A stretch of 64,000 nucleotides of DNA from an uncultured candidate division Zixibacteria bacterium. GTDB taxonomy: Bacteria > Zixibacteria > MSB-5A5 > UBA10806 > 4484-95. A model generated the notes under the pieces. It was not told the origin of the DNA and did no database searches. It was given only the letters and a program-made list of their open reading frames with translations. Below are positions 1-64,000 of this stretch, piece after piece; positions within the stretch are counted from its first letter, which is position 1, and every line of letters starts with the position of its first letter. The stretch covers positions 32,001-96,000 of the forward strand of contig CAXXKA010000004.1 in the NCBI GenBank assembly GCA_963668625.2, written 5' to 3'. Both the position numbers and the translations under genes were made by a program.

Positions 1-86
1 CAAGCCCTCTTAAAACAAAAGCCGAAACGCCAATTTCGACTTAATTAAAATATTGGCTTGGAAAATACCACAGGTCTAAAATGTTG

Positions 87-1370
87 TCAACCTTTTTTTA
101 TCGGTTTGATCGTTTGACTGTTGCCGATCAGTGTATCTTTATCGATAGAATCAATATTAATGCTGATAAGTTTCCGCTTTAAATTATCTTCACCCATAAA
201 TTCAACGCGGTGATAATTACCTGAAATACCGGCTAATTTACCCGCTCTATCCCTATCCTCCACGATGATATCGACTGTTTTTCCAACGAATAATGCGGCA
301 TGTTGCCTTTTCTTTATCGTCCCCAACCGCCTGAGCTTGCGACTTCGGGAGGCTTTATCCTCCGGTGTTACCTTATTGGTCATCATTGAGGCCTCGGTGC
401 CTGGTCTATCGGAATACGAGAAAACATGCAGGTGATGTACGGGTTTTTCTTTTACCAGTTTGTACGTGTTTTCGAAATTAGCTTCGGTTTCCCCCGGAAA
501 TCCAATAATGATATCCGCGCCAATAGTTATCTCGGGACGAGCCTCTACCAGCTTTTGAGTTAAAAACGCGATCTCCGAGGATTTATATTTACGGCCCATC
601 GCTTTTAGGATATCATCATCCCCCGATTGTATAGGTAGATGAACATGCGGACAAATACGAGGTTCCTCGCCGATCAGCTCGATCAATTCATCCTTGAACT
701 CATTTGGCTTTAACGAGGACAAACGAATTCTCGGCATCGAGGTTTTAACCAGTATCTCTTTTAGAAGCCCGGTAAAATTAAGCCGTTTTTTGTACCTCCC
801 GATATGCACGCCGGTAAGAACCACCTCATTATAGCCGTTCTCGTGCAGCGAGTTTATCTCATCAATGATAAGCTCCGGCTCGCGTGAACTCGGTCTTCCC
901 CGCACTTTCCAGATTACGCAATAAGTGCATTTCTCGCGACAGCCCTCCTGTATTTTCAGGAAAGCCCGGCTGTGGCCGTTCATACGGGTGATAGGCGCGC
1001 TTTGCAATATACCATCAGCGGATTTCACGCCGAACTCATCGAGGACTATCTGCGGTATATCGGCTTTGCGGGAGTTACCCACTACAATCACGCCTTCGCC
1101 CAGCTCGCTTACTTTCTCCGGCTCTGATTCGGCATAGCAGCCGGTTACGATTACCTTAGCATTCGGGTTTTTACGAAGCGCGCGGCGAGCCATCTGGCGG
1201 GAGGTGTAGTCGGCCTTACCGGTGACAGTGCAAGTGTTGATAATATAGAGATCAGCTTTCTCGGTGAATTGAACGGTCTGGAAACCATAAGGCTCGAGAG
1301 TTTCCGCTATAGATTGTACCTCATATTGATTGAGTTTGCAGCCGACCGCGTTGAAAGCCGCTTTTAGCAT
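87..1370 (-). CDS. mtaB: tRNA t6A37 methylthiotransferase MtaB
   Basis: N-terminal GCKLNQYE and INTCTVT (UPF0004), radical-SAM CxxxCxxC (CREKCTYC), DIIIGFPGET, HVFSYSDRPGT, C-terminal TRAM-like region. Confidence 0.93.
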   Translation of the reverse strand: MLKAAFNAVGCKLNQYEVQSIAETLEPYGFQTVQFTEKADLYIINTCTVTGKADYTSRQMARRALRKNPNAKVIVTGCYAESEPEKVSELGEGVIVVGNSRKADIPQIVLDEFGVKSADGILQSAPITRMNGHSRAFLKIQEGCREKCTYCVIWKVRGRPSSREPELIIDEINSLHENGYNEVVLTGVHIGRYKKRLNFTGLLKEILVKTSMPRIRLSSLKPNEFKDELIELIGEEPRICPHVHLPIQSGDDDILKAMGRKYKSSEIAFLTQKLVEARPEITIGADIIIGFPGETEANFENTYKLVKEKPVHHLHVFSYSDRPGTEASMMTNKVTPEDKASRSRKLRRLGTIKKRQHAALFVGKTVDIIVEDRDRAGKLAGISGNYHRVEFMGEDNLKRKLISINIDSIDKDTLIGNSQTIKPIKKG

Positions 1371-1638
1371 ATTAGCAGATCCTTATCATCCTCGTTACCA
1401 AGCAACGCTTTAGTCCCAATGGCTATTTTAGCCCCTCCACATTAATCAACCTCTATATATAAAGAGGCTCAATTCTAATTATAACCTAATGATAATTGCT
1501 GATACCAACCTGAAAGTCAAGCCATTTTAATCCTGTAATATATTTTACCCCAACGGGTTATTGGCTTAAATACCCATGATGTAAAGGATAAAAGTATACT
1601 GGCGCAAATCCTCTCATTCCCCTCAACCTCCATTTCCC

Positions 1639-1730
1639 CGGATCCCGGATCAAGTCCGGGATGACAGGAATATTACTCGTTCTGAAACTCCGATTTAGGA
1701 ATGATTGTATTTGAGAAACTCAGTTTCTAT
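1639..1730. repeat. Palindromic repeats (GTCAT-type hairpin plus CTCGTT-type REP variant)
   Basis: ggatcccggatcaagtccgggatgac hairpin, then ctcgttctgaaactccgatttaggaatg...gagaaactcagtttc; related (inverted) to 36656-36710 and 44613-44668. Confidence 0.6.
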
Positions 1731-1894
1731 TTAGCATTTGAACTTCCTCAGGGAACAAAACGAAGCTTTTTTAATAAGCCAGGCTCTAAAACAATATACA
1801 AGGGACAGCCTCTCCTTGTATACCGCTTAACGAGATAGCCGATAAATTTGGCAAGTTGAGAGCTACACAGGGGCGTGCACCTCCCACAGGCTAG

Positions 1895-2914
1895 TTATAG
1901 CTTAATTGCATTGCGGGGCGAATATAGCTCCATCTTCGCCCGCCACCAGGCATCAAGACGGGGTATGGCAAAATATACGATGATAGCCAGCGTAAACCCG
2001 GCAATCAGGTCTATCACATAATGATGACGTAAATATACCGTGGCCAGTATCAGCCCGATATTGAACGGCAGGATAATCCAGAACGTGGTTTTCGTGAATC
2101 GCCAGGCAAATATCAGCGTGAGTAATGTTACCGCCGAATGCAGTGATGGAAATGCACAGCGCGAGTCGGCGGGTATCACCTGGAAAACACGGTTGGCCAT
2201 ATCGGCAATCATTGTACCATCAAAATTGAGTGTGAAATACTCTTTCAGCACTATTCGCGGCGGTGCAGCCGGGAATATCACATATAAGAGATAACCCGCG
2301 TAGAAACAGAGTATGATCGCAACGATCGTTGTCCTGAACTCTTTGCGCTTGCCTCGAAATAAAAGTACGCCGGCAACAAGCGGGGCAAACACGAAGAAAT
2401 TCATATAGCAGAACGAGAAAAACTCGGTCAACCAGGGATGGATAAACTGCTCGGCCCAGACACAGGGTTGACAGCCGAAAAGCCACTGGTCGATAGCGAT
2501 CAAGCTGTCGTGGATATCGTGAGGATTGGCGAAATGAACCGTATCGTGCAGATTGGTGTAAATCGCCAGACAATAGGCAAACGGCAGAACATCACGCCAG
2601 AAACTCCAGATTTTGGACTTACTCCGATAGCGAGCTACTATATATGATATAATGATAATAACTACTACAACAGCCCAGCGTTGAACATCCCCGCGAAATA
2701 CATTTGGCACATGCCCCTGGGATTTGAAAAAGAAATAGGCCTTGAAAGTCAGGTAAGTCATCGGGAAGAATGCGACTAAAGCGATAAACTCCTCCAGTCT
2801 GAACGAGAATATTATCTCCTTAATTCGCGTAAGGAAATCCTTATCCCCCGAATTGGTCTGGTTCTCCCCCGGCTTTATAGCCAAATCTTCTTGATCGAGT
2901 TTCTGCATGGGCAT
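1895..2914 (-). CDS. PAP2-superfamily membrane phosphatase/phosphotransferase (Aur1/IPC-synthase-like)
   Basis: Multiple TM helices; motifs FPAAPPR, AFPSLHSA, LRHHYVIDLIAG. Confidence 0.85.
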   Translation of the reverse strand: MPMQKLDQEDLAIKPGENQTNSGDKDFLTRIKEIIFSFRLEEFIALVAFFPMTYLTFKAYFFFKSQGHVPNVFRGDVQRWAVVVVIIIISYIVARYRSKSKIWSFWRDVLPFAYCLAIYTNLHDTVHFANPHDIHDSLIAIDQWLFGCQPCVWAEQFIHPWLTEFFSFCYMNFFVFAPLVAGVLLFRGKRKEFRTTIVAIILCFYAGYLLYVIFPAAPPRIVLKEYFTLNFDGTMIADMANRVFQVIPADSRCAFPSLHSAVTLLTLIFAWRFTKTTFWIILPFNIGLILATVYLRHHYVIDLIAGFTLAIIVYFAIPRLDAWWRAKMELYSPRNAIKL

Positions 2915-3043
2915 GTATATAATTATATAAGTGATGATTGTAAAGCATATTGTTGTGAGGTGATGCGATTGTTACGCCGATTATAGCCGGAGGCCGGCAA
3001 ACATAACAGTCCTGCCCCCGCCGGTGGTGGTTGGATGTGTTGA

Positions 3044-3383
3044 GGTACCTCACCAGAAGGGTGAGTAGTTTTTGCACCCCTCATTACGAAGCGCCGCTTC
3101 GTAATGCCGATTATTTGCGCAATGCAGTTTCACTGCCAGCGCAGGCAGGATTCCAAAGCAGCGCTTCGGAATCAGTTAGTGTGTGCAGCGTTTTGGAATC
3201 AGTTAGTGTGTGCAGCGTTTTGGAACCATAGGGTTGAACAGTCCTGCCCCCGCCCCGTGGTTGATGGGAGGTAGTACCTCACCAGCAAGGTGAGTAGTTT
3301 TTGCAGGCTGGTTAACCAATCATGAATGGCAGCGAGGCCTGCATGCTTACCCACCTCAGACTTCGCCATGAAATGGGGCACCC
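3044..3383 (+). repeat. Composite direct repeat copy 1 (contains a REP doublet)
   Basis: Near-identical to 4949-5261; carries an extra 27-bp tandem duplication ggaatcagttagtgtgtgcagcgtttt. Confidence 0.95.
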
Positions 3384-3394
3384 ATGTTGATTGG

Positions 3395-4849
3395 CTACTT
3401 CAATATAACCATCCTGCGGGACTGACTCACATCCCCGGCTGTAAGCCGGTAGAAGTACACACCCGAGGGCAACTCCCCGGCATCGAATACGACCCGGTTC
3501 TCCCCCGCCGTCCTATGGCCATTGACCAGCGAACGCACACGGCGACCGAGTATATCGTATATATCGAGATGTACCTCGGAGGCTTCAGGGAGAGTGAATG
3601 TTATTACTGTGGATTGGTTGAATGGGTTGGGGTAAGCTGTGATTTCTAGTTTTGCCGGTAAATATATTTCCTCATCATCTATCGATGTCGTATCTGGCGT
3701 GAAACGTTTGTAATAAATATCATTATAACCATAAACCCTTTCATCACGCCATACATTATGAATCTTACCTTGATCATAAGATATCCAGGGATCTAAAGAA
3801 TTATATGGTGCATTCGTTAAGCGAATCTCTCCCTGCCATGATTCGCCAATGTTATCACTTCTATTATAAAATATCTCATGCCCACCCTCATCATTATATT
3901 TCCTATCCGACCAGGTAGCTATCAGCGTATCTCCCGTAAAACCAATAGATGGCGACCAGGCGGTATGGTCGTATGAGGCCTGTACCTCTCGAGGCCAGGT
4001 TAAGCCGCCATCATCTGAAATTGAAACGAAGATATCACCATGAAAAGCATATTCCTGATATCTGAAATCATTATACCCAACTGCAAACTGACCTGTCTCC
4101 TCGTTACAGGCTACGCAGGGATTTTGCGCCATTGGTTCATGTTCAGGAGATATCCAGATCATTTCTGACCAGCTTTGACCACCATTATCACTATGAAATC
4201 CAACTATATGATAACCAGTATGCAAACTATCTACGAATCCTGATTTAAGCAGAAGTAAGCTAAATCCGCACTGAGTGAGAATCATATCCTGTTGCGTTGA
4301 AAAACCATAACCCATAGTAACTTCATCATTCCATGTTTCGCCATAATCATATGAGGAGAAAAACCGAATAGGATCTCCTCCTGTAGAATCAGCGCGATGA
4401 GACCAATAAGATATAAAGATTAAGTCTCCCCAAACACAAGAAGCTGGTTTGTCAAAATGCCCAATATTATCTGTAGGTAGATATCTTGGCTCGCTCCACT
4501 CCGAGCCATCTTCAGATAAAGTATAGCCGATTCTGAATGGTCCCGAATCTCTATCTTTCCATGTGACCAGTAGACCGTTTTCACCTAAAGATAAATCCTG
4601 ATCCGTTGCTATATGCTCTTCCTCAGAGATATTTATCAAACTATTCCACGTTTCCCCGTTATCTGTACTGCGTATATATGAAACATAATTAGGGCTGTTT
4701 CTCCAAATGACATGAATTGTATCATTACGTGCTACTACTTGAGGACCATATTCCTCACCGCGGTAGGTAAGGCGTATATCCTCCGACCAGCCGGCCAAAG
4801 AGATCGTTGAGCATATTATTATAACGAAACAAACAATTCTATGTATCAT
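3395..4849 (-). CDS. Secreted BNR/Asp-box (sialidase-like) beta-propeller protein with C-terminal FlgD/T9SS-type sorting domain
   Basis: Signal peptide; SxDxGxTW Asp-boxes (STDNGETW, SYDYGETW, SDNGGQSW, SDDGGLTW); C-terminal YPNPFN...GVYFYRL...MVILK. Confidence 0.85.
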   Translation of the reverse strand: MIHRIVCFVIIICSTISLAGWSEDIRLTYRGEEYGPQVVARNDTIHVIWRNSPNYVSYIRSTDNGETWNSLINISEEEHIATDQDLSLGENGLLVTWKDRDSGPFRIGYTLSEDGSEWSEPRYLPTDNIGHFDKPASCVWGDLIFISYWSHRADSTGGDPIRFFSSYDYGETWNDEVTMGYGFSTQQDMILTQCGFSLLLLKSGFVDSLHTGYHIVGFHSDNGGQSWSEMIWISPEHEPMAQNPCVACNEETGQFAVGYNDFRYQEYAFHGDIFVSISDDGGLTWPREVQASYDHTAWSPSIGFTGDTLIATWSDRKYNDEGGHEIFYNRSDNIGESWQGEIRLTNAPYNSLDPWISYDQGKIHNVWRDERVYGYNDIYYKRFTPDTTSIDDEEIYLPAKLEITAYPNPFNQSTVITFTLPEASEVHLDIYDILGRRVRSLVNGHRTAGENRVVFDAGELPSGVYFYRLTAGDVSQSRRMVILK

Positions 4850-4897
4850 AAATAGCCAGTATGATTATCATACCAAAACTTTCATTATCTGTTGTTT

Positions 4898-4926
4898 AAA
4901 ATAATCAGGAAACACATAAATGTCAA
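4898..4926 (-). promoter_or_regulatory. Sigma70-like promoter for 3395..4849
   Basis: TTGACA-17nt-TATTTT on the minus strand. Confidence 0.55.
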
Positions 4927-4948
4927 GTTGATTGTCTCTATTACACCC

Positions 4949-5261
4949 GGTACCTCACCAGAAGGGTGAGTAGTTTCTTCACCCCTCATTACGAAGCGCC
5001 GCTTCGTAATGCCGATTATTTGCGCAATGCAGTTTCACTGCCAGCGCAGGCAGGATTCCAAAGCAGCGCTTCGGAATCAGTTAGTGTGTGCAGCGTTTTG
5101 GAACCATAGGGTTGAACAGTCCTGCCCCCGCCCCGTGGTTGATGGGAGGTGGTACCTCACCAGCAAGGTGAGTAGTTTTTGCAGGCTGATTAGCCAATCA
5201 TGAATGGCAGCGAGACCTGCATGCTTACCCACCTCAGACTTCGCCATGAAATGGGGCACCC
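4949..5261 (+). repeat. Composite direct repeat copy 2 (contains a REP doublet)
   Basis: Same orientation and near-identical to 3044-3383. Confidence 0.95.
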
Positions 5262-5327
5262 TGACTCTTCTACCCCCCTTCTCCCCATTCTGATACAATT
5301 CAAATATTACCCATCATATTTAACCCA

Positions 5328-5355
5328 TTGACAAATATAGAATTTAAACTATTTT
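5328..5355 (+). promoter_or_regulatory. Sigma70-like promoter for 5429..7147
   Basis: TTGACA-16nt-TATTTT. Confidence 0.5.
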
Positions 5356-5428
5356 GTATCTGGATGGTAAAGTTTACGTATAGTAACTATGATGTCTATA
5401 AATATTAACCATAAGCAGGAGTTGATTT

Positions 5429-7147
5429 ATGCGAACTATGGTTGTTAAAGTTTTTGTGATGATAACCGCCACCTTATTAATATGTAGTTCGGCGCTGGCC
5501 CAGTGGCCGACAGATCCCGATTCGAACATGGTGATCTGCAATCACTCGGGCGAGCAGGCGATACCGAAAGTGGCGCCTACCTCCGATGGCGGCTGCTATA
5601 TCTGCTGGTACGATCATGAGTCGGGCAACTACGATATGTACCTTCAGAGACTAAACGCCTACGGCGAGATTCAATGGACAGAGAACGGCATGCTGGTAAG
5701 CGATAATCCCCAGGCCACCTGGCTGACAGATTACGAGATGACAGTCGACCACGATGATAACGCGATTATAGCGTTCAACGATACCAGGGCCGGCGATGAC
5801 TGGGATATTTACGCTTACAAAATCAGCCCCGAGGGCGAGTTCCTCTGGGGTGAGGACGGCCTGACCGTTTCCGATAACGATGGATTCGAACCCTACCCGC
5901 AGGTGTGTGTCACCACGGGCGGCAATATCGTCATAGCCTGGCAAGAGGAAAGCACGATTCACATACGCAAGTTCGATCCAGACGGTAACGACTACTGGTC
6001 CTCGCCCTCCGTAATCGATATTACCAGCGAGTACGGTATGTCTATCCCCCGTCTGGCGCCGGCCGAGAATGATGGAGTTATCCTTCAAGCGCTGGATAAA
6101 ACCGGCCCGAATTACTGGGATACCAACTATATCTACCTGTATAAATTCTCCGAATATGGCGAGGCGATATGGGGCGAAGGTTTATTAGTCAGTGATGCCG
6201 GCGGTATCGGTATTCAGATGTTCCCCGAGGTGTGTAGTGACGGTCTGGGCGGCGCGATCTCGTTCTGGTACGATTCGCGTATATCCAATCAGCTTCACGC
6301 CTACGCCGAGCATTTCAACGCTGATGGTGATCCGCTCTGGGCGGAGGATGGTTTGATGCTTTCATCCAATCCCTCCCAGTTCCAGATGAATCCCTCGGTG
6401 ACTTATTTCCCCGAATCGGGCAATGTGATGGCGTTCTACAAAACCACCAACTCGTTACAATCGCTAAGCGGTATCGGCGGCCAGTTGATCAGCGGATTCG
6501 GTGAACGTCTGTGGGGTGATAGCGGCGTCGATATCCTTCCCCTGGCAGATAAAGGCCGTTATTCCACTAATGTGTTCACTTTCGAAAACGATGCTATAGT
6601 GGTGTGTTTCGACTCTCCCGACGGCGATGTGGTCAATAACTATGTCGATGCCATGCGTATCAACGTGGATGGCGAGCATGTATGGGATGAGTCCCCGTTG
6701 ATGATAAGCTCTTTAAGCAGCGACAAAGTTCACCTATTTGCGGCCATGACAGTCAACAACCAGGTATTAGCATCCTGGGAGGATGGCAGAAACGGTAACA
6801 CTGATATCTACTTGCAGAATGTAAATCCCGATGGTACCCTGGGGCAGTATATAACCGGTATTGAGGAAGCGGTTAATCTTCCCCAAAACACCGGACTCAA
6901 TATGGCTTACCCGAATCCGTTTAACGCCTCTACCACGATTAGTTATAGCCTCGAATATGCTGCGAATGTCAGCCTGGAGATTTACGACATACTCGGCAGA
7001 AAAGTGGAAACTCTGGTAAACGGCAATCAACAGGCCGGGAATTACCAGTTAAACTGGAAAGCTGATCAAATCAGTACCGGTATTTATTTCGCCAGGATGG
7101 TAACCGATGGTCAGTCCTCGATGAAGAAACTGGTGTTATTGAAATAG
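5429..7147 (+). CDS. Secreted repeat protein with C-terminal FlgD/T9SS-type sorting domain
   Basis: RBS aggag; signal peptide ending ALA-Q; repeated DxGG..I.W.D.R / G...W.EDG units; C-terminal YPNPFNAST...KLVLLK. Confidence 0.85.
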   Translation: MRTMVVKVFVMITATLLICSSALAQWPTDPDSNMVICNHSGEQAIPKVAPTSDGGCYICWYDHESGNYDMYLQRLNAYGEIQWTENGMLVSDNPQATWLTDYEMTVDHDDNAIIAFNDTRAGDDWDIYAYKISPEGEFLWGEDGLTVSDNDGFEPYPQVCVTTGGNIVIAWQEESTIHIRKFDPDGNDYWSSPSVIDITSEYGMSIPRLAPAENDGVILQALDKTGPNYWDTNYIYLYKFSEYGEAIWGEGLLVSDAGGIGIQMFPEVCSDGLGGAISFWYDSRISNQLHAYAEHFNADGDPLWAEDGLMLSSNPSQFQMNPSVTYFPESGNVMAFYKTTNSLQSLSGIGGQLISGFGERLWGDSGVDILPLADKGRYSTNVFTFENDAIVVCFDSPDGDVVNNYVDAMRINVDGEHVWDESPLMISSLSSDKVHLFAAMTVNNQVLASWEDGRNGNTDIYLQNVNPDGTLGQYITGIEEAVNLPQNTGLNMAYPNPFNASTTISYSLEYAANVSLEIYDILGRKVETLVNGNQQAGNYQLNWKADQISTGIYFARMVTDGQSSMKKLVLLK

Positions 7148-7229
7148 AAATTCAGCGATTGGTAGATATCCTCGTTTGCTGCCTGCCGCTACTTATGCCA
7201 GCAATGATATGACGGTCACACGAGGAGAA

Positions 7230-7344
7230 GCTGTCCCAAAAGACACGTGGTTGGAGTACGTCCTCGTGTGGTCTGCCTGCTAATAAAACCTGGCGGACGA
7301 GGAAGTCCGCCGGCCACGGCAACCATACTTTTAGGATAGACCTC
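7230..7344. mobile_element. MITE-like element: short terminal inverted repeats enclosing a GTGG-type REP doublet
   Basis: ctgtcccaaaag ... cttttaggatag ends around gtggttggagtacgtcctcgt...ggacgaggaagtccgccggccac. Confidence 0.45.
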
Positions 7345-7375
7345 AGGACATGTACCGCGCAAATAAATACACTTT

Positions 7376-7410
7376 AAGAGGTCGAGCATTCTTGCCCGAC
7401 CTCTTTTTCT
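7376..7410 (+). terminator. Rho-independent terminator
   Basis: aagaggtcgagca-ttct-tgcccgacctctt followed by a T-run. Confidence 0.65.
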
Positions 7411-7676
7411 TTTTATTTTGATGAGTTCAGAGGCTAGCCGACAACCTGTTCAACCTGCAGATAATATATAGGTAAAGCTCGAATAGTGGCTTGAATGTAT
7501 GATTCTAGTTGCTGGCGGTCGTACCTGTCATTCAGTTTATATTAGCCGGCATACCAGTTGGATCACTAGGATATTCTCTAATCACGAGGATTTTAAGACA
7601 GTATACTTGCCGGGCCTCTGCGGTAAACCTACAGAACTTATAAAAGCGTAGTTTAGGTATCAGAGATTTTATACTA

Positions 7677-7901
7677 TTACGAATAAACGTTAGAGCTATA
7701 ATCTTTCAATCTCTGCTTGAGCAATTCGAAGAAAGGTTTTTTCAGAAGATATGCTTTGCCCTGTTTGGAATTAGCGCACATCGAAACCTGCTTGAAATTC
7801 CAAACAGCGTTATCGGCTTTTTTAACGATCAGCTCGATTTCCCGAGATTTTTTCATGTGTCCCCCATTGAATAGGGCGTACCAATAATCTATTGACATCA
7901 C
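7677..7901 (-). CDS. Small hypothetical protein
   Basis: Open frame with GGGGGA before MKKSREIE; no recognisable motif. Confidence 0.3.
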   Translation of the reverse strand: MMSIDYWYALFNGGHMKKSREIELIVKKADNAVWNFKQVSMCANSKQGKAYLLKKPFFELLKQRLKDYSSNVYS

Positions 7902-7972
7902 CCTGTTTAATGGGTTTTACATCAAAAGTATTTTAATTGTCAAGTAATATATTCAATATATTAACACATCTT

Positions 7973-8335
7973 TCAAGCGTTAAACAAACGGCTGGCATCA
8001 ACATAGATTTGATATTTATCGATTTTGCCGTTATTGATTAAGAAATAGTTCGTAAACGGAACGCTTAAATTCGAGCCATCCAATCTAGTATATATAACAT
8101 TACCCCGGCAGAATACATGTTCATCCTTTTCAATAATCATATGCAGCTTATGATTGAGAGATTTTATCGCGCTAAAGAAACCCGCCACGTACTCCCTGAT
8201 CGGCTCGACTCCCTTTACCTCCTCGGCGTTGCCGAATATGAACGAGGAGTCATCAGTTAAATATGTGACGAACTTATCGGCATCTTTGCTATCTATAGCC
8301 TCGAATAATTGTTTTAACATTTCCACGTTGTTCAT
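7973..8335 (-). CDS. SnoaL-like / NTF2-fold protein
   Basis: LFEAIDSKDADKF...FGNAEEVKG...GKIDKYQIYVD pattern; AGGAG 5 nt upstream. Confidence 0.85.
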   Translation of the reverse strand: MNNVEMLKQLFEAIDSKDADKFVTYLTDDSSFIFGNAEEVKGVEPIREYVAGFFSAIKSLNHKLHMIIEKDEHVFCRGNVIYTRLDGSNLSVPFTNYFLINNGKIDKYQIYVDASRLFNA

Positions 8336-8372
8336 TCGTACTCCTATGATAAAAGTCTACTCCAAATTTCAG

Positions 8373-9386
8373 TTATCTGTTTGCTAACACAAAGTTAGGG
8401 AAATCTTCAAACACCCAATTATTTTTCAAGGTGTCATAGATTATTCCCAGTAATTTTCTGGCTGTGGCAATGATAGCCTTACCGCTGCCACGACGGTTTT
8501 TTATACGATTGTAATATTTACTCAAGTAATGGTTATATCGTATGGCAACAAGCGTACACTGCACCAGTGTAGTCCGACCAATCTTAGAACCACGCTTGGT
8601 AATCCGACCATGATGCTGAATCTCGTTTGAATTGGAAACTCGCGGCACTACGCCAAAATATGAGGCCAATTTATCTTTGTCCGAAAAATCAGCAACATCA
8701 CCAATTACCGAAAGCAACACTGTAGCTGATTTGCTGCCGATTCCTTTGATGCTGGTCAGGTTCTTATGCCCGTTCAACTTGCGACCCTGATCCTCTATCT
8801 GTTTGTCCAGCTTTTTTATCCCCTCATTCAAACTGCGAATCTGATCAACCAATACCTCAAGCTCAACAGAAACAACCTCATCAAAATTCATCTTTAGAAC
8901 CCGCTCCAAACTCTTGTTGCTGGAGTAGGCCTCCTTTTTACTCTTGATACCATGATGATTGAGTATGTTGTGTATTTTATTCTTCAAAGCTGTACGTAAC
9001 TTGACCAGCTTGTCCCGTGTCCCAACAAGTGAACTGATCTGCGCTTTATCTTTCGTCTTTAATCGGGCTTTCGGCAACATGTCTTTGCTCATAAAATAGG
9101 CTAAGTTCCTGGCATCGTTTTCATCCGTCTTACTGACTGATGATTTGATTATCTCAAATTTGTTCGGATCGACGACAACAACTCGCTTGACCAAATGCGA
9201 TATCTCATCAACGAAATAACGAGTGTTGCCAGTGGCCTCAACCGCTACACAATCCGTCTTTTTTAATCCTCGTTTAAATTCCTTTAGATCCTTTAGCCGA
9301 TACTCCTTGATCCTCTCCCGACCACCGGCTGTCAGGCAACACACGGTCAAACTGTTTGTGTGAAGGTCTACTCCTAAGTACCTCAT
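8373..9386 (-). CDS. IS110-family DEDD recombinase
   Basis: GVDLH, VEATG, KTDENDA and SYFGVVPRVSNS motifs; start taken at MRYLGVDLH. Confidence 0.95.
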   Translation of the reverse strand: MRYLGVDLHTNSLTVCCLTAGGRERIKEYRLKDLKEFKRGLKKTDCVAVEATGNTRYFVDEISHLVKRVVVVDPNKFEIIKSSVSKTDENDARNLAYFMSKDMLPKARLKTKDKAQISSLVGTRDKLVKLRTALKNKIHNILNHHGIKSKKEAYSSNKSLERVLKMNFDEVVSVELEVLVDQIRSLNEGIKKLDKQIEDQGRKLNGHKNLTSIKGIGSKSATVLLSVIGDVADFSDKDKLASYFGVVPRVSNSNEIQHHGRITKRGSKIGRTTLVQCTLVAIRYNHYLSKYYNRIKNRRGSGKAIIATARKLLGIIYDTLKNNWVFEDFPNFVLANR

Positions 9387-9389
9387 CTT

Positions 9390-9605
9390 CTTGCTCCATT
9401 CTATGGTTATCACTGGAGCAGACTCTCTGTCGGCGCCTACCAAACTCCTATTCAAGGTCTTTGCCTTATGGTGGCAATTCGGTTACAGGTCTGATTAATC
9501 TCCTTTACGAGGTCTGGCCTCAAGCATTCAGTTCAGCCTATAACCTATCCGCTCCAGTTAGAAATTCATTACCGAAGCTCTAACACCAACAGAATAGATT
9601 AGCAA
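9390..9605 (-). ncRNA. Putative bridge/seek RNA region of IS110 #1
   Basis: About 220-nt non-coding end upstream of the recombinase; two AGACCT-led segments ending in AAAGGAG (target-like) and ATAGGAG (donor-like); boundaries approximate. Confidence 0.6.
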
Positions 9606-9801
9606 GATGCTTTTATCGTACCATCTCCTTTTTTATCAGATAATTATAATTGATTTAACCAGGATTGAGTTCCCGAAATGGTATATCTCTTTGGTTGAAT
9701 ATTATCAATAAAAAACTATTCTATAATGTAACACCGGCGGCTATAATCCGTATTTCAAAAGGTACGAAAATAGTTATCATGGTTTGGGAAAGGAAATTAT
9801 T

Positions 9802-11004
9802 ATGAAAAAACAACTGTTGTTGGCTATCAGTCTTATTGCAATCGCTATTAGTGTTTTGCAAGCGCAGGGAGTAAATGATGATACCCAACTAAAACCTTAT
9901 ATCGATGCATTGAAAACCGAGGGTAAAAACCCTTTCGAGTTCGTGCTCAAGAAATTCGATATTTACGACCTGCTTATTTTCGATGATGCTCTACACACGG
10001 CAGTTGAACCGTTCGATTTCTATCAGGAGCTTATCAAGAAACCGGCGTTCCATAATAAAGTTAAAAATATTTTTGTCGAGGTAATTCCTATCAGCAAACA
10101 GGCCGCTGTCGATGATTACCTCCGGACGGTACCGGAAAATGTCGAACTACTCTACCCCGCTTTCCAGAACGATCTCAACGCCGAGGGTTGGCCGTATAAA
10201 ACCTATTTCGATTTGCTTCACACTATCTACACGGTCAACCAAACATTGCCGGATGATGAGAAACTGAATGTAATAGGTGTCGCCAGCCCCACCTACTGGT
10301 ATGAGATCAAAAACTCGCGTGAATTGAAGCAATTCAGGAAGTCGCTTCGAGCCTTCGACTATATGATGTATATAACAATCGCCGATCAGATGGAGAATTT
10401 CAACAGCGACAAAAAAGCTATATTCCTGACAAATACCCGTCACGCCTACAAGGGTATTAAAACCAGCAGCGGCAACTACTACTGGAATGTCGGGACATTT
10501 CTGAATCAATGGCACCCCGGCAAAACGTACTCGGTGCATTTTCATTCGCTGTATTTGTTTATCGATCGGAACTACCAGATGAAATTTGACCGTATCGCTG
10601 ATGGTATCTGGGATTACGCTTTTAAGACCAACGGTAACGTGCCAATCGCCATACCTCTTAAAAACAACGCCTTCGGCAATGAAAGCTATATTGGAAATCT
10701 TATGCTGAATGTAGCACCCGGCCAAACCATGTATGATGCTTACGATGCCTTGATCTTTTTAGCGCCTGTTGAGACATTACATAAAACCGCAATGGTTGAT
10801 TTTATCTACACAGATGATTTCAAGAAAGAGCTTCAGAGACGGGCTGGTTATTTATATACTGAGGATGAGATAAGTGCCATGCTCAGCAAATACGGTTCGA
10901 AAAACATAGCAGAGCTAATTGATGCCTTTACCGTATATCAAGCGAAGGTACTTATGCCGCAGGCGCAGTCTATCAGCCCTATTGATGCGTGGAAAAATAA
11001 ATAG
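9802..11004 (+). CDS. Secreted hypothetical protein, possibly EreA/ChaN-like fold
   Basis: Signal peptide MKKQLLLA...LQA; DDALH, FVEV, NTRHAY and YDALIFL are reminiscent of the ChaN/EreA superfamily (weak). Confidence 0.6.
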   Translation: MKKQLLLAISLIAIAISVLQAQGVNDDTQLKPYIDALKTEGKNPFEFVLKKFDIYDLLIFDDALHTAVEPFDFYQELIKKPAFHNKVKNIFVEVIPISKQAAVDDYLRTVPENVELLYPAFQNDLNAEGWPYKTYFDLLHTIYTVNQTLPDDEKLNVIGVASPTYWYEIKNSRELKQFRKSLRAFDYMMYITIADQMENFNSDKKAIFLTNTRHAYKGIKTSSGNYYWNVGTFLNQWHPGKTYSVHFHSLYLFIDRNYQMKFDRIADGIWDYAFKTNGNVPIAIPLKNNAFGNESYIGNLMLNVAPGQTMYDAYDALIFLAPVETLHKTAMVDFIYTDDFKKELQRRAGYLYTEDEISAMLSKYGSKNIAELIDAFTVYQAKVLMPQAQSISPIDAWKNK

Positions 11005-11289
11005 TATCGATTTGCCTGTTGTTAGAAATCCTCGCTGGCATATTTGATAGTCAATAACAAATTAAGTATCAACACTGAGAGCCGCCCATACTTTGTGGCT
11101 GGCACGTGCCCTGAGACTGCCAGCCAAAGTATATCCTCATGGGGCCCCGGTGACGCCTTACCCGCCCTCAAAGGAGTCCTTGCCTGCAAATTAGCCCAAT
11201 CTAAATAATTGAATTAGAGCGGCCGCGGAACATTAAACCTGCCTTTGTTGTTGACTTATAATACTTTAATTAAAACGGAGGATTATGAG

Positions 11290-11493
11290 ATGATGAAGAA
11301 TATCGGATCGATCGATCGAATCATTCGGATCGTATTAGGCTTAGCTGTGATATCGCTTGTATTCTGGGGTCCTAAATCATACTGGGGACTATTAGGTTTA
11401 ATACCGCTGGGCACCGCTCTTTTCGGTTGGTGTCCACCCTATTCACTGCTGGGAATTTCCACCTATAAGATGAAGACCGAGAAACCGGCTTAA
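11290..11493 (+). CDS. DUF2892 (YgaP-like) membrane protein
   Basis: KNIGSIDRIIR...GWCPPYSLLGIST signature. Confidence 0.9.
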   Translation: MMKNIGSIDRIIRIVLGLAVISLVFWGPKSYWGLLGLIPLGTALFGWCPPYSLLGISTYKMKTEKPA

Positions 11494-11620
11494 GTAGATT
11501 AATTTATTACAACGGTATACAAATACTTATAGCAACTTTGTCGGGTTTCCTAGACTCTGTTAGAATACACTTACTTTAAAACTCTATTTTTATCTCTTGT
11601 TACGATATACGGCAATATCT

Positions 11621-11862
11621 CTCGTTGCGAAGCGTTGCTTCGTAATGATGCTGAGTGTGGCAGAGAAATACATTTCTGCCACCGCAAACAAGGTTCCAAA
11701 GCGGCGCTTTGGAACCAGAGTGAGGGAGTATGACGCTTTGGAATAAGTTTGAAACTCTTCCCCCTCGTTACGAAGCGCTGCTTCGTAATGATGCTGAATG
11801 TGGCTGAGATGTACATTTCTGCCACCGCAGACAAGGTTCCAAAGCGGCGCTTTGGAACCAGA
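11621..11862 (+). repeat. Two tandem REP doublets (REPINs) left of the RAYT
   Basis: ctcgttacgaagc-gct-gcttcgtaa hairpin, central gtggcagaga..ttctgccac hairpin, ggttccaaagc-ggc-gctttggaacc hairpin; about 143-bp period. Confidence 0.92.
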
Positions 11863-11959
11863 GGGTGCGGTTGAATTAGCTTCTAGCCATTTTCAACTTG
11901 AATTATTATTCCAGAATCGATACATTAAACATAATGTAAATCGTTTTGGTTGATATGCG

Positions 11960-12490
11960 ATGAGATCAAGATATAAAGTATTTTCAGATAATAAGACTTA
12001 TTTTATTACATCATCAATAGTTAAATGGATACCATTATTTAATGAGGTAGTATTCAAGGAATTAATTGTTAATTCTTTAAAATATAGAATTGATAAGAAG
12101 CAGTTAGAATTGCACGCATACGTGATTATGCCTAATCACATTCATCTAATTATTTCATCAGAAAATGTCGCGAAGTTTATGAAGGATTTTAAAAGTTATA
12201 CAGCAAGGCAAGTTATAGATTCTTTAAAATATCAAAAACGAATAGCAATGTTAAAAAGATTTTCATGTTTTAAGAAAAGCTATAAGAAAGAATCGACTTT
12301 TCAGGTATGGCAGGAAGGATATCATCCAGAAATGATAATCAATCAGGATATGTTTAATCAAAAAACAGAGTATATACATAGTAATCCGGTTAGAGCTGGA
12401 TTAATTGAACAAGCTGAAGATTGGAAGTATTCAAGTCTTTCTAATTATATTGATGATAGCGGATTACTTCCGATTGTGAAGATTTATTAA
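11960..12490 (+). CDS. REP-associated tyrosine transposase (RAYT, HUH Y1)
   Basis: YFITSS, AYVIMPNHIHLI (HUH), FKSYTA, VWQEGYH, YIHSNPVRAGL, WKYSS; very AT-rich; flanked by REPs. Confidence 0.93.
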   Translation: MRSRYKVFSDNKTYFITSSIVKWIPLFNEVVFKELIVNSLKYRIDKKQLELHAYVIMPNHIHLIISSENVAKFMKDFKSYTARQVIDSLKYQKRIAMLKRFSCFKKSYKKESTFQVWQEGYHPEMIINQDMFNQKTEYIHSNPVRAGLIEQAEDWKYSSLSNYIDDSGLLPIVKIY

Positions 12491-12504
12491 CATAGCCTCC
12501 CCCC

Positions 12505-12772
12505 CTCGTTACGAAGCGCTGCTTCGTAACGCTGTTGAATGTGACAGAGAAATACATTTTTGCCACCGCAAACAAGGTTCCAAAGCGGCGCTTTGGAACC
12601 AGAGTGAGGGAGTATGACGCTTTGGAATAAGTTTGAAACTCTCCCCCCTCGTTACGAAGCGCTGCTTCGTAACGCTGTTGAATGTGGCAGAGAAATACAT
12701 TTTTGCCACCGCAAGCGGGATTCCAAAGCAGCGCTTTGGAATCAGTGCGTGGTTGTAGCGATTTGGAATCAG
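12505..12772 (+). repeat. Two tandem REP doublets (REPINs) right of the RAYT
   Basis: Same units and orientation as 11621-11862. Confidence 0.92.
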
Positions 12773-12785
12773 AGAAGCAGTGCTC

Positions 12786-15047
12786 TTACCCCATCGCCCT
12801 CAACAACACCGCCGCCGATATCTTCCCCTTCTCCCCCACCTCCAGCATCGGGCCTACGCAGGAGGGGCAGCCTGACTCGCAGGGGCATTTGCTCAGGTAG
12901 TCCGAGGCCGCGTGGATGATCTCCTCGTACATCAGGTAGATTTTGCGGGAGAAACCTACTCCGCCGGGGTAGCTGTCGTAGATATAGATCGTGGGCAGCT
13001 CCTGATGCGGCGATTTCACCATCGACACGGAACGTATATCCGAGGGATCGGACATTATCCATAGCGGCACTATCTGCCTCAATAGATGCGCGCATCCGCG
13101 AAGACCGCCGCCGAGCTGCTCTTTGGTCAGGTTCAGCGATTCGGTCAACTGCTCGGGCAGGCTTACCCAGAACGAGGTCGTGTGCACGGTTTGCTCGGGA
13201 AGGTTAACCCGTCCCCAGCCGACATTCTCATGCGTGTTGAACCGTATTTTCTTGTAGTTGACCACGACCCGGGTGACCGCGACATCCCCCCAACCGCGTA
13301 TGATGCCCGATTCGGACTCGCCATCTGTATGCAATGTCTTGATCGATACTTTCGATTCCGAGTCGGTGAAATATTCGACCTCGACAGGCACGGCATAAGC
13401 TCGTTTGCCCTCCCAGTCCAGCTCTGTTATCTGGTATTGACGGGTCTGGTGAAGGTATATCGCCTCGGGATGTATCAGTTCGGGCGCGGTGAACTCATCG
13501 ATCTCGCCGATAATGCGGCCATGATCGTTTTTATCCATTATAACGAAATTTTCCGGCGAGGCCGAACGTAGCGAGATATCGGTGGCCGGGTAGGTCTCCG
13601 AGGTGTAATGGAACTGATCGTTGGAGCGATGCACCAGCCGCTCGGTAGCCAGATGTTCCATTATCTGCTCGATAGGTGCGGCCCCGAATTTCTCATCGAC
13701 TTTAACCGGCAGCTCGAACGCGGCGCACTTGAGATGCGACACCATCAGGATGAGATTATCCGGATCGATTATCCCCGACTCGGGAGTTTTGCCGAAAAAA
13801 TACTCCGGGTGATTCATTAAAAATTGATCGAGTGGCGCTGAGGATGCTACCAGTATCGCCAGCGAGATATCGTTTTTCCGTCCGGCTCTGCCCGCCTGCT
13901 GCCAGGTCGAGGCGACAGCGCCGGGATAGCCGGCCATGATCGAGACATCCAGCCCGCCGATATCGATACCCAGCTCGAGCGCGTTGGTGGAGATCACGCC
14001 CTTAATCGTGCCATCCCGCAGACCGCGCTCTATAGCTCGCCGCTCGTTAGGCAGGTACCCCCCGCGATAACCGCAGATCAATTTCGGCGAGAGCTTCCGG
14101 GCCGACATCTGATCCTTGATATAGCGAGTCAGCACTTCTACTCTCACCCGCGAACGGGCAAACGTGATCGTTTGAATACCGTTTGTCACGAACTGCGTAG
14201 CCAGCCGGGCGGCCTCTTTAATTACGGAGGCGCGTATGCCAAGCTGGGTGTTCACCACCGGCGGATTGTACAACACGAAATGTTTCTCACCGGTTGGAGC
14301 CCCGCTTTTATCGATTAGCTCCATCTTGCGACCGGTGATTTTCTCGGCCAGCTCATCGGGATTGCCAATAGTTGCCGAGCAGCAGATAAACTGCGGGTTC
14401 GAGCCATAGAACTCGCATAACCGTCGCAAACGCCTGAGTACGTTAGCCAGATGTGACCCGAATACGCCCCGGTAATGGTGAAGCTCATCGATTACGATAT
14501 AGCGTAGTTTCTCGAACAGCTTGATCCAGAGCGTGTGATGCGGCAATACTCCGGCGTGAAGCATATCCGGGTTGGTAACCACGATATGCCCGGCTTTGCG
14601 GATCGCGGAGCGCGCCGATGACGGCGTATCGCCATCGAAAGTGTATGTTTTAATATCAACATCAAGCGCCTCCACCTGGCCGTAGAGCTCGTTTACCTGA
14701 TCGGAGGAAAGCGCTTTTGTTGGGAAAAGATATAACGCCCGCGCCTCCGGATCATCCTTTAAAAGCGTGTTCAACACCGGCAAATTGTAGCACATCGACT
14801 TACCCGAGGCAGTTGGCGTAACCACCACGAAATCTTTACCCTGCTCGGCCAGCTCGAATGCCTCCACCTGATGGCTAAAGAGCCTATAGATATTCTTATT
14901 CTCGAGAATGCTAATCAGCCTTTTATCGAGTCCGGCAGGGAACGGTTTATAGCTCCCCTCAGTTGCCGGAAAAGTCTGCCATTTGATTATATTTCTGTTG
15001 TATCTCTGATCGCTTTTTAGCTGATCGATCGCCTGTCTCAAGTTCAT
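12786..15047 (-). CDS. DEAD/DEAH-box helicase with C-terminal DUF1998 (MrfA/YprA/Hrq1-like)
   Basis: TPTASGKS, DELHHYRGVFGSH, SATIGNP, TNALELGIDIG, QQAGRAGR, YDSYPGGVG and CPCESGCPSC. Confidence 0.92.
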   Translation of the reverse strand: MNLRQAIDQLKSDQRYNRNIIKWQTFPATEGSYKPFPAGLDKRLISILENKNIYRLFSHQVEAFELAEQGKDFVVVTPTASGKSMCYNLPVLNTLLKDDPEARALYLFPTKALSSDQVNELYGQVEALDVDIKTYTFDGDTPSSARSAIRKAGHIVVTNPDMLHAGVLPHHTLWIKLFEKLRYIVIDELHHYRGVFGSHLANVLRRLRRLCEFYGSNPQFICCSATIGNPDELAEKITGRKMELIDKSGAPTGEKHFVLYNPPVVNTQLGIRASVIKEAARLATQFVTNGIQTITFARSRVRVEVLTRYIKDQMSARKLSPKLICGYRGGYLPNERRAIERGLRDGTIKGVISTNALELGIDIGGLDVSIMAGYPGAVASTWQQAGRAGRKNDISLAILVASSAPLDQFLMNHPEYFFGKTPESGIIDPDNLILMVSHLKCAAFELPVKVDEKFGAAPIEQIMEHLATERLVHRSNDQFHYTSETYPATDISLRSASPENFVIMDKNDHGRIIGEIDEFTAPELIHPEAIYLHQTRQYQITELDWEGKRAYAVPVEVEYFTDSESKVSIKTLHTDGESESGIIRGWGDVAVTRVVVNYKKIRFNTHENVGWGRVNLPEQTVHTTSFWVSLPEQLTESLNLTKEQLGGGLRGCAHLLRQIVPLWIMSDPSDIRSVSMVKSPHQELPTIYIYDSYPGGVGFSRKIYLMYEEIIHAASDYLSKCPCESGCPSCVGPMLEVGEKGKISAAVLLRAMG

Positions 15048-15647
15048 TATTTTATCTCCGAGTTATTACATACTGCTCATATGGGTAGTATATATTCAAA
15101 AAGTCTACTGATGGTCAAGAAATAAAAGTCAGCAATTTTAATATGACAAAAACAGCTTATAATATAGATGGGTAGATTTATCGAAAAAGTGCTTGACTAT
15201 GACTTATTGGATGTACTAAATTTTAGAAGCTTTGAGACTCGTTGGTCACACATCAATAATTAAATAAACATTAAATAACTATCACCATTGAATAAGAATC
15301 GATGCTGGTCTATGGCATTAGAATCGAATTTCAGCAATGAAATCCTCTAGTTAAGAACATAAAGGATTCATTGAAGTAAAGTTATAAAATTCATTCTAAA
15401 TGGAAATCAGGGTATTACAATAAAGCGATCTGCAGCTCACTTTGTTGTGATAATATTGATTATTGCGACTACTTGCATGCTTGTATTTAATTTTCGGTAA
15501 TGGAGGTAAACGCTATTATTCGCCATGTTTTATCCACTCTAAGTTTGGAGTAAGACAATTAGGTGAAGCGAGAATTATTTCACAGGCAGAAATTAGGGAG
15601 TAACAATTAGCTAAAATTCTACCTAGAAATTTGACAAGGAGTATAAA

Positions 15648-17270
15648 ATGAATGCAAACAATATTCGATATAGTAAGCTGGTGTTTTTAATTATTCTCTG
15701 CGCCTTCACACTTCTTGCAAAACCTGCTCTTAGCGTAAATAGGCCTGAAGTGACAATTACATTTCCATCCAAAGATCCCTGCCTCATATCACAAACTTGT
15801 GATGACCCCCACGATGATTGTATATTTAACCTTACAGTAACATTCGCATTTGATAGTAAAGACGCAGGCCAAAATGTCACAAAAGCTGAGTACCGTACTA
15901 ATGTCGGAGATCCATGGGTTAACATAACCGGCAACTGCGGCCAATTGCCCAATGTATCCGGCAATTGTACATTTAATTTCCAAAGGAACGTAAGTTGCCC
16001 GGGTACAGATAAATTTGACTTTGAAGTTAGAATTACTGATGCTGATGGAACGGATAAAGAGGAGATTACTTTCAAATTGTCATGTATAGAAGAGGAAAAA
16101 CAAGTAGGAATGACACCGGGCTTTCCACCGGGATGCCTGCCTTACTCGAATAACGAACGAGTTGTCACTTGTGCTTATAACCTTATCAACACCGACTCAC
16201 TAGATCATACATACCAGGTATTTTTCTCTCAATCCCTAGATTGGCTTACGATACCATTACCATTCCCCTATGTTACTTTAGCTGAAGACCAAGATACAAC
16301 ACTGTATTTTGATGTGATAATACCGGGAGGCACTATAATTGGGACAGAAAACGCTTTCTATTTTACGGCGGTAGATGTTAGCGATGAAGCTACGATGAAT
16401 TCAGATACATCGTATATATCTATTTGCAATGAGATCCCATCCCCCCCTGAACTGGTATTCTATGTTTCTCAACCCGGCGATAGTGTTGATATCATGGCGC
16501 CTCTGCATCCTGATACCTTATGTGAATATGAAGAGGTCGAAGATGTGGACAGCTGCTATTCGATTGGTCCCTGCTGCACTATGGTCATTCACTGGCTTTC
16601 CGGCCCTGATTCTTGCACTTACACAATAGCTCACATTACAGATGTTATCACTGTAAACCGTGTTGGCGAAGCTGATTCGGAACCGGTAGGCAAATATAAT
16701 ATTTGCGACTCTATTTATTACCACTTTAAAAGTGGCCCGGACTCCTGTCAGACATTTCGCTATCATGTTGAAGCAATTGGCCATATTGAGTTCCCTGATC
16801 AGGTTTTTTGCCGTAGTGTAATTCTACTTAGGTTTGACCCGATACCTGGCGCTTGCTGCCTTGATGATGTCTGTGAATTAACCACAACGGATTTCGGTTG
16901 CAACAGTATTGGCGGTAACTGGTCCGAGGGTGAAACCTGCCCAGAATTCGATTGCTTGGCCAACTATGAATACCTCCCCGGTGATGCCAACATGTATGCC
17001 GGACAGTGGCCACCAATTGTGATCGGCGCGGATGTAACCTACCTGGTTAACTACTTCCGAGGAATATCCTTCCCCTGCATATTGGATGGTTTCTATGCTT
17101 CAGGGGATGCTAACGGTGATTGCGCAGTAATCGGCTCTGACGTTACATATCTGGTACAGTATTTCCGAGGCGCTAATACGATTCGATATTGCCCCGATTA
17201 CCAGCCGGCATGGCCTTCTCCCAGTGATCTGCCTCCGAGTGCGCCATCAGGTTGGCCGAACTGCGAATAG
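15648..17270 (+). CDS. Cys-rich secreted protein with C-terminal dockerin-like duplicated domain
   Basis: RBS aaggag; signal peptide; GACC motif; tail PGDANM..VIGADVTYLVNYFRG...GDANGDC.VIGSDVTYLVQYFRG...GWPNCE. Confidence 0.8.
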   Translation: MNANNIRYSKLVFLIILCAFTLLAKPALSVNRPEVTITFPSKDPCLISQTCDDPHDDCIFNLTVTFAFDSKDAGQNVTKAEYRTNVGDPWVNITGNCGQLPNVSGNCTFNFQRNVSCPGTDKFDFEVRITDADGTDKEEITFKLSCIEEEKQVGMTPGFPPGCLPYSNNERVVTCAYNLINTDSLDHTYQVFFSQSLDWLTIPLPFPYVTLAEDQDTTLYFDVIIPGGTIIGTENAFYFTAVDVSDEATMNSDTSYISICNEIPSPPELVFYVSQPGDSVDIMAPLHPDTLCEYEEVEDVDSCYSIGPCCTMVIHWLSGPDSCTYTIAHITDVITVNRVGEADSEPVGKYNICDSIYYHFKSGPDSCQTFRYHVEAIGHIEFPDQVFCRSVILLRFDPIPGACCLDDVCELTTTDFGCNSIGGNWSEGETCPEFDCLANYEYLPGDANMYAGQWPPIVIGADVTYLVNYFRGISFPCILDGFYASGDANGDCAVIGSDVTYLVQYFRGANTIRYCPDYQPAWPSPSDLPPSAPSGWPNCE

Positions 17271-17298
17271 CAACCGTTTACATCTGTTAATCATACTG

Positions 17299-17324
17299 CC
17301 AGGGTATCATTTTCGATACCCTGG
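17299..17324 (+). terminator. Hairpin/possible terminator
   Basis: ccagggtatc-attttc-gataccctgg directly after the gene; weak T-tail. Confidence 0.4.
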
Positions 17325-17772
17325 TAATTGCAAACTTGTATCTCAACCGAACATATTCACGTGAATATTGAATTGGATTGAGCTAAACAAAAATATTAGG
17401 AAGCTGTATTAAAACAAAGTTTTTCAAATACAAATCAGCTTAGTATTCGCATAAAAACGTATTGATCAGGAGGATATTCAATACTTTTCAGTAGATTTTC
17501 TTTTGTGGGGCAAGGAGTAATTGGAAAAACAATGGAAATCAAATCTCAATCTCTTCGTAGTATAAATAAACGCTCTCAAGAACTATTAATGTGCTTTGTG
17601 TTTATTATATTTTTCTCACCCTTTAGTATTACGCACCGGTCTGGCTTACTCCGGATGATCTACCATCGACTGCGCCGACAGGTTGGCTAAACTACGACAT
17701 TCAGATATCAAGGTAGCAGATCGTAGTCATACAACACCTATTGTATCGAGTAATAGTGCAGCTAAATTTTAC

Positions 17773-17801
17773 TTGACAAGATAATAACTCTGTGCTATTT
17801 T
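17773..17801 (+). promoter_or_regulatory. Sigma70-like promoter about 580 nt upstream of the large surface protein gene
   Basis: TTGACA-17nt-TATTTT. Confidence 0.5.
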
Positions 17802-18383
17802 TAATTAGTTTGAGTAAATATGTTTAAAGATTAATAAAGCTATTTGCTTTAGCTATCGCCTCCACAGGGCATTCTGGTACGTTGTTGGCAACAGGAGGAA
17901 TCATTTTTCATAAGATTAAATACTTTAAGAGTACAAAGTTGTTATGATTGATATATAGTTGAATAAAATGCTTTTAAGCTTCTTTAATAGAATCTTTTAA
18001 GATCAGGAAAAGGTTTTTCAGGTAATTGGAAGGGTAAACACTTAGGAAAGGTAAAGATTGGAGGAATTAGGTTAGCAGTTTTTAAAAGATCTTCTCGATT
18101 CGCCGCAGGATCGCGGTGAGGTCAATTTACTTACAAATTCTTTGCGTTAGAGGTGCTGTTTTAGGATAGCGTCCCACGTGGTATTGGGTTGGGAACCTGG
18201 CAACATTTGATCGACATTACTATATCCTTTCTCCTTACGGGTGGGTTGTTATGTTAAACAGTGCTTAAGATTTAGGAGTTTGCGTAACTGAATCAATTAA
18301 CCGTAATAAATCGGAAATCAGGAAAAGGTAATCAGGATTATTGAAGTGAAAAAATATCTCCAACAGTATTTATGGAGGAAAGA

Positions 18384-21300
18384 ATGAAGAAAAGCACTTT
18401 TGTAGCAGTACTCTGCTTTGTAATCTTTGGCACTTTTTCGGTTTGGGCAGGCATTTCAACCTCGAATATTGCCGACCAGAGCGTAGCTCAACTTCCGGCC
18501 CAGTCTGATTTACAGGCCAAGATTGCTCTTTACGGAAATGATTCATATCAGCCATTAAGATTAGATACCGAGGTCACCGGTGACGACTGCAGCGATCCTT
18601 TCGTAATCACTGCTTTCCCTTACCAGGATACTCAGGATAATACTGGTTTCGCAGATGACTATAATTACAACAGCAGCTTATCCGGCCCGGATGTTGTATA
18701 TGAATTTACACTAACTGAATGCAAAGACGTTACTATCTCGCTCTGTAATTCGCCGGATAATACAATGGATTTGGCCGTTGCACTATATGGCCCGAGCGAC
18801 TGCGGCGGCACGGCAATCGGTTTCGATGATGATGCCTGTGTTGCCCCGGATTTTGGTACACCTGAATTAGCAGCCAGGCTCGAGGCCGGTACCTACCATT
18901 TCATCATCGATGCTTATGATGGATTCCTGGGCACTTACGTTGTCGATGTCACAGTCGAGGACTGCCCGGCTCCCCCGGCTTATGATGAATGCACTGACGT
19001 TACCCCGTCAGACTCCGTTCTGGCTATCGGCAGCAGCTTGAATTATGTTGGCGATAATACCGGTGCTACTGCCGAGGGTAACTGCGATTCACTCAGCACA
19101 GAATCCTCCTGGATCGGTTTTTCGACCACGGAATTATCTGATGTTAAAATCGAGTTCTGCGGTACGGATCCGGTTCGTCAGGGCTACTATCGCGTGCTTT
19201 CCGCGTATTGTCCTTGCGACGGCAATAATTTCTATTTTGCCTCCGATGAGAACTATACCGACTGTGCCGATGAAAACCCGACTCTCTATTTCAGCCGTCT
19301 CCCTGCCGGTGACTGGTGGTTCCCGGTTATAGCCGGCCCTACTCTCGAGGGTCCGTACGATATTACCGTCACGGCATCCACTCCCGGTGGTTATTGCGAT
19401 TACACCTGTGACGGCGGCGCGACTCCTGAAGGCGAAGTCTGCGGCGATGACGATAACGGCGGCTGCAACTCCGAGCCTCCGGCGTTCGGTTCGATTAGCT
19501 GCGGCGAACACATTTGTGGTGAGCTCTGGGCCGATGGTACCTCTCGTGATACCGACTGGTTCGCATTCACACCGGCTACCGACACGTTCATTACCTGGAG
19601 CGCGGCGGGCTCAATGCCGATTGCGCTTATTCTTATCGATTACACTGTCGGTTGCGATACTTCAGAAACTGAATATCTCGGCGGTGGCGGTGCCGCGGAA
19701 TGCGATACTATCAGCTTAACCGCTTTCGTGGAAGCCGGTCATAATATCGCCTGCTTCATTTCAACAGATGATATCTATAGTGGTTATCCCTGCGAGGATG
19801 GCCCGTTCTACTATGAGGCATGGTTGACCTGCGAGGTCTTTGAAGCCCCGGAAAACGACAACTGCGTAGACGCCATCGAAATTGGCGAGGTTACCGAATA
19901 TGCCTGGACTAACCTGGGCGCGACTACCGATAACAACGGTACCTGCGGTACCGATCTTCAGGCGGATGTCTGGTATCGTTACACGCCATCCTGCACCGGC
20001 GCGGCGACTCTTGATCTGTGCTTGCCTGAAAACGCCGGTTTTGACACGTATGTAGGTGTATTCACCGATGACTGTGTCGATCACGAATGTATCGTTTTCA
20101 GCGATGATGACTGCGGCGAAGGCGGCGGTCCGTCACAAGCTAGCTGGGATGTAGTGGCCGGTGAGCCGGTACTTCTCTGTCTCGGCGGCTGGGCAGGCAC
20201 TATGGGCGAAGGCCTATTTACGGTATCCTGCTCGCCTCCGGCTACTATCGACGTACAACCTACCTCTGTTTCCGGCGCTGCCGCCCCCGGCGGTGTTGAT
20301 ATGGAAGCTCTGACAGTTTCCAATACCGGTGACGGTACCCTGTACTGGGAAATCATCACATACCAGGATTTCCCGACAATGACCTCCAACTCGAATGGCG
20401 CCCCGATTGGCGAACGCTACTCGATCGACAACGATCTTCTCTCGGCCGAGAAAAATTTCTCATTGGTCGAAAAGGAAGCTTCGGCAGAGAAAAAAGAGGT
20501 TAACGAGAATAACCTGGTTAAGGGTTTACGCGCTGACCAGACCGGTGATTTCCCTGAACCACCTTCGATAACCGATTATTGCGAGATTCTGACAACCGGC
20601 GACGCCTACTATACGGGCGGCAATTGGTTCTCCGGCAGTGAAATGTACGCTGTCTATCAGAATCCCGAAGTTTGCGGCTACTCCCCGACTTATCCGTTCA
20701 CAGTTACCAGTTTGAGTTGGGCCCTGGCCAAGGATGACACCTCCGCCGCTACTGCCGAATATGTCTACTATCAACCTGTCATATTTGGCGCCGACTTGAC
20801 TAATCCATCCTGCCCGGTTCCCGACACGAGCGTATTACTCTATGCCGGTGCGCTTGACTCGGTATTTTTCGAGCCTGGTGATTACTTATGGATTGGCAAT
20901 AATATTTCTGCAGTCGTAAACGGGCCATATTTCATGGCAGTGATCTTCCCGTATACGCATAACTTCATAAGATTACCTCTCGAGCAAACCAATACCGGAA
21001 CCTGTTTATCTTATAACGAGTATGGCAGCGGTTGGATTGACTTAGGAGAGAATGCCTTTAATTTGAACCTGGCCAACTACTGGAGAACCGACGGCTTAAC
21101 CCCGACGGTATGCGATGTTGAATGTCCTGCAGGTGGTATAGCCGAGGCTGAGATTTGCGGCGATGAAAACAACAACGGTTGTAACATGGATCCCGCAACA
21201 TTCGAGACCATCAACTGCAATACTACGATTTGCGGTACTGGTTGGGCAACCGGTGGATTCAGAGATACCGACTGGTATGAATTTACGCTTACCGCACCTA

Positions 21301-22055
21301 CATTCATCCAGATTTCCGTAGAGACAGAATTCCCCACTGATGTATATTTACTTGATGTACCAAGCTGTGATAGTATCGGAGCATATGCTATTATAGGTAT
21401 CACTCCCTGTGATCCTGGCACCATAACCGGTACACTGCCCGCAGGAACGTATGTCATATTCGTAGGAGCATCGGTAGGTGAGAACGTACTCTGTGATGGA
21501 ACCGGCCTGTATGGTTATGAGTATTATGTGACCTTGCAGTGCATGGAGCCGTGGCTGTCAGTAGATACTTACGACGGTGAATGTCCGCCGAATGCTACTG
21601 TCAATGTCCTCATGGATGCCACATATCTATCTGAGGGCACCTACTACGGCGATGTCGTATTCTACTCCAGCGATACTGCTACTCCTGAACTGGATATCCC
21701 GGTTGAGTTCGTGGTTGCCGCTGGCACCGGATACGAATATCTGCCTGGCGATGCCAACATGGCTGCCGGCGCCTGGCCGCCGAACGTAATCGGCGCTGAC
21801 GTGACCTACCTGGTCAACTATTTCCGCGCTATCGCTGCGCCGTGTCTGCTCGGTGGTTACTATGCCTCCGGTGACGCTAACGGTGATTGCTCGGTAATCG
21901 GTGCCGACGTTACTTATCTCGTCCAGTATTTCCGCGGCGCTAATACGATCAAGTATTGCGGCGATGATGCCGGCGAGGATGATTTCACACCTGCATGGCT
22001 TAATACTGGGGAACTACCTCCGAGTGCGCCTGCAGGTTGGCCAAACTGCGAATAG
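18384..22055 (+). CDS. Large acidic Cys-rich secreted/surface protein with internal repeats and dockerin-like tail
   Basis: RBS ggagg; signal peptide; duplicated C..GG..E.E.CGD..N.GCN...RDTDW..FT module; PPC-like domains; same tail as 15648..17270. Confidence 0.85.
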   Translation: MKKSTFVAVLCFVIFGTFSVWAGISTSNIADQSVAQLPAQSDLQAKIALYGNDSYQPLRLDTEVTGDDCSDPFVITAFPYQDTQDNTGFADDYNYNSSLSGPDVVYEFTLTECKDVTISLCNSPDNTMDLAVALYGPSDCGGTAIGFDDDACVAPDFGTPELAARLEAGTYHFIIDAYDGFLGTYVVDVTVEDCPAPPAYDECTDVTPSDSVLAIGSSLNYVGDNTGATAEGNCDSLSTESSWIGFSTTELSDVKIEFCGTDPVRQGYYRVLSAYCPCDGNNFYFASDENYTDCADENPTLYFSRLPAGDWWFPVIAGPTLEGPYDITVTASTPGGYCDYTCDGGATPEGEVCGDDDNGGCNSEPPAFGSISCGEHICGELWADGTSRDTDWFAFTPATDTFITWSAAGSMPIALILIDYTVGCDTSETEYLGGGGAAECDTISLTAFVEAGHNIACFISTDDIYSGYPCEDGPFYYEAWLTCEVFEAPENDNCVDAIEIGEVTEYAWTNLGATTDNNGTCGTDLQADVWYRYTPSCTGAATLDLCLPENAGFDTYVGVFTDDCVDHECIVFSDDDCGEGGGPSQASWDVVAGEPVLLCLGGWAGTMGEGLFTVSCSPPATIDVQPTSVSGAAAPGGVDMEALTVSNTGDGTLYWEIITYQDFPTMTSNSNGAPIGERYSIDNDLLSAEKNFSLVEKEASAEKKEVNENNLVKGLRADQTGDFPEPPSITDYCEILTTGDAYYTGGNWFSGSEMYAVYQNPEVCGYSPTYPFTVTSLSWALAKDDTSAATAEYVYYQPVIFGADLTNPSCPVPDTSVLLYAGALDSVFFEPGDYLWIGNNISAVVNGPYFMAVIFPYTHNFIRLPLEQTNTGTCLSYNEYGSGWIDLGENAFNLNLANYWRTDGLTPTVCDVECPAGGIAEAEICGDENNNGCNMDPATFETINCNTTICGTGWATGGFRDTDWYEFTLTAPTFIQISVETEFPTDVYLLDVPSCDSIGAYAIIGITPCDPGTITGTLPAGTYVIFVGASVGENVLCDGTGLYGYEYYVTLQCMEPWLSVDTYDGECPPNATVNVLMDATYLSEGTYYGDVVFYSSDTATPELDIPVEFVVAAGTGYEYLPGDANMAAGAWPPNVIGADVTYLVNYFRAIAAPCLLGGYYASGDANGDCSVIGADVTYLVQYFRGANTIKYCGDDAGEDDFTPAWLNTGELPPSAPAGWPNCE

Positions 22056-22104
22056 TAGTTTGATTTTCAGATACGATTTTATTTGATGAAATCGTAGCAA
22101 TATT

Positions 22105-22132
22105 AAGGGAGCCTTAACCGGCTCCCTTTTTT
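22105..22132 (+). terminator. Rho-independent terminator
   Basis: aagggagcc-ttaacc-ggctccctt plus T-run. Confidence 0.8.
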
Positions 22133-22309
22133 GATATCATCCCATTACCATTGCGGGCCCGCCTCGGGATACGCGATATACTGAACCTGCCTACTTTTTG
22201 AGAATGCTTCGCCTCTAACGTACACACCGGGTAAACCGCTGGTTTTAAGGCCAAATAAAAAGGAGCCGTGAACGACTCCCTTTCTTATCCATAACTATTA
22301 ATAGTATTT

Positions 22310-24496
22310 TTATTTGATTTCTTTAAGTCGCCTGTATGTACCAATTGCAGATCCAAGAATCATCAAAGATATTCCAAACCAAACGAAATTGATTAACGGC
22401 CGACGGGCAACATTGAGAATGAATAACTCCGAAGGTTTGAATTCATCGGCAGTCTCAGCCCTGGTTATTCCGAGCATGATCATCTCGTCATCCGCGTTCA
22501 ATTTAAGCAGATAACAATTCCAGTCCGAGCCGGGCAGCAACGCCGGTTTAAGCTCGGGCACCTGTGATTCGGGCACGATATATTCGGGCTTGATTCGCGA
22601 TTTAGAACCACCCGGCAGTGTGACATTCATAACCGCTCCGATTACCATTTCATTATTCTGCTCATGCGAGGAAGCCTTGAATCCATCGAATGATATCCGG
22701 TACCCCTCGAATTCCTCGACCTGGCCTCTCGATAAGATGAATGTCGTACTGGAATCCCCCGTAGAGATTGTTTTAACCTCCTCCGGTGAAATATAAAGGT
22801 CGTACAGAAGATATTTCTTGATATATGGATTTCTTACCAGTCCCTGATGGCTCCAGACGAAAACAGGATTGGCCATGAAACTCGTATTACCTTTTTCGAT
22901 TTTCAGATTAGCCTGTTCCCTGGTATCCGAGATAGGTGTAACGCCGGTGTAAGTCATCGTGAAATTCAGTATCTCGGCCGGTTTGTCAAGCTCCAGGGTC
23001 GTTTTCACCTCGGTGGGATACCCCGATGAAGCTACCACTCCAATAAACATTATCCCCAAACCGACATGTATCAAATCGGAATGGATAATGAAATATCCCT
23101 TGCTTCTGATACGGTTCACCAGTGACACCAGGTTGGCGGCAAAAGCGAAAGCGGAGGTGAATATGAAAAAAATATGCGCGATATCGGTTATACCCATTAT
23201 AATAGCTATCAGCGTTATCACCATGGCTGCAATTATCGGCAATGGTAGTTTCCGAAACAATTCATGGCGGGAGGAGCTTCCCCAGGAAAGCACACCAGTC
23301 AAACCCAGCACTATGCCAATCAATATTCCGATAGGCAAATTCGTTTTCACGTAATACGATATATCAACCGATGAGGCGTCCCCGAATAACCGAGTAAGAA
23401 TCGGCGAGGACGTGCCCAGCAGGACCAGGAATGCCGAGAGTATGATAAATAGCATACCCAGGTAAACTGAGAATTCGAGTGTGAATATCGATTTTCCGGA
23501 CGTGTTCGATTCGATATGTCGCCCTCTGAAAATAAGCATACCATAGGAGATCACCGAGAAACCAACCAGGAACAGCACCAGGTAACCGGTCATTCCGAGA
23601 TCGACGAACGAGTGCACGGAGAAATCTGCCAGCACCCCGGAACGTGTTAAAAAAGTCCCGTAAATTACCATCAGGAAAGTAGTTATTGCCAGGAACAGAT
23701 TGGTTTTTCTGAACGTGCCTTTATGACGTTCCAGTATCATCCCATGAACCAGCGCGATCGAGCCGAGCCAGGGCACCAGCGAGGCGTTCTCCACCGGATC
23801 CCAACCCCAGTATCCGCCCCAACCGAGCGTCTCGTAAGCCCAGTAACCGCCCAGGAATATCCCCAGGCCGAGCGTGCATACGGAGAAAATCGCCCAGGGA
23901 AACGCTAGCCTCATCCAGCGATCGTATTTGTTTCCGGCCAGCGCCGCCATCGCGAACGCGAATGGCACGAATGTCGAGGCGTACCCCAGAAATACTACAG
24001 GAGGATGTATCTGCATCCAGTAGTTTTGTAAAAGCGGATTAAGACCGTTGCCATCGGGAGGTATAACATGGTTAAGCCTGAACGGTGAGGATATATTCAT
24101 CAAAGCGAATAAAAACAGCACCGACACCAGGTAGAAAAACATAACCCAGCCGAGTTGCTCTTTAGCTTTTACCCGCACCCATAAACCGAGTAGCACGCCG
24201 AACAACGCCCAGAGCAGGAATGATCCCTCCTGCCCGGCCCAGAATGAGGTCACTTTAAAATTAGTCGCCAGGTCGTGCGAGGAGTAACCCGATACGTAGG
24301 CAAACTCGAATCTGTCACCTAAAAACAATGTTAGAAGGTTTACCGAGGCGGCTACAACCAGCCCGACGCCCAGGTAGAAAAACCATCTCGAGGTCACCAT
24401 ATAAGCCTGGTTGCCGCGAGCTACAAAAAAATAACCGATTGCGGAGATGAAAATCGCAATCGTTGCTAAGGCCAGAACATAAGATCCGAAGATCAT
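22310..24496 (-). CDS. ccmF: Cytochrome c biogenesis heme lyase CcmF
   Basis: WAGQEGSFLLW, GLNPLLQN, HPP, WAYETLGWGGYWGWDPVEN, TRSG..SVHSF; start overlaps the ccmE stop (TGATG). Confidence 0.93.
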   Translation of the reverse strand: MIFGSYVLALATIAIFISAIGYFFVARGNQAYMVTSRWFFYLGVGLVVAASVNLLTLFLGDRFEFAYVSGYSSHDLATNFKVTSFWAGQEGSFLLWALFGVLLGLWVRVKAKEQLGWVMFFYLVSVLFLFALMNISSPFRLNHVIPPDGNGLNPLLQNYWMQIHPPVVFLGYASTFVPFAFAMAALAGNKYDRWMRLAFPWAIFSVCTLGLGIFLGGYWAYETLGWGGYWGWDPVENASLVPWLGSIALVHGMILERHKGTFRKTNLFLAITTFLMVIYGTFLTRSGVLADFSVHSFVDLGMTGYLVLFLVGFSVISYGMLIFRGRHIESNTSGKSIFTLEFSVYLGMLFIILSAFLVLLGTSSPILTRLFGDASSVDISYYVKTNLPIGILIGIVLGLTGVLSWGSSSRHELFRKLPLPIIAAMVITLIAIIMGITDIAHIFFIFTSAFAFAANLVSLVNRIRSKGYFIIHSDLIHVGLGIMFIGVVASSGYPTEVKTTLELDKPAEILNFTMTYTGVTPISDTREQANLKIEKGNTSFMANPVFVWSHQGLVRNPYIKKYLLYDLYISPEEVKTISTGDSSTTFILSRGQVEEFEGYRISFDGFKASSHEQNNEMVIGAVMNVTLPGGSKSRIKPEYIVPESQVPELKPALLPGSDWNCYLLKLNADDEMIMLGITRAETADEFKPSELFILNVARRPLINFVWFGISLMILGSAIGTYRRLKEIK

Positions 24497-24906
24497 CAAA
24501 TACTCTCCCCGGTTGCTTCTATGTGCTTCTCGTAATCCTGTCCCTGATATTTGGAGGGACATTTTACCAGAAGATTACTTGCCTCGAAAATGTTATCATG
24601 ATACTTACCGATACAAACGACCGACACGGCCTGCTCGAAATTGCCGGGTTTGGTACCTGCATAATCGACTTTCATGCGGTCGCCCGTTTCGATGTCGATA
24701 ATATCGAATGAAAATACACCGGTGCTCTCGTCGTAGTAAGCGCTATTCTTATCAACCTTACCCATAACCTGAACATTTTTATCCATCGTGCGAGCCTCGT
24801 TGAAACCGACATACGGCGTAGCGGTACCCACCAATGAATAAATTCCCAGGGCTGCGAAAACGACGATCACCGCCACGGCGATAATCGTGCGAGTTGATTT
24901 AGGCAT
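24496..24906 (-). CDS. ccmE: Heme chaperone CcmE (CxxxY variant)
   Basis: N-terminal TM anchor, OB-fold, LVKCPSKY in place of HxxxY. Confidence 0.9.
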   Translation of the reverse strand: MPKSTRTIIAVAVIVVFAALGIYSLVGTATPYVGFNEARTMDKNVQVMGKVDKNSAYYDESTGVFSFDIIDIETGDRMKVDYAGTKPGNFEQAVSVVCIGKYHDNIFEASNLLVKCPSKYQGQDYEKHIEATGESI

Positions 24907-25006
24907 TTTTCTCCAGTTCCTTAACTTTGCGGTCCAACCTGTAGATATATCCCCATAACACAAGCCAGATAACCAGCGTTACTATCATCGGTATATAAGT
25001 AGTCAT
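24899..25006 (-). CDS. ccmD: CcmD-like small membrane protein (35 aa, absent from the ORF track)
   Basis: MTTYIPMIVTLVIWLVLWGYIYRLDRKVKELEKNA; overlaps the ccmC stop and ccmE start. Confidence 0.8.
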   Translation of the reverse strand: MTTYIPMIVTLVIWLVLWGYIYRLDRKVKELEKNA

Positions 25007-25653
25007 CTTGTTTTCTCCTCTTCAATTACCCCCACACGAACCGTGATATGATATGTCCAGAAATACAATCCTATGAAAGCCAGCAGTGACGGCCCGAATA
25101 CCATCCAGGTGGTTGAGGACATCGTAATGACAGTGCCCGCGCCACCGGGTGAACCCGGATGAAGACCGGGTGTGATTCGCGGCCAGATGAAGATCGTGAA
25201 TATAGCCGCCAGGAATCCCAGAATAGAATATACCGAGGCCAGGTTGGCTTTACGTACCCGGTCGGGTATAGCCGAGCGAAGCGAGAAATATGCCAGGTAT
25301 ACCAGAAGAAGAACCACTATTGAGGTCTCTCTCGGATCCCAGTTCCAGAACGATCCCCAGGTCATCTTGGCGAATACCGATCCGCTGAGTGTTGCCAGCG
25401 CGCAGAAAACAGTACCCAACAACGCCGCCGAGGATGATTTCATGTCGTAGATAAGCTTTTTTGTTTTTAGATACAGCAATCCCTGGTACATTGCCACCCC
25501 GTAGGCGATGAATGTCACCAGGGCGATGGGTACGTGGAAATAAAATATGCGGTACACCTCGGGACTGGAGACAGCGCTCATCGGTGGTTCCAATATCCAG
25601 GCGCCGATAATTACCCAGCTAAACAGTAAAAGTATCACAGTTTTATACATCAT
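25003..25653 (-). CDS. ccmC: Heme exporter CcmC
   Basis: RIFYFHVP, WGSFWNWDPRET, LHP motifs. Confidence 0.93.
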   Translation of the reverse strand: MMYKTVILLLFSWVIIGAWILEPPMSAVSSPEVYRIFYFHVPIALVTFIAYGVAMYQGLLYLKTKKLIYDMKSSSAALLGTVFCALATLSGSVFAKMTWGSFWNWDPRETSIVVLLLVYLAYFSLRSAIPDRVRKANLASVYSILGFLAAIFTIFIWPRITPGLHPGSPGGAGTVITMSSTTWMVFGPSLLAFIGLYFWTYHITVRVGVIEEEKTR

Positions 25654-25701
25654 TTTGACTGTAACCCCATATTATGTCTTATAGTTCCAGATATTATCAT
25701 A

Positions 25702-26388
25702 TCATTCGTTCCAGACATATTCGAATAAAAGCGCCCCCGCTACCGTCATCACGATAGCGTACGAACCGAGTACTTTCAACTCGGGCAGACCATCGTAAAA
25801 TGACATGTTCATCACCAGGGCTTTCTCGGTGCCTTTTATCGCCATTATCAATAGCGGCATTAGAAGAGGAAAAGAGAGCACGGCAAACAGCACGCCTTTT
25901 ATAGAGGCTTTCGATATTATGGCGGCGATAATCGTAGTGCTACCGGCAAATCCCAGGACGCTCGTGATCATTATCGTAATGAACAAAGCGTAATCATGAA
26001 TTTGGAGTCCGACGAATAATGCAAACAACAGCACTATAATGATGACCAGGAACACCAACAGTATCAGGTTAAACAGGTACTTGCCTCCGAATACCGCTCC
26101 CGGCGTGCCATAAATTCGCAATGCCAGGGCGGTGCGGTTTTGCTCCTCCTTGATAAATATCTGGCTCAACGAGGCAACCGCCGCGAAATATATAGCCAAC
26201 CAGAGTATGATCGCCTGTATGCTCGAATCAAGCGGAATACCACCGGTGGCGAAACTGATAGCGACTACGGTAACTACGGCAAACATCACTATGGCGTTAA
26301 CGGCGTAACGCGTGCGCAGTTCGCTTTTGATATCCTTGGCCAGTACGGCCAGTATTTTACTTGCCAAGCTCGATTGTTTCATCGGCAT
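25702..26388 (-). CDS. ccmB: Heme exporter permease CcmB
   Basis: KDIKSELRT, six TM helices, LSFPLLMPLL; operon position. Confidence 0.9.
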   Translation of the reverse strand: MPMKQSSLASKILAVLAKDIKSELRTRYAVNAIVMFAVVTVVAISFATGGIPLDSSIQAIILWLAIYFAAVASLSQIFIKEEQNRTALALRIYGTPGAVFGGKYLFNLILLVFLVIIIVLLFALFVGLQIHDYALFITIMITSVLGFAGSTTIIAAIISKASIKGVLFAVLSFPLLMPLLIMAIKGTEKALVMNMSFYDGLPELKVLGSYAIVMTVAGALLFEYVWNE

Positions 26389-26959
26389 ATTTTAGCTCAT
26401 CACTCTCGTTAGTGGCGATAATCGTTATACCATCATGCTTGCCGATTACCTGATCGACTAAAGTTTTTCCCGCCTCATCGAGATTGGCCGAGGGCTCATC
26501 CAGAATGAGAAGCGGAGGTTCTTTCATGATTGCCAATACGTATTTCAAGCGTTGTTTCATACCGGAGGAATACGATCCAACCTGATCATCCCCCCTGCTT
26601 TCGAGATCGAAACGTGACAGCATTCCATCGAAATTACGAATCGATAAGCCGGATAATTTCGCAAAAAATGCAAGATTCTCGTTGGCTGTCAGTTCATCAT
26701 ATAAATACAGATCAGGAGATACCAGACCGATATACGGCAATATTTCAGAGCCGGTATAAGATTTGCCGTCAAGCTCGAACGTTACCGTGCCGGCGGTGGG
26801 AGCCAGCGATGAACTTATAACATTGAGCAGCGTGGTTTTACCCGAGCCGTTGGGGCCGGTAATCACCAGTTTGACGCCTTTTTCGATTTCCAGGCTGATA
26901 TCGTTAAAAACATCCCGACCGGGGAATCGGCGGGAGAGTTTATTTAAAATCAATCGCAT
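26357..26959 (-). CDS. ccmA: Heme ABC exporter ATPase CcmA
   Basis: GPNGSGKTT, YSSGMKQR, LILDEP; first gene of the ccm cluster. Confidence 0.88.
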   Translation of the reverse strand: MRLILNKLSRRFPGRDVFNDISLEIEKGVKLVITGPNGSGKTTLLNVISSSLAPTAGTVTFELDGKSYTGSEILPYIGLVSPDLYLYDELTANENLAFFAKLSGLSIRNFDGMLSRFDLESRGDDQVGSYSSGMKQRLKYVLAIMKEPPLLILDEPSANLDEAGKTLVDQVIGKHDGITIIATNESDELKYADETIELGK

Positions 26960-27185
26960 ATCGGGATTATATTACTATGAAAGGGGCAATTAGGAAAGTT
27001 TTTTATTCAGGGAGATTGAATACATTCAATGGGCGATTATCCAAATTGCTAATAATTGCGAGTATATGAAGCGGTCGAATTTCCGAAAGTAACTATGTTA
27101 TCAAAAGCTTGAGCCTCAGTCATTCGGATTGTATTGTTATTTTGACAAACATTCAACAATCAACACGAACAAACAGGAGGCTCAA

Positions 27186-28244
27186 ATGCCATGTTACAAC
27201 AAAATCGAGCGTGAAGCCAACACTATTTACGTTGGTATTGACGTTCATAAGCGGAGTTGGCATGTAACAATGCGAACAACTGAGCAAGAGTTATGGAAAG
27301 GCAGTATTGCAGCTGATTGGGAAGTATTGAAAAAAGTATTGGGGCGTTATTCCGATTGTGACATTTCGGTAGTTTACGAAGCCGGTTTTAGTGGTTTCTG
27401 GTTATATGACAAACTGGTAGCCTGGGGAGCGTCATGTATAGTGACTCCGCCGAGTTTGATTCCTTCTGAATACGGCAATCGGGTCAAAACTGATCGCCTC
27501 GACAGTGCCAAGCTTGCTTTACTACTTTCCCGTAGTATGCTCAAGGCAGTATGGGTACCTGATGTCGAAGCGCGTGGTCATCGCCAGGTATTGCGTCGCC
27601 GTCGCCAGTTGGTCAGCGACCGGGTCCGTATTCAATGCCGTATCAAGAGTGAGTTAGCCTGTTTCGGTCTATCTCTGCCGACAATTAGCGGCAAGTGGAC
27701 GGAGACATTCGAACAGCATTTATGGCAGTTGCGTTTTAGTGATCGCTGGCAGACAGAGAGTTTTCAGAGGTTACTGACACAGTATCGGCTGGTGAGTGAA
27801 TTGATTACTCAACAGACACGGTTATTGAAAGAATTGTCAAAACTGGATCGTTATCGGGAAGCGGTTGAGCGTCTACGTAGTGTTCCGGGCATCGGCTTGT
27901 TAACGGCGATGGAACTATTATTGGAGTTAGGGGACTTCAGCCGATTTAGTCGAGGAAGCCAATTGGCCGCCTACGTGGGCTTGACTCCAAGCCAATATTC
28001 CTCCGGTGACAAGGTTCGACTAGGACGAATCACCAGGATCGGCAAACCGCAGTTACGGTCGAATCTGATCGAAGCCTCCTGGATTTTGATCAGGAAGGAT
28101 CCGGCCCAGGCTCAGCGTTATCAACAGCTCAAGTGGCGGTGTGGTTCCAAACGAGCCATTGTGGCCAGTGCCCGCCGTCTACTGTTAATCGTACGGCGTC
28201 TGATGCTTGACCATCAGAGCTATCGAATCCAAACCGCAGCATAA
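27186..28244 (+). CDS. IS110-family DEDD recombinase
   Basis: RBS aggagg; GIDVH, VYEAG, KTDRLDS, AYVGLTPSQYSSG. Confidence 0.95.
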   Translation: MPCYNKIEREANTIYVGIDVHKRSWHVTMRTTEQELWKGSIAADWEVLKKVLGRYSDCDISVVYEAGFSGFWLYDKLVAWGASCIVTPPSLIPSEYGNRVKTDRLDSAKLALLLSRSMLKAVWVPDVEARGHRQVLRRRRQLVSDRVRIQCRIKSELACFGLSLPTISGKWTETFEQHLWQLRFSDRWQTESFQRLLTQYRLVSELITQQTRLLKELSKLDRYREAVERLRSVPGIGLLTAMELLLELGDFSRFSRGSQLAAYVGLTPSQYSSGDKVRLGRITRIGKPQLRSNLIEASWILIRKDPAQAQRYQQLKWRCGSKRAIVASARRLLLIVRRLMLDHQSYRIQTAA

Positions 28245-28249
28245 AAAAG

Positions 28250-28500
28250 AGATAATTAGTTTACAATATCTGAGTTTGGAGAATGGCGAAGGAATCCTTG
28301 TGGCTTAACAACAGACCGCGCAGGAAAGGGTGTCATCTCCCCTGGTAATAATCTCGGATTGATTAATTGTGGCTGTGTTTGAGGGCCAGACCACGAATAG
28401 CAGGGTGACTATTATCGGCAATGTCTAACAGTGGCAGCATGTTGTAGTTTAAACATGGGTATTCTGCGTTTTATTAAGAAAAGGAGAAATCGATATAACA
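28250..28500 (+). ncRNA. Putative bridge/seek RNA region of IS110 #2
   Basis: Non-coding right end with target-complementary gaaggaatcctt, target-identical aggaaagg and donor-identical atagcag segments; boundaries approximate. Confidence 0.6.
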
Positions 28501-28691
28501 ATACTAACCGAACAATATCACTTGACATGATACATAGCAGGATTCCTGCCATGAAAACCGGTAAGTTATTACAACCAAATAGACCGATTGCTTCGTCCCT
28601 CCAGTCCTCGCAATGCCAATCTCTTTACTATTTCCGCTGGTCGAACTCTCTGCCTGCGTTATATAGTATGGCATTCTGTGAAACAAGACGA

Positions 28692-28718
28692 CGTTACGAA
28701 GCGGCGCTTCGTAACGAG
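28692..28718 (-). repeat. Single RAYT-family REP
   Basis: cgttacgaagc-ggc-gcttcgtaacgag. Confidence 0.85.
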
Positions 28719-28740
28719 GTGTTAATTATTGCGAGAATCA

Positions 28741-29472
28741 TCACACTATCGGCTGGGCTAGCCTGCTCCACCTCACCCGGGCCGGGAAGTGCCAGATATT
28801 GTACCCAATCCAATCTATGACAGAGAAAAATCCGCCTATTTTCGGCGAATTATTATCAACCGCCCATGACCAGTGAATCATTAGCGCGCGGCCCATTACC
28901 AGGCGTTTGTCGAGTAATCCCCAGAAACGTGAGTCGGCCGAGTTATCGCGGTTATCCCCCATCATGAACATCATGCCCTCCGGGACTTTAAGAGGCGGCA
29001 TATTATCCCTTGAACCGCCGCGCACACCGGCATGATACGGTATCATGCGGTTATCGGCATATTTGCCGTGAGACGGTAATGGAACCAGCTCGCCATCTAC
29101 ATAAACCTTCTTGTTTACTATCTCTACCGTTTGACCGCCAACCGCTATACATCTTTTAATATAGTTTACTCGTTGATTGAGCGGGTATTTGAATATTACG
29201 ATATCACCCGGCTTGGGATCTTGAAGAGCCGGGAGCTTTATGTTGACGAACGGAATCGGCAATTTCATTCCATAGATGAATTTGTTGGCAAGTAAAAAAT
29301 CTCCTACCAGCAAAGTATCCTCCATCGAGCCGGAGGGAATTTTGTACGCCTCGACAATCGAGGTTTTTATGATAAGCGCCATGATAAGCGCGATTGCCAG
29401 CGATTCAATAGTCTCCCATGAGGATTCCATCGGGGTTTTCTTTTCGCCTTTGGGCTTAAAAAATATTGACAT
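28741..29472 (-). CDS. lepB: Signal peptidase I
   Basis: IPSGSME (Ser), YIKRC (Lys), MGDNRDNSADSRFWG. Confidence 0.93.
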   Translation of the reverse strand: MSIFFKPKGEKKTPMESSWETIESLAIALIMALIIKTSIVEAYKIPSGSMEDTLLVGDFLLANKFIYGMKLPIPFVNIKLPALQDPKPGDIVIFKYPLNQRVNYIKRCIAVGGQTVEIVNKKVYVDGELVPLPSHGKYADNRMIPYHAGVRGGSRDNMPPLKVPEGMMFMMGDNRDNSADSRFWGLLDKRLVMGRALMIHWSWAVDNNSPKIGGFFSVIDWIGYNIWHFPARVRWSRLAQPIV

Positions 29473-29611
29473 TCAGGTCGGTCTCCTAATTATCCTAACA
29501 CTCTATAAACGCATAACGGGACTGGATGGTTCATCTGGCCCGCATTAAATGCCAATTTATCATATAGATATAGAAAAAGCAAAGGGCATCTTGATAAAAA
29601 TACATCTTCTT

Positions 29612-29863
29612 CTCGTTACAAAGCGTGCTTCATAACTTTGTTGATTGTGGCAAAGCAACACATATCTATCCGCGCAGACAAAGCACGAAAGCAGCGCTTT
29701 GTAACTTGGAATGATCTGATACGCCCACTGATACCAAATCAAGTTTGGGATGATAACCACTGTGTCATGATGCGCTGAATATAATAATTATATCGGTAAA
29801 TGCCTTTCACTAACAATTTCAAAGAGAAGTATAAAATTTACCGAAAAACACCGGACACTAGTT
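29612..29863 (+). mobile_element. Degenerate REP doublet plus right half of the IS4-type MITE
   Basis: catgatgcgctgaatataataattatatcgg...ttaccgaaaaacaccggacactag matches 32909-33006. Confidence 0.7.
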
Positions 29864-29928
29864 GAATATTATATGCACAAAAAAACGCCCGGCAAAACCG
29901 GGCGCCCTTTATTGGTGAAGATAAAGGT

Positions 29929-30705
29929 TTAACTTGCTATCGTGAAAAATCTCCCCCAGCGTAAATGGGTGAGTAGATACGGCAAATTCTTAAGTGAGTA
30001 CGCCCATATATCAATATTGGTCATATCGCCGTTGGAGGTATTCATCTCCCCGGGATACTCCCATGACCAGAGCACCAGCATGGCCCGCGCATGTACCTGG
30101 TCTCTGCTGGCGAATCCCCAGAAACGCGAGTCAGCGGAGTTATCACGATTATCGCCCATGACGAAAAGTTTGCCTTCAGGGACGGTTGTAAGTGGGAAAT
30201 TATCTCGCAAACCTCCTCGTTTCTGTTCATGCGGCAAGAAAGGTATAATTCCGTTATCCAAATATTTGCCTTCCTCTGGCAATTCCATCAACACGCCATC
30301 GACATACAACTTCTTATTTTTGATCTCAACAGTCTGCCCCTCGGTTGCTATACATCTTTTAATGAAACTGTTTCGTGGATCATGAGGGGGCGTGAATATC
30401 ACAATATCGCCGGTTTTCGGCTCTTCGATAGCAGGTAGATGAATATCAGTAAAAGGAATCGGCAGTTTCATCCCATATACGAATTTATTACCAAGGATTT
30501 GATCGCCGGGCATGAGTGTGTTTTCCATCGAGCCCGATGGTATAACATAGGCCTCAACTACCGAGGCTTTGATTACCAGCGCCAGTATTAACGGAATACC
30601 GATACCGCTGAACCATTCCCAGGCTATCTCTTTCGGCGTTTTCTTGCGTTTGGGCTTTGCTTTATGTTTGGGATCTCTCTGGAATAACCGCATCCATGCC
30701 TCCAC
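29929..30705 (-). CDS. lepB: Signal peptidase I (second paralogue)
   Basis: IPSGSME, FIKRC, MGDNRDNSADSRFWG. Confidence 0.92.
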   Translation of the reverse strand: MEAWMRLFQRDPKHKAKPKRKKTPKEIAWEWFSGIGIPLILALVIKASVVEAYVIPSGSMENTLMPGDQILGNKFVYGMKLPIPFTDIHLPAIEEPKTGDIVIFTPPHDPRNSFIKRCIATEGQTVEIKNKKLYVDGVLMELPEEGKYLDNGIIPFLPHEQKRGGLRDNFPLTTVPEGKLFVMGDNRDNSADSRFWGFASRDQVHARAMLVLWSWEYPGEMNTSNGDMTNIDIWAYSLKNLPYLLTHLRWGRFFTIAS

Positions 30706-30761
30706 TCTAATATTTTCAGACTCATAATCTTTATACTGTTTCCGATAGAAAAAGTTATGGA

Positions 30762-31844
30762 TTATTCAAAAAATCCACCGACCACGCGCATAATATCGTT
30801 ATAAGTGATAGCCACCATAAGTAGCAGAAGCAGTCCCATACCGATCTGCTGAGCTATCAACCTACCTTTCAACGAAACAGGTTTGCGCTTGATCGCCTCG
30901 ATAGTTAAAAATACCAGATGGCCGCCATCAAGGACGGGAATCGGTAAGATATTTAATATCGCCAGGTTAACCGACAGGAAAGCCGCCAATCCTAGAAGAG
31001 ATAAAAATCCCTGTTTAGCCGCTCGTCCGGCCTGTTCGGCGATCATAATCGGGCCGCCGAAATTCTTTATGGATATCTGAAGTGTTACCGCTTGCCAGAT
31101 AATATCCAGCATCTGGCCGGTTAAATACACTGTCGCGCTTATCCCCTCGCCCAGCGCTTTAAACGGGCCAACCGATTTATACTCGAAAGCGTTGCTTATG
31201 CCAATCCCTACCTGGCCTACCACTTTCTCGTTGCCCAGCGAGTCGGTCACCGTCTTCTCGCCCGGGGTAATCGCGGCGGTCACAACGCTGTCGCCGTCTT
31301 TCCAGGTGAAATCAATCGGTACATTAGGGCGCTCGTTGATATAAGCGATCAATTCTTTGTAATCGGTGAATTCTATATCATCGATAGCCAATAGCTGCGA
31401 GCCAGGGTTCATCTTTGCCTGATCGGCCGGGCTGCCGGGCATTATCGAATTAGCCGCAATGGTATCCGGAATCGGTTCGGGAATACCGTTTGCCCAATAG
31501 ATAATGAAAAAGATAAAAGCGGCAGTAATGAAATTCATGATCGGGCCGGCCGCGATAACTATATATCGTTTCCATATCGAGGCAGCCGTGAAATCGCCCT
31601 CCTGAGGCACGTAATCATCATCGAATTCGTTCTCGCCCATCATCTTGACATAGCCGCCAAGAGGTACGATACCGATTCGATATTCCGTTTCGCCGATCCT
31701 TTTGCCGATCAATTTTGGCGGGAAACCAAGTGAGAATGTTTCCACCCTAATGCCGGAGCGTTTAGCGGCGATGAAATGTCCTAATTCGTGCACGAACACC
31801 AGGAGTCCCAGCACGAAAACAAAAGCTAGTATTGTAGTCATCAC
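30762..31844 (-). CDS. rseP: RIP metalloprotease RseP
   Basis: HELGH, PDZ region, NILPIPVLDGGH. Confidence 0.95.
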   Translation of the reverse strand: MMTTILAFVFVLGLLVFVHELGHFIAAKRSGIRVETFSLGFPPKLIGKRIGETEYRIGIVPLGGYVKMMGENEFDDDYVPQEGDFTAASIWKRYIVIAAGPIMNFITAAFIFFIIYWANGIPEPIPDTIAANSIMPGSPADQAKMNPGSQLLAIDDIEFTDYKELIAYINERPNVPIDFTWKDGDSVVTAAITPGEKTVTDSLGNEKVVGQVGIGISNAFEYKSVGPFKALGEGISATVYLTGQMLDIIWQAVTLQISIKNFGGPIMIAEQAGRAAKQGFLSLLGLAAFLSVNLAILNILPIPVLDGGHLVFLTIEAIKRKPVSLKGRLIAQQIGMGLLLLLMVAITYNDIMRVVGGFFE

Positions 31845-31931
31845 AATAAATTAACGTTATCCTTTCGGAAAAGTTCCCTGTTGTGTTATTCGGTTTAATC
31901 TTGATATCTTTTAATTCCAGTGTACGGATTT

Positions 31932-32672
31932 TTAAATTACTTCTCTTCCCTCGCATAAATTAACCAGACTTGCCAGTGCATATATTTGCGATTTTCGGCC
32001 GCTGCTTTGGCGCACTTTTTTTAATATTCCCGCTTTTTGAAGCGTATTTAGAATCGAGGTCAACATTTGGCGGCTTGGCATTGACGGGATTTCATGATTT
32101 CACTTATTAAAATTATCGGCATATGGAAATATCTATCCAGCAAAGGCACGGCATACTGCGAACGAGTTATTTCCAGAATATCGCTTTTTAGTTCCTGATA
32201 CAATTTCAACATATCTTTAACTTTTTGAGTGTTAATTCTTGCTTGCTTATCTATTGCTCTCAGGAAGAACTCTATCCTCTTTAGCCAGGTATCGCCGCCG
32301 TTAAGCTGACGAAGTGAACCAACGTATTCATCACGGTTATTCTCCAGATACTCAGATAAATAAAATAACGGACGTGAGAGTAGTTGTTTCTCATACAGGA
32401 ACAATGGAAATATAACGCGCCCTATTCGCCCGTTACCATCAAGAAAAGGATGATTGATCTCGGACTGCGCATGTATAATCGCCAATTGAACTAATAAATC
32501 TTTATCATCCGAATGATAGTATTTCTCCCAATTATCCATATATACTTTTATTAAACCGGGATCCGGCGGAACATATTCAGCCTCTTCATCGGTTGGCTTT
32601 ACCTATTAATGGCAATATGGCTTCCCAATCAATACCTTCCAATGGAAGTTCATGTGGAACAGTAGTTTTCAT
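31932..32672 (-). pseudogene. Fic-family protein pseudogene
   Basis: Start MKTTVPHELPLEGIDWEAILPLIGKANR, then an internal deletion/frameshift to EEAEYVPPDP; HPFLDGNGRIGR retained; second frameshift near 32070 before ...SGRKSQIYALASLVNLCEGREVI. Confidence 0.8.
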
Positions 32673-32751
32673 AATTTCACACTTACCGAATCGGTTTATA
32701 CCATCTTTTGTTATATAAAGCAATTCCTATTTTTTACTTTATACTATATTT

Positions 32752-33006
32752 CACTACTGTCCGGCTTTTCCATCTCGTTGCGAAGCGCTGCTTCGCAACG
32801 TGGCTTGTTTACCTGCAGAATGCGTATTCTACATGACTCAAGAAGGTTCCCAGGCAGCGCTTGGAAACCAGGAAACTAAGCCTAACATCGACAGAATATA
32901 TCAGGATGCATGATACGCTGAATATAATAATTATATCGGAAAATATCTTTCACTAACAATTCCAAGGAGAAATTTAAAATTTACCGAAAAACACCGGGCA
33001 GTAGTG
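32752..33006 (+). mobile_element. IS4-type MITE (255 bp) carrying a REP doublet
   Basis: Terminal IR cactactgtccgg / ccgggcagtagtg; perfect 9-bp TSD actatattt (32743-32751, 33007-33015). Confidence 0.9.
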
Positions 33007-33155
33007 ACTATATTTTATGACTCGCAGACTTTATACAAAATCGTTTGCATAAAACATCCCCCGTTTTTGCATTATACAAAATAATTCGTGATATATACAT
33101 TTTATACAAACAATTTTGTCTTTATATGACTAGCAAAAGCCATTTTACGACAACT

Positions 33156-34313
33156 TTACACCATATATACGAAATCCTCAGCCAGCTCTTCCGCCCATAA
33201 CTGGGCACGGTATACTGTCTGAAGATCGGGAGCGTCGCCCGCCTCGGTATCCTCCATGGTGCGTTCGATGATCTCGAATATCTGGGTGAATTTGATCCGG
33301 CCCTCAAGGAAAGCCTTGACTGCGACCTCGTTCGCGGAATTCATTACAGCCGGCATGATACCACCGCTTTTCAACGCCTGATACCCCAGCCGCAAGCTGG
33401 TGAACTTGTCCAGATCGGGCGGGATAAATTCGAGATTGATAGCCTCAGACCAATCGATATTGCAAACATCGAGTGGCACTCTATCGGGATATAAAAGAGC
33501 GTACTGGATGGGAAGACGCATATCCGGGCGTGACATCTGGGCTATGACCGAACCATCGACAAACTCCACCATCGAATGGACGAGAGATTGCGGGTGAATC
33601 ATCACCTTAATCCTCTCAGCCGAGAGATCGAACAGGTACGAGGCCTCGATAATCTCCAGCGCCTTGTTCATCATGGTGGCCGAATCGATCGTGATCTTCT
33701 TGCCCATCTCCCAGTTTGGATGCTTTAACGCCTCATCGATCGTTACATCATCGAGGTTAGCCCGGTTCAAAAACGGCCCGCCTGAGGCTGTCAGGATAAC
33801 CTGTTTGGCTTCCTCATGTTTGCCTGAAAGATAGCACTGGTAGATAGCCGAGTGCTCGGAGTCCACCGGTATTATCCCGCCTTTATGCTCCTCGGCAAAT
33901 TTATTGAGTAACGGCCCGGCGGCCACCATCGACTCTTTGTTTGCCAGCGCCACCACTTTTCCGCTCAGAAGCGCGGCGGCCGTGGCTCTCAACCCGGCGA
34001 TACCGACTATCGCATTCAATACGATATCGATACCCTCCAGCGAGCTGATTTCTTCGAGCGAGTTCGAAAAAGCAGAGTCCTCGACTACCGTGACCGAGGA
34101 ATCATTAATAAGTGATTTGAGCTTGGCCAACGATTTCCTGTCGGAGAGCGTTACATGGGTGGGTTTATATTTTTGCACCTGCGCCGCAAGCTGCTCATAA
34201 TCGGAATGAGCAGTCAGGGCGATGACATTCAGTTTATCGGGATTTTTATCGACAATATCAAGAGCACTTTTACCGATTGAACCCGTACTGCCGAGAATTA
34301 CAATATTGCGCAC
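33156..34313 (-). CDS. dxr: 1-deoxy-D-xylulose-5-phosphate reductoisomerase
   Basis: LGSTGSIG, LANKESMV, PVDSEHSA, HPNWEMGKKITIDSATMMNK. Confidence 0.97.
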   Translation of the reverse strand: MRNIVILGSTGSIGKSALDIVDKNPDKLNVIALTAHSDYEQLAAQVQKYKPTHVTLSDRKSLAKLKSLINDSSVTVVEDSAFSNSLEEISSLEGIDIVLNAIVGIAGLRATAAALLSGKVVALANKESMVAAGPLLNKFAEEHKGGIIPVDSEHSAIYQCYLSGKHEEAKQVILTASGGPFLNRANLDDVTIDEALKHPNWEMGKKITIDSATMMNKALEIIEASYLFDLSAERIKVMIHPQSLVHSMVEFVDGSVIAQMSRPDMRLPIQYALLYPDRVPLDVCNIDWSEAINLEFIPPDLDKFTSLRLGYQALKSGGIMPAVMNSANEVAVKAFLEGRIKFTQIFEIIERTMEDTEAGDAPDLQTVYRAQLWAEELAEDFVYMV

Positions 34314-34951
34314 TATTTTTTATTTTCCTTTGCCGGCTTATCCGACATCGGTTTCCTTTCCACTTTTGTCATGATAACATCCACGACAGGCTTGGGGGCT
34401 TGACGGTTGCCGGCACATTCAAACTTGGCGATTTTCTCGAAAATATCCATGCCTTTTATGACTTTGGCGAATACTAAAAAGCCCTGGGAGTCGAGGCTAT
34501 AGTTATTACGCATGTTTACGTAGAACTGGCTCTTGCTCGCGCCTGCCGGGCTCCTGGCCATAGATATCGTGGCGTAATCATGCTTATAGGGGCAGTTCTC
34601 GTCATCCTGTAAACGTCCGGGAGGACCGCCGGTGCCGGTGCCGGTAGGATCGCCACCCTGGATAACGAATCCATCAACCACGCGATGGAAGGTGAGAGAA
34701 TCATAATAGCCCTCATCCACCAACTGAAGGAAATTGCCGCCATGATATGGCATGTCATGCTCGTATACCTCGATCTCGACCGTGCCCAGTGCGGAATCAC
34801 CATGCGAGATGTGCATAAGAACGATTGGATTTTCAACTTTTTCTTCTTGTTCCATTATATCTTTCATTTTTGTTGTGTCGCCCTCGGTTTCATCGGCAAC
34901 AGCAAACGCCAGCATACCGAGGATTAAAAACGCGCTTATTATTGTTTTCAT
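34313..34951 (-). CDS. Exported cyclophilin-type peptidyl-prolyl isomerase
   Basis: Signal peptide; FHRVVDGFVIQGGDPTGTGTGGP, SQFYVN. Confidence 0.9.
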   Translation of the reverse strand: MKTIISAFLILGMLAFAVADETEGDTTKMKDIMEQEEKVENPIVLMHISHGDSALGTVEIEVYEHDMPYHGGNFLQLVDEGYYDSLTFHRVVDGFVIQGGDPTGTGTGGPPGRLQDDENCPYKHDYATISMARSPAGASKSQFYVNMRNNYSLDSQGFLVFAKVIKGMDIFEKIAKFECAGNRQAPKPVVDVIMTKVERKPMSDKPAKENKK

Positions 34952-35043
34952 TAAATGCCTTTCGTTTCGTTAATCTTTCATGCTCAAATAAAAAAACGCC
35001 CAGAATATGATACTTTCTGGACGTTTAAAAAGTTCTAATTTAG

Positions 35044-35688
35044 CTAGTGCCCCTCGCCCTCATGCGAATGAGCCATGGCATCCCCGGCCGGTTTCGGAGC
35101 GGCTGTCACTATTTTAACATCCTCGACCGGTTTATCGTTAGCGCCGGTTTTCACCTTTGAAATACTATCGGCGACATCCATACCGCTTATTACCCTGGCA
35201 AAACACGGGAATTGGTTATCAAGATGCGGTGAGTCTTTGACAACAATATAGAACTGCGAGCCATTAACTCCCTGTGGCGATTGCGCCATTGCGATATTGC
35301 CACGGATATTCTTATGCACGATAGGCTCCATCTCAAGACGGTAACCCGGACCACCACCACCGGTGCCTGTAGGATCGCCTGTTTGGATCATGAAATTGGG
35401 GATGACCCTGTGGAAGATAACATCATCGTAGTATTCGGCCTCAACAAGTTTCAGGAAATTGGCGGCGTGAATCGGGCAGTCTTTCTCGAAAACCTCGATC
35501 TCCATATCGCCCATCGTTGTCTTCATCAATACGATAGGATTGCCGGCCTCGGTACGCGCGTATTCTACTTTCTCGGTCATCTTGAGTTTCTTTGTCGGCT
35601 CCTGCGTATCCGCTTCGTCCTCTTTCTTCTGCTGGCCCGAACACGCTACGAACAGCGCCAGCAGGATTACTGCTAATTTTCTCATCAT
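35044..35688 (-). CDS. Lipoprotein cyclophilin-type peptidyl-prolyl isomerase
   Basis: Lipobox FVAC; FHRVIPNFMIQTGDPTGTGGGGPG, NGSQFYI. Confidence 0.9.
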   Translation of the reverse strand: MMRKLAVILLALFVACSGQQKKEDEADTQEPTKKLKMTEKVEYARTEAGNPIVLMKTTMGDMEIEVFEKDCPIHAANFLKLVEAEYYDDVIFHRVIPNFMIQTGDPTGTGGGGPGYRLEMEPIVHKNIRGNIAMAQSPQGVNGSQFYIVVKDSPHLDNQFPCFARVISGMDVADSISKVKTGANDKPVEDVKIVTAAPKPAGDAMAHSHEGEGH

Positions 35689-35725
35689 CTCTCCTTGCAC
35701 TTACAGTTAAAAATAATTATCGTTA

Positions 35726-35754
35726 ATTTTATATAGCCGGATGGTTTATGTCAA
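35726..35754 (-). promoter_or_regulatory. Sigma70-like promoter of the ppi-ppi-dxr unit
   Basis: TTGACA-17nt-TAAAAT. Confidence 0.65.
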
Positions 35755-35794
35755 GTAAAACGATATTATTATCATCGGATAAATTAATCTAACG

Positions 35795-35897
35795 AAAAAG
35801 TCCGGCCTAAGCCGGACTTGGGTACTTCTTGCACAATCAGGAAATTCCCATCCCTTTAAAAGTACCGAAAACCACCTCGTTTCAGCCCATCCTCTGA
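35795..35897 (-). ncRNA. Candidate ~100-nt small RNA
   Basis: TTGACA-16-TACATT at 35930-35903, internal stem GGUACUUUU/AGAAGUACC, terminator agtccggc-tta-ggccggact-TTTT. Confidence 0.45.
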
Positions 35898-36145
35898 GGG
35901 TAAATGTACTATATATGTGACGTTTGTCAAGAAAATATGTACTATTTTGTAACTTTAGCATGTAATGACTACTCGGGACTTGCCTGCCCGGATTGGGGCT
36001 TATCCGCTCAGGATATTTCAGACGCGAATTGCATAAATTTTTGAGCTTTTGCTATCAAGCAGTGTATCAGGTTAATCCCTTCGCTGTCGCTCTGGATGAA
36101 CCTGACCTACGATAATTCGATATAGCTCTATGCAATCTACTCCCC

Positions 36146-36765
36146 CTGGTTCCAAAGCGCCGCTTTGGAACCCCGCCTGCGTTGGCAACGATGGCATTAC
36201 TGCGCAATGAGGCATCGTTTCGAAGCGGCGCTTCGTAACGAGGAGAAATTGATATCTTGCGTAGGTCAAGACCCCTGTGGTCTTGACGTGTGATGGGATG
36301 ATTGAGAAGATAGTTTTACTCGGTCGAAACCACAGGGGTTTCAACCTACTCGCGCTGCCAATTGCCGCAGCGACGACTGAAATGTTTTCAAGAAGCAGAA
36401 AACTTGCATGTCATCCCTTCGGAGGAGATTGTTGAAAAGTTATTTGCCGCGAGTCGCTGGGAATCCCTTCCCGGCGACATACTGCATGAAAACAGCAGGA
36501 AGGAAAGGATTCCTTCCTGCTCAGTGATGGGGCTAATTAGACGGTGACTGAAATGTTTTCTTAAAGTAGAAAACATATCTGTCATCCCTTCGGAGGAAGG
36601 GAACCAGTACGGCCTTTTTCCCTTAAATGATTCATCCTATAGGAATACTACAACACTCGAAACTGGAGTTTCTCGGGCAATTGTGTTCCCAAACGGAGTT
36701 TAGGAACAAGGAAATGCCCCTTTCCCCTCCTTCTGGATCCCGGCTCCCCCTGCCGGGATGACATG
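36146..36765. repeat. Cluster of palindromic repeats from several families
   Basis: RAYT-type REPIN 36146-36243; GTAG-type gtaggtcaagacccctgtggtcttgac at 36261; hairpin agcaggaaggaaaggattccttcctgct at ~36494-36521; GTCAT-type repeats; REP variant 36656-36710. Confidence 0.8.
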
Positions 36766-36826
36766 AGACTTTATTTTACTTATCAAGATTATCAGTCGGC
36801 AATAGGCCATTCAAATATCATAAAGA

Positions 36827-36854
36827 TTGACAGAATCTGTTAATTTAGTATCTT
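36827..36854 (+). promoter_or_regulatory. Sigma70-like promoter
   Basis: TTGACA-16nt-TATCTT. Confidence 0.5.
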
Positions 36855-36879
36855 AAGAAAGAGTAGTAACGATATTTTA

Positions 36880-38046
36880 ATGGGGAATATTATGCAGATA
36901 ATAAAAGCGCTATTAATTCTACTTCTGCTCTGCCCTTCTATATATGCACAGGGATTCAACTGGAGTGAACCGGAATTGGTTGACAGTATAAACGGTATTA
37001 TTGATGATTTCAATCCATCAATCTCTGCTGATGGTCAAACCATGCATTTTACCACCGGTAATAGAATTATGGTATCACATCGCATTGGCGATACATGGGG
37101 AGCGCCAACAATGCTTGGTGATAATATTAATTCCGGCCAAAGACAGGTTAAAGCTACTGTCACGCCCGATAATCGGACTTTATATTTCACTTCTTGGCGA
37201 GCGGGTGGCTATGGTACGTATGATATCTGGAAATCCGAATGGGATGATAGCTGTGAATGCTGGGGAGAACCTGATGTATTACCCGAGCCAATAAATACGC
37301 CGTACATGGAATGGGATGTGCAACTATCTTTGGATGGTATGAGTATGTATTTTACATCTGATAGAAGTTTTGGTTGGGGTTATAATGATATCTGGTGCAG
37401 CGAATGGGACACGCTGGCACAATCCTGGGGCGAACCTTATAATCTTGGCAATGTTGTTAACTCATCAAGTGCAGATGAGTGTCCATATCCTACATCAGAT
37501 CCAAACATTCTATATTTCACAAGTATACATCATCATGGTTTTGATGAATGGCAAGGAGGGGCAGATATTTTTGTTGCCTTTAAGCGGAATGGTGTATGGG
37601 ATAGCCTGGCAATACTTCCACCGCCAATTAATACTATTCATCACGAAAAAAGCGCTGCTATTCTATTCGATAATTCTGAACTTTATATTTCTTCTACTAG
37701 ACTAGGAGGACCTTCAGATGATGAAATCTATATTTCTTATTTAATAACAGGAATTGACGAAAATAATGTTATAAATAATATAGGCAATTTCAAATTTAGT
37801 ATTTACCCCAACCCTTTCAACTCCACCACCAGCATAACCTATGAGAACATCATATCAAGCAGTCTCAGCATATACGATATCACCGGGCGATTGATTAACC
37901 GTCTGGATATTCATGATGACCACACCGGCAGTATCACCTGGGATGCCACGGATTTATCGGGCAAGCCGATCAGCGCCGGGGTGTATTTCATCAGGGGCGA
38001 TGGCGCGGATGGAGTTGTAAGCTCGAAGATGATATATTTGAAATGA
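36880..38046 (+). CDS. Secreted PD40/WD40-like beta-propeller protein with FlgD/T9SS-type tail
   Basis: Signal peptide; LYFTS.R..G.G..DIW...W.....WGEP repeats; YPNPFNSTT...WDATD..G..ISAGVYF. Confidence 0.85.
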   Translation: MGNIMQIIKALLILLLLCPSIYAQGFNWSEPELVDSINGIIDDFNPSISADGQTMHFTTGNRIMVSHRIGDTWGAPTMLGDNINSGQRQVKATVTPDNRTLYFTSWRAGGYGTYDIWKSEWDDSCECWGEPDVLPEPINTPYMEWDVQLSLDGMSMYFTSDRSFGWGYNDIWCSEWDTLAQSWGEPYNLGNVVNSSSADECPYPTSDPNILYFTSIHHHGFDEWQGGADIFVAFKRNGVWDSLAILPPPINTIHHEKSAAILFDNSELYISSTRLGGPSDDEIYISYLITGIDENNVINNIGNFKFSIYPNPFNSTTSITYENIISSSLSIYDITGRLINRLDIHDDHTGSITWDATDLSGKPISAGVYFIRGDGADGVVSSKMIYLK

Positions 38047-38053
38047 TTCACCC

Positions 38054-38151
38054 CCTGGTTCCAAAGCGCTGCTTTGGGGCCTTGCCTGCGGTGACAACGA
38101 TTACAATACTGCGCAATCGGGCAGCGTTACGAAGCAGCGCTTCGTAACGAG
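38054..38151. repeat. REPIN at the start of tandem unit 1
   Basis: ctggttccaaagcgctgctttgg ... cgttacgaagcagcgcttcgtaacgag. Confidence 0.88.
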
Positions 38152-38177
38152 GAGAGAAATTCAAATTGCACGAATCG

Positions 38178-39692
38178 ATGAAAAAACAAACAATAATTCG
38201 GTGGCTGGCAGACGTCCTCGTCTGCTGCATTACTCGCCTCGCATTGACTACTAAGGGGCACACGGGGACGTGTGCCGCCCACAGCATCACACTAACCATC
38301 CTCCTGCTAACCTGCAGCATACAGGCAACGGTTATAAATATACCCGATGATTACGAGACTATAAACGAGGGAATCGCCGCCAGTATTGATGGTGATACCG
38401 TGCTGGTCGCGCCGGGTGAATACGAAGAGATTATCTCATTACAGGGAAAGAATATCCTTTTGACAAGCTCAAATGGTCCAAATGCTTCAATTATAGCAGG
38501 GGCTGTTTTGTTTGAGAACGGTGAGGACTCGACATGCGTTTTAAGAGGATTTAAAATAGTCGGCAATAGCGGCTACAGCGGTGTCCAATGTAATAACACT
38601 TCGCCAATTATAGAGGGTAATATAATTACTGAACATGACGGTTATTCATGCTCAGGTATATCGATACGAAACAGTAATTGTATTATTAGAGAGAATATCA
38701 TTAGTAACAATAGTAATATGGCTACCGGAGCTGGAATAAATATAACTGGTGATGGCTCAACTATCACTAGAAACCTGATATTGAATAATGAGGTCTACCA
38801 GTATGAAGGAAAAGGAGGTGCAATAAATCTAGCTGGAACAGCAATTATTTATTATAACCTGTTTATTAATAATGTTGCAGTTGGTGGACCTGCAGGTGCT
38901 TACGGAGCAGGGGGAGGAATTTATAGAAGAAGCATAAATGATACACTTGGCGGAATGACCTATATTGGCAACAACACCTTTGTGGGTAACGAAGCATGGG
39001 CATATGGACAGCAAAATGGAAGTGGGGGTGCTATATTTGTTCACGGCCATCTTGATCAAGAAAATGATACACTAATCCTTATCAATAATATATTTGCTTA
39101 TAACTACACAGATGGCACAGGAAGCGCTATAAGAGCAAACAGTGTTGAATCGTTATATTTTTGCTGGAATTATAATTGCATTTATGAGAATGACATTTAT
39201 GGATTCGAATCTGGAATAAATGACATCTTCCTTAATCCCTTGTTTGCCGATACCAGCCAGCATGATTACAGTCTGCAAGAGGGTTCCCCCTGCATTGATG
39301 CCGGTGATCCTGACTCCCCGCTCGATCCGGACTCGACACGGGTCGATATCGGCGCGCTGTTTTACGATCAATCTGTCGGTATAGATGATGACGCTCAACC
39401 CTCGGGACCGTACGCTTACGCGCTTCAACAGAACTACCCCAATCCATTCAACGCCCAAACTACTATCAGCTACGAGTTACCGCATCAGGCCAACATCAGC
39501 CTGATAGTGTTCGATATCACCGGCAGGCTGGTTAAAACCATTATCGCCGAGGAGACACAATCATCCGGGCCGCACTCGGTAGTCTGGGATGGCACCGGCA
39601 ATGATGGCAATCCCGTAGCCACCGCCATATATTTCTACAGGCTCTCTGTTGATGATTACTCAATCGTGAAGAGCATGATTGTGATAAAGTAG
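38178..39692 (+). CDS. Secreted right-handed beta-helix protein with FlgD/T9SS-type tail, copy 1
   Basis: VINIPDDYETI, GDTVLVAPGEY, N..I.NN..GGGI repeats, SPCIDAGDP, QNYPNPFNAQT; alternative TTG start at 38166. Confidence 0.88.
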   Translation: MKKQTIIRWLADVLVCCITRLALTTKGHTGTCAAHSITLTILLLTCSIQATVINIPDDYETINEGIAASIDGDTVLVAPGEYEEIISLQGKNILLTSSNGPNASIIAGAVLFENGEDSTCVLRGFKIVGNSGYSGVQCNNTSPIIEGNIITEHDGYSCSGISIRNSNCIIRENIISNNSNMATGAGINITGDGSTITRNLILNNEVYQYEGKGGAINLAGTAIIYYNLFINNVAVGGPAGAYGAGGGIYRRSINDTLGGMTYIGNNTFVGNEAWAYGQQNGSGGAIFVHGHLDQENDTLILINNIFAYNYTDGTGSAIRANSVESLYFCWNYNCIYENDIYGFESGINDIFLNPLFADTSQHDYSLQEGSPCIDAGDPDSPLDPDSTRVDIGALFYDQSVGIDDDAQPSGPYAYALQQNYPNPFNAQTTISYELPHQANISLIVFDITGRLVKTIIAEETQSSGPHSVVWDGTGNDGNPVATAIYFYRLSVDDYSIVKSMIVIK

Positions 39693-39768
39693 GTCAAGTG
39701 CACTTGGGACTTGACTAACCCGCATATAAAATAACAAACGTGAATTGCATGAATTGGCTACTCTACCC

Positions 39769-39866
39769 CCTGGTTCCAAAGCGCCGCTTTGGAATCCCGA
39801 AGGCGCTGGCAACAAAAACAATACTGGGCAATCGGGCAGCGTTACGAAGCAGCGCTTCGTAACGAG
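39769..39866. repeat. REPIN at the start of tandem unit 2
   Basis: Same doublet; 1715 bp downstream of unit 1. Confidence 0.88.
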
Positions 39867-40886
39867 GAGAGAAATTCAAATTGCACGAATCGATGAAAAA
39901 ACAAACAATAATTCGGTGGCTGGCAGACGTCCTCGTCTGCTGCATTACTCGCCTCGCATTGACTACTAAGGGGCACACGGGGACGTGTGCCGCCCACAGC
40001 ATCACACTAACCATCCTCCTGCTAACCTGCAGCATACAGGCAACGGTTATAAATATACCCGATGATTACGAGACTATAAACGAGGGAATCGCCGCCAGTA
40101 TTGATGGTGATACCGTGCTGGTCGCGCCGGGTGAATACGAAGAGATTATCTCATTACAGGGAAAGAATATCCTTTTGACAAGCTCAAATGGTCCAAATGC
40201 TTCAATTATAGCAGGGGCTGTTTTGTTTGAGAACGGTGAGGACTCGACATGCGTTTTAAGAGGATTTAAAATAGTCGGCAATAGCGGCTACAGCGGTGTC
40301 CAATGTAATAACACTTCACCAATTATAGAGGGTAATATAATTACTGAACATGACGGTTATTCATGCTCAGGTATATCGATACGAAACAGTAATTGTATTA
40401 TTAGAGAGAATATCATTAGTAACAATAGTAATATGGCTACCGGAGCTGGAATAAATATAACTGGTGATGGCTCAACTATCACTAGAAACCTGATATTGAA
40501 TAATGAGGTCTACCAGTATGAAGGAAAAGGAGGTGCAATAAATCTAGCTGGAACAGCAATTATTTATTATAACCTGTTTATTAATAATGTTGCAGTTGGT
40601 GGACCTGCAGGTGCTTACGGAGCAGGGGGAGGAATTTATAGAAGAAGCATAAATGATACACTTGGCGGAATGACCTATATTGGCAACAACACCTTTGTGG
40701 GTAACGAAGCATGGGCATATGGACAGCAAAATGGAAGTGGGGGTGCTATATTTGTTCACGGCCATCTTGATCAAGAAAATGATACACTAATCCTTATCAA
40801 TAATATATTTGCTTATAACTACACAGATGGCACAGGAAGCGCTATAAGAGCAAACAGTGTTGAATCGTTATATTTTTGCTGGAATT

Positions 40887-42214
40887 CACTACTGTCCCAA
40901 CGTTAGTTGAATAGTTTCAATTGGTTAGGGATTTCGGTTATAATTTCTTCCGTATCAATATCGCTAAGTCCTTGTTCTATAGGGATTTTCTCAAACAGGG
41001 TAACGCTTAAAATCTGTAGAATTTGATATAAGCTCGCTCTAAGATTTAAACGTTTCTTCACTATCGCTACCAGCACATAGATGCTGATTGCTATCCATAT
41101 CTGAGTCTTGACTGCATTGTCTGATAGCCCGAAAAACTTCTTTATCCTGAGATGGCTTTTAATCCATTTGAAGAACAGTTCCACCTGCCAACGACAGCGA
41201 TATAGTTCAGCAATTGTTATTGCCGGTAAATCAAAGTTATTGGTCAGAAAGATAAAGCGTTTGTCCAATATCTGATCAATATAACTTATGCGTCTGAGCT
41301 TCTCAGGATAATCTAATCCGGCATAATAACCTTTAAGCATAACCGTCTGGTCACTTCTTATTCCGGCTTTTACATTCTTGGGATGAGAGTAAAGGCGTCT
41401 GTAGTTGAAGTTCTTCTTGGCACGAGTTACAAAAAATGCCAGAGATTTGTGAATGCCGTATAGACGAGCATAATCTATATAAGCCTTGTCCAGAATATAA
41501 ATCGCGCCGGCTTCCACCATCAGATTATCCAGGATATTTACATCATGAACCTTTCCGGGAGTAACAATTACCATGCTGGGTATATTGCCGCGCAAATCCA
41601 GAAGAGTGTGCATCTTTATAGCTCCCTTCCTTCGCCTGAATTCAGCCCAGGGGAAAAGAGACAAACACAAATCGATGGTAGTCGAATCGAGAGCATAAAC
41701 AGTCTGCTCCAATTCCACTCCGAAAGGCTCGTTAACATACAACCCTCTGGCCGTGCTGATAAGTGTCCTGGTAAAATCCTCATAAATGCGATAATCCCTC
41801 ACCTCATTGGCATGAGCTAGAGTATTGCGTGATACTTTGCCTCTGATACCCATATGATAAAGCTTAACATGAGCCGCCCTCAGGCAAGCCTCGATATCCC
41901 GCAGACTCTCTCGGTAAGTAAGCTGAGCAAAAGCCATGCAAAGATATTGGTCCCAGCAGGAAAAGCTTTTGATCTTGTAATTGCCCCGGTAACGTCCCAC
42001 ACATTTGAGAAATTCGTATCTCGGGACAAAGTCCATAAGCTGCGATAAAAGAATCTTGCCTGAATGCATCAGCCATCTCCTTCCGAGTTCCCCCCTCGGA
42101 AGTATGGCTAAATCGGCTTTCCAAGTTCAAATCGAAAAATTCTATTTTTTGCTAAAATCCCTTGCCAGTTATCTACTTACAGCAACTCAAAAACAAAACG
42201 TTGGGACAGTAATG
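40887..42214 (-). mobile_element. IS4-family insertion sequence, copy A (1328 bp)
   Basis: IR cactactgtcccaacgtt / aacgttgggacagtaatg; 9-bp TSD gctggaatt. Confidence 0.95.
40903..42069 (-). CDS. IS4-family DDE transposase
   Basis: LDSTTIDL, DKAYID, YRCRWQVELFFKWIK (YREK-like). Confidence 0.95.
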   Translation of the reverse strand: MHSGKILLSQLMDFVPRYEFLKCVGRYRGNYKIKSFSCWDQYLCMAFAQLTYRESLRDIEACLRAAHVKLYHMGIRGKVSRNTLAHANEVRDYRIYEDFTRTLISTARGLYVNEPFGVELEQTVYALDSTTIDLCLSLFPWAEFRRRKGAIKMHTLLDLRGNIPSMVIVTPGKVHDVNILDNLMVEAGAIYILDKAYIDYARLYGIHKSLAFFVTRAKKNFNYRRLYSHPKNVKAGIRSDQTVMLKGYYAGLDYPEKLRRISYIDQILDKRFIFLTNNFDLPAITIAELYRCRWQVELFFKWIKSHLRIKKFFGLSDNAVKTQIWIAISIYVLVAIVKKRLNLRASLYQILQILSVTLFEKIPIEQGLSDIDTEEIITEIPNQLKLFN

Positions 42215-42820
42215 GCTGGAATTATAATTGCATTTATGAGAATGACATTTATGGATTCGAATCTGGAATAAATGACATCTTCCTTAATCCCTTGTTTGCC
42301 GATACCAGCCAGCATGATTACAGTCTGCAAGAGGGTTCCCCCTGCATTGATGCCGGTGATCCTGACTCCCCGCTCGATCCGGACTCGACACGGGTCGATA
42401 TCGGCGCGCTGTTTTACGATCAATCTGTCGGTATAGATGATGACGCTCAACCCTCGGGACCGTACGCTTACGCGCTTCAACAGAACTACCCCAATCCATT
42501 CAACGCCCAAACTACTATCAGCTACGAGTTACCGCATCAGGCCAACATCAGCCTGATAGTGTTCGATATCACCGGCAGGCTGGTTAAAACCATTATCGCC
42601 GAGGAGACACAATCATCCGGGCCGCACTCGGTAGTCTGGGATGGCACCGGCAATGATGGCAATCCCGTAGCCACCGCCATATATTTCTACAGGCTCTCTG
42701 TTGATGATTACTCAATCGTGAAGAGCATGATTGTGATAAAGTAGGTCAAGTGCACTTGGGACTTGACTAACCCGCATATAAAATAACAAACGTGAATTGC
42801 ATGAATTGGCTACTCTACCC

Positions 42821-42918
42821 CCTGGTTCCAAAGCGCCGCTTTGGAATCCCGAAGGCGCTGGCAACAAAAACAATACTGCGCAATCGGGCAGCGTTACGAA
42901 GCAGCGCTTCGTAACGAG
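42821..42918. repeat. REPIN at the start of tandem unit 3
   Basis: Same doublet; offset from unit 2 is 3052 = 1715 + 1328 + 9. Confidence 0.88.
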
Positions 42919-42944
42919 GAGAGAAATTCAAATTGCACGAATCG

Positions 42945-44459
42945 ATGAAAAAGCTAACAATAATTCCGTGGCTGGCAGACGTCCTCGTCTGCTGCATTCA
43001 TCGCCTCGTATTGACTGCTAAGGGGCACACGGGGACGTATGCCGCCCTCAGCATTGCACTAACAATCCTCCTGCTAACCTGCAGCATACAGGCAACGGTT
43101 ATAAATATACCCGATGATTACGAGACTATAAACGAGGGAATCGCCGCCAGTATTGATGGTGATACCGTGCTGGTCGCGCCGGGTGAATACGAAGAGATTA
43201 TCTCATTACAGGGAAAGAATATCCTTTTGACAAGCTCAAATGGTCCAAATGCTTCAATTATAGCAGGGGCTGTTTTGTTTGAGAACGGTGAGGACTCGAC
43301 ATGCGTTTTAAGAGGATTTAAAATAGTCGGTAATAGCGGCTACAGTGGTGTCCAATGTAATAACACTTCACCAATTATAGAGGGTAATATAATTACCAGA
43401 CATATCGGATTAGCATGTTCTGGAGTTTCGATACGAAATAGCAATTGTATTATAAGAGATAACATTATAAGTGATAACCATAACACGCAATATGGTGGTG
43501 GAATATATATAGATGGCAACGGTTCGATAATAACCAGAAATTTAATACAGGATAATGAGGTGTACCAGTATCTTGGTTATGGTGGAGGGATATTCCTTCA
43601 AGGTACAGCAAGTATTAGTTACAATCTGTTAATAAATAATGTTGCGGTTGGAGGACCTGCAGGAGCTGAGGGCATAGGAGGAGGTATTTATAGGGCAAGT
43701 ATAAATGATACCCTTGGTGGAACGACCTATATAGGCAACAATACCTTTGTAGGCAATGAAGCATGGGCTTATGGTAGTGATTGCGGCAACGGTGGAGGTA
43801 TATATTTTTTTACACATCTTGACCAATATAATGACTCGCTTATCATCATAAATAATTTATATGCTTTTAACTATTCTGATGGGGCGGGTAGTGCTGCACG
43901 TGGATTCAGTAATGATTCCATGTATCTTAATTGGAATTATAATTGTATTTTTCAGAACAATATTAGTGGCTTTGAATCTGGGTTAAATGACATCTTCCTT
44001 GATCCCCTATTTGCCGATACCAGCCAGCATGATTACAGTCTGCAAGAGGGTTCCCCCTGCATTGATGCCGGTGATCCTGACTCCCCGCTCGATCCTGACT
44101 CGACACGGGTCGATATCGGCGCGCTGTTTTACGATCAATCTGTCGGTATAGATGATGACGCTCAACCCTCGGGACCGTACGCTTACGCCTTGAAGCAGAA
44201 CTACCCCAATCCATTCAACGCCCAAACTACTATCAGCTACGAGTTACCGCATCAGGCCAACATCAGCCTGATAGTGTTCGATATCACCGGCAGGCTGGTT
44301 AAAACCATTATCGCCGATGAGACGCAATCATCCGGGCCGCACTGGGTAGTCTGGGATGGCACCGGCAATGATGGCAACCCCGTAGCCACCGCCATATATT
44401 TCTACAGGCTCTCTGTTGATGATCACTCAATCGTGAAGAGCATGATTGTGATAAAGTAA
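42945..44459 (+). CDS. Secreted beta-helix protein with FlgD/T9SS-type tail, copy 3 (divergent centre)
   Basis: N- and C-terminal thirds near-identical to copy 1; about 43397-43985 diverged. Confidence 0.88.
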   Translation: MKKLTIIPWLADVLVCCIHRLVLTAKGHTGTYAALSIALTILLLTCSIQATVINIPDDYETINEGIAASIDGDTVLVAPGEYEEIISLQGKNILLTSSNGPNASIIAGAVLFENGEDSTCVLRGFKIVGNSGYSGVQCNNTSPIIEGNIITRHIGLACSGVSIRNSNCIIRDNIISDNHNTQYGGGIYIDGNGSIITRNLIQDNEVYQYLGYGGGIFLQGTASISYNLLINNVAVGGPAGAEGIGGGIYRASINDTLGGTTYIGNNTFVGNEAWAYGSDCGNGGGIYFFTHLDQYNDSLIIINNLYAFNYSDGAGSAARGFSNDSMYLNWNYNCIFQNNISGFESGLNDIFLDPLFADTSQHDYSLQEGSPCIDAGDPDSPLDPDSTRVDIGALFYDQSVGIDDDAQPSGPYAYALKQNYPNPFNAQTTISYELPHQANISLIVFDITGRLVKTIIADETQSSGPHWVVWDGTGNDGNPVATAIYFYRLSVDDHSIVKSMIVIK

Positions 44460-44503
44460 CGCTTGCATTTTAAAGATACGCCTTATTCCATAACTTCAAC
44501 GAC

Positions 44504-44671
44504 GACTAAAATGTTTTAAGATGAATACAATACATCTGTCTCTCCTTCGGAGGCAGGGATCCAGTACGGCCTATTTTCTTTAAATGCCCCAGCCTATACT
44601 CGTACTATAATACTCGAAACTGGAGTTTCTCTGGCAATCGTGTTTCCAAACGGAGTTTTGGAACAAGGAAA
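44504..44671 (+). repeat. Diverged direct repeat of 36546-36714
   Basis: Shared gact.aaatgtttt...tctgtc..ccttcggagg.aggga.ccagtacggcct...ctcgaaactggagtttctc...aaacggagttt.ggaacaaggaaa. Confidence 0.8.
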
Positions 44672-44750
44672 GAACCCGGGACAGGAATGTCCCGGCTCTT
44701 AAATGGTTGATGTGGATATAAATTGATGAAACGTCTTATTCATCCCCCAC

Positions 44751-44778
44751 AAAAAAACCCGGCTTTGCAACCGGGTTT
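44751..44778 (-). terminator. atp operon terminator
   Basis: aaacccgg-ttgcaaag-ccgggttt plus T-run on the minus strand. Confidence 0.8.
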
Positions 44779-44812
44779 GAATTGTCATTATCTAAATAAG
44801 AATCGAGCGTGA

Positions 44813-45210
44813 CTAGCCTCTGGCCATCTTCTGACGCCATAAAGCTCGTTTCAAAGCGAACTCCGCCCGGGCATCATCGATCTCGGCTTTGGCCCGCTGC
44901 TCCAAACGCTCGCGTGCGCGCTGTTCGGCAGCTTTCGCCCTATCGATATCGATATTCTCGGGCTTTTCGATAGCATCCGCCAGAATAGTAGCGACATTGT
45001 TCGATACCTCGAGAAATCCACCAGAGATAAAGTACTCGGTTTCGTTACCGTCGGCATCCTTGATTTCAAGCTTACCCGAGTCGAGGGGAGTAATTAACGG
45101 CGCGTGATTGGTAAGCACGCCGAGATAGCCCTCGATTCCGGGGGCAACTATGGAGGTGACATCCTGCTCGAATGCGACTTTCTCGGGTGTAACGGCCGAT
45201 AACTTATACA

Positions 45211-45211
<1 letters not shown>
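44813..45211 (-). CDS. atpC: ATP synthase epsilon
   Basis: VTPEK, GYLGVLTNHAPLIT, SGGFLEV. Confidence 0.95.
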
Positions 45212-46665
<1,454 letters not shown>

Positions 46666-46712
46666 TTATTATCAAATTACCCAAGTTAGTTCAAGTATCA
46701 ATTCAAACCAGC

Positions 46713-47579
46713 TTAGCCTTTTAATGCCTCGGCGCCGCCCACAATGTCCAGAAGTTCCGTGGTAATTGCGGACTGACGCAGCTTATTACGCACGAGTGTC
46801 AGGCTGTCTATCATATCCCTGGCGTTGGTGGTCGCATTGTTCATAGCGATCATACGCGAACCGAATTCGGAGGCAAACGCCTCTAACAACGCTTGAAGGA
46901 TTTTAGTCAAACAGTAACGTGGTACTAAGCTCGAGAATATCGCCTCTGCTGATGGCTCGAAGATATACTGCGAGGGTTCACCCTCTGTAACACTTTCAGT
47001 ATTAATCTTCTCGATAGGCAAGAATTTCTCCAGGGTGAGATTATATTTCGTAGTCGAGACAAACTGAGTATAAAGCAATTTGACCTCATCATACTGCCCT
47101 GATACGAACCCATTAGTTATATCGTTTGCCAGATTTCTAACCATCTGCATATCGGCAACACCGCCGGTCTGGGGAATCTTGAACGCAATTGGATAGGGTT
47201 GTTTCTTAAAGAAATCGACTGCTTTTTTACCGACCAGCCCCAGTTTCACCTGATCCTGCGGAGTCTCCCTGAGATACCTTGCGGCAGCCCTGAGAACATT
47301 CGAGTTATAGGATCCGCAGAAACCGCGGTCGGCGGCAACAACCACCAATAGTTGGGAGTCAACCTTCCTCTCCTCGAAGAGGGGATGATTCAAGCTGGCC
47401 GCGGCTCCCGCCAACGACTCCAGCATTTGTTGCATCTTAAGGCCATATGGCCTGGCCGATTCTACACGTTGCTGGGCTCGACGTAACTTGGCCGCCGCCA
47501 CCATCTCCATGGCTTTGGTGATCTGCTGAGTCGACTCAACCGATTTGATTCTTCTTTTTAACTCTCGAAGTGATGCCAA
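46713..47579 (-). CDS. atpG: ATP synthase gamma
   Basis: QITKAMEMVAAAK, DRGFCGSYN, RQSAITTELLDIVGG. Confidence 0.97.
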   Translation of the reverse strand: MASLRELKRRIKSVESTQQITKAMEMVAAAKLRRAQQRVESARPYGLKMQQMLESLAGAAASLNHPLFEERKVDSQLLVVVAADRGFCGSYNSNVLRAAARYLRETPQDQVKLGLVGKKAVDFFKKQPYPIAFKIPQTGGVADMQMVRNLANDITNGFVSGQYDEVKLLYTQFVSTTKYNLTLEKFLPIEKINTESVTEGEPSQYIFEPSAEAIFSSLVPRYCLTKILQALLEAFASEFGSRMIAMNNATTNARDMIDSLTLVRNKLRQSAITTELLDIVGGAEALKG

Positions 47580-47625
47580 AGCTATCCAATCCTTTTCTCA
47601 GCCATTTAGCTATTGAAAACTTATT

Positions 47626-49140
47626 CTAAAGCTTGGCTTTAAATTCCGCTTTAAATTTTTCAGCGGCTTCTTTCAATTTGTTTTCGAGCGTATCATCGAT
47701 GATTTTCTTGGTCTTGATATCGTGACCGACATCCGGGAATTCCTTCTCCATTAACTGGAGGTAATCCTTCTCGGCTTCTCTGACCATATCGATCGGGACA
47801 TGATCAAAATGACCTTTACTGGCCATCCACAATACCATTACCTGTTTCTCCATCGCCATGGGCTCGTACTGACCTTGCTTCAATATCTCCTCGGATACTT
47901 TACCACGAGTAAGCTGTCTCTGTGTGGAGGCATCCAGATCGGAGCCGAACTGGGCGAACGCTTTTAATTCGCGATACTGCGCCAAATCCAAACGAAGAGA
48001 TCCCGCAACCTGGCGGAAAGCTTTTGTCTGGGCGTTACCGCCTACACGAGACACCGAGATACCGGCGTTAACCGCGGGACGGAAACCGGCGTAGAACAGA
48101 TCGGATTCCAAAAATATCTGACCATCAGTAATTGAAATAACGTTGGTCGGGATATATGCCGAAACGTCACCAGCCTGAGTTTCGATGACCGGCAAAGCGG
48201 TTAGCGAACCACCACCCAACTGGTCGTTCATCTTGGCGGCTCTCTCCAGCAAGCGCGAGTGCAGATAGAACACGTCACCCGGATAAGCCTCACGGCCCGG
48301 AGGACGGCGCACTAACAGGGAAAGCTGACGATAAGCAACGGCGTGCTTGGATAAATCGTCATATATGCAAAGCGCATGTTTGCCGTTATCTCTGAGATAT
48401 TCTCCCATTGCGCAGCCTGAGTAGGGAGCTATAAACTGCATCGGCGCCGGATCTGTGGCCGAGGCCACGATAACCGTGGTATATTCCATAGCGCCGTGAT
48501 CTTCTAAAATTTTTACTACCTGCGCCACGGTCGATGCTTTCTGACCGATCGCGACGTAGAAACAATAGATATCCGAGTCACGCTGGTTAATAATCGTGTC
48601 AATTGCCAGGGCGGTTTTACCGGTCTGACGGTCACCAATGATGAGCTCGCGCTGTCCGCGGCCAATCGGAATCATCGAGTCGATCGATTTCAAACCTGTC
48701 TGTACTGGTTCTTTCACCGGTTGACGGGCGACGACGCCGGGAGCAATCTGCTCGATAGGCATGTACTCATCCGTGGCGATCGGACCTTTACCGTCCAAGG
48801 GCTGACCAAGAGGATTAACGACTCTCCCGACCAGAGCATCACCAACCGGTACGCGGGCAACCGCGCCGGTTCTGCGAACAGTATCACCTTCCTTGATATC
48901 CGAATCGGGGCCGAAAAGCGCGGCAGATACCGAATCTTCCTCGAGGTTTAAGACAATACCGATAATATCGCCGGGAAATTGTAGAAGCTCGGACATCATG
49001 GCATCCTCAAGACCCCAGATACGAGCAATACCATCACCAACCTGCAGAATCGTCCCAACGGATTCCATCTCCAATTTAGTTTGGTATTTTTCGATCTCTT
49101 TCTGTAGAATTGAGCTTACTTCTTCAGGGCGGAAAGCCAT
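47626..49140 (-). CDS. atpA: ATP synthase alpha
   Basis: [31 protein letters not shown]. Confidence 0.98.
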
Positions 49141-49152
49141 AACGCACCTCTA

Positions 49153-49701
49153 TTAATGAACCTTAACTTTCGCTAAGTTCTGTCTCAATACTGTTAATTG
49201 TTGTCTCACCGAACGGTCGATTACCCGGTTGTGCAGATAGACTATTATCCCACCGAGAATAGACTTATCGATTTTATGTATTATCTCGATTTTCTTGCCT
49301 GTCATCGTCTCTAGCTTGGCTTGAAGACGCTTTTTGTAGTCCTCGCTCAAATCTACGGCGGTGACCACGCGAGTTTTGATAATCCCCTGGTAATCCTCCA
49401 GGAGCTTCTCGAACTCATCAGCGATCGTAGGCAGCAGGCCGACTCTGTGTTTGTCCAGAAGCAGTCTCAGGAACAACAGCAGACGAGGCGCGAGCCTGGT
49501 CGTGAACAGTTCCTCGAGGAGTTTCAGCTTCTGATCGTCCGGCACCTGCGGCGCTTCCAGAAAATTGAGGAAACGCTTGTCCTTGGCGGCAAAGTTCTTG
49601 AGCTGACTGACATCCGTGGCAATAATCTCGAGATTGCCGCTGTCTAAGGCGGTTTTAAATAGCGCCAGAGCGTATCTTCGAGCTACCTTGGTCTCAATCA
49701 T
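49153..49701 (-). CDS. atpH: ATP synthase delta
   Basis: VARRYALALF, IDKSILGG. Confidence 0.95.
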   Translation of the reverse strand: MIETKVARRYALALFKTALDSGNLEIIATDVSQLKNFAAKDKRFLNFLEAPQVPDDQKLKLLEELFTTRLAPRLLLFLRLLLDKHRVGLLPTIADEFEKLLEDYQGIIKTRVVTAVDLSEDYKKRLQAKLETMTGKKIEIIHKIDKSILGGIIVYLHNRVIDRSVRQQLTVLRQNLAKVKVH

Positions 49702-50201
49702 TTGACATCTTCCACTTCATCGAGGAAATTACTGATCAGGCTGCGATGTTTGTCGTCATCTAGCTTCTCATTAATAATCTTTTCAGTAGCGAACAATGCC
49801 ATGTTGACCATATCATCGCGAAGCTCCATCTTGGCTTTGGCAACATCACGCGCCAACTCCTCACGGGCTTTCGAGATAATATCTTTGGCCTCTGCTCTGG
49901 CCTGTTCCCTGATCTCGGTAGCGACTTTGTTACCATCGGCAACGGCGTCCTGTATTTTGACCCGAGCTTCAGCCTCGATATCTTTCAACTTGGCCTGGTA
50001 CTCGCCCAGCAAGTTCTCGGCATCGATTTTAGTCTGCTCGGCATCATCGAGATCGGTTTTGATTTTCACCCGCCGCTGTTCAAGCATGCCCAAAAGCGGT
50101 TTCCAGGCAAATTTCTTGAGTATCCAGACGGCAATTAAAAATCCAAGAATTTGAGTTAGCAACTCGGGGAATTTAATCCCGAGCGCGTCCAGGATTCCCA
50201 T
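49698..50201 (-). CDS. atpF: ATP synthase b
   Basis: N-terminal TM, KFAWKPLL..LEQR, coiled coil. Confidence 0.95.
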   Translation of the reverse strand: MGILDALGIKFPELLTQILGFLIAVWILKKFAWKPLLGMLEQRRVKIKTDLDDAEQTKIDAENLLGEYQAKLKDIEAEARVKIQDAVADGNKVATEIREQARAEAKDIISKAREELARDVAKAKMELRDDMVNMALFATEKIINEKLDDDKHRSLISNFLDEVEDVK

Positions 50202-50241
50202 AGATCCTCCTCCGGGTTAAAATGTTTTTCCCGGTTATCTA

Positions 50242-50466
50242 TTAACCCTTGAGGAGAATAACCGCAACTAACGCATAGATTGTTAACGCTTCAATGAACG
50301 CAGCACCAATAATCATACCGGTCTGAATCTTACCGGCGGCTTCCGGCTGACGGCCCATAGCTTCCATAGCCATGCCAACAGCCTTACCAAGACCTAAACC
50401 CGAGCCAATAGCCGCGATGGCCACTGTTAACGGAAGTAAAAATCCTAGTGCAGTTGCTTGATCCAC
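50242..50466 (-). CDS. atpE: ATP synthase c (H+-type)
   Basis: GxGxG, RQPE, FIEAL. Confidence 0.96.
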
Positions 50467-50501
50467 TTGTTCCTCCTAACAAATTAATTATTTAAAGTAA
50501 T

Positions 50502-51452
50502 TTAATGATGTTCAGCTTCCTCATGATGTGATGTCATGAGCGAAAAGTAAATTGTCGATAGTAACGTAAACACCAGGGCCTGTACGAAACTCGTCAGTAA
50601 TGCCAGGAAAATAAACGGTAGCTGCAATGGCACGCCCGGCAGCCACGAGGGCAAAAAGCCTGATGTTATAAGTATACCTAAGCCGGCGAAAATCGCTAGA
50701 AGCATATCCTCACCGGAGATATTTCCGAATAAACGAAGTGACAGCGAAATCGGCTTGGCCAATTCGCCAATTATGTGAAGCGGCAGGTTCAGCGGCACCA
50801 GCGCCCACTCGACACCCGATTTCGGTGAACCGGCCAGGTGATGCAGATAACCACCTACCCCCTGTACCCTGATACCCTCGAACTGCACATACAAGAAAAC
50901 GCAGATGGCAAGAGCAAGCGTGGTATTAAGCTTCGAGGTCGAGGAGAACATTCCGGGGAATAATCCTAAAATATTCATGGCAAAAATATAAACGAATAGG
51001 GTGCCTAAAAATGGCACGTAACGTTTACCTCCCTCGCCGATAATTCCGCAGACCAGGTTGTTCAACGCCTCAACGCAGAACTCCATGAAATTCTGCAACG
51101 GGCCCGGGATTAATGTGCGTTTGGAGTAGACTCTTATAGCGAAATACGATAAGAGCAACCAGACCACAGCCGAGAAAATCGGCACATGCCAGGCCATCAG
51201 GAAATCGGTAACGTTGCCGGGGAATAGCTTATGCGCCAGCTCAATCCAGTTAGGCAGCTCGGGATGTCCGCCACCATGTTCGGCGGCATGTCCGGCTGCG
51301 GCGTGAAGAGTATCGGCGGCGTGATGTCCGACCTCCGCGGCGTGTTCACCGACTGTCTGCAACGTGTCTTTGGCGTGCTCGGTCGCCTCGTGTGCATGCT
51401 CCTGCGTTGCGACTATCGCATTATTTAGAAGAATCGCTACTTTTTCGATCAT
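50502..51452 (-). CDS. atpB: ATP synthase a with His-rich N-terminal extension
   Basis: SLSLRLFGN, QALVFTLLS. Confidence 0.95.
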   Translation of the reverse strand: MIEKVAILLNNAIVATQEHAHEATEHAKDTLQTVGEHAAEVGHHAADTLHAAAGHAAEHGGGHPELPNWIELAHKLFPGNVTDFLMAWHVPIFSAVVWLLLSYFAIRVYSKRTLIPGPLQNFMEFCVEALNNLVCGIIGEGGKRYVPFLGTLFVYIFAMNILGLFPGMFSSTSKLNTTLALAICVFLYVQFEGIRVQGVGGYLHHLAGSPKSGVEWALVPLNLPLHIIGELAKPISLSLRLFGNISGEDMLLAIFAGLGILITSGFLPSWLPGVPLQLPFIFLALLTSFVQALVFTLLSTIYFSLMTSHHEEAEHH

Positions 51453-51841
51453 AATGCTTTCACCTGTGTTTTATTGGTGTCAAGTTTCAGTAAGTGACGG
51501 CTTAACACCTTGAGAACCGTTACTATCATTATTGATGAAAAACCCCAGACCAGACCATAGATCGGGGGGTATGACCACTTAACAAGTAAATATCCTAAGA
51601 CATAAATTATCGGAAATTTAACGAAAATAAACGAGAGTATCAGCAAAACGCTCTTATCCCCCGGCTTGATGGCCTGCGTAACCAGCATCTTGATGGCAAA
51701 CAAATTCAGACATCCCCACGAAGCGCCCAGCGCGAAAGCCACGCCGAAAGGTATACCGATATATACCGCTAAAAACGGGAAAGCGATCCCAGCTAGTATC
51801 AATGATGTTTTGATTATTCGATTAACGAAATCCAGACTCAT
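51449..51841 (-). CDS. atpI: ATP synthase protein I
   Basis: Four TM helices; operon position. Confidence 0.75.
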   Translation of the reverse strand: MSLDFVNRIIKTSLILAGIAFPFLAVYIGIPFGVAFALGASWGCLNLFAIKMLVTQAIKPGDKSVLLILSFIFVKFPIIYVLGYLLVKWSYPPIYGLVWGFSSIMIVTVLKVLSRHLLKLDTNKTQVKAL

Positions 51842-52062
51842 TTAGGTTTCCCGGAGGTTTGCTTTATTAAGTTGTAAACTTCCTTGCCGGCCGCGGCAAA
51901 TCCCAGCGCCAGACCGACTATTTTCAAGATGTTGCCCGTACCGAATTTTCCATCCAGCCAACCGCCGCCATAATAGCCAAGCAGCGGCGCCACGACAAGC
52001 ATTACGGGAATCACTGTGGCGATAGCCAACTGGCGATAGCCGGAATATTTATCGTTATCCAT
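51838..52062 (-). CDS. AtpZ/AtpI-family small membrane protein
   Basis: G..GGWLDGKFGT motif; first gene of the atp operon. Confidence 0.8.
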   Translation of the reverse strand: MDNDKYSGYRQLAIATVIPVMLVVAPLLGYYGGGWLDGKFGTGNILKIVGLALGFAAAGKEVYNLIKQTSGKPK

Positions 52063-52349
52063 TTATCCGCCATTCGAAACTTTGCTTAATTAACCAATTC
52101 TAATCATTCAGTCAAGTTTTTTTTGCGATTTTTTTCACATGTTGCTAATAATATAAGAATATCTAATTGGAAATCCGCCTGCTCCAATTGACCTTTTATT
52201 AATCAGTTAGAGCTATAGTAATCATAGACATGATGGCTTAACATTGAATAATATATAGACAGTCATTAGTTTCTCGAAACTTTATACAATTAGAAATAAT
52301 TGTTTATACAACATCCATTATTTAAACATCGATTTGAAAGGAGTAAAAA

Positions 52350-53204
52350 ATGCCTGATACGATTTTAGTCACTGGAGCTACCGGTAATGTGGGTAGCGAA
52401 GTGATCAATCAACTTCAAAACACCGGCCACAAAATTAAAGCCGGTGTACGCGATTTGCAGAAGGCTAAAAATTTCGGCTGGCAAGATGTCGAGTTGGTCC
52501 AGTTCGATTACACTAATCCCGAGTCAATCGAGAAAGCTATGAGCGGTGTGACCAAAATGTTCCTGGTCTCCCCGCCTGTTCATGCGGGCAACGATGAGCT
52601 TCTTTTTCGCGCTATCGATACGGCCAAAAATAATGGGGTGAAACATATAGTCGATCTATCGGCGATGAACGCTGAGAAATCTGAAAACACCCTGCGCAAT
52701 ATCGAACTGCGCTTGATCAACTCAGGCGTCACCTATACGATCCTGCGGCCTAACTGGTTCATGCAGAATTTCGCTACTATGCTGCACGAGAGCATTATGC
52801 AGCAAAACGGAGTATATTTGCCTGCCGGAGAAGCTAAAACCAGTTTCATCGATATTCGCGATATCGCGGCTATCGCCGGTAAGGCGCTTACCGAACCCGG
52901 CCATGAGAACAAAGAGTATACCTTAACCGGCGCCGATTCGCTGACTCATCATGAGGTAGTCGATATCATCGGCAAGGTCTCCGGCAAGAGCTTGAGTTAT
53001 ACGGCTCTCGAAGAGAACACGGCTCGCGAGATGATGCTAGGCGCAGGCTGGCCGGAATCCAGCGTTGAGGGCATGCTTGCGCTTTACAGTGATGTTCGCG
53101 ACGGCAAGACAGAGCAAGTCTCGTCTGAGATTGAAAGCATTCTCGGCAGAAAGCCGATCACATTCAAAAGATTCGCCGAGGATTATTCGGACAAGTGGAA
53201 ATAA
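52350..53204 (+). CDS. NmrA-like / atypical SDR NAD(P)H oxidoreductase
   Basis: ILVTGATGNVG, TILRPNWFMQN, IDIRDIA, LGRKPITF. Confidence 0.9.
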   Translation: MPDTILVTGATGNVGSEVINQLQNTGHKIKAGVRDLQKAKNFGWQDVELVQFDYTNPESIEKAMSGVTKMFLVSPPVHAGNDELLFRAIDTAKNNGVKHIVDLSAMNAEKSENTLRNIELRLINSGVTYTILRPNWFMQNFATMLHESIMQQNGVYLPAGEAKTSFIDIRDIAAIAGKALTEPGHENKEYTLTGADSLTHHEVVDIIGKVSGKSLSYTALEENTAREMMLGAGWPESSVEGMLALYSDVRDGKTEQVSSEIESILGRKPITFKRFAEDYSDKWK

Positions 53205-53329
53205 CCGGGCAGCAAATCGTTAATATCGAAAGCATTCAGAATATTCCTCGTGGTTGGGGTACGTCCTCGTACTCCAACCAGCATGCTTGTAGATGAAAGC
53301 CGAAAGCCTAGAAGAGATTGTCCGCCTGC

Positions 53330-53618
53330 CACAATGTCCGGTGTTTTTTCGGTAACTTTTATATTTCTCTTTGGAATTGTTAGTGAAAGGCATTTACTGA
53401 TTTAATTATTTTATTCAGCGTATCATGCATCCTGATATGTCCTGCTAATGTTAGGCTTAGTTCCCTGGTTTTCAAGCGCTGCCTGGAGACTTTCTTGAGT
53501 CATGTAAAATAGCATCTATGACGATACATTACTTCGCTCCGCTCGTAATGACTGCCCTCTGTTATATTTTCAACACGCCCAACGTTTCGCAACTAGAAGA
53601 AAAAGCCGGGCAGTAGAG
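53330..53618 (-). mobile_element. Degenerate IS4-type MITE copy with a nested palindrome
   Basis: Aligns to 56532-56785; ends ccgggcagtagag; internal ttacttcgctccgctcgtaatgac replaces part of the REP. Confidence 0.75.
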
Positions 53619-53932
53619 ACTTCGATCAATTTATACATGTGACAACATTTGCTTCAATTAGTGTTTTTTCTATGGCAATCCTTATCATATTGATATACCC
53701 TGCTCAAGAATCAAAATCCAACACCCGATATCCAATAGGAAGCAATATTGTTTTCATAGCAAGGGGGATATATTGCCACTAGTTTATTGGAATGACAATC
53801 TTAGTGTGAAAATCGATTCGATGGACGAGCAGCACAAGAAACTGGTCGCTATCCTAAACGAATTGTATGATTTTCATGAACAACGCAAAAGCAAACAGGT
53901 GATAGAAAAGACATTGAAGAAACTAGTATCAT

Positions 53933-55260
53933 CATTACTGTCCCAACGTTTTGTTTTTGAGTTGCTGTAAGTAGATAACTGGCAAGGGATTTTAGCAAAA
54001 AATAGAATTTTTCGATTTGAACTTGGAAAGCCGATTTAGCCATACTTCCGAGGGGGGAACTCGGAAGGAGATGGCTGATGCATTCAGGCAAGATTCTTTT
54101 ATCGCAGCTTATGGACTTTGTCCCGAGATACGAATTTCTCAAATGTGTGGGACGTTACCGGGGCAATTACAAGATCAAAAGCTTTTCCTGCTGGGACCAA
54201 TATCTTTGCATGGCTTTTGCTCAGCTTACTTACCGAGAGAGTCTGCGGGATATCGAGGCTTGCCTGAGGGCGGCTCATGTTAAGCTTTATCATATGGGTA
54301 TCAGAGGCAAAGTATCACGCAATACTCTAGCTCATGCCAATGAGGTGAGGGATTATCGCATTTATGAGGATTTTACCAGGACACTTATCAGCACGGCCAG
54401 AGGGTTGTATGTTAACGAGCCTTTCGGAGTGGAATTGGAGCAGACTGTTTATGCTCTCGATTCGACTACCATCGATTTGTGTTTGTCTCTTTTCCCCTGG
54501 GCTGAATTCAGGCGAAGGAAGGGAGCTATAAAGATGCACACTCTTCTGGATTTGCGCGGCAATATACCCAGCATGGTAATTGTTACTCCCGGAAAGGTTC
54601 ATGATGTAAATATCCTGGATAATCTGATGGTGGAAGCCGGCGCGATTTATATTCTGGACAAGGCTTATATAGATTATGCTCGTCTATACGGCATTCACAA
54701 ATCTCTGGCATTTTTTGTAACTCGTGCCAAGAAGAACTTCAACTACAGACGCCTTTACTCTCATCCCAAGAATGTAAAAGCCGGAATAAGAAGTGACCAG
54801 ACGGTTATGCTTAAAGGTTATTATGCCGGATTAGATTATCCTGAGAAGCTCAGACGCATAAGTTATATTGATCAGATATTGGACAAACGCTTTATCTTTC
54901 TGACCAATAACTTTGATTTACCGGCAATAACAATTGCTGAACTATATCGCTGTCGTTGGCAGGTGGAACTGTTCTTCAAATGGATTAAAAGCCATCTCAG
55001 GATAAAGAAGTTTTTCGGGCTATCAGACAATGCAGTCAAGACTCAGATATGGATAGCAATCAGCATCTATGTGCTGGTAGCGATAGTGAAGAAACGTTTA
55101 AATCTTAGAGCGAGCTTATATCAAATTCTACAGATTTTAAGCGTTACCCTGTTTGAGAAAATCCCTATAGAACAAGCACTTAGCGATATTGATACGGAAG
55201 AAATTATAACCGAAATCCCTAACCAATTGAAACTATTCAACTAACGTTGGGACAGTAGTG
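53933..55260 (+). mobile_element. IS4-family insertion sequence, copy B (1328 bp)
   Basis: Same IRs as copy A; TSD tagtatcat / tggtatcat (8 of 9 match). Confidence 0.95.
54078..55244 (+). CDS. IS4-family DDE transposase
   Basis: Identical to 40903..42069 except EQA versus EQG. Confidence 0.95.
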   Translation: MHSGKILLSQLMDFVPRYEFLKCVGRYRGNYKIKSFSCWDQYLCMAFAQLTYRESLRDIEACLRAAHVKLYHMGIRGKVSRNTLAHANEVRDYRIYEDFTRTLISTARGLYVNEPFGVELEQTVYALDSTTIDLCLSLFPWAEFRRRKGAIKMHTLLDLRGNIPSMVIVTPGKVHDVNILDNLMVEAGAIYILDKAYIDYARLYGIHKSLAFFVTRAKKNFNYRRLYSHPKNVKAGIRSDQTVMLKGYYAGLDYPEKLRRISYIDQILDKRFIFLTNNFDLPAITIAELYRCRWQVELFFKWIKSHLRIKKFFGLSDNAVKTQIWIAISIYVLVAIVKKRLNLRASLYQILQILSVTLFEKIPIEQALSDIDTEEIITEIPNQLKLFN

Positions 55261-55586
55261 TGGTATCATATATTCAAACTCACTTTTCCTCCGAGGAAAA
55301 ATTAATGGGAGAGGCGAAATATCCCCAACTCGCGGAACATATAACCAAACACAAGAAATTGACTATCAAGGTAGTCGAGTTCATTGAAAGGTTCAATAAA
55401 TTCGAAACTGTTAATACCGCTGATTTGTTGAAATTCCTGCAGGAGTGGCTGTTAAAACATATTGCCATGGAGGACAAACAATACGGAATGTATATCAACC
55501 AGCAACAGAAAGCAAAACCTAGCATGCACTGAGTATTCAACGAATAATACCACCATTAATGTCGGGATTCTCCATTCACTCCCCCA

Positions 55587-55680
55587 GGAATTATTGAAAA
55601 AGTCAGCTCCAGGAGTCGCCGGGCGGACGAAGTCCTTTGTTCATCCTTTCCTTTCTGCCCAATGAATTTTTCAATAACCC
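55587..55680. mobile_element. Small MITE-like element
   Basis: IR ttattgaaaaagtca / tgaatttttcaataa enclosing a gggcgga...tctgccc hairpin. Confidence 0.5.
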
Positions 55681-55709
55681 AGAATCCGTGCTCCAATATG
55701 GTTATATGA

Positions 55710-55823
55710 ATGGGTAAAACACTAAAAAGCCTTATCGACTATACCAGAACTCATTTCTCGAACGAGGATATGAAATACGCGAAGTATATTTCCCAGAAAC
55801 AGAAAGAGAAAGTCACGGCCTGA
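55710..55823 (+). pseudogene. Hemerythrin remnant (5'-truncated and internally deleted)
   Basis: MGKTLKSLIDYTRTHFSN|EDMKYAKYISQKQKEKVTA aligns to two separate parts of 56034..56453. Confidence 0.8.
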
Positions 55824-56033
55824 TCGTATAAAAACATTCTGTCGAAAAACCGCCGAATCGCCAAATTCTGTAGTTGATCCCAATGGTAATGGTATAAAAG
55901 TTATTATCTCCAGTCTTATTCATATCCAACGGGTAAGATAACGGCAAACTCAATCGGATAATTCAAGAGTCATTTCTATCTCCCGATATTCTGCATTATA
56001 AAATCAAACTAACTATTTATCAGGGAGGCATAG

Positions 56034-56453
56034 ATGGCATTTATCGATTGGAATGAAAGTTACAGCGTTCAAATCGTATCTATGGATGATCAGCATAAAA
56101 AGCTAGTGGCAATAATCAACGAGCTTCACGAACATCAAAAACAGGGCAAAAGTAAAGAGGTCATGGATAAAACACTAAAAAGTCTAGTCGCCTATACCCG
56201 AACTCACTTTTTGGCCGAGGAAAAAGTCATGGAGCAAGCTAATTACCCTAAATTGGCCGATCATAAACAAAACCATCAGAAATTGATCAGCAATGTTTCG
56301 GATTATCTGAAAAAGTACCAGGCCGGTGAATCTATCACCGCTATCGGCTTGCTCAAGTTCCTTCATGACTGGCTATTAAAGCATATAGTACAGGAGGATA
56401 TGTATTATGGTAAGTTCATAACCAATAACGAGAAAGTTAAAGCAAACGTGTAA
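56034..56453 (+). CDS. Bacteriohemerythrin
   Basis: IDWNESYSV..MDDQHKKL, HFLAEE, HKQNH, WLLKHIVQED. Confidence 0.93.
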   Translation: MAFIDWNESYSVQIVSMDDQHKKLVAIINELHEHQKQGKSKEVMDKTLKSLVAYTRTHFLAEEKVMEQANYPKLADHKQNHQKLISNVSDYLKKYQAGESITAIGLLKFLHDWLLKHIVQEDMYYGKFITNNEKVKANV

Positions 56454-56474
56454 GCATGAGAAGACATATTTTTA

Positions 56475-56508
56475 AAACGCCGGGTCGAATGATTCGGCGT
56501 TTATTTTT
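56475..56508 (+). terminator. Rho-independent terminator
   Basis: aaacgccgggtc-gaat-gattcggcgttt plus T-run. Confidence 0.7.
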
Positions 56509-56531
56509 GCTTTCAGCTTATTGCAATATAT

Positions 56532-56785
56532 CACGAGTGTCCGGTGTTTTTCGGTAAATTTTAAATTTCTCCTTGGAATTGTTAGTGAAAAATATTTTCC
56601 GATATAATTATATATTCAGCGTATCATGCATCCTGATATGTCCTGCTAATGTTAGGCTTAGTTCCCTGGTTTCCAAGCGCTGCCTGGAAACCTTCTTTAA
56701 TCATGTAGAATAGGCATTCTGGCAGCAGACAAGCCATGTTGCGAAGCAGCGCTTCGCAATGAGATGGAAAGACCGGACAGTAGTG
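56532..56785 (-). mobile_element. IS4-type MITE (254 bp) carrying a REP doublet
   Basis: Inverted copy of 32752-33006; IR cacgagtgtccgg / ccggacagtagtg; TSD gcaatatat / acaatatat. Confidence 0.88.
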
Positions 56786-57135
56786 ACAATATATAAAAAC
56801 TCAATCCCGAGATTTGATTGATAAAATCCCGGATATATCCTCGAAACATAAAAGGTCTGAAAATGGCGTGTATAAAACCATTCGCATACCCCTTAATACT
56901 TTATCATCACAATGTTACGGTTTCCGGGGAATCGGCTAGATACGATAAAATCATATAAGTTATTGCCTTTTAGAAACATCAGGGCATTAAAATGTGTTAA
57001 TATCCTCCAGAAACTTAATAAACCACTTGACGTATAACAGTTATTGCGTTTTTATCAGGGTAATCGCCAATTCGGGCTTTTTGCCCGATTTTTTAATTTG
57101 ACGGGGGCTTGAGGATTATATTGGAGGATCAATAA

Positions 57136-57792
57136 ATGAAGATAACCATCTTGGGTACAGGCAACGTGGGCAGCTCTCTGGGCAAGAGATGGTCTGATAA
57201 AGGACATGAAATAACTTATGGCGCGCGGAATCCCGAAAGTGACAGGGTAAAAGACCTGCTCAACGATTCGCAAAACGGCACGAGAGCTCTAACCATGAGC
57301 AAAGCCGCAGATGGAGCCGACGTGGTCGTGTTGGCCACGCCCTGGTCATCGGCGGAGGTTACGCTCGATCAAGTAGGCAGCCTCGAGGGCAAGATTCTTG
57401 TAGATGCCACCAATCCCCTGGCCGAGGGTTTGAGCGGCTTATCGATAGACCCTGAAACCTCCGCCGGCGAGATGATCTCCCAGTGGTGCCCCGGCGCGAA
57501 AGTGGTCAAGGCTTTTAATGTTGCCGGTACGGGTGGTATGATTAATCGGATTAGCAATGACCAGAGATTGACCATGCCTATCTGCGGAAACAACGACGAG
57601 GCGAAAAAACTGGTGTCCTCGCTGGCCGAGGAGATAGATATTGATATTTACGATGCCGGTGATATCACGATGGCTCGTTACATCGAACCGATGATAATGT
57701 TGTGGATCACCCTGGCCTATAAGCAAGGTATCGCACCTAACCAGGCATTCGAGATGATAAAACAAAAAGTCGAGGAAGGCGAGGCCGCTTAA
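57136..57792 (+). CDS. NADP-dependent oxidoreductase, F420H2:NADP+ reductase-like family
   Basis: ILGTGNVG, DVVVLATPW, VDATNPL, VVKAFN. Confidence 0.88.
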   Translation: MKITILGTGNVGSSLGKRWSDKGHEITYGARNPESDRVKDLLNDSQNGTRALTMSKAADGADVVVLATPWSSAEVTLDQVGSLEGKILVDATNPLAEGLSGLSIDPETSAGEMISQWCPGAKVVKAFNVAGTGGMINRISNDQRLTMPICGNNDEAKKLVSSLAEEIDIDIYDAGDITMARYIEPMIMLWITLAYKQGIAPNQAFEMIKQKVEEGEAA

Positions 57793-57905
57793 GCTTTCGA
57801 ATAGTTTGCCCGGTAAATTAATACGGTAAGAGATTTTCACGGGGACATCCGATTGAATGTCCCTGTTTTTTTAAGCTACAAATAAGAGTATTGAGGATTA
57901 GAGTA

Positions 57906-58742
57906 ATGACTCAACATGATAACCTGCAATCTCTGATGGACTACGCCCCGGATATAAATTCACCCTGGGATGGTAGTTATAAAATACCCTGGAATGACCC
58001 CGAATTCAGCGCCCGCATGCTCAAGGAGCATCTCTCACAAAGCCACGATCTGGCAAGCCGTCGATCCAGCTATATAGATGAGCAGGTGAAATGGATATAT
58101 GAGACGTTCTGTAAATCGCAGCCATGCAAAATACTCGATCTGGGTTGCGGTCCCGGGCTTTATCTCAAGAATTTCATAATACGCGATTGTTCGGGTAAGG
58201 GAATCGATTTCTCCCCCGCCTCGATCGAGTATGCTAATAAGCTGGTAAAAGACGGCGCTTTGTTCGTTTGCAATGATATCCGTAAGGCTGAATTTGGCGA
58301 GGGTTATGATCTCGTTTACATGATATACGGCGAATTCAACGTTTTTTCGCCGGATGAGATCGCGCTCATACTGGATAAAGCCCACGCTGCTTTAAATGAT
58401 GGCGGAACATTACTGATCGAGCCACATACGTTCGAGGCCGTAAGGCGAATCGGTGAGGCACAGGACACATGGTATAAGATGCCCTCAGGTTTGTTCTCCG
58501 CCAGGCCCCATGTCTGCCTCATCGATAATCACTGGAATGATGAGTTGAAAGTGGCTCTGCAGTATTTTCATATAATAGATATCGAATCGGGCACTGTAAA
58601 TCATCACAGAAGCACCACTAAAGCCTGGGATGAGGACGAATATCGTCAGTTGTTGAAAAACGCCGGATTCAAGAATATCGTTAAAGAGGATGATTGGGAA
58701 TCCAATAACAGCGATTTGTTCATGTTAAGCGCCTTGAAATAG
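57906..58742 (+). CDS. Class I SAM-dependent methyltransferase
   Basis: ILDLGCGPGLY, GIDFSPASI. Confidence 0.9.
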   Translation: MTQHDNLQSLMDYAPDINSPWDGSYKIPWNDPEFSARMLKEHLSQSHDLASRRSSYIDEQVKWIYETFCKSQPCKILDLGCGPGLYLKNFIIRDCSGKGIDFSPASIEYANKLVKDGALFVCNDIRKAEFGEGYDLVYMIYGEFNVFSPDEIALILDKAHAALNDGGTLLIEPHTFEAVRRIGEAQDTWYKMPSGLFSARPHVCLIDNHWNDELKVALQYFHIIDIESGTVNHHRSTTKAWDEDEYRQLLKNAGFKNIVKEDDWESNNSDLFMLSALK

Positions 58743-58929
58743 AATCAATCAGATCGCAAGATCATTCGGCAGTAAGTACGTTCTATTTGCTTGATTGCAA
58801 CGATATAGTATCCCTATAAAGGGATTGTTAAAAACCTCAATGAGGCGATAATAATCCTACCTGCTACGGGCTATCATACATTATTACAACTATAACAATT
58901 AGGTGAATTCAACCTGAACTATCAGTTAT

Positions 58930-59811
58930 CTATTTGAATTCCCTTTCATAGCCGCTTATCCTATCACTTATTTTGAATCCCACCCGTTCGTATAGCCGTC
59001 TGGCCGGGTTATCCTCATAAACGGTCAGGTTGATCTCGTTTATTTTATCGAATGAAAACACGTACTCGATACCTTTCGATAACAACGCCTGCCCCAGTCC
59101 GCTGCCTCGGCTATCGGGATGCACGCCGATAAATTCGAGATTGGCCACACCGAATTCCGGCTGCGGCTCGACATATATATAACCGGAGACAGGATTATTA
59201 ACAAACACCTTCCGTATATCGTTGCATCTCCCGATTATGTCCTCCCCGCTGTAATAGGTGCCGGGGAACGTCCGGTCATGAAGATCGCGAAAATCATCCT
59301 CATATTCCCCGGTCAGTTCGACAATATGCGAGTGTTCACAGGGAATGAATTCCGATTGCTTAAGCTGAAGTATCAGTCCGGCCGTACCCAGGGGCTTAAA
59401 ACCATGTTTACCGGCAAACTCGATACCGTTGGTGTTCAGGGCGTTCATGCTCATCATCATGCATGTTATACTAGATGGCAGTGTCTTTTCGACTTCCCCC
59501 CAGAGCATCTCGGCTATCTCATGCCAATTATCATGCTTGATAAACGGCCCGAGCGAATACATGTAACCTTTCTCGTTATCATAGTCGAGCCCCCAAACAG
59601 CGATTAGATTGTCATTTTCGTACGCCAGATGGAATCCCTCGGTGGCCGGCATATCAAGTAAATCATCTTTAATGAAATACTCTATCTCATCGGGGTTAAT
59701 ACCCAGGTCGGTAAAGTTATGTTCCTTGCGCGAGTTCATCATGGCAATGAATCGTGCCACCGGTCGGAAATCGTCCGCAGTGAGTTTCTTTATTGTAACA
59801 GGCATAAGCAT
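58930..59811 (-). CDS. GNAT N-acetyltransferase (tandem domains)
   Basis: IGVHPDSRGSGLG, NPARRLYERVGF. Confidence 0.88.
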   Translation of the reverse strand: MLMPVTIKKLTADDFRPVARFIAMMNSRKEHNFTDLGINPDEIEYFIKDDLLDMPATEGFHLAYENDNLIAVWGLDYDNEKGYMYSLGPFIKHDNWHEIAEMLWGEVEKTLPSSITCMMMSMNALNTNGIEFAGKHGFKPLGTAGLILQLKQSEFIPCEHSHIVELTGEYEDDFRDLHDRTFPGTYYSGEDIIGRCNDIRKVFVNNPVSGYIYVEPQPEFGVANLEFIGVHPDSRGSGLGQALLSKGIEYVFSFDKINEINLTVYEDNPARRLYERVGFKISDRISGYEREFK

Positions 59812-60200
59812 CTACTCTTCTTTTGTTTAACATGCATGTCTAGTTTCTTGGCTTACTCCTCTTCGCTATGGCGCACCAACCTATATCTGATACATGCAAA
59901 CGCATTTGTTATTTTATACTCGGGTTAGTTCGCGATTGGACAGACACGCCCAGAGGAGGTTAGACCTGTTTGCTTACAGGTATTAGCAGAGAATCACATC
60001 AGCAAACAGATTGCTTCGTATGCTCCGCTTCCTCGCAATGACTGCCATGATTATTGGTCGGGGTACGTCCTCGCTTGCCCAGGCGGTGCCCCATGCAAAT
60101 AAACCCGGCAGAGGAAGGCGGCCGCCGGCCACGAATCTTTACGCTTACAAAAAGGCTCAACAGGTTGAGCTACTCTGATGAAATAAATCATGCCATCGGC

Positions 60201-60704
60201 TTAAATTTCCGGGGGTTTGCTGCCGTACTTATCCCACTCATCATAAGAGGGCCCATACATTCCCGGCAATTTCAAACCGGCCTGGCGCATCAATACCGTC
60301 ATCTGGGCGCGGTGATGGATTTCGTGCACTACTGCCATCCACAGGCCGAAACCGTTGGTGAATTTCTGGCCGTAGAGTTCGACCTCCTCGGCGAGTTTGG
60401 CGTCGTCCCAATCGGCTGAGACAGCTTTATCGAGCGTGGTGGCGGCTTTATCGTACGTATCGAGAATCTCTTTTGCTGTAGATGGTACGGGCGTGTTCTC
60501 CGGCGGGCATTCTACTTTCAGGCCCAGGCCATTGCCCAGTTCGCCCAGAGTTAGCACTATATGCCAGGCTATACGGCCAAGCGTACGATGATCATCCGTT
60601 ATCTGCTGAGATAAGCTTTCATCGGTTAACGCAGCCATCATCTTATAGGTACCGCCTGATTCCTGTTTCCAGGCGCCGGTAAACTGATTGATTGTTAAAA
60701 ACAT
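60201..60704 (-). CDS. DinB-family protein
   Basis: RTLGRIAWHI, HEIHHRAQMTVLMRQAG. Confidence 0.9.
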   Translation of the reverse strand: MFLTINQFTGAWKQESGGTYKMMAALTDESLSQQITDDHRTLGRIAWHIVLTLGELGNGLGLKVECPPENTPVPSTAKEILDTYDKAATTLDKAVSADWDDAKLAEEVELYGQKFTNGFGLWMAVVHEIHHRAQMTVLMRQAGLKLPGMYGPSYDEWDKYGSKPPEI

Positions 60705-60948
60705 TAATTCTCCCTTTCCGTGACATGTCGCAACTGCCGGACAGGTATGGATTGCTAGCCCTTATGAATCCGGCTTCGCTATTATTTCAGTGATTTTCAG
60801 ATCATTTTATATTTGACTGATACGGTTTGATAATATATTTGTTGCTGAATAGCAAATATAAAAACAGCCGAACGAATACGTTTGTTAATGCAATCGATAA
60901 TACATCCGGTCTTTTCTGTTTGCTAATCGGATGATCGTGTGAATTATA

Positions 60949-61500
60949 TCATCCGCAATCCCGCGATTTAGTTACCCACAGTTTTGCCAGAATCGGTAGC
61001 GCGATGATCTGTATAATGGCCGCCGGGATACCGGGAATCAGCGCGGCTTTAAAATAGGTAGTGAACCCACCTGCCGCCGTTACTGTTGCCAATACAGTCG
61101 CAGCAAAAAACAGCCGCCCGGCCAGCACTGCAATTATCACACTGAGAAAGCCGTTAAACGCGAATTTCTCACGGAGCAAACCGGCGACAAAGCCATAAAC
61201 AGCCAGCTCGACTGTCATCGCCGGAATTATACCGGGAAACGGCATACCTGAGATCATATTGCTGGCGATAGGCGCCAACAGACCTACTATTGCGCCGCCT
61301 CTCCAGCCAAACACGAGTCCGGCGAGGATAACAGGCCAATGCATCGGTAACAGAATACGTACAGGCGCGCCGGAAATATGAGCTATGGCCGGTAGCAACG
61401 CCGCTGCAGCCACCAGTAGTATTTGCATTATTATCGAGCGAGCTCCCCAGAAAGTTAGAGTTGGCGCCGGGACAGCTATGGCAGTTTCTTTATTTTGCAT
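60949..61500 (-). CDS. ECF transporter S component
   Basis: LLPMHWPVILAGL..GWRGG, SGMP, MTVELAVYG; no ECF ATPase genes adjacent. Confidence 0.8.
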   Translation of the reverse strand: MQNKETAIAVPAPTLTFWGARSIIMQILLVAAAALLPAIAHISGAPVRILLPMHWPVILAGLVFGWRGGAIVGLLAPIASNMISGMPFPGIIPAMTVELAVYGFVAGLLREKFAFNGFLSVIIAVLAGRLFFAATVLATVTAAGGFTTYFKAALIPGIPAAIIQIIALPILAKLWVTKSRDCG

Positions 61501-61777
61501 ATTTTTCCTCCGCTAAATTTTAATGATTATTCGATCCAACATATTTTTACATACGTTAATACGATATGTTGGTTTCAGGATGCAAGGATATTTGAGTCTT
61601 CGGTTATGAAATTGCAATAATTGTAGTAGGTCAAGCCCACTCGGGGCTTGACTAAACCGCGCTGATATTACGAACGTGATTAGCATGTATTGGTAGAATG
61701 TTGGACTACACATACCTCAGGATGGAAGGAACGACATACTGAGGTTGGTATTAATATCATTTCCAGTAAAAAGCTTC

Positions 61778-61921
61778 TGTCATTCACACGGAAGTGGGAA
61801 TCTGTTCATTTTATCTCGAAGGTATATAAACGAGATCCCCGTTTTCACGGGGATGACAACTTTCCACTGAGCAGGAAGGAATCCTTTCCTTCCTGCTGTT
61901 TTCATGCAGAATGTCGCCGGG
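61778..61921. repeat. GTCAT-type doublet plus inverted copy of 36470-36525
   Basis: cactgagcaggaaggaatcctttccttcctgctgttttcatgcagaatgtcgccgg is the reverse complement (1 mismatch) of 36470-36525. Confidence 0.8.
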
Positions 61922-61966
61922 TAAGGATAAAAATATTCGTCCGCCCTGCACTTTTGAATACGGATC

Positions 61967-62731
61967 CTACCCTATCTCCCTGTCAGCCGGGCCGTCATAT
62001 TCGTAATCGGAGAGGCCGAGCTTGCGCATCGGTTTATAACGGGTCAGCTCCTCATAGGCGTGGGCCACTAGCCCGGCGCATCTAGAGATGATGAAAAAGC
62101 CCTTGCCGACACGATAGTCGAATCCCATGTCGGACATCACCGCGCCGATTGCGCCATCGACATTAATAGGTAATTTCTTGCCGGAACTGGTGACCATCTT
62201 CTCCTGCAGCGCTTTGGCCAATTCGATATGCTTACCGCTGTAGTTGTTCTTCTGGGCGATCTCGAACAGCTTAACCGTACGCGGATCGACATTGTGCAGG
62301 CGATGGCCGAAGCCGGGCATGCGCATCCTGGTTTGCTTAATATGCGCGATGAGTTGGTCGGCGACCTCGTTCATATTATCACCTTTGGCGGCCCACTCCT
62401 GCAGGATTCTGGCGCATTGCTCCATCGCGCCGCCATGCGATTCGCCTATTGTAAGTATGCCGCCGGCGATACAGGCATTAAGCGGATTACCACCCGAGGC
62501 AACGACTCGGGTCGCCAGCGAGGAGGGCGGCGTTGTGCCGTGGTCTACCGAGGAGACGAGAATAGCCTCCATCATCTTGGCCTCGGCAGGAGTGGGCAAC
62601 TCGCCTTTCAGAAGCAAGAATAGCGTTTCGGCGAAAGTCTTCTTCTCCATTAACTCTACTACATCGTAGCCTTTTACCCTGATATTGCCCGGTTCAATTT
62701 TCGTAATTGATGTTTTCGGCGTTTCTGACAT
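61967..62731 (-). CDS. Citryl-CoA lyase (citrate synthase-like)
   Basis: VDHG..PPS, GESHGGA, MPGFGHRLH, DPR, LPINVDG; RBS aaggag. Confidence 0.88.
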   Translation of the reverse strand: MSETPKTSITKIEPGNIRVKGYDVVELMEKKTFAETLFLLLKGELPTPAEAKMMEAILVSSVDHGTTPPSSLATRVVASGGNPLNACIAGGILTIGESHGGAMEQCARILQEWAAKGDNMNEVADQLIAHIKQTRMRMPGFGHRLHNVDPRTVKLFEIAQKNNYSGKHIELAKALQEKMVTSSGKKLPINVDGAIGAVMSDMGFDYRVGKGFFIISRCAGLVAHAYEELTRYKPMRKLGLSDYEYDGPADREIG

Positions 62732-62861
62732 AGGTCTCTCCTTCGGTAATATTGAATTTCGTATAAATTTGAACATCAAAATCCACAAGTCAATGGAAAT
62801 ATTAGCAAAAATGACGATTAAATAAATAAATACGGGTTAGAATCTCGACAACGGAGGAATC

Positions 62862-63071
62862 TTGGATCGCACTAAACCTAAACCGAAAAAGAAATGTAGT
62901 TACTATGAATACTGCTATATTGCCGAGGGCTCGGAATGTTTCGGCTACAAAAGAGATTGTCCTTTATACATGTCCACTAATGATCATCTGGTAACAGAGG
63001 ATGCTTTCCACAAGGCAATGGATACGCTGATTAATAAAACGAAGATCAAATATCAGGGCACAAAAAAATAA
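62862..63071 (+). CDS. Small hypothetical protein with four Cys
   Basis: RBS ggagg before TTG; CSYYEYC...C......CPLY. Confidence 0.6.
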   Translation: MDRTKPKPKKKCSYYEYCYIAEGSECFGYKRDCPLYMSTNDHLVTEDAFHKAMDTLINKTKIKYQGTKK

Positions 63072-63100
63072 CCGGCTACCCCCCTTTAGAATAGCCGGTT
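63070..63100. terminator. Hairpin between convergent genes
   Basis: aaccggcta...tagccggtt. Confidence 0.5.
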
Positions 63101-63125
63101 CACTCATCACGGATGTAATAGCCTT

Positions 63126-63419
63126 TTACTGTGCTATGACTGTTGCCTCTTCTTCCATACGCTCCATTGTAGTCATAGATGGAGATTCGGTCAGCGGAAA
63201 CAGATCATCAATAGTACAGTCTAAAGCTCTGGCAAGCTTGCTGGCTGTACTGATTCTAACATCCCGCTTCTCGTTAATAATCCTGTTAATATAAACAGGA
63301 TCAAGACCACTTGCTGTAGCAAGTTTTCTCTGGCTCCACTTTTTCTCGGCTAAGATTTTGATGATGTTTGAACCCACTTTTGCCCCCTTTTGCTTCGGTT
63401 GGTTCAACTTAAAAGACAT
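63126..63419 (-). CDS. XRE-family HTH transcriptional regulator
   Basis: SQRKLATASGL...INRII....D..ISTASKLARALDCTIDDLF. Confidence 0.88.
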   Translation of the reverse strand: MSFKLNQPKQKGAKVGSNIIKILAEKKWSQRKLATASGLDPVYINRIINEKRDVRISTASKLARALDCTIDDLFPLTESPSMTTMERMEEEATVIAQ

Positions 63420-63671
63420 TTAATTTATCGACAACATGTTGCGGTACCTTAATACCGCATCCATTAATACCCAGGATGAAATTACCACGTTGATTATTAC
63501 CACAATCGTTAACTAACTATTGAGTAATTTAGTTCATTCTTTTTGACAAATGCAACCTTTTTTTTACTTTTTTCTCATTTTTTTTTATTTTTTGCCAATA
63601 TAGCTTGACCTAATATGAATGGAATTATAAAACATACCGACAACCAATTTAGATCAATACAAGGAGGAGTT

Positions 63672-64000
63672 TTGAATAAACTTACTATTGATGATATAGC
63701 GTTGTCCGGTAAACGGGTTTTGATGCGAGTAGATTTCAATGTGCCTGTAAAAAATGGTGTCGTAGGTGATGATTCTCGCATAAATGCAGCTATACCAACA
63801 ATTAAGAAAGTATTAAGCGATGGCGGAAAACTTATACTAATGTCCCATTTAGGCCGCCCCAAAGGTCAGGTTAAGCCGGAATTTTCGCTCGAACCGGTCG
63901 CGGTCAGGCTTTCGGAACTACTGGGTCAGAATGTCGAATTCGTTGATGATTGCGTGGGAGATAAAGTAAATCAAGCTGTCAACAAACTGGATACCGGCAG
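63672..64000 (+). CDS. pgk: Phosphoglycerate kinase, 5' part (runs off the window; absent from the ORF track)
   Basis: RBS aggagg, TTG start, GKRVLMRVDFNVP...DDSRI...MSHLGRPKG. Confidence 0.95.
   Translation, partial: MNKLTIDDIALSGKRVLMRVDFNVPVKNGVVGDDSRINAAIPTIKKVLSDGGKLILMSHLGRPKGQVKPEFSLEPVAVRLSELLGQNVEFVDDCVGDKVNQAVNKLDTG

Follow-up and report, generated by a model that had tools for sequence, protein, structure and literature searches.

The window, the 64,000-nucleotide stretch of DNA analyzed here, contains a 1.28-kb insertion sequence lodged immediately upstream of a gene for a SnoaL-like protein, with both read from the minus strand (Table 1). In the recombinase encoded by the element, matches to PF02371 (E 5.4e-22) and PF01548 (E 1.4e-13), both better than the curated cut-offs, place a DEDD RuvC-like domain ahead of a Tnp domain, the order found in the IS110 family. 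The protein matches the solved IS621 and ISCro4 transposases distantly (E ~1e-12), mostly over the Tnp domain. A non-coding stretch of 238 nt separates the left end from the recombinase ATG at 9386, which is the IS110-type arrangement. Classical terminal inverted repeats are absent; subterminal inverted repeats of ~9 nt, (A)CGATAAAAG at the left end and CTTTTATCAT at the right end, are present and covary across the clade. No ISfinder name was found for relatives of the element, and plasmid and protein-name searches, which yielded roughly 4,768 protein relatives, returned only the generic 'IS110 family transposase'.

Table 1. Features of the element and its insertion site, in window coordinates.
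Feature	Positions	Strand	Remarks
IS110-family element	8341-9624	-	One copy of the common GGAG counted; from the junctions of 11 aligned copies
Recombinase (transposase) gene	8373-9386	-	337 aa; Pfam DEDD_Tnp_IS110 and Transposase_20
Downstream host gene, SnoaL-like	7973-8335	-	120 aa; Pfam SnoaL_2, E 2.4e-14
Left target half AAAGGAG	9625-9631	-	Original Shine-Dalgarno sequence of the SnoaL-like gene; at the left junction after insertion
Right target half	8333-8340	-	Spacer TACGA and ATG of the SnoaL-like gene
Right (donor) end ATAGGAG	8341-8347	-	Rebuilds AGGAG, 5 nt before ATG
-10-like hexamer TACGAT	9615-9620	-	Left end of the element
-35-like hexamer TAGACT	8354-8359	-	Right end; 17 nt from the -10 after end joining
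Predicted bridge-RNA core	9415-9555	-	Closing helix 9548-9555 with 9415-9422; two arms
Predicted target arm	Outer stem 9534-9545 with 9481-9493; hairpin 9508-9522	-	Consensus fold
Predicted donor arm	Hairpin 9453-9468	-	Consensus fold
Proposed target guide AAAGGAG	9500-9506	-	Unpaired in the consensus; covaries with the left flank
Proposed 2-nt extension AU of the target guide	9498-9499	-	Matches the start of the left end
Proposed donor guide AUAGGAG	9445-9451	-	Tracks the donor right end
Candidate right-donor guide GCCA	9472-9475	-	Complementary to left-end +5 to +2; covariation only

The genome holds 11 copies of the element, at 99–100% identity and in 11 different flanks. AGGAG is common to both junctions, and the flanks contain no further direct repeat and no target-site duplication. 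Because of this shared pentamer, the boundary of the element is uncertain by up to 5 nt, and the exact crossover position cannot be read from the sequence inside it. Assembly unitigs of public runs include a repeat unitig spanning 8341-9630/9631 at ~20x flank depth, with an exact collapse there; the contigs of four public runs, in which this unitig and other flanks were present, contained neither a circle junction nor an empty site.

On the minus strand, the left junction reads AAAAAAGGAG|ATGGTACGAT and the right junction CATAGGAG|TACGA-ATG. Removal of the element therefore leaves AAAAAAGGAG-TACGA-ATG ahead of the SnoaL-like open reading frame, the excision product that an earlier note on this DNA had proposed. 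The junctions also agree with its reading that the right end, ATAGGAG, restores AGGAG 5 nt from the ATG, as before the insertion, and that joining the two ends of the element would give TAGACT-17 nt-TACGAT. That note had further singled out two pairs of identical heptamers, each linking an edge of the insertion to the non-coding region, and both are real: the plus strand reads CTCCTTT at 9625-9631 and at 9500-9506 (AAAGGAG on the minus strand), and CTCCTAT at 8341-8347 and at 9445-9451 (ATAGGAG on the minus strand).

Homologous loci with the same anatomy occur widely. The best 80, at 52–64% amino-acid identity, come from 55 assemblies of many phyla; no Mycobacterium record is among them. Both junction types were found by regex in 70 of 81 loci (this element included). 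The covariation counts given below refer to 62 loci with both junctions, which are not independent because several genomes supply 7–9 copies each. In all 62, the element ends in [AG]GGAG.

The 5' non-coding region is predicted to fold as a two-arm bridge RNA with two internal loops, a model supported by covariation. A single-sequence fold of the region has a z of -4.3, and an RNAalifold consensus was also computed. The structure adopted here comprises six helices and 35 pairs, with 95.7% of cells paired and compensatory changes in 22 of the 35 pairs; none of 500 shuffles was as good, and slid controls were 31–49% paired. Neither strand of positions 8000-10000 matched an Rfam covariance model, even with E values as high as 1 allowed. 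A concern raised in the earlier note, that the heptamers might lie in paired stems, is not borne out, since both are placed unpaired in this structure, each on the 3' strand of one internal loop; for the donor heptamer, RNAalifold pairs two of the G's with two upstream bases.

The two heptamers track the DNA that they match, as expected of the guides that the earlier note took them for. The target guide is identical to the left flank at position -7 in 52/62 loci (A 38, T 7, C 4, G 3), at -6 in 60/62 and at -5 in 62/62 (A 57, C 4, T 1), and the donor guide is identical to the right end at position -5 in 61/62 (A 47, G 14). When each guide was compared with the partner of the other, the counts fell to 1/62 and 2/62. 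As GGAG never varies in either heptamer, covariation can be read from only three of the seven positions, and at these three the agreement with the flanks was equaled in none of 2,000 permutations. Natural swaps illustrate the same relation. The guide reads CACGGAG where the flank reads CACGGAG (L071, L073 and L076), AATGGAG is shared by guide and flank in L084 and TTAGGAG by both in L057, and the donor guide is AUGGGAG where the donor end is CATGGGAG. The AU extension of the target guide covaries with RD+2 in 62/62 loci (T 54, C 8).

A candidate for a right-donor guide is the GCCA at 9472-9475, on the basis of sequence covariation. Column 9474 pairs with RD+4 in 62/62 loci, through 41 Watson-Crick and 21 G-U pairs, with G-C where RD+4 is C, and column 9472 is G in five of the seven aligned elements in which RD+2 is C (judged by eye from the alignment). 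The register pairing ACCAU at 9468-9472 with ATGGT was rejected because it showed no covariation in the same kind of inspection. For the right target half, mutual-information and best-column scans of the 62 loci found no RNA column that tracks RT+1 to RT+6. The 2 nt after the donor guide match RT+1 and RT+2 in 25/62 and 21/62 loci, which is no tracking (permutation p 0.17 and 0.31), and a pairing of 'ACU' on the 5' strand of the target loop with AG+T was dropped because it is not kept in homologs.

Taken with the junctions, these data make it very probable that the element is a bridge-RNA-guided insertion sequence of the IS110 family, with a target guide that reads as a Shine-Dalgarno sequence. 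Its insertion sites agree with this. An ATG lies 5–7 nt past the right end in 11/11 copies of this genome, the downstream gene being co-oriented with the element in all of them; the open reading frame that it opens has at least 116 aa in nine copies and 34 and 39 aa in the other two. Copy number and uniform gene-start placement exceed chance. Across the clade, a start codon that opens a reading frame of at least 50 aa follows the right end by 4–11 nt in 56 of the 73 loci with sufficient right flank, and a clear downstream open reading frame is missing in the other 17. The check on which the earlier note had staked its claim, that other insertions should also lie at ribosome-binding sites, thus came out in its favor.

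The guide by itself does not account for how strictly gene starts are occupied. Of the unoccupied [AT]AAGGAG sites in the genome, 169/851 (~20%) lie at comparable starts; outside long open reading frames the share is 126/356 (35%), under a crude mask that covers only open reading frames of at least 150 aa. Because only about one free site in five is at a start, the heptamer alone is insufficient for 11/11 copies at gene starts, and selection or an additional determinant is needed for the restriction to real ones. The ribosome-binding-site guide of the earlier note is therefore upheld by insertion sites and covariation, but not as a 7-nt guide that suffices on its own. It is conceivable, though we think it unlikely, that the guide does not place the element unaided and that a further determinant confines insertion to functional gene starts, the candidates being a reading of the spacer or start codon, promoter-near DNA that melts easily, and a link to transcription or to translation. 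The gap between the copies and the free sites favors such a determinant, as do the T that comes first after GGAG in 9/11 copies and the lack of any start enrichment among free sites with AT-rich flanks (22–29% at starts), which led us to reject AT-richness as the cause of the preference. Against it, the spacing to the ATG varies, both in this genome and in the clade, so that a guide of fixed register cannot read the ATG; positions RT+1 to RT+6 have no covarying RNA column; and the loci with the retargeted CACGGAG guide have insertions away from start codons. Moreover, under so crude a mask, ribosome-binding sites may make up most of the truly intergenic sites, in which case purifying selection may suffice.

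The evidence for Shine-Dalgarno targeting also depends on the left-junction AAGGAG belonging to the target. Were it instead part of the element, the element would bring its own Shine-Dalgarno-like ends without targeting ribosome-binding sites, an explanation that we regard as very improbable. In its favor, AAGGAG is invariant at the left junction in 11/11 copies (AAAGGAG in 9/11), and the public-run contigs offered no empty site for any of the 11 loci. A DNA search of 30 relatives with a 3.4-kb region likewise found no orthologous DNA for a direct empty site, the result being two short matches to parts of the element in one genome (G006). Because of this, we used protein orthologs as a proxy, namely those of two other target genes (not the SnoaL-like gene) in five relatives free of the element. 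A single, purine-rich Shine-Dalgarno-like motif lies 5–7 nt before the ATG, at the place of the junction, in 9/9 orthologous loci (AAGGAG in seven, GGGAG in one and TAGGAG in one), which speaks against this explanation. Position -7 also varies among the 11 copies (A 9, T 2), the flank farther out is unrelated, other guides go with other left flanks (CACGGAG, AATGGAG and TTAGGAG), and the established mode of the family, in the part of PMC11208160 considered here, is conservative exchange at a common core. Almost no credence is due to the view that site choice is made by the protein alone, the heptamers being normal ribosome-binding sites or coincidental matches: their Shine-Dalgarno-like sequence and the uninformative GGAG would fit it, but no start codon follows either at Shine-Dalgarno spacing, both precede the recombinase ATG by 60–120 nt and sit in internal loops of a fold that is conserved, and their variable positions follow their own partner and not that of the other.

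The system resembles IS621 in design and departs from it in detail. The target here is a ribosome-binding site, whereas that of IS621 is a REP element. The proteins are only distantly related, the target and donor left halves here differ at one base only, and the column scans of the 62 loci yielded no right-target guide. In the portions of PMC11208160 (Durrant 2024) and PMC11208158 (Hiraizumi 2024) considered here, IS621 and related IS110 bridge-RNA elements share with this element a recombinase with DEDD and Tnp domains, an RNA from the 5' non-coding region (predicted for our element) whose two internal loops match the target and the joined ends, respectively, a left guide identical to the top strand, a core common to both junctions without target duplication, and a promoter-like hexamer pair divided between the two ends, which in the IS621 model forms a sigma-70-like promoter when they are joined. 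The IS621 loop, as laid out in the excerpted text of PMC11208158, runs in the order stem, left guide, stem-loop, right guide and handshake. Our element has its 7-nt guides and extension 3' of the stem-loop and a short candidate right-donor guide 5' of it, so that, named by the reading direction of the recombinase, the guide order is a mirror image of that in those passages. The 2-nt extension beside the guide, which matches the other DNA, is like the IS621 handshake guides as described there.

Translation-initiation signals as a target of the IS110 family are not new, being already known from IS900. A 1997 paper by Doran was reportedly titled 'IS900 targets translation initiation signals...', and IS901, IS902 and IS1110 are further elements grouped with IS900. 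According to the sections of PMC8141618 considered here, IS900 of Mycobacterium avium subsp. paratuberculosis has the target motif CATGNNNNNNTCTCCTT and, like our element, inserts between ribosome-binding site and start codon and rarely inside genes. In the transposase direction, that motif is the reverse complement of SD-N6-ATG, so the IS900 transposase faces away from the gene, whereas ours is co-oriented with it. Our literature searches found no bridge-RNA explanation for the IS900 target. IS1111-type elements have their non-coding region downstream of the transposase gene, whereas in our element, as in the IS110 type, it is upstream. The excerpts of PMC11187229 (Siddiquee 2024) considered here describe IS1111-type seekRNA elements, marked by subterminal inverted repeats, which our element has too, and choosing targets through an RNA with short matches to the flank and the element ends, as we propose here. 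The same searches found no link between a bridge-RNA guide and a ribosome-binding-site target, and the natural-target tables (Durrant 2024; preprint 10.64898/2026.10.21.760802) may include this lineage.

In the mechanism that we propose for Shine-Dalgarno targeting, the target arm would expose AAAGGAG, identical to the top strand of the left half of the target and hence able to pair with the bottom strand, while the donor arm would expose AUAGGAG, identical to the right end of the element. The circularized element (right end ..CATAGGAG joined to left end ATGGTACGAT..) would be joined by the DEDD/serine recombinase to ..AAAGGAG-N5-7-ATG, by exchange within the common GGAG and by a chemistry presumed from homology to IS621. 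The outcome would be strand-specific, with the element between the ribosome-binding site of a gene and its start codon and in the same reading direction; with the AGGAG of the element's end taking the place of the ribosome-binding site at unchanged spacing, the gene would keep its translation signals. Occupation of real gene starts only would probably reflect selection against insertions inside genes.

A broader reading can be offered tentatively, at somewhat less than even chances. It sees in these loci a cross-phylum lineage for which a nearly universal heptamer, that of the Shine-Dalgarno sequence, serves as a portable landing site, recognized at one half by essentially one long guide and with no guide for the right target half, the guides mirroring those of IS621. 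Insertion would be near-neutral because the element's own end replaces the ribosome-binding site, and the element would hitch-hike in host 5' leaders, a host promoter co-transcribing bridge RNA, recombinase and gene. With its target dictated by the tail of the 16S rRNA, one guide would serve in every host, which, if the reading is true, would account for the conservation of the guide across phyla. The findings suggest a route by which an insertion sequence may spread across phyla without guide change and insert without gene silencing. They tie the long-known translation-initiation targeting of IS900 to a bridge-RNA mechanism, through natural guide and target swaps, and point to a target class for bridge recombinases that is present thousands of times per genome in almost every bacterium and is kept by the ribosome itself. 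That a right-target guide is apparently missing and that the guides run in mirrored order are both relevant to the amount of pairing needed by a bridge recombinase.

Co-oriented placement ahead of start codons amounts to a natural promoter-trap-like insertion, whose effect on host expression is measurable. The rewiring of downstream transcription envisaged in the earlier note is putative, and we infer it only. The junction promoter of the circular form would drive the bridge RNA, and integrated copies and the downstream gene would be transcribed by read-through from the host promoter. Across 47 distinct junctions, the -10-like hexamer is [TCG]A[TC]G[ATC][ATC], a weak motif with 3–5 of six matches. 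In the fixed 17-nt register, at least four positions match TTGACA in 28/47 distinct junctions; nine further junctions score 1 with AGACAA in register and, by eye, have TAGACA one base outward, at an 18-nt spacer. Most of the 47 thus carry a T[AT]GAC[AT]-like -35 at 17–18 nt.

An IS110-family element occupies 8341-9624 on the minus strand of the window, and each of its borders carries a heptamer that recurs in its own 5′ non-coding region, exactly where the earlier note had placed all four copies. That note proposed that the internal copies act as guides directing the element to a Shine–Dalgarno (SD) sequence. This mechanism is well supported by the sequence comparisons reported here, and we conclude that the finding is real. 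The comparisons likewise lend good support to a bridge-RNA insertion-sequence lineage that would target the SD sequence in the sense orientation, and rebuild it, over many phyla.

Features of the element and its junctions in the window
Feature	Position	Strand	Description
Recombinase ORF	8373-9386	minus	single long ORF between the junctions; 337 aa from ATG; Pfam DEDD_Tnp_IS110 and Transposase_20
Downstream SnoaL-like ORF	ATG at 8335-8333	minus	120 aa
Left junction	9639-9609	minus	..CTGATAAAAAAGGAG joined to ATGGTACGATAAAAGC..
Right junction	8358-8327	minus	..AGACTTTTATCATAGGAG joined to TACGAATGAACAAC..
Target heptamer AAAGGAG	9625-9631 (left flank); 9500-9506 (guide)	minus	
Donor heptamer ATAGGAG	8341-8347 (right end); 9445-9451 (guide)	minus	

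The 4.3-Mb assembly holds 11 copies of the element at 99-100% identity, and their flank pairs are mutually unrelated. AAGGAG closes the left junction in every copy (AAAGGAG in 9/11, TAAGGAG in 2/11), the right end always reads ..CATAGGAG, and an ATG lies 5, 6 or 7 nt past it in 11/11, as expected if other insertions also occupy ribosome-binding sites. T is the first base past GGAG in 9/11 copies. The ORFs opened by these ATGs span at least 116 aa in nine copies and 34 and 39 aa in the other two, and the recombinase and downstream gene run in the same direction in all copies of the genome. In public runs of this organism, the unitigs collapse at 8341-9630/9631 with a depth ~20 times that of the flanks, and a wetland metagenome contains the same element with a different flank, GGAG-TTGAT-ATG.

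The genome contains 1574 AAGGAG hexamers, and in 280 of them an ATG comes 5-7 nt later. Among unoccupied [AT]AAGGAG sites, 169/851 (20%) precede an ATG opening at least 30 codons; the share is 126/356 (35%) outside ORFs of at least 150 aa, a crude mask, and stays at 22-29% when free sites are filtered for AT-rich flanks. Because 20-35% of free sites lie at gene starts, 11/11 copies is far above the expectation from the heptamer alone, within the coarseness of the ORF mask.

As a proxy for the empty site, we searched relatives at the DNA level, which matched 2/31 genomes, one being the source genome itself. Because the relatives' DNA is too diverged for direct comparison, we searched five relatives with the downstream proteins of two other copies and found orthologues in 5/5 and 4/5. 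All nine orthologous loci have one uninterrupted SD-like motif 5-7 nt before the ATG (AAGGAG in seven, AAAGGGAG in one and ATAGGAG in one). This pattern would fit AAGGAG-N5-7-ATG as the empty site and argues against the alternative that the left AAGGAG is the element's own sequence.

Scanning one genome per species, we took the best 80 of 160 relatives (52-64% amino-acid identity), which come from 55 assemblies labelled Acidobacteriota, Omnitrophota, Spirochaetota, Alphaproteobacteria, Nitrospira, Planctomycetota, Verrucomicrobia, Desulfobacterota-type groups and others. At E ≤1e-30 there are 4768 protein relatives, named just 'IS110 family transposase' or 'transposase'. Regular expressions found both junctions in 70/81 loci, counting the window's element; one locus has the left junction only, seven the right only, and the rest are broken or cut at contig ends. 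A start codon lies 4-11 nt past the right end in 56 of the 73 loci with a right flank of at least 40 nt (ATG in 54; counted if open for at least 50 codons or to the locus end), which extends the ribosome-binding-site claim beyond this genome. The 17 misses are four elements of a retargeted group, ten with a start opening 3-46 codons, and three single loci. In two of these (L059 and L072) the regular expression probably took the wrong end; in the third (L029) the right end's terminal 16 nt (ACAAACATCATAGGAG) are tandemly doubled before the downstream ATG, which may have been left behind when donor and target halves that are almost identical recombined.

Guides and flanks covary across the 62 loci with both junctions, which are not independent (of the 80, one Robiginitomaculum genome contributes nine, one acidobacterial genome eight and one spirochaete genome seven). 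The target heptamer is identical to the left flank at position −7 in 52/62 (A 38, T 7, C 4, G 3), at −6 in 60/62 and at −5 in 62/62 (A 57, C 4, T 1), and the donor heptamer is identical to right-end position −5 in 61/62 (A 47, G 14); each guide thus tracks its own partner sequence, the covariation whose lack the earlier note had named as refuting. In the controls at the discriminating position, the target heptamer agrees with the right end in 1/62 and the donor heptamer with the left flank in 2/62, and 0/2000 permutations were as good at each of the three target-guide positions. The four positions of GGAG are invariant and so carry no covariation information. Clearest among them are L071, L073 and L076, where a CACGGAG guide accompanies a left flank ending in CACGGAG, with L083 joining them by its flank. 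This subgroup of the lineage comes from two acidobacterial assemblies, and its junctions are close to locus positions 1270 and 2550-2690. It is embedded in arrays of CACGGAG-like repeats, with ..CACCACGGAG on the left and ACACGGAG.. or GCACGGAGGTCACGGAG.. on the right, and its right flank holds further such repeats instead of a start codon; judged from these sequences, it has been retargeted naturally to a repeat. Guide and flank also agree in AATGGAG (L084), TTAGGAG (L057), AGAGGAG (L033, L047) and TGAGGAG (L034).

In 62/62 loci (T 54, C 8) the base two positions past the target heptamer is the same as the left end's second base, so the loop strand reads as the left junction, AAAGGAG followed by AU or AC. 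Position +4 of the left end finds a pairing partner in the column at 9474 in 62/62 (41 Watson–Crick, 21 G-U), including G-C where +4 is C, and the column at 9472 is, by eye, G in 5/7 aligned elements whose left end starts with AC and A where it starts with AT. We infer that 9472-9475 is a candidate short right-donor guide. No RNA column tracks the right half of the target in the 62 loci.

Upstream of the recombinase gene, the 248-nt segment has a better fold than 200/200 shuffles (z −4.3), and Rfam has no matching model for the element's region. RNAalifold, applied to 45 non-redundant homologues, gave four helices (a closing helix, the outer stem and inner hairpin of a target arm, and the inner hairpin of a donor arm), to which we added a 5-pair donor-arm outer stem. 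In the resulting 35-pair structure, 95.7% of cells are paired and 22 pairs show two-sided changes; 0 of 500 shuffles match any of five measures, and sliding the structure by 1-3 columns drops pairing to 31-49%. Both heptamers are unpaired, on the 3′ strands of two internal loops, and not in stems, the placement that would have counted against the guide reading. RNAalifold's own model pairs two donor-heptamer G's with two bases upstream, which we judged an artefact and omitted.

Within 9389-9422 (minus strand), GCUCCA (9415-9420), which falls inside the closing helix's 3′ strand plus the base that follows, is complementary to UGGAGC (9393-9398), which contains the recombinase's own ribosome-binding site; like complementarity is visible by eye in homologues such as L016 and L024. 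This pairing could couple bridge-RNA folding to recombinase translation. The right end also holds another copy of the closing helix's 5′ strand, (G)GAGTAGA(CA), over up to 12 nt (8354-8364 versus 9548-9557, minus strand; L016-L087). This word is the longest common to the right end and non-coding region in 22/52 distinct elements, and its copy is weaker in the window's element (TTGGAGTAGACT versus CTGGAGCGGATA).

In IS621, an IS110 bridge-RNA element, the left guides base-pair with the bottom strand and the right guides base-pair with the top strand, the loop order is stem, left guide, stem-loop, right guide, and 2-nt handshake guides follow the right guides, according to Durrant 2024 (PMC11208160) and Hiraizumi 2024 (PMC11208158). 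Here the long guides, extended by 2 nt, follow their stem-loops on the 3′ side, and the short donor guide comes before its stem-loop, on the 5′ side; when the parts are named in the reading direction of the recombinase, the guide order is the mirror image of that in IS621. With the DNA turned round, the architecture would be the same, and the extension would correspond to the handshake guide. The recombinase weakly matches the solved IS621 and ISCro4 transposases (E ~1e-12). The element also has subterminal inverted repeats ((A)CGATAAAAG at the left end, CTTTTATCAT at the right; 9609-9620 and 8345-8354), which change in concert from one member of the lineage to another (CATGAATAGT with ACTATTCATG, for instance); PMC11187229 describes repeats of this kind as characteristic of the IS1111 type.

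A sigma-70-like promoter arises at the joined ends of IS621 (in the same accounts, PMC11208160; PMC11208158), and the joined ends here give TAGACT-17-TACGAT. A match to TTGACA at ≥4/6 positions in the same register is present in 28/47 distinct junctions, and nine more score 1, reading AGACAA, with TAGACA, by eye, one base further out; the −10-like hexamer shares 3-5 positions with TATAAT, and one spirochaete element has TTGACA-17-TATGAT. TATAAT also lies ~12 nt upstream of the target AAAAAAGGAG, and a simple scan of the element's minus strand found no terminator-like site, which is weak evidence. These observations are compatible with a model in which read-through from a host promoter would cover the bridge RNA, the recombinase, the rebuilt ribosome-binding site and the host gene. 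Two insertion sites, L009 and L011 (C10 and C6 of the source genome, G000), have GC-rich hairpins (CCCCCCAATATTGATTGGGGGG; GCCGCCGGTATTATTACCGGCGGC) directly ahead of them, 10-25 nt before the target ribosome-binding site, so these target genes may be short of room for their own promoter.

Translation-initiation signals are reportedly the target of the mycobacterial IS110-family element IS900, going by the title of a 1997 paper by Doran. Its target motif is CATGNNNNNNTCTCCTT, it seldom inserts in coding sequence and it carries a hed ORF on the strand opposite the transposase, according to PMC8141618; this motif is the reverse complement of SD-N6-ATG, so its orientation is opposite to that of the element here. 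A 2026 preprint (10.64898/2026.10.21.760802) gives 86 bridge-RNA covariance models, with structures deviating from IS621. Our literature search found no paper in which a ribosome-binding-site target is tied to the guide of a bridge RNA or seekRNA; the supplements of Durrant 2024 and the 2026 preprint may include the lineage. Elsewhere in the window, a 572-aa ORF lies at 5429-7147 on the plus strand. We take its C-terminal end to resemble a putative type IX secretion sorting domain.

Follow-up and report, generated by a model that had tools for sequence, protein, structure and literature searches.

The window (the whole 64,000-nucleotide stretch of DNA analysed here) carries, with a probability that we put at roughly nine in ten, an RNA-guided IS1111 element that targets REP loops (Table 1). 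Predicted RNA guides that match the REP loop account for the landing sites of the copies of this element. The known mechanism is left unchanged, and the seekRNA or bridge-RNA logic of IS1111 elements is already published (PMC11187229).

Table 1. Features of the element, its occupied site and the REP units in the window
Feature	Position	Strand	Remarks
Left AG core copy	27088..27089	+	last two bases of the target left half (..GAAAG)
IS1111-type insertion sequence	27090..28540	+	1451 bp, right AG copy (28539-28540) included
Left subterminal inverted repeat TATGTTATCA	27094..27103	+	sequence reading; first six bases TATGTT would be the -10 of the junction promoter
5' leader with 9-bp inverted repeat	27109..27185	+	TTGAGCCTC (27109-17) / GAGGCUCAA (27177-85); sequence reading
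Transposase gene, 352 aa	27186..28244	+	matches to PF01548, PF02371 and NF033542
Predicted seekRNA / bridge-RNA gene, 163 nt	28271..28433	+	full match to covariance model R1
Target-binding module	28278..28340	+	P1 28278-82/28336-40; P2 28284-88/28331-35; P3 28299-303/28316-20
T guide AAGGAAUCCUU	28289..28299	+	complement of top strand A-AG-GATTCCTT (core and right flank), also written AAGGATTCCTT
B guide CAGGAAAGG(G)	28321..28330	+	identical to top strand CAGGAA-AG-G (left flank and core)
Donor-binding module	28346..28417	+	P4 28346-51/28412-17; 5' loop 28352-68; P5 28369-73/28390-94
Donor-module 3' loop GAAUAGCAG	28395..28403	+	last 7 nt = right end ATAGCAG (28534-28540)
Right end	28522..28540	+	-35 TTGACA (28522-27), right subterminal repeat TGATACATA (28528-36), GC, AG core copy
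Occupied target, right half GATTCCTGCCA	28541..28551	+	with left GAAAG a 16-nt REP-profile match, the only REP-like part of the site
Second, inverted REP	36441..36513	-	nhmmer E 3e-05; overlaps the unit at 36458..36529
Unoccupied REP unit, hairpin 36494-36521	36458..36529	+	nhmmer E 2.7e-18; one mismatch to the 16-nt guide footprint
Unoccupied REP unit, hairpin 61870-61897	61859..61931	-	nhmmer E 1.4e-18; one mismatch to the guide footprint

The window element is very probably an intact, recently active IS1111-family insertion sequence. The genome has five copies of it, with sequence differences at one base overall, so that the element is probably active at present. The single variant base belongs to the C1 copy, a C>T that corresponds to position 28334 and turns a G-C pair of helix P2 into G.U. 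In all five copies, AG is the sole sequence common to the left flank and the right end; a target-site duplication beyond this core is absent, and target and orientation are specific. The window copy has ..CCGAAAG|TAAC at its left flank and ..CATAGCAG|GATTCCTGCC at its right end. An earlier reading made from the sequence only had described an AG core with spacers of 5 and 3 nt to the inverted repeat; the core holds, but the left spacer, counted from the AG, has 4 nt (TAAC) and the right one 2 nt (GC). If the AG is assigned to the left, the element has a left terminal extension of 6 (AGTAAC) and a right one of 2 (GC), which become 7 and 3 when the outer T/A pair is dropped from the repeat. In IS1111 elements the subterminal repeats are usually 11-13 bp, with extensions of 7 or 6 bp on the left and 3 bp on the right (PMC11187229). 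Here, the left repeat pairs, with one indel, when set against the reverse complement of 28528-36 (TATGTATCA), with an agreement of 9/10; the repeats are shorter than the IS1111 norm. The left-end stretch ..CTATGTTAT.. is found again in close relatives, and the right end is kept as cTTGACnnnATACATAGCAG among relatives.

The transposase scores 59.7 bits with PF01548, 95.5 bits with PF02371 and 238.1 bits (cut-off 140) with NF033542, 'IS110 family RNA-guided transposase'. Residues D19, E65, D103 and D106, invariant in a comparison with seven relatives, would form the DEDD tetrad. Across the same relatives, GLTPSQYSSG at residues 265-274 is invariant, including all of the IS1111 motif positions G265, L266, P268, S272 and G274; IS1111 transposases are described as having GL-P----S(T)G in their C-terminal domain (PMC11187229). 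From the stop codon (28244) to the right end (28540) there is a non-coding stretch of 296 nt, and from the left end to the ATG only 96 nt. The inverted repeat in this short leader, also present in relatives L007-L013, would pair with the Shine-Dalgarno sequence GGAGG, and a role in expression may be supposed. Membership of the element in the IS110 group, with an IS621-like organisation and an RNA using the IS110 loop order, is hardly probable at all. Pfam and NCBIfam cannot tell the two groups apart, and the subterminal repeat of 9-10 bp with one indel is below the 11-13 bp usual in IS1111 (PMC11187229); however, the long non-coding region lies 3' of the transposase gene, the guide for the top strand precedes the one for the bottom strand, the transposase has the GL-P----SG motif, its 352 aa compare with the 330-350 stated for IS1111, and among labelled relatives on plasmids the best (36% identity across 86% of the protein) is called 'IS110-like element ISSso6 family transposase'.

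Covariance-model matches and co-varying helices showed that a conserved, structured RNA is encoded in the non-coding region. Model R1 scored 113.7 bits (E 1.5e-27) on the window and had no other match there; genome-wide it had five matches, one per copy of the element and none elsewhere, and it was positive in 48 of the 88 sources searched. Every match was on the transposase strand, directly 3' of the transposase gene. In an alignment of 11 sequences, 91.2% of the cells were paired versus 77.6% in shuffled alignments (0 of 500 shuffles reached 91.2%), pairing fell to 31-54% when the partners were slid, and changes on both sides were seen in 18 of 30 pairs; for P1 and P2, pairing was 100% with both sides changed in 8 of 10 pairs. 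For 48 sequences in an alignment fitted by the model itself, 90.5% versus 63.1% were paired, and 23 of 26 pairs had changes on both sides. P4 and P5 of the donor-binding module also co-vary, and CCACGAATAGCAG is kept among relatives whose transposase identity is as low as about 35-40%. The third segment of the sequence-only reading, agaccacgaatagcag, lies at 28388-28403, where it had been placed. When the donor-module 5' loop was compared by eye with the left end AGTAAC, several registers were seen, the best of 3-5 nt with a bulge, none convincing. No Rfam family was matched by the window with gathering scores or by 28200-28560 at E <= 1, and a single-sequence fold of 28245-28539 was no more stable than shuffles (z = +0.25), so that comparative folding took its place. 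A further stem, P0 (GAGG/CCUC), predicted by RNAalifold around the first module, is near-invariant and crosses P4, and was kept out of the model.

Two loops of the target-binding module are the putative guides. The complementary string gaaggaatcctt was located at 28288-28299 and aggaaagg at 28322-28329, as had been reported, the latter extending to caggaaagg from 28321. The described 12-nt complement is indeed a match, but the free loop has about 10-11 nt, as G28288 and U28299 are predicted to close P2 and P3. The B guide is identical to the top strand and thus would pair with the bottom strand, and the T and B loops both cover A-AG-G of the target. Along the RNA, the match to the top strand precedes the one to the bottom strand, which is the order in IS1111 seekRNAs (PMC11187229). 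Among related elements, the longest exact match of the T loop to its own core and right flank had a median of 8 (30 loci) versus a median of 3 in 866 cross pairings, and that of the B loop to its own left flank a median of 6 (27 loci) versus 3 in cross pairings; in the B-loop test the left end was set by a guide-independent motif, and 21 loci without exactly one such motif were left out. In L007 and L009 the match of T loop and flank is just 5-7 nt. By these comparisons, the two guide loops co-vary with the flanks of related elements. As for the strings themselves, AAGGATTCCTTC occurs three times in the window, at 28288 (-), 36505 (+) and 61875 (-), and shuffles give 0.42, whereas CAGGAAAGG alone occurs in the window once versus 0.52 expected, no excess over chance; the significance of the guides rests on position and comparison, not on the string CAGGAAAGG itself.

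Copy mapping, with insertion at the AG of GGAAAGGATTCC as the point to be checked, was the test that the sequence-only reading had named as able to refute it. All five copies lie between ..GAAAG (left) and GATT.. (right), which supports the reading. When the empty sites were rebuilt and scored with the REP profile, full REP units were seen at three of the five (55-68 bits) and a stand-alone hairpin at one (12.4 bits); in the empty site of the window copy, just 16 nt of REP are left (9.7 bits). The orientation of the insertion sequence relative to the REP is constant wherever the REP can be oriented. Against the 16-nt footprint, the occupied sites have 0, 1, 3, 3 and 4 mismatches (n=5), and the window copy fits worst; the series reads CAGGAAAG|GATTCCTT, ..CCTG, ..TTTTG, GAAGAAAG|..CCTA and TCCGAAAG|..CCTG. 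In the C8 copy, the T guide matches over 7 nt only. It might be argued that the five copies spread by duplication or homologous recombination of REP segments and that their shared flanks reflect common descent. There are just five sites, the half-sites of the C1 and window copies form no matched hairpin, which could hint at a rearrangement, and a fragment of the right end (69 nt) is present at a distance of 2 kb from the C6 copy. We consider this extremely unlikely, however, as identity ends within a few bases of the termini (the matches run from 8 to 1474 in a query of 1483), the copies differ in their flanking stems and in the wider flanks, so that the sites are independent REP units, and relatives in other organisms have likewise exact ends at other targets. 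A reciprocal exchange of flanks between the window and C1 copies was also considered for the unmatched half-sites and was rejected; the halves are not complementary.

GGAAAG|GATTCC is, by genome counts and profile matches, the conserved loop of a true REP family. The profile search of the genome gave 148 matches, 83 of them near full length; GGAAAGGATTCC occurs 39 times in the genome versus about 0.5 expected, and the REP stems co-vary around the fixed loop. The hairpin agcaggaaggaaaggattccttcctgct is present at 36494-36521 and its reverse complement at 61870-61897, in agreement with the earlier reading, and the inverted overlap of the REPs at 36441-36513 (-) and 36458-36529 (+) indicates a REP doublet. 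As had also been claimed, the window hairpins fit the guides better (12 and 8 nt) than does the occupied window site (10 and 6 nt), and free targets exist: 72 sites are at <=2 mismatches from the 16-nt footprint, with 1, 22 and 49 sites at 0, 1 and 2 mismatches versus 0.002, 0.1 and 2.2 expected. A 188-aa open reading frame at C8:173781-174347 scores 106.7 bits (cut-off 80) with NF047646, REP-associated tyrosine transposase (RAYT), and has five REPs within 1.5 kb, with none near the other seven of the eight Y1-transposase matches.

The abundance of REPs in the genome could also be taken to mean that the REP-like strings in the element are a captured or decayed REP copy and that the protein picks its sites by hairpin shape. 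In its favour, the two strings show partial complementarity, and the non-coding region alone has a minimum-energy fold that joins the two guides to each other as a hairpin; shape recognition is conceivable, since the stems of the REPs vary and their hairpin shape persists. Nevertheless, the REP profile has no match in the non-coding region, its only matches in the window being at 36441-36529 and 61859-61931; the strings occupy opposite strands of an internal loop with the conserved helix P3 between them; in 47 relatives the loop positions hold unrelated sequences that fit the flanks of each one; and the window and C8 copies have little or no REP context outside the guide footprint. A captured REP is thus very unlikely in our judgement, and guidance by the RNA is the reading that we follow below.

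In the proposed mechanism, the DEDD transposase would be guided by RNA from the 3' non-coding region (28271-28433). In the first module, the 5' loop AAGGAAUCCUU would pair with the target top strand (core AG and GATTCCTT) and the 3' loop CAGGAAAGG with the target bottom strand (CAGGAA and core AG); in the second module, GAAUAGCAG would pair with the bottom strand of the element right end and core. Pairing of the guides with the conserved REP loop would thus lead to insertion at the AG of such loops, always in a single orientation. Excision would produce a circle, in which the joined ends would form a TTGACA-17-TATGTT promoter (junction ..CATAGC-AG-TAACTATG), and this promoter would drive the transposase gene and, through read-through, the RNA. 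Its parts were found as previously described: TTGACA (28522-28527), 13 nt of right end and 4 nt of left end making 17 nt, and TATGTT (27094-27099). The number and near-identity of the copies, their insertion sites, the conserved RNA structure and the co-variation of guides with flanks across relatives are results of the present analysis, whereas we infer the RNA-protein binding, the strand pairing, the circle intermediate and the transcription from work on ISEc11, ISPa11, ISKpn4 and IS621. A sigma-70 consensus scan of 27000-28650 gave a single promoter-like site, which lies on the minus strand, and no plus-strand promoter; thus, the RNA would need read-through or a promoter type outside the scan. 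A terminator scan of the same interval gave none. The sequencing runs containing the element were three DNA runs (one sample, one study), with no RNA run among them, and for the contigs of X1-X3 over 26600-29000 no joint was reported and there was no empty-site or circle-junction contig; the loose contig ends at 27085 and 28547-28551 are flanks of other copies of the element.

The sequence-only reading had called this a new guide/REP pair. The pair itself is new; however, Siddiquee et al. (2024) had already reported an IS1111 element with a seekRNA that targets REPs, ISPa11 of Pseudomonas aeruginosa (PMC11187229). ISPa11 has the same IS1111 layout, with the non-coding region 3' of the transposase gene, and a REP target; its seekRNA co-purifies with the transposase, and in this RNA, too, the top-strand match precedes the bottom-strand match (PMC11187229). 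It differs in host lineage, and its REP family and guides are unrelated to those described here, in a comparison made by description, the window RNA being predicted only. The best labelled plasmid matches to the window transposase are ISEc11 / ISSso6-type elements, yet with just 36-39% identity. ISSso6 and ISEc11 are presumably close relatives. The seekRNA of ISEc11 is essential and reprogrammable (PMC11187229). IS621 resembles the window element in its DEDD recombinase, one RNA with target and donor internal loops, a 2-nt core and REP targeting (PMC11208160). As a member of the IS110 group, however, it has its RNA in the left end, upstream of the gene, and is without long subterminal repeats, and its strand-match order is opposite to that of IS1111 (PMC11187229). 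For IS1111 elements, Durrant et al. (2024) predicted a right-end bridge RNA in 93.0% (PMC11208160). ISPpu9 and ISPpu10 of Pseudomonas putida are IS110-family elements located in REPs, with a small RNA gene 3' of the transposase gene; the 5' leader of their transposase mRNA regulates expression, and may be compared with the repeat at 27109-27185 that would pair with the Shine-Dalgarno sequence (PMC12288879, PMC8450116). ISPpu9 has extra solo copies of the small RNA, whereas the R1 matches of the window element are confined to the five copies.

The relatives of this element come from Ignavibacteria and Zixibacteria metagenome bins. As a tentative and rather doubtful suggestion, the element and the 47 metagenomic relatives may constitute an undescribed clade of IS1111-like RNA-guided recombinases of Ignavibacteria/Zixibacteria type that is specialised on REP-type hairpins, the insertion sequence parasitising the REP. 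The guides of the window element read the REP loop, the part that is fixed while the stems drift. If the RAYT needs the loop, the REP would be unable to escape the insertion sequence without losing its own propagation; thus, one selfish element would parasitise another. Furthermore, the REP motif is present in 20 of 30 relatives sampled to class level, and model R1 had no match in these 30, so that the guide would be pre-adapted to spread across the order. The relative L131, inserted in a related hairpin (CCGTCAG|GAAAGGGTTCCTGACGG) with a shift of five bases, would point to repeated retargeting inside the same REP family.

In this one genome, a guide, its target, free and occupied targets and the cognate REP/RAYT system can be seen together, and a natural graded tolerance of mismatches, from 0 to 4 of 16, can be read. 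The lineage is distant from the proteobacterial elements studied to date (transposase identity to plasmid-borne relatives <=39%), and the alignment of 48 RNAs, taken together with their matched flanks, could help to establish guide rules for IS1111 elements, a branch less well characterised than IS621. For annotation, insertion at REP loops accounts for the assembly breaks that the insertion sequence causes there.

At all five copies of the IS1111-type element in the genome containing the window (4.3 Mb, 10 contigs), the left flank ends with ..GAAAG and the right flank begins with GATT... The core is AG, because only AG is common to the left flank and the right end, and no duplication besides AG was found at the ends of the five copies. 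The five empty sites were reconstructed and scored against a profile built from the REP repeat, a repeated hairpin. The rebuilt C6, C5 and C1 sites were full-length repeat units (55-68 bits), the C8 site retained the hairpin alone (12.4 bits), and the window site kept nothing but GAAAGGATTCCTGCCA (9.7 bits). Copies inserted in unrelated sequences were the refuting condition named in the sequence-only reading, and the outcome favours that reading; the five insertion sites, together with the conserved structure of the predicted RNA and the co-variation of guide and flank, support the guide/REP pair proposed there. The strings quoted in that reading were all confirmed in place.

Positions in the window and sequences of the element, its predicted RNA and its targets (slash, insertion point)
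Feature	Position	Sequence or remark
Left flank of window copy	to 27089	ends ..CCGAAAG
Element left end	from 27090	TAACTATG
Left subterminal inverted repeat	27094-27103	TATGTTATCA
Transposase ORF	27186-28244	352-aa product
P1	28278-82/28336-40	
P2	28284-88/28331-35	
First-module 5' string	28288-28299	gaaggaatcctt
First-module 5' loop	28289-98 + U28299	
P3	28299-303/28316-20	
First-module 3' loop	28321-30	
First-module 3' string	28321/2-28329	(c)aggaaagg
P4	28346-51/28412-17	
P5	28369-73/28390-94	
Second-module string	28388-28403	agaccacgaatagcag
Second-module 3' loop	28395-28403	GAAUAGCAG
Right subterminal inverted repeat	28528-28536	TGATACATA
Element right end	to 28540	..CATAGCAG
Right flank of window copy	begins after 28540	GATTCCTGCC
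REP hairpin, 28 nt	36494-36521	agcaggaaggaaaggattccttcctgct
Reverse complement of this hairpin	61870-61897	
C6 copy site		left GGTGTCAGGAAAG, right GATTCCTGACACC; perfect hairpin
C5 copy site		left AGCCGGCAGGAAAG, right GATTCCTTCCGGCT
C8 copy site		left GGTGGCAGGAAAG, right GATTTTTGCCACC
C1 copy site		left GCAGCAGGAAGAAAG, right GATTCCTACCACC
Window copy site		left TTTCCGAAAG, right GATTCCTGCCATG
Relative L013		T-loop reverse complement AGACCTGACAA; own site AG/ACCTGACACAAC
Relative L131		T-loop reverse complement AGGAAAGGGTA; own site AG/GAAAGGGTTCCT
Relative L124		T-loop reverse complement AGATAAAAGAC; own site AG/ATAAAAGATA

The targeted repeat is a genuine REP family. The genome has 39 occurrences of GGAAAGGATTCC, where chance predicts about 0.5; each is a hairpin loop, and the surrounding stems vary yet remain complementary (GGTGTCA/TGACACC, AGCAGGAA/TTCCTGCT, GCCGTCG/CAACGGC). 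Usually, a conserved stretch, ..TTCCCGGCGACATACTGCATGAAAACAG, lies 5' of this hairpin; part of it is an arm of a second, inverted hairpin, making a doublet at 36441-36529. The profile search of the genome gave 148 matches, 83 of them near full length. In the window, AAGGATTCCTTC occurs three times (0.42 expected), and the count of CAGGAAAGG by itself is not above chance. Among eight Y1-transposase-like ORFs in the genome, a 188-aa ORF (C8:173781-174347; L163:582-1148) is the only one with REPs within 1.5 kb, and it matches the REP-associated tyrosine transposase (RAYT) model NF047646 with 106.7 bits (cut-off, 80). This RAYT likely maintains the REP family targeted by the element. Five REPs in alternating orientation flank the RAYT gene (G000 C8:173200-174500). 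Another of the eight, a PF01797 match in the window (12053-12298, plus strand; C4:44053-44298; 31.8 bits), has no REP of the studied family within 1.5 kb. Other short repeats lie beside the REPs: tgtcatcccttcggagga occurs twice (36408-36426 and 36580-36598), and near 61.84 kb (61835-61860) there is a hairpin, ccccgttttcacgggg, with atgacaa after it. They may represent a further family of small repeats.

Transposase relatives were gathered from genome bins (among them L007-L013, with 52-77% identity) and metagenome contigs. Their downstream non-coding regions align with that of the window, and the consensus has two stem/internal-loop modules. In an 11-sequence alignment, 91.2% of cells were paired, compared with 77.6% in shuffles (0 of 500 reached 91.2%) and 31-54% when the partners were slid by one to three columns; the outer first-module helices were paired in 100% of cells, and eight of their ten pairs had changed on both sides. 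The suggested covariance model, R1, matched 48 of 88 sources, always on the transposase strand and directly 3' of the gene. Its sole match in the window is 28271-28433 (113.7 bits); genome-wide it matched the five copies and nothing else, and in 30 related genomes nothing. The 48 R1-aligned sequences, in an alignment biased towards the model, had 90.5% of cells paired (63.1% in shuffles). The five copies are identical over 1451 bp, except that C1 has a single C>T at the equivalent of 28334, which changes a G-C pair of P2 to G.U.

In the relatives, the loop at the position of window AAGGAAUCCUU (T loop) is the reverse complement of their own core and right flank. Among 30 loci whose right end was recognisable, the longest stretch matching exactly between T loop and own site had a median of 8 (mean 7.3), versus 3 (mean 3.3) in 866 cross pairings; in four loci it was just 4. 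The loop at the CAGGAAAGG position (B loop) corresponds to the left flank up to and including the core, with an own median of 6 and a cross median of 3 in 27 loci having exactly one left-end motif, located independently of the guide (21 others were dropped). A score of just 3 in three of the 27 is probably due to choice of the wrong left-end motif. This order, top-strand match first and bottom-strand match second, is that described for IS1111 seekRNAs (PMC11187229). A pairing sought between the donor-module 5' loop and the element left end was not established. One relative from a metagenome contig (L131, about 39% transposase identity) sits at CCGTCAG/GAAAGGGTTCCTGACGG, a REP hairpin of the same type in which the insertion point is five bases left of that used by the window element; the two guide loops of L131 both match.

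Together, the guides give the footprint CAGGAAAG/GATTCCTT. The genome contains 1, 22 and 49 free sites that have zero, one and two mismatches to it (0.002, 0.1 and 2.2 expected by chance). The occupied sites have 0 (C5), 1 (C6), 3 (C8), 3 (C1) and 4 (window) mismatches, so that of the window copy fits most poorly. The remark that the free hairpins match the RNA better than the occupied site does was right, because both window hairpins have one mismatch each, versus four. In a large REP sub-family, AATGG replaces AAAGG, altering the core A; none of the five copies lies inside it.

The mechanism of the element is not new. REP targeting is well documented among IS110/IS1111 elements, as in IS621, ISPa11 and ISPpu10 (PMC11187229) and also ISPpu9 (PMC12288879, PMC8450116), the ISPa11 seekRNA co-purifies with its own transposase (PMC11187229), and Durrant et al. 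predicted that 93.0% of IS1111 elements have a bridge RNA in the right end (PMC11208160). Protein binding by the RNA, strand pairing and a circle intermediate would be expected by analogy with ISEc11, ISPa11, ISKpn4 and IS621, as described for those elements (PMC11187229, PMC11208160). The clade of the element may specialise on RAYT-maintained REPs by way of their loop, which is fixed while the stems vary. If so, the target could not easily escape. The loop motif recurs in 20 of the 30 relatives whose genomes were searched, with almost no matches to a reversed control pattern.

The transposase matches PF01548, PF02371 and NCBIfam NF033542, 'IS110 family RNA-guided transposase' (238 bits); the closest labelled relatives among plasmid records have 36-39% identity. 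The element agrees with its family in the features tested, except that the subterminal repeat is shorter than usual. Joining of the ends would form a promoter (TTGACA, 17 nt, TATGTT). A sigma-70 scan found no promoter on the plus strand within the element, and contigs from three DNA runs of one sample contained no empty site and no circle junction. The transposase leader has a perfect 9-bp inverted repeat, TTGAGCCTC (27109-27117) and GAGGCTCAA (27177-27185), kept in relatives L007-L013, which would sequester the GGAGG ribosome-binding site; the ISPpu9 transposase is reportedly regulated by an mRNA leader structure (PMC8450116). A solo 69-nt right-end fragment (C6:578611-578679, in L006, C6:578587-578800; equivalent to window 28478-28546) begins 13 nt past an intact REP and has after it the right half of a different REP, GATTCCCACCACC. 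This fragment, 2 kb away from the complete copy in C6, may have arisen by deletion or aberrant recombination.

The window also contains a second, unrelated IS110-type element (about 8339-9631, minus strand; 11 copies in the genome), in which the non-coding region precedes the transposase gene. All 11 copies have (A/T)AAGGAG as the last bases of the left flank, and an ATG start codon follows after 4-9 nt in the right flank; therefore, this element occupies Shine-Dalgarno sites. Its right end, ..CATAGGAG, restores AGGAG ahead of the downstream gene.
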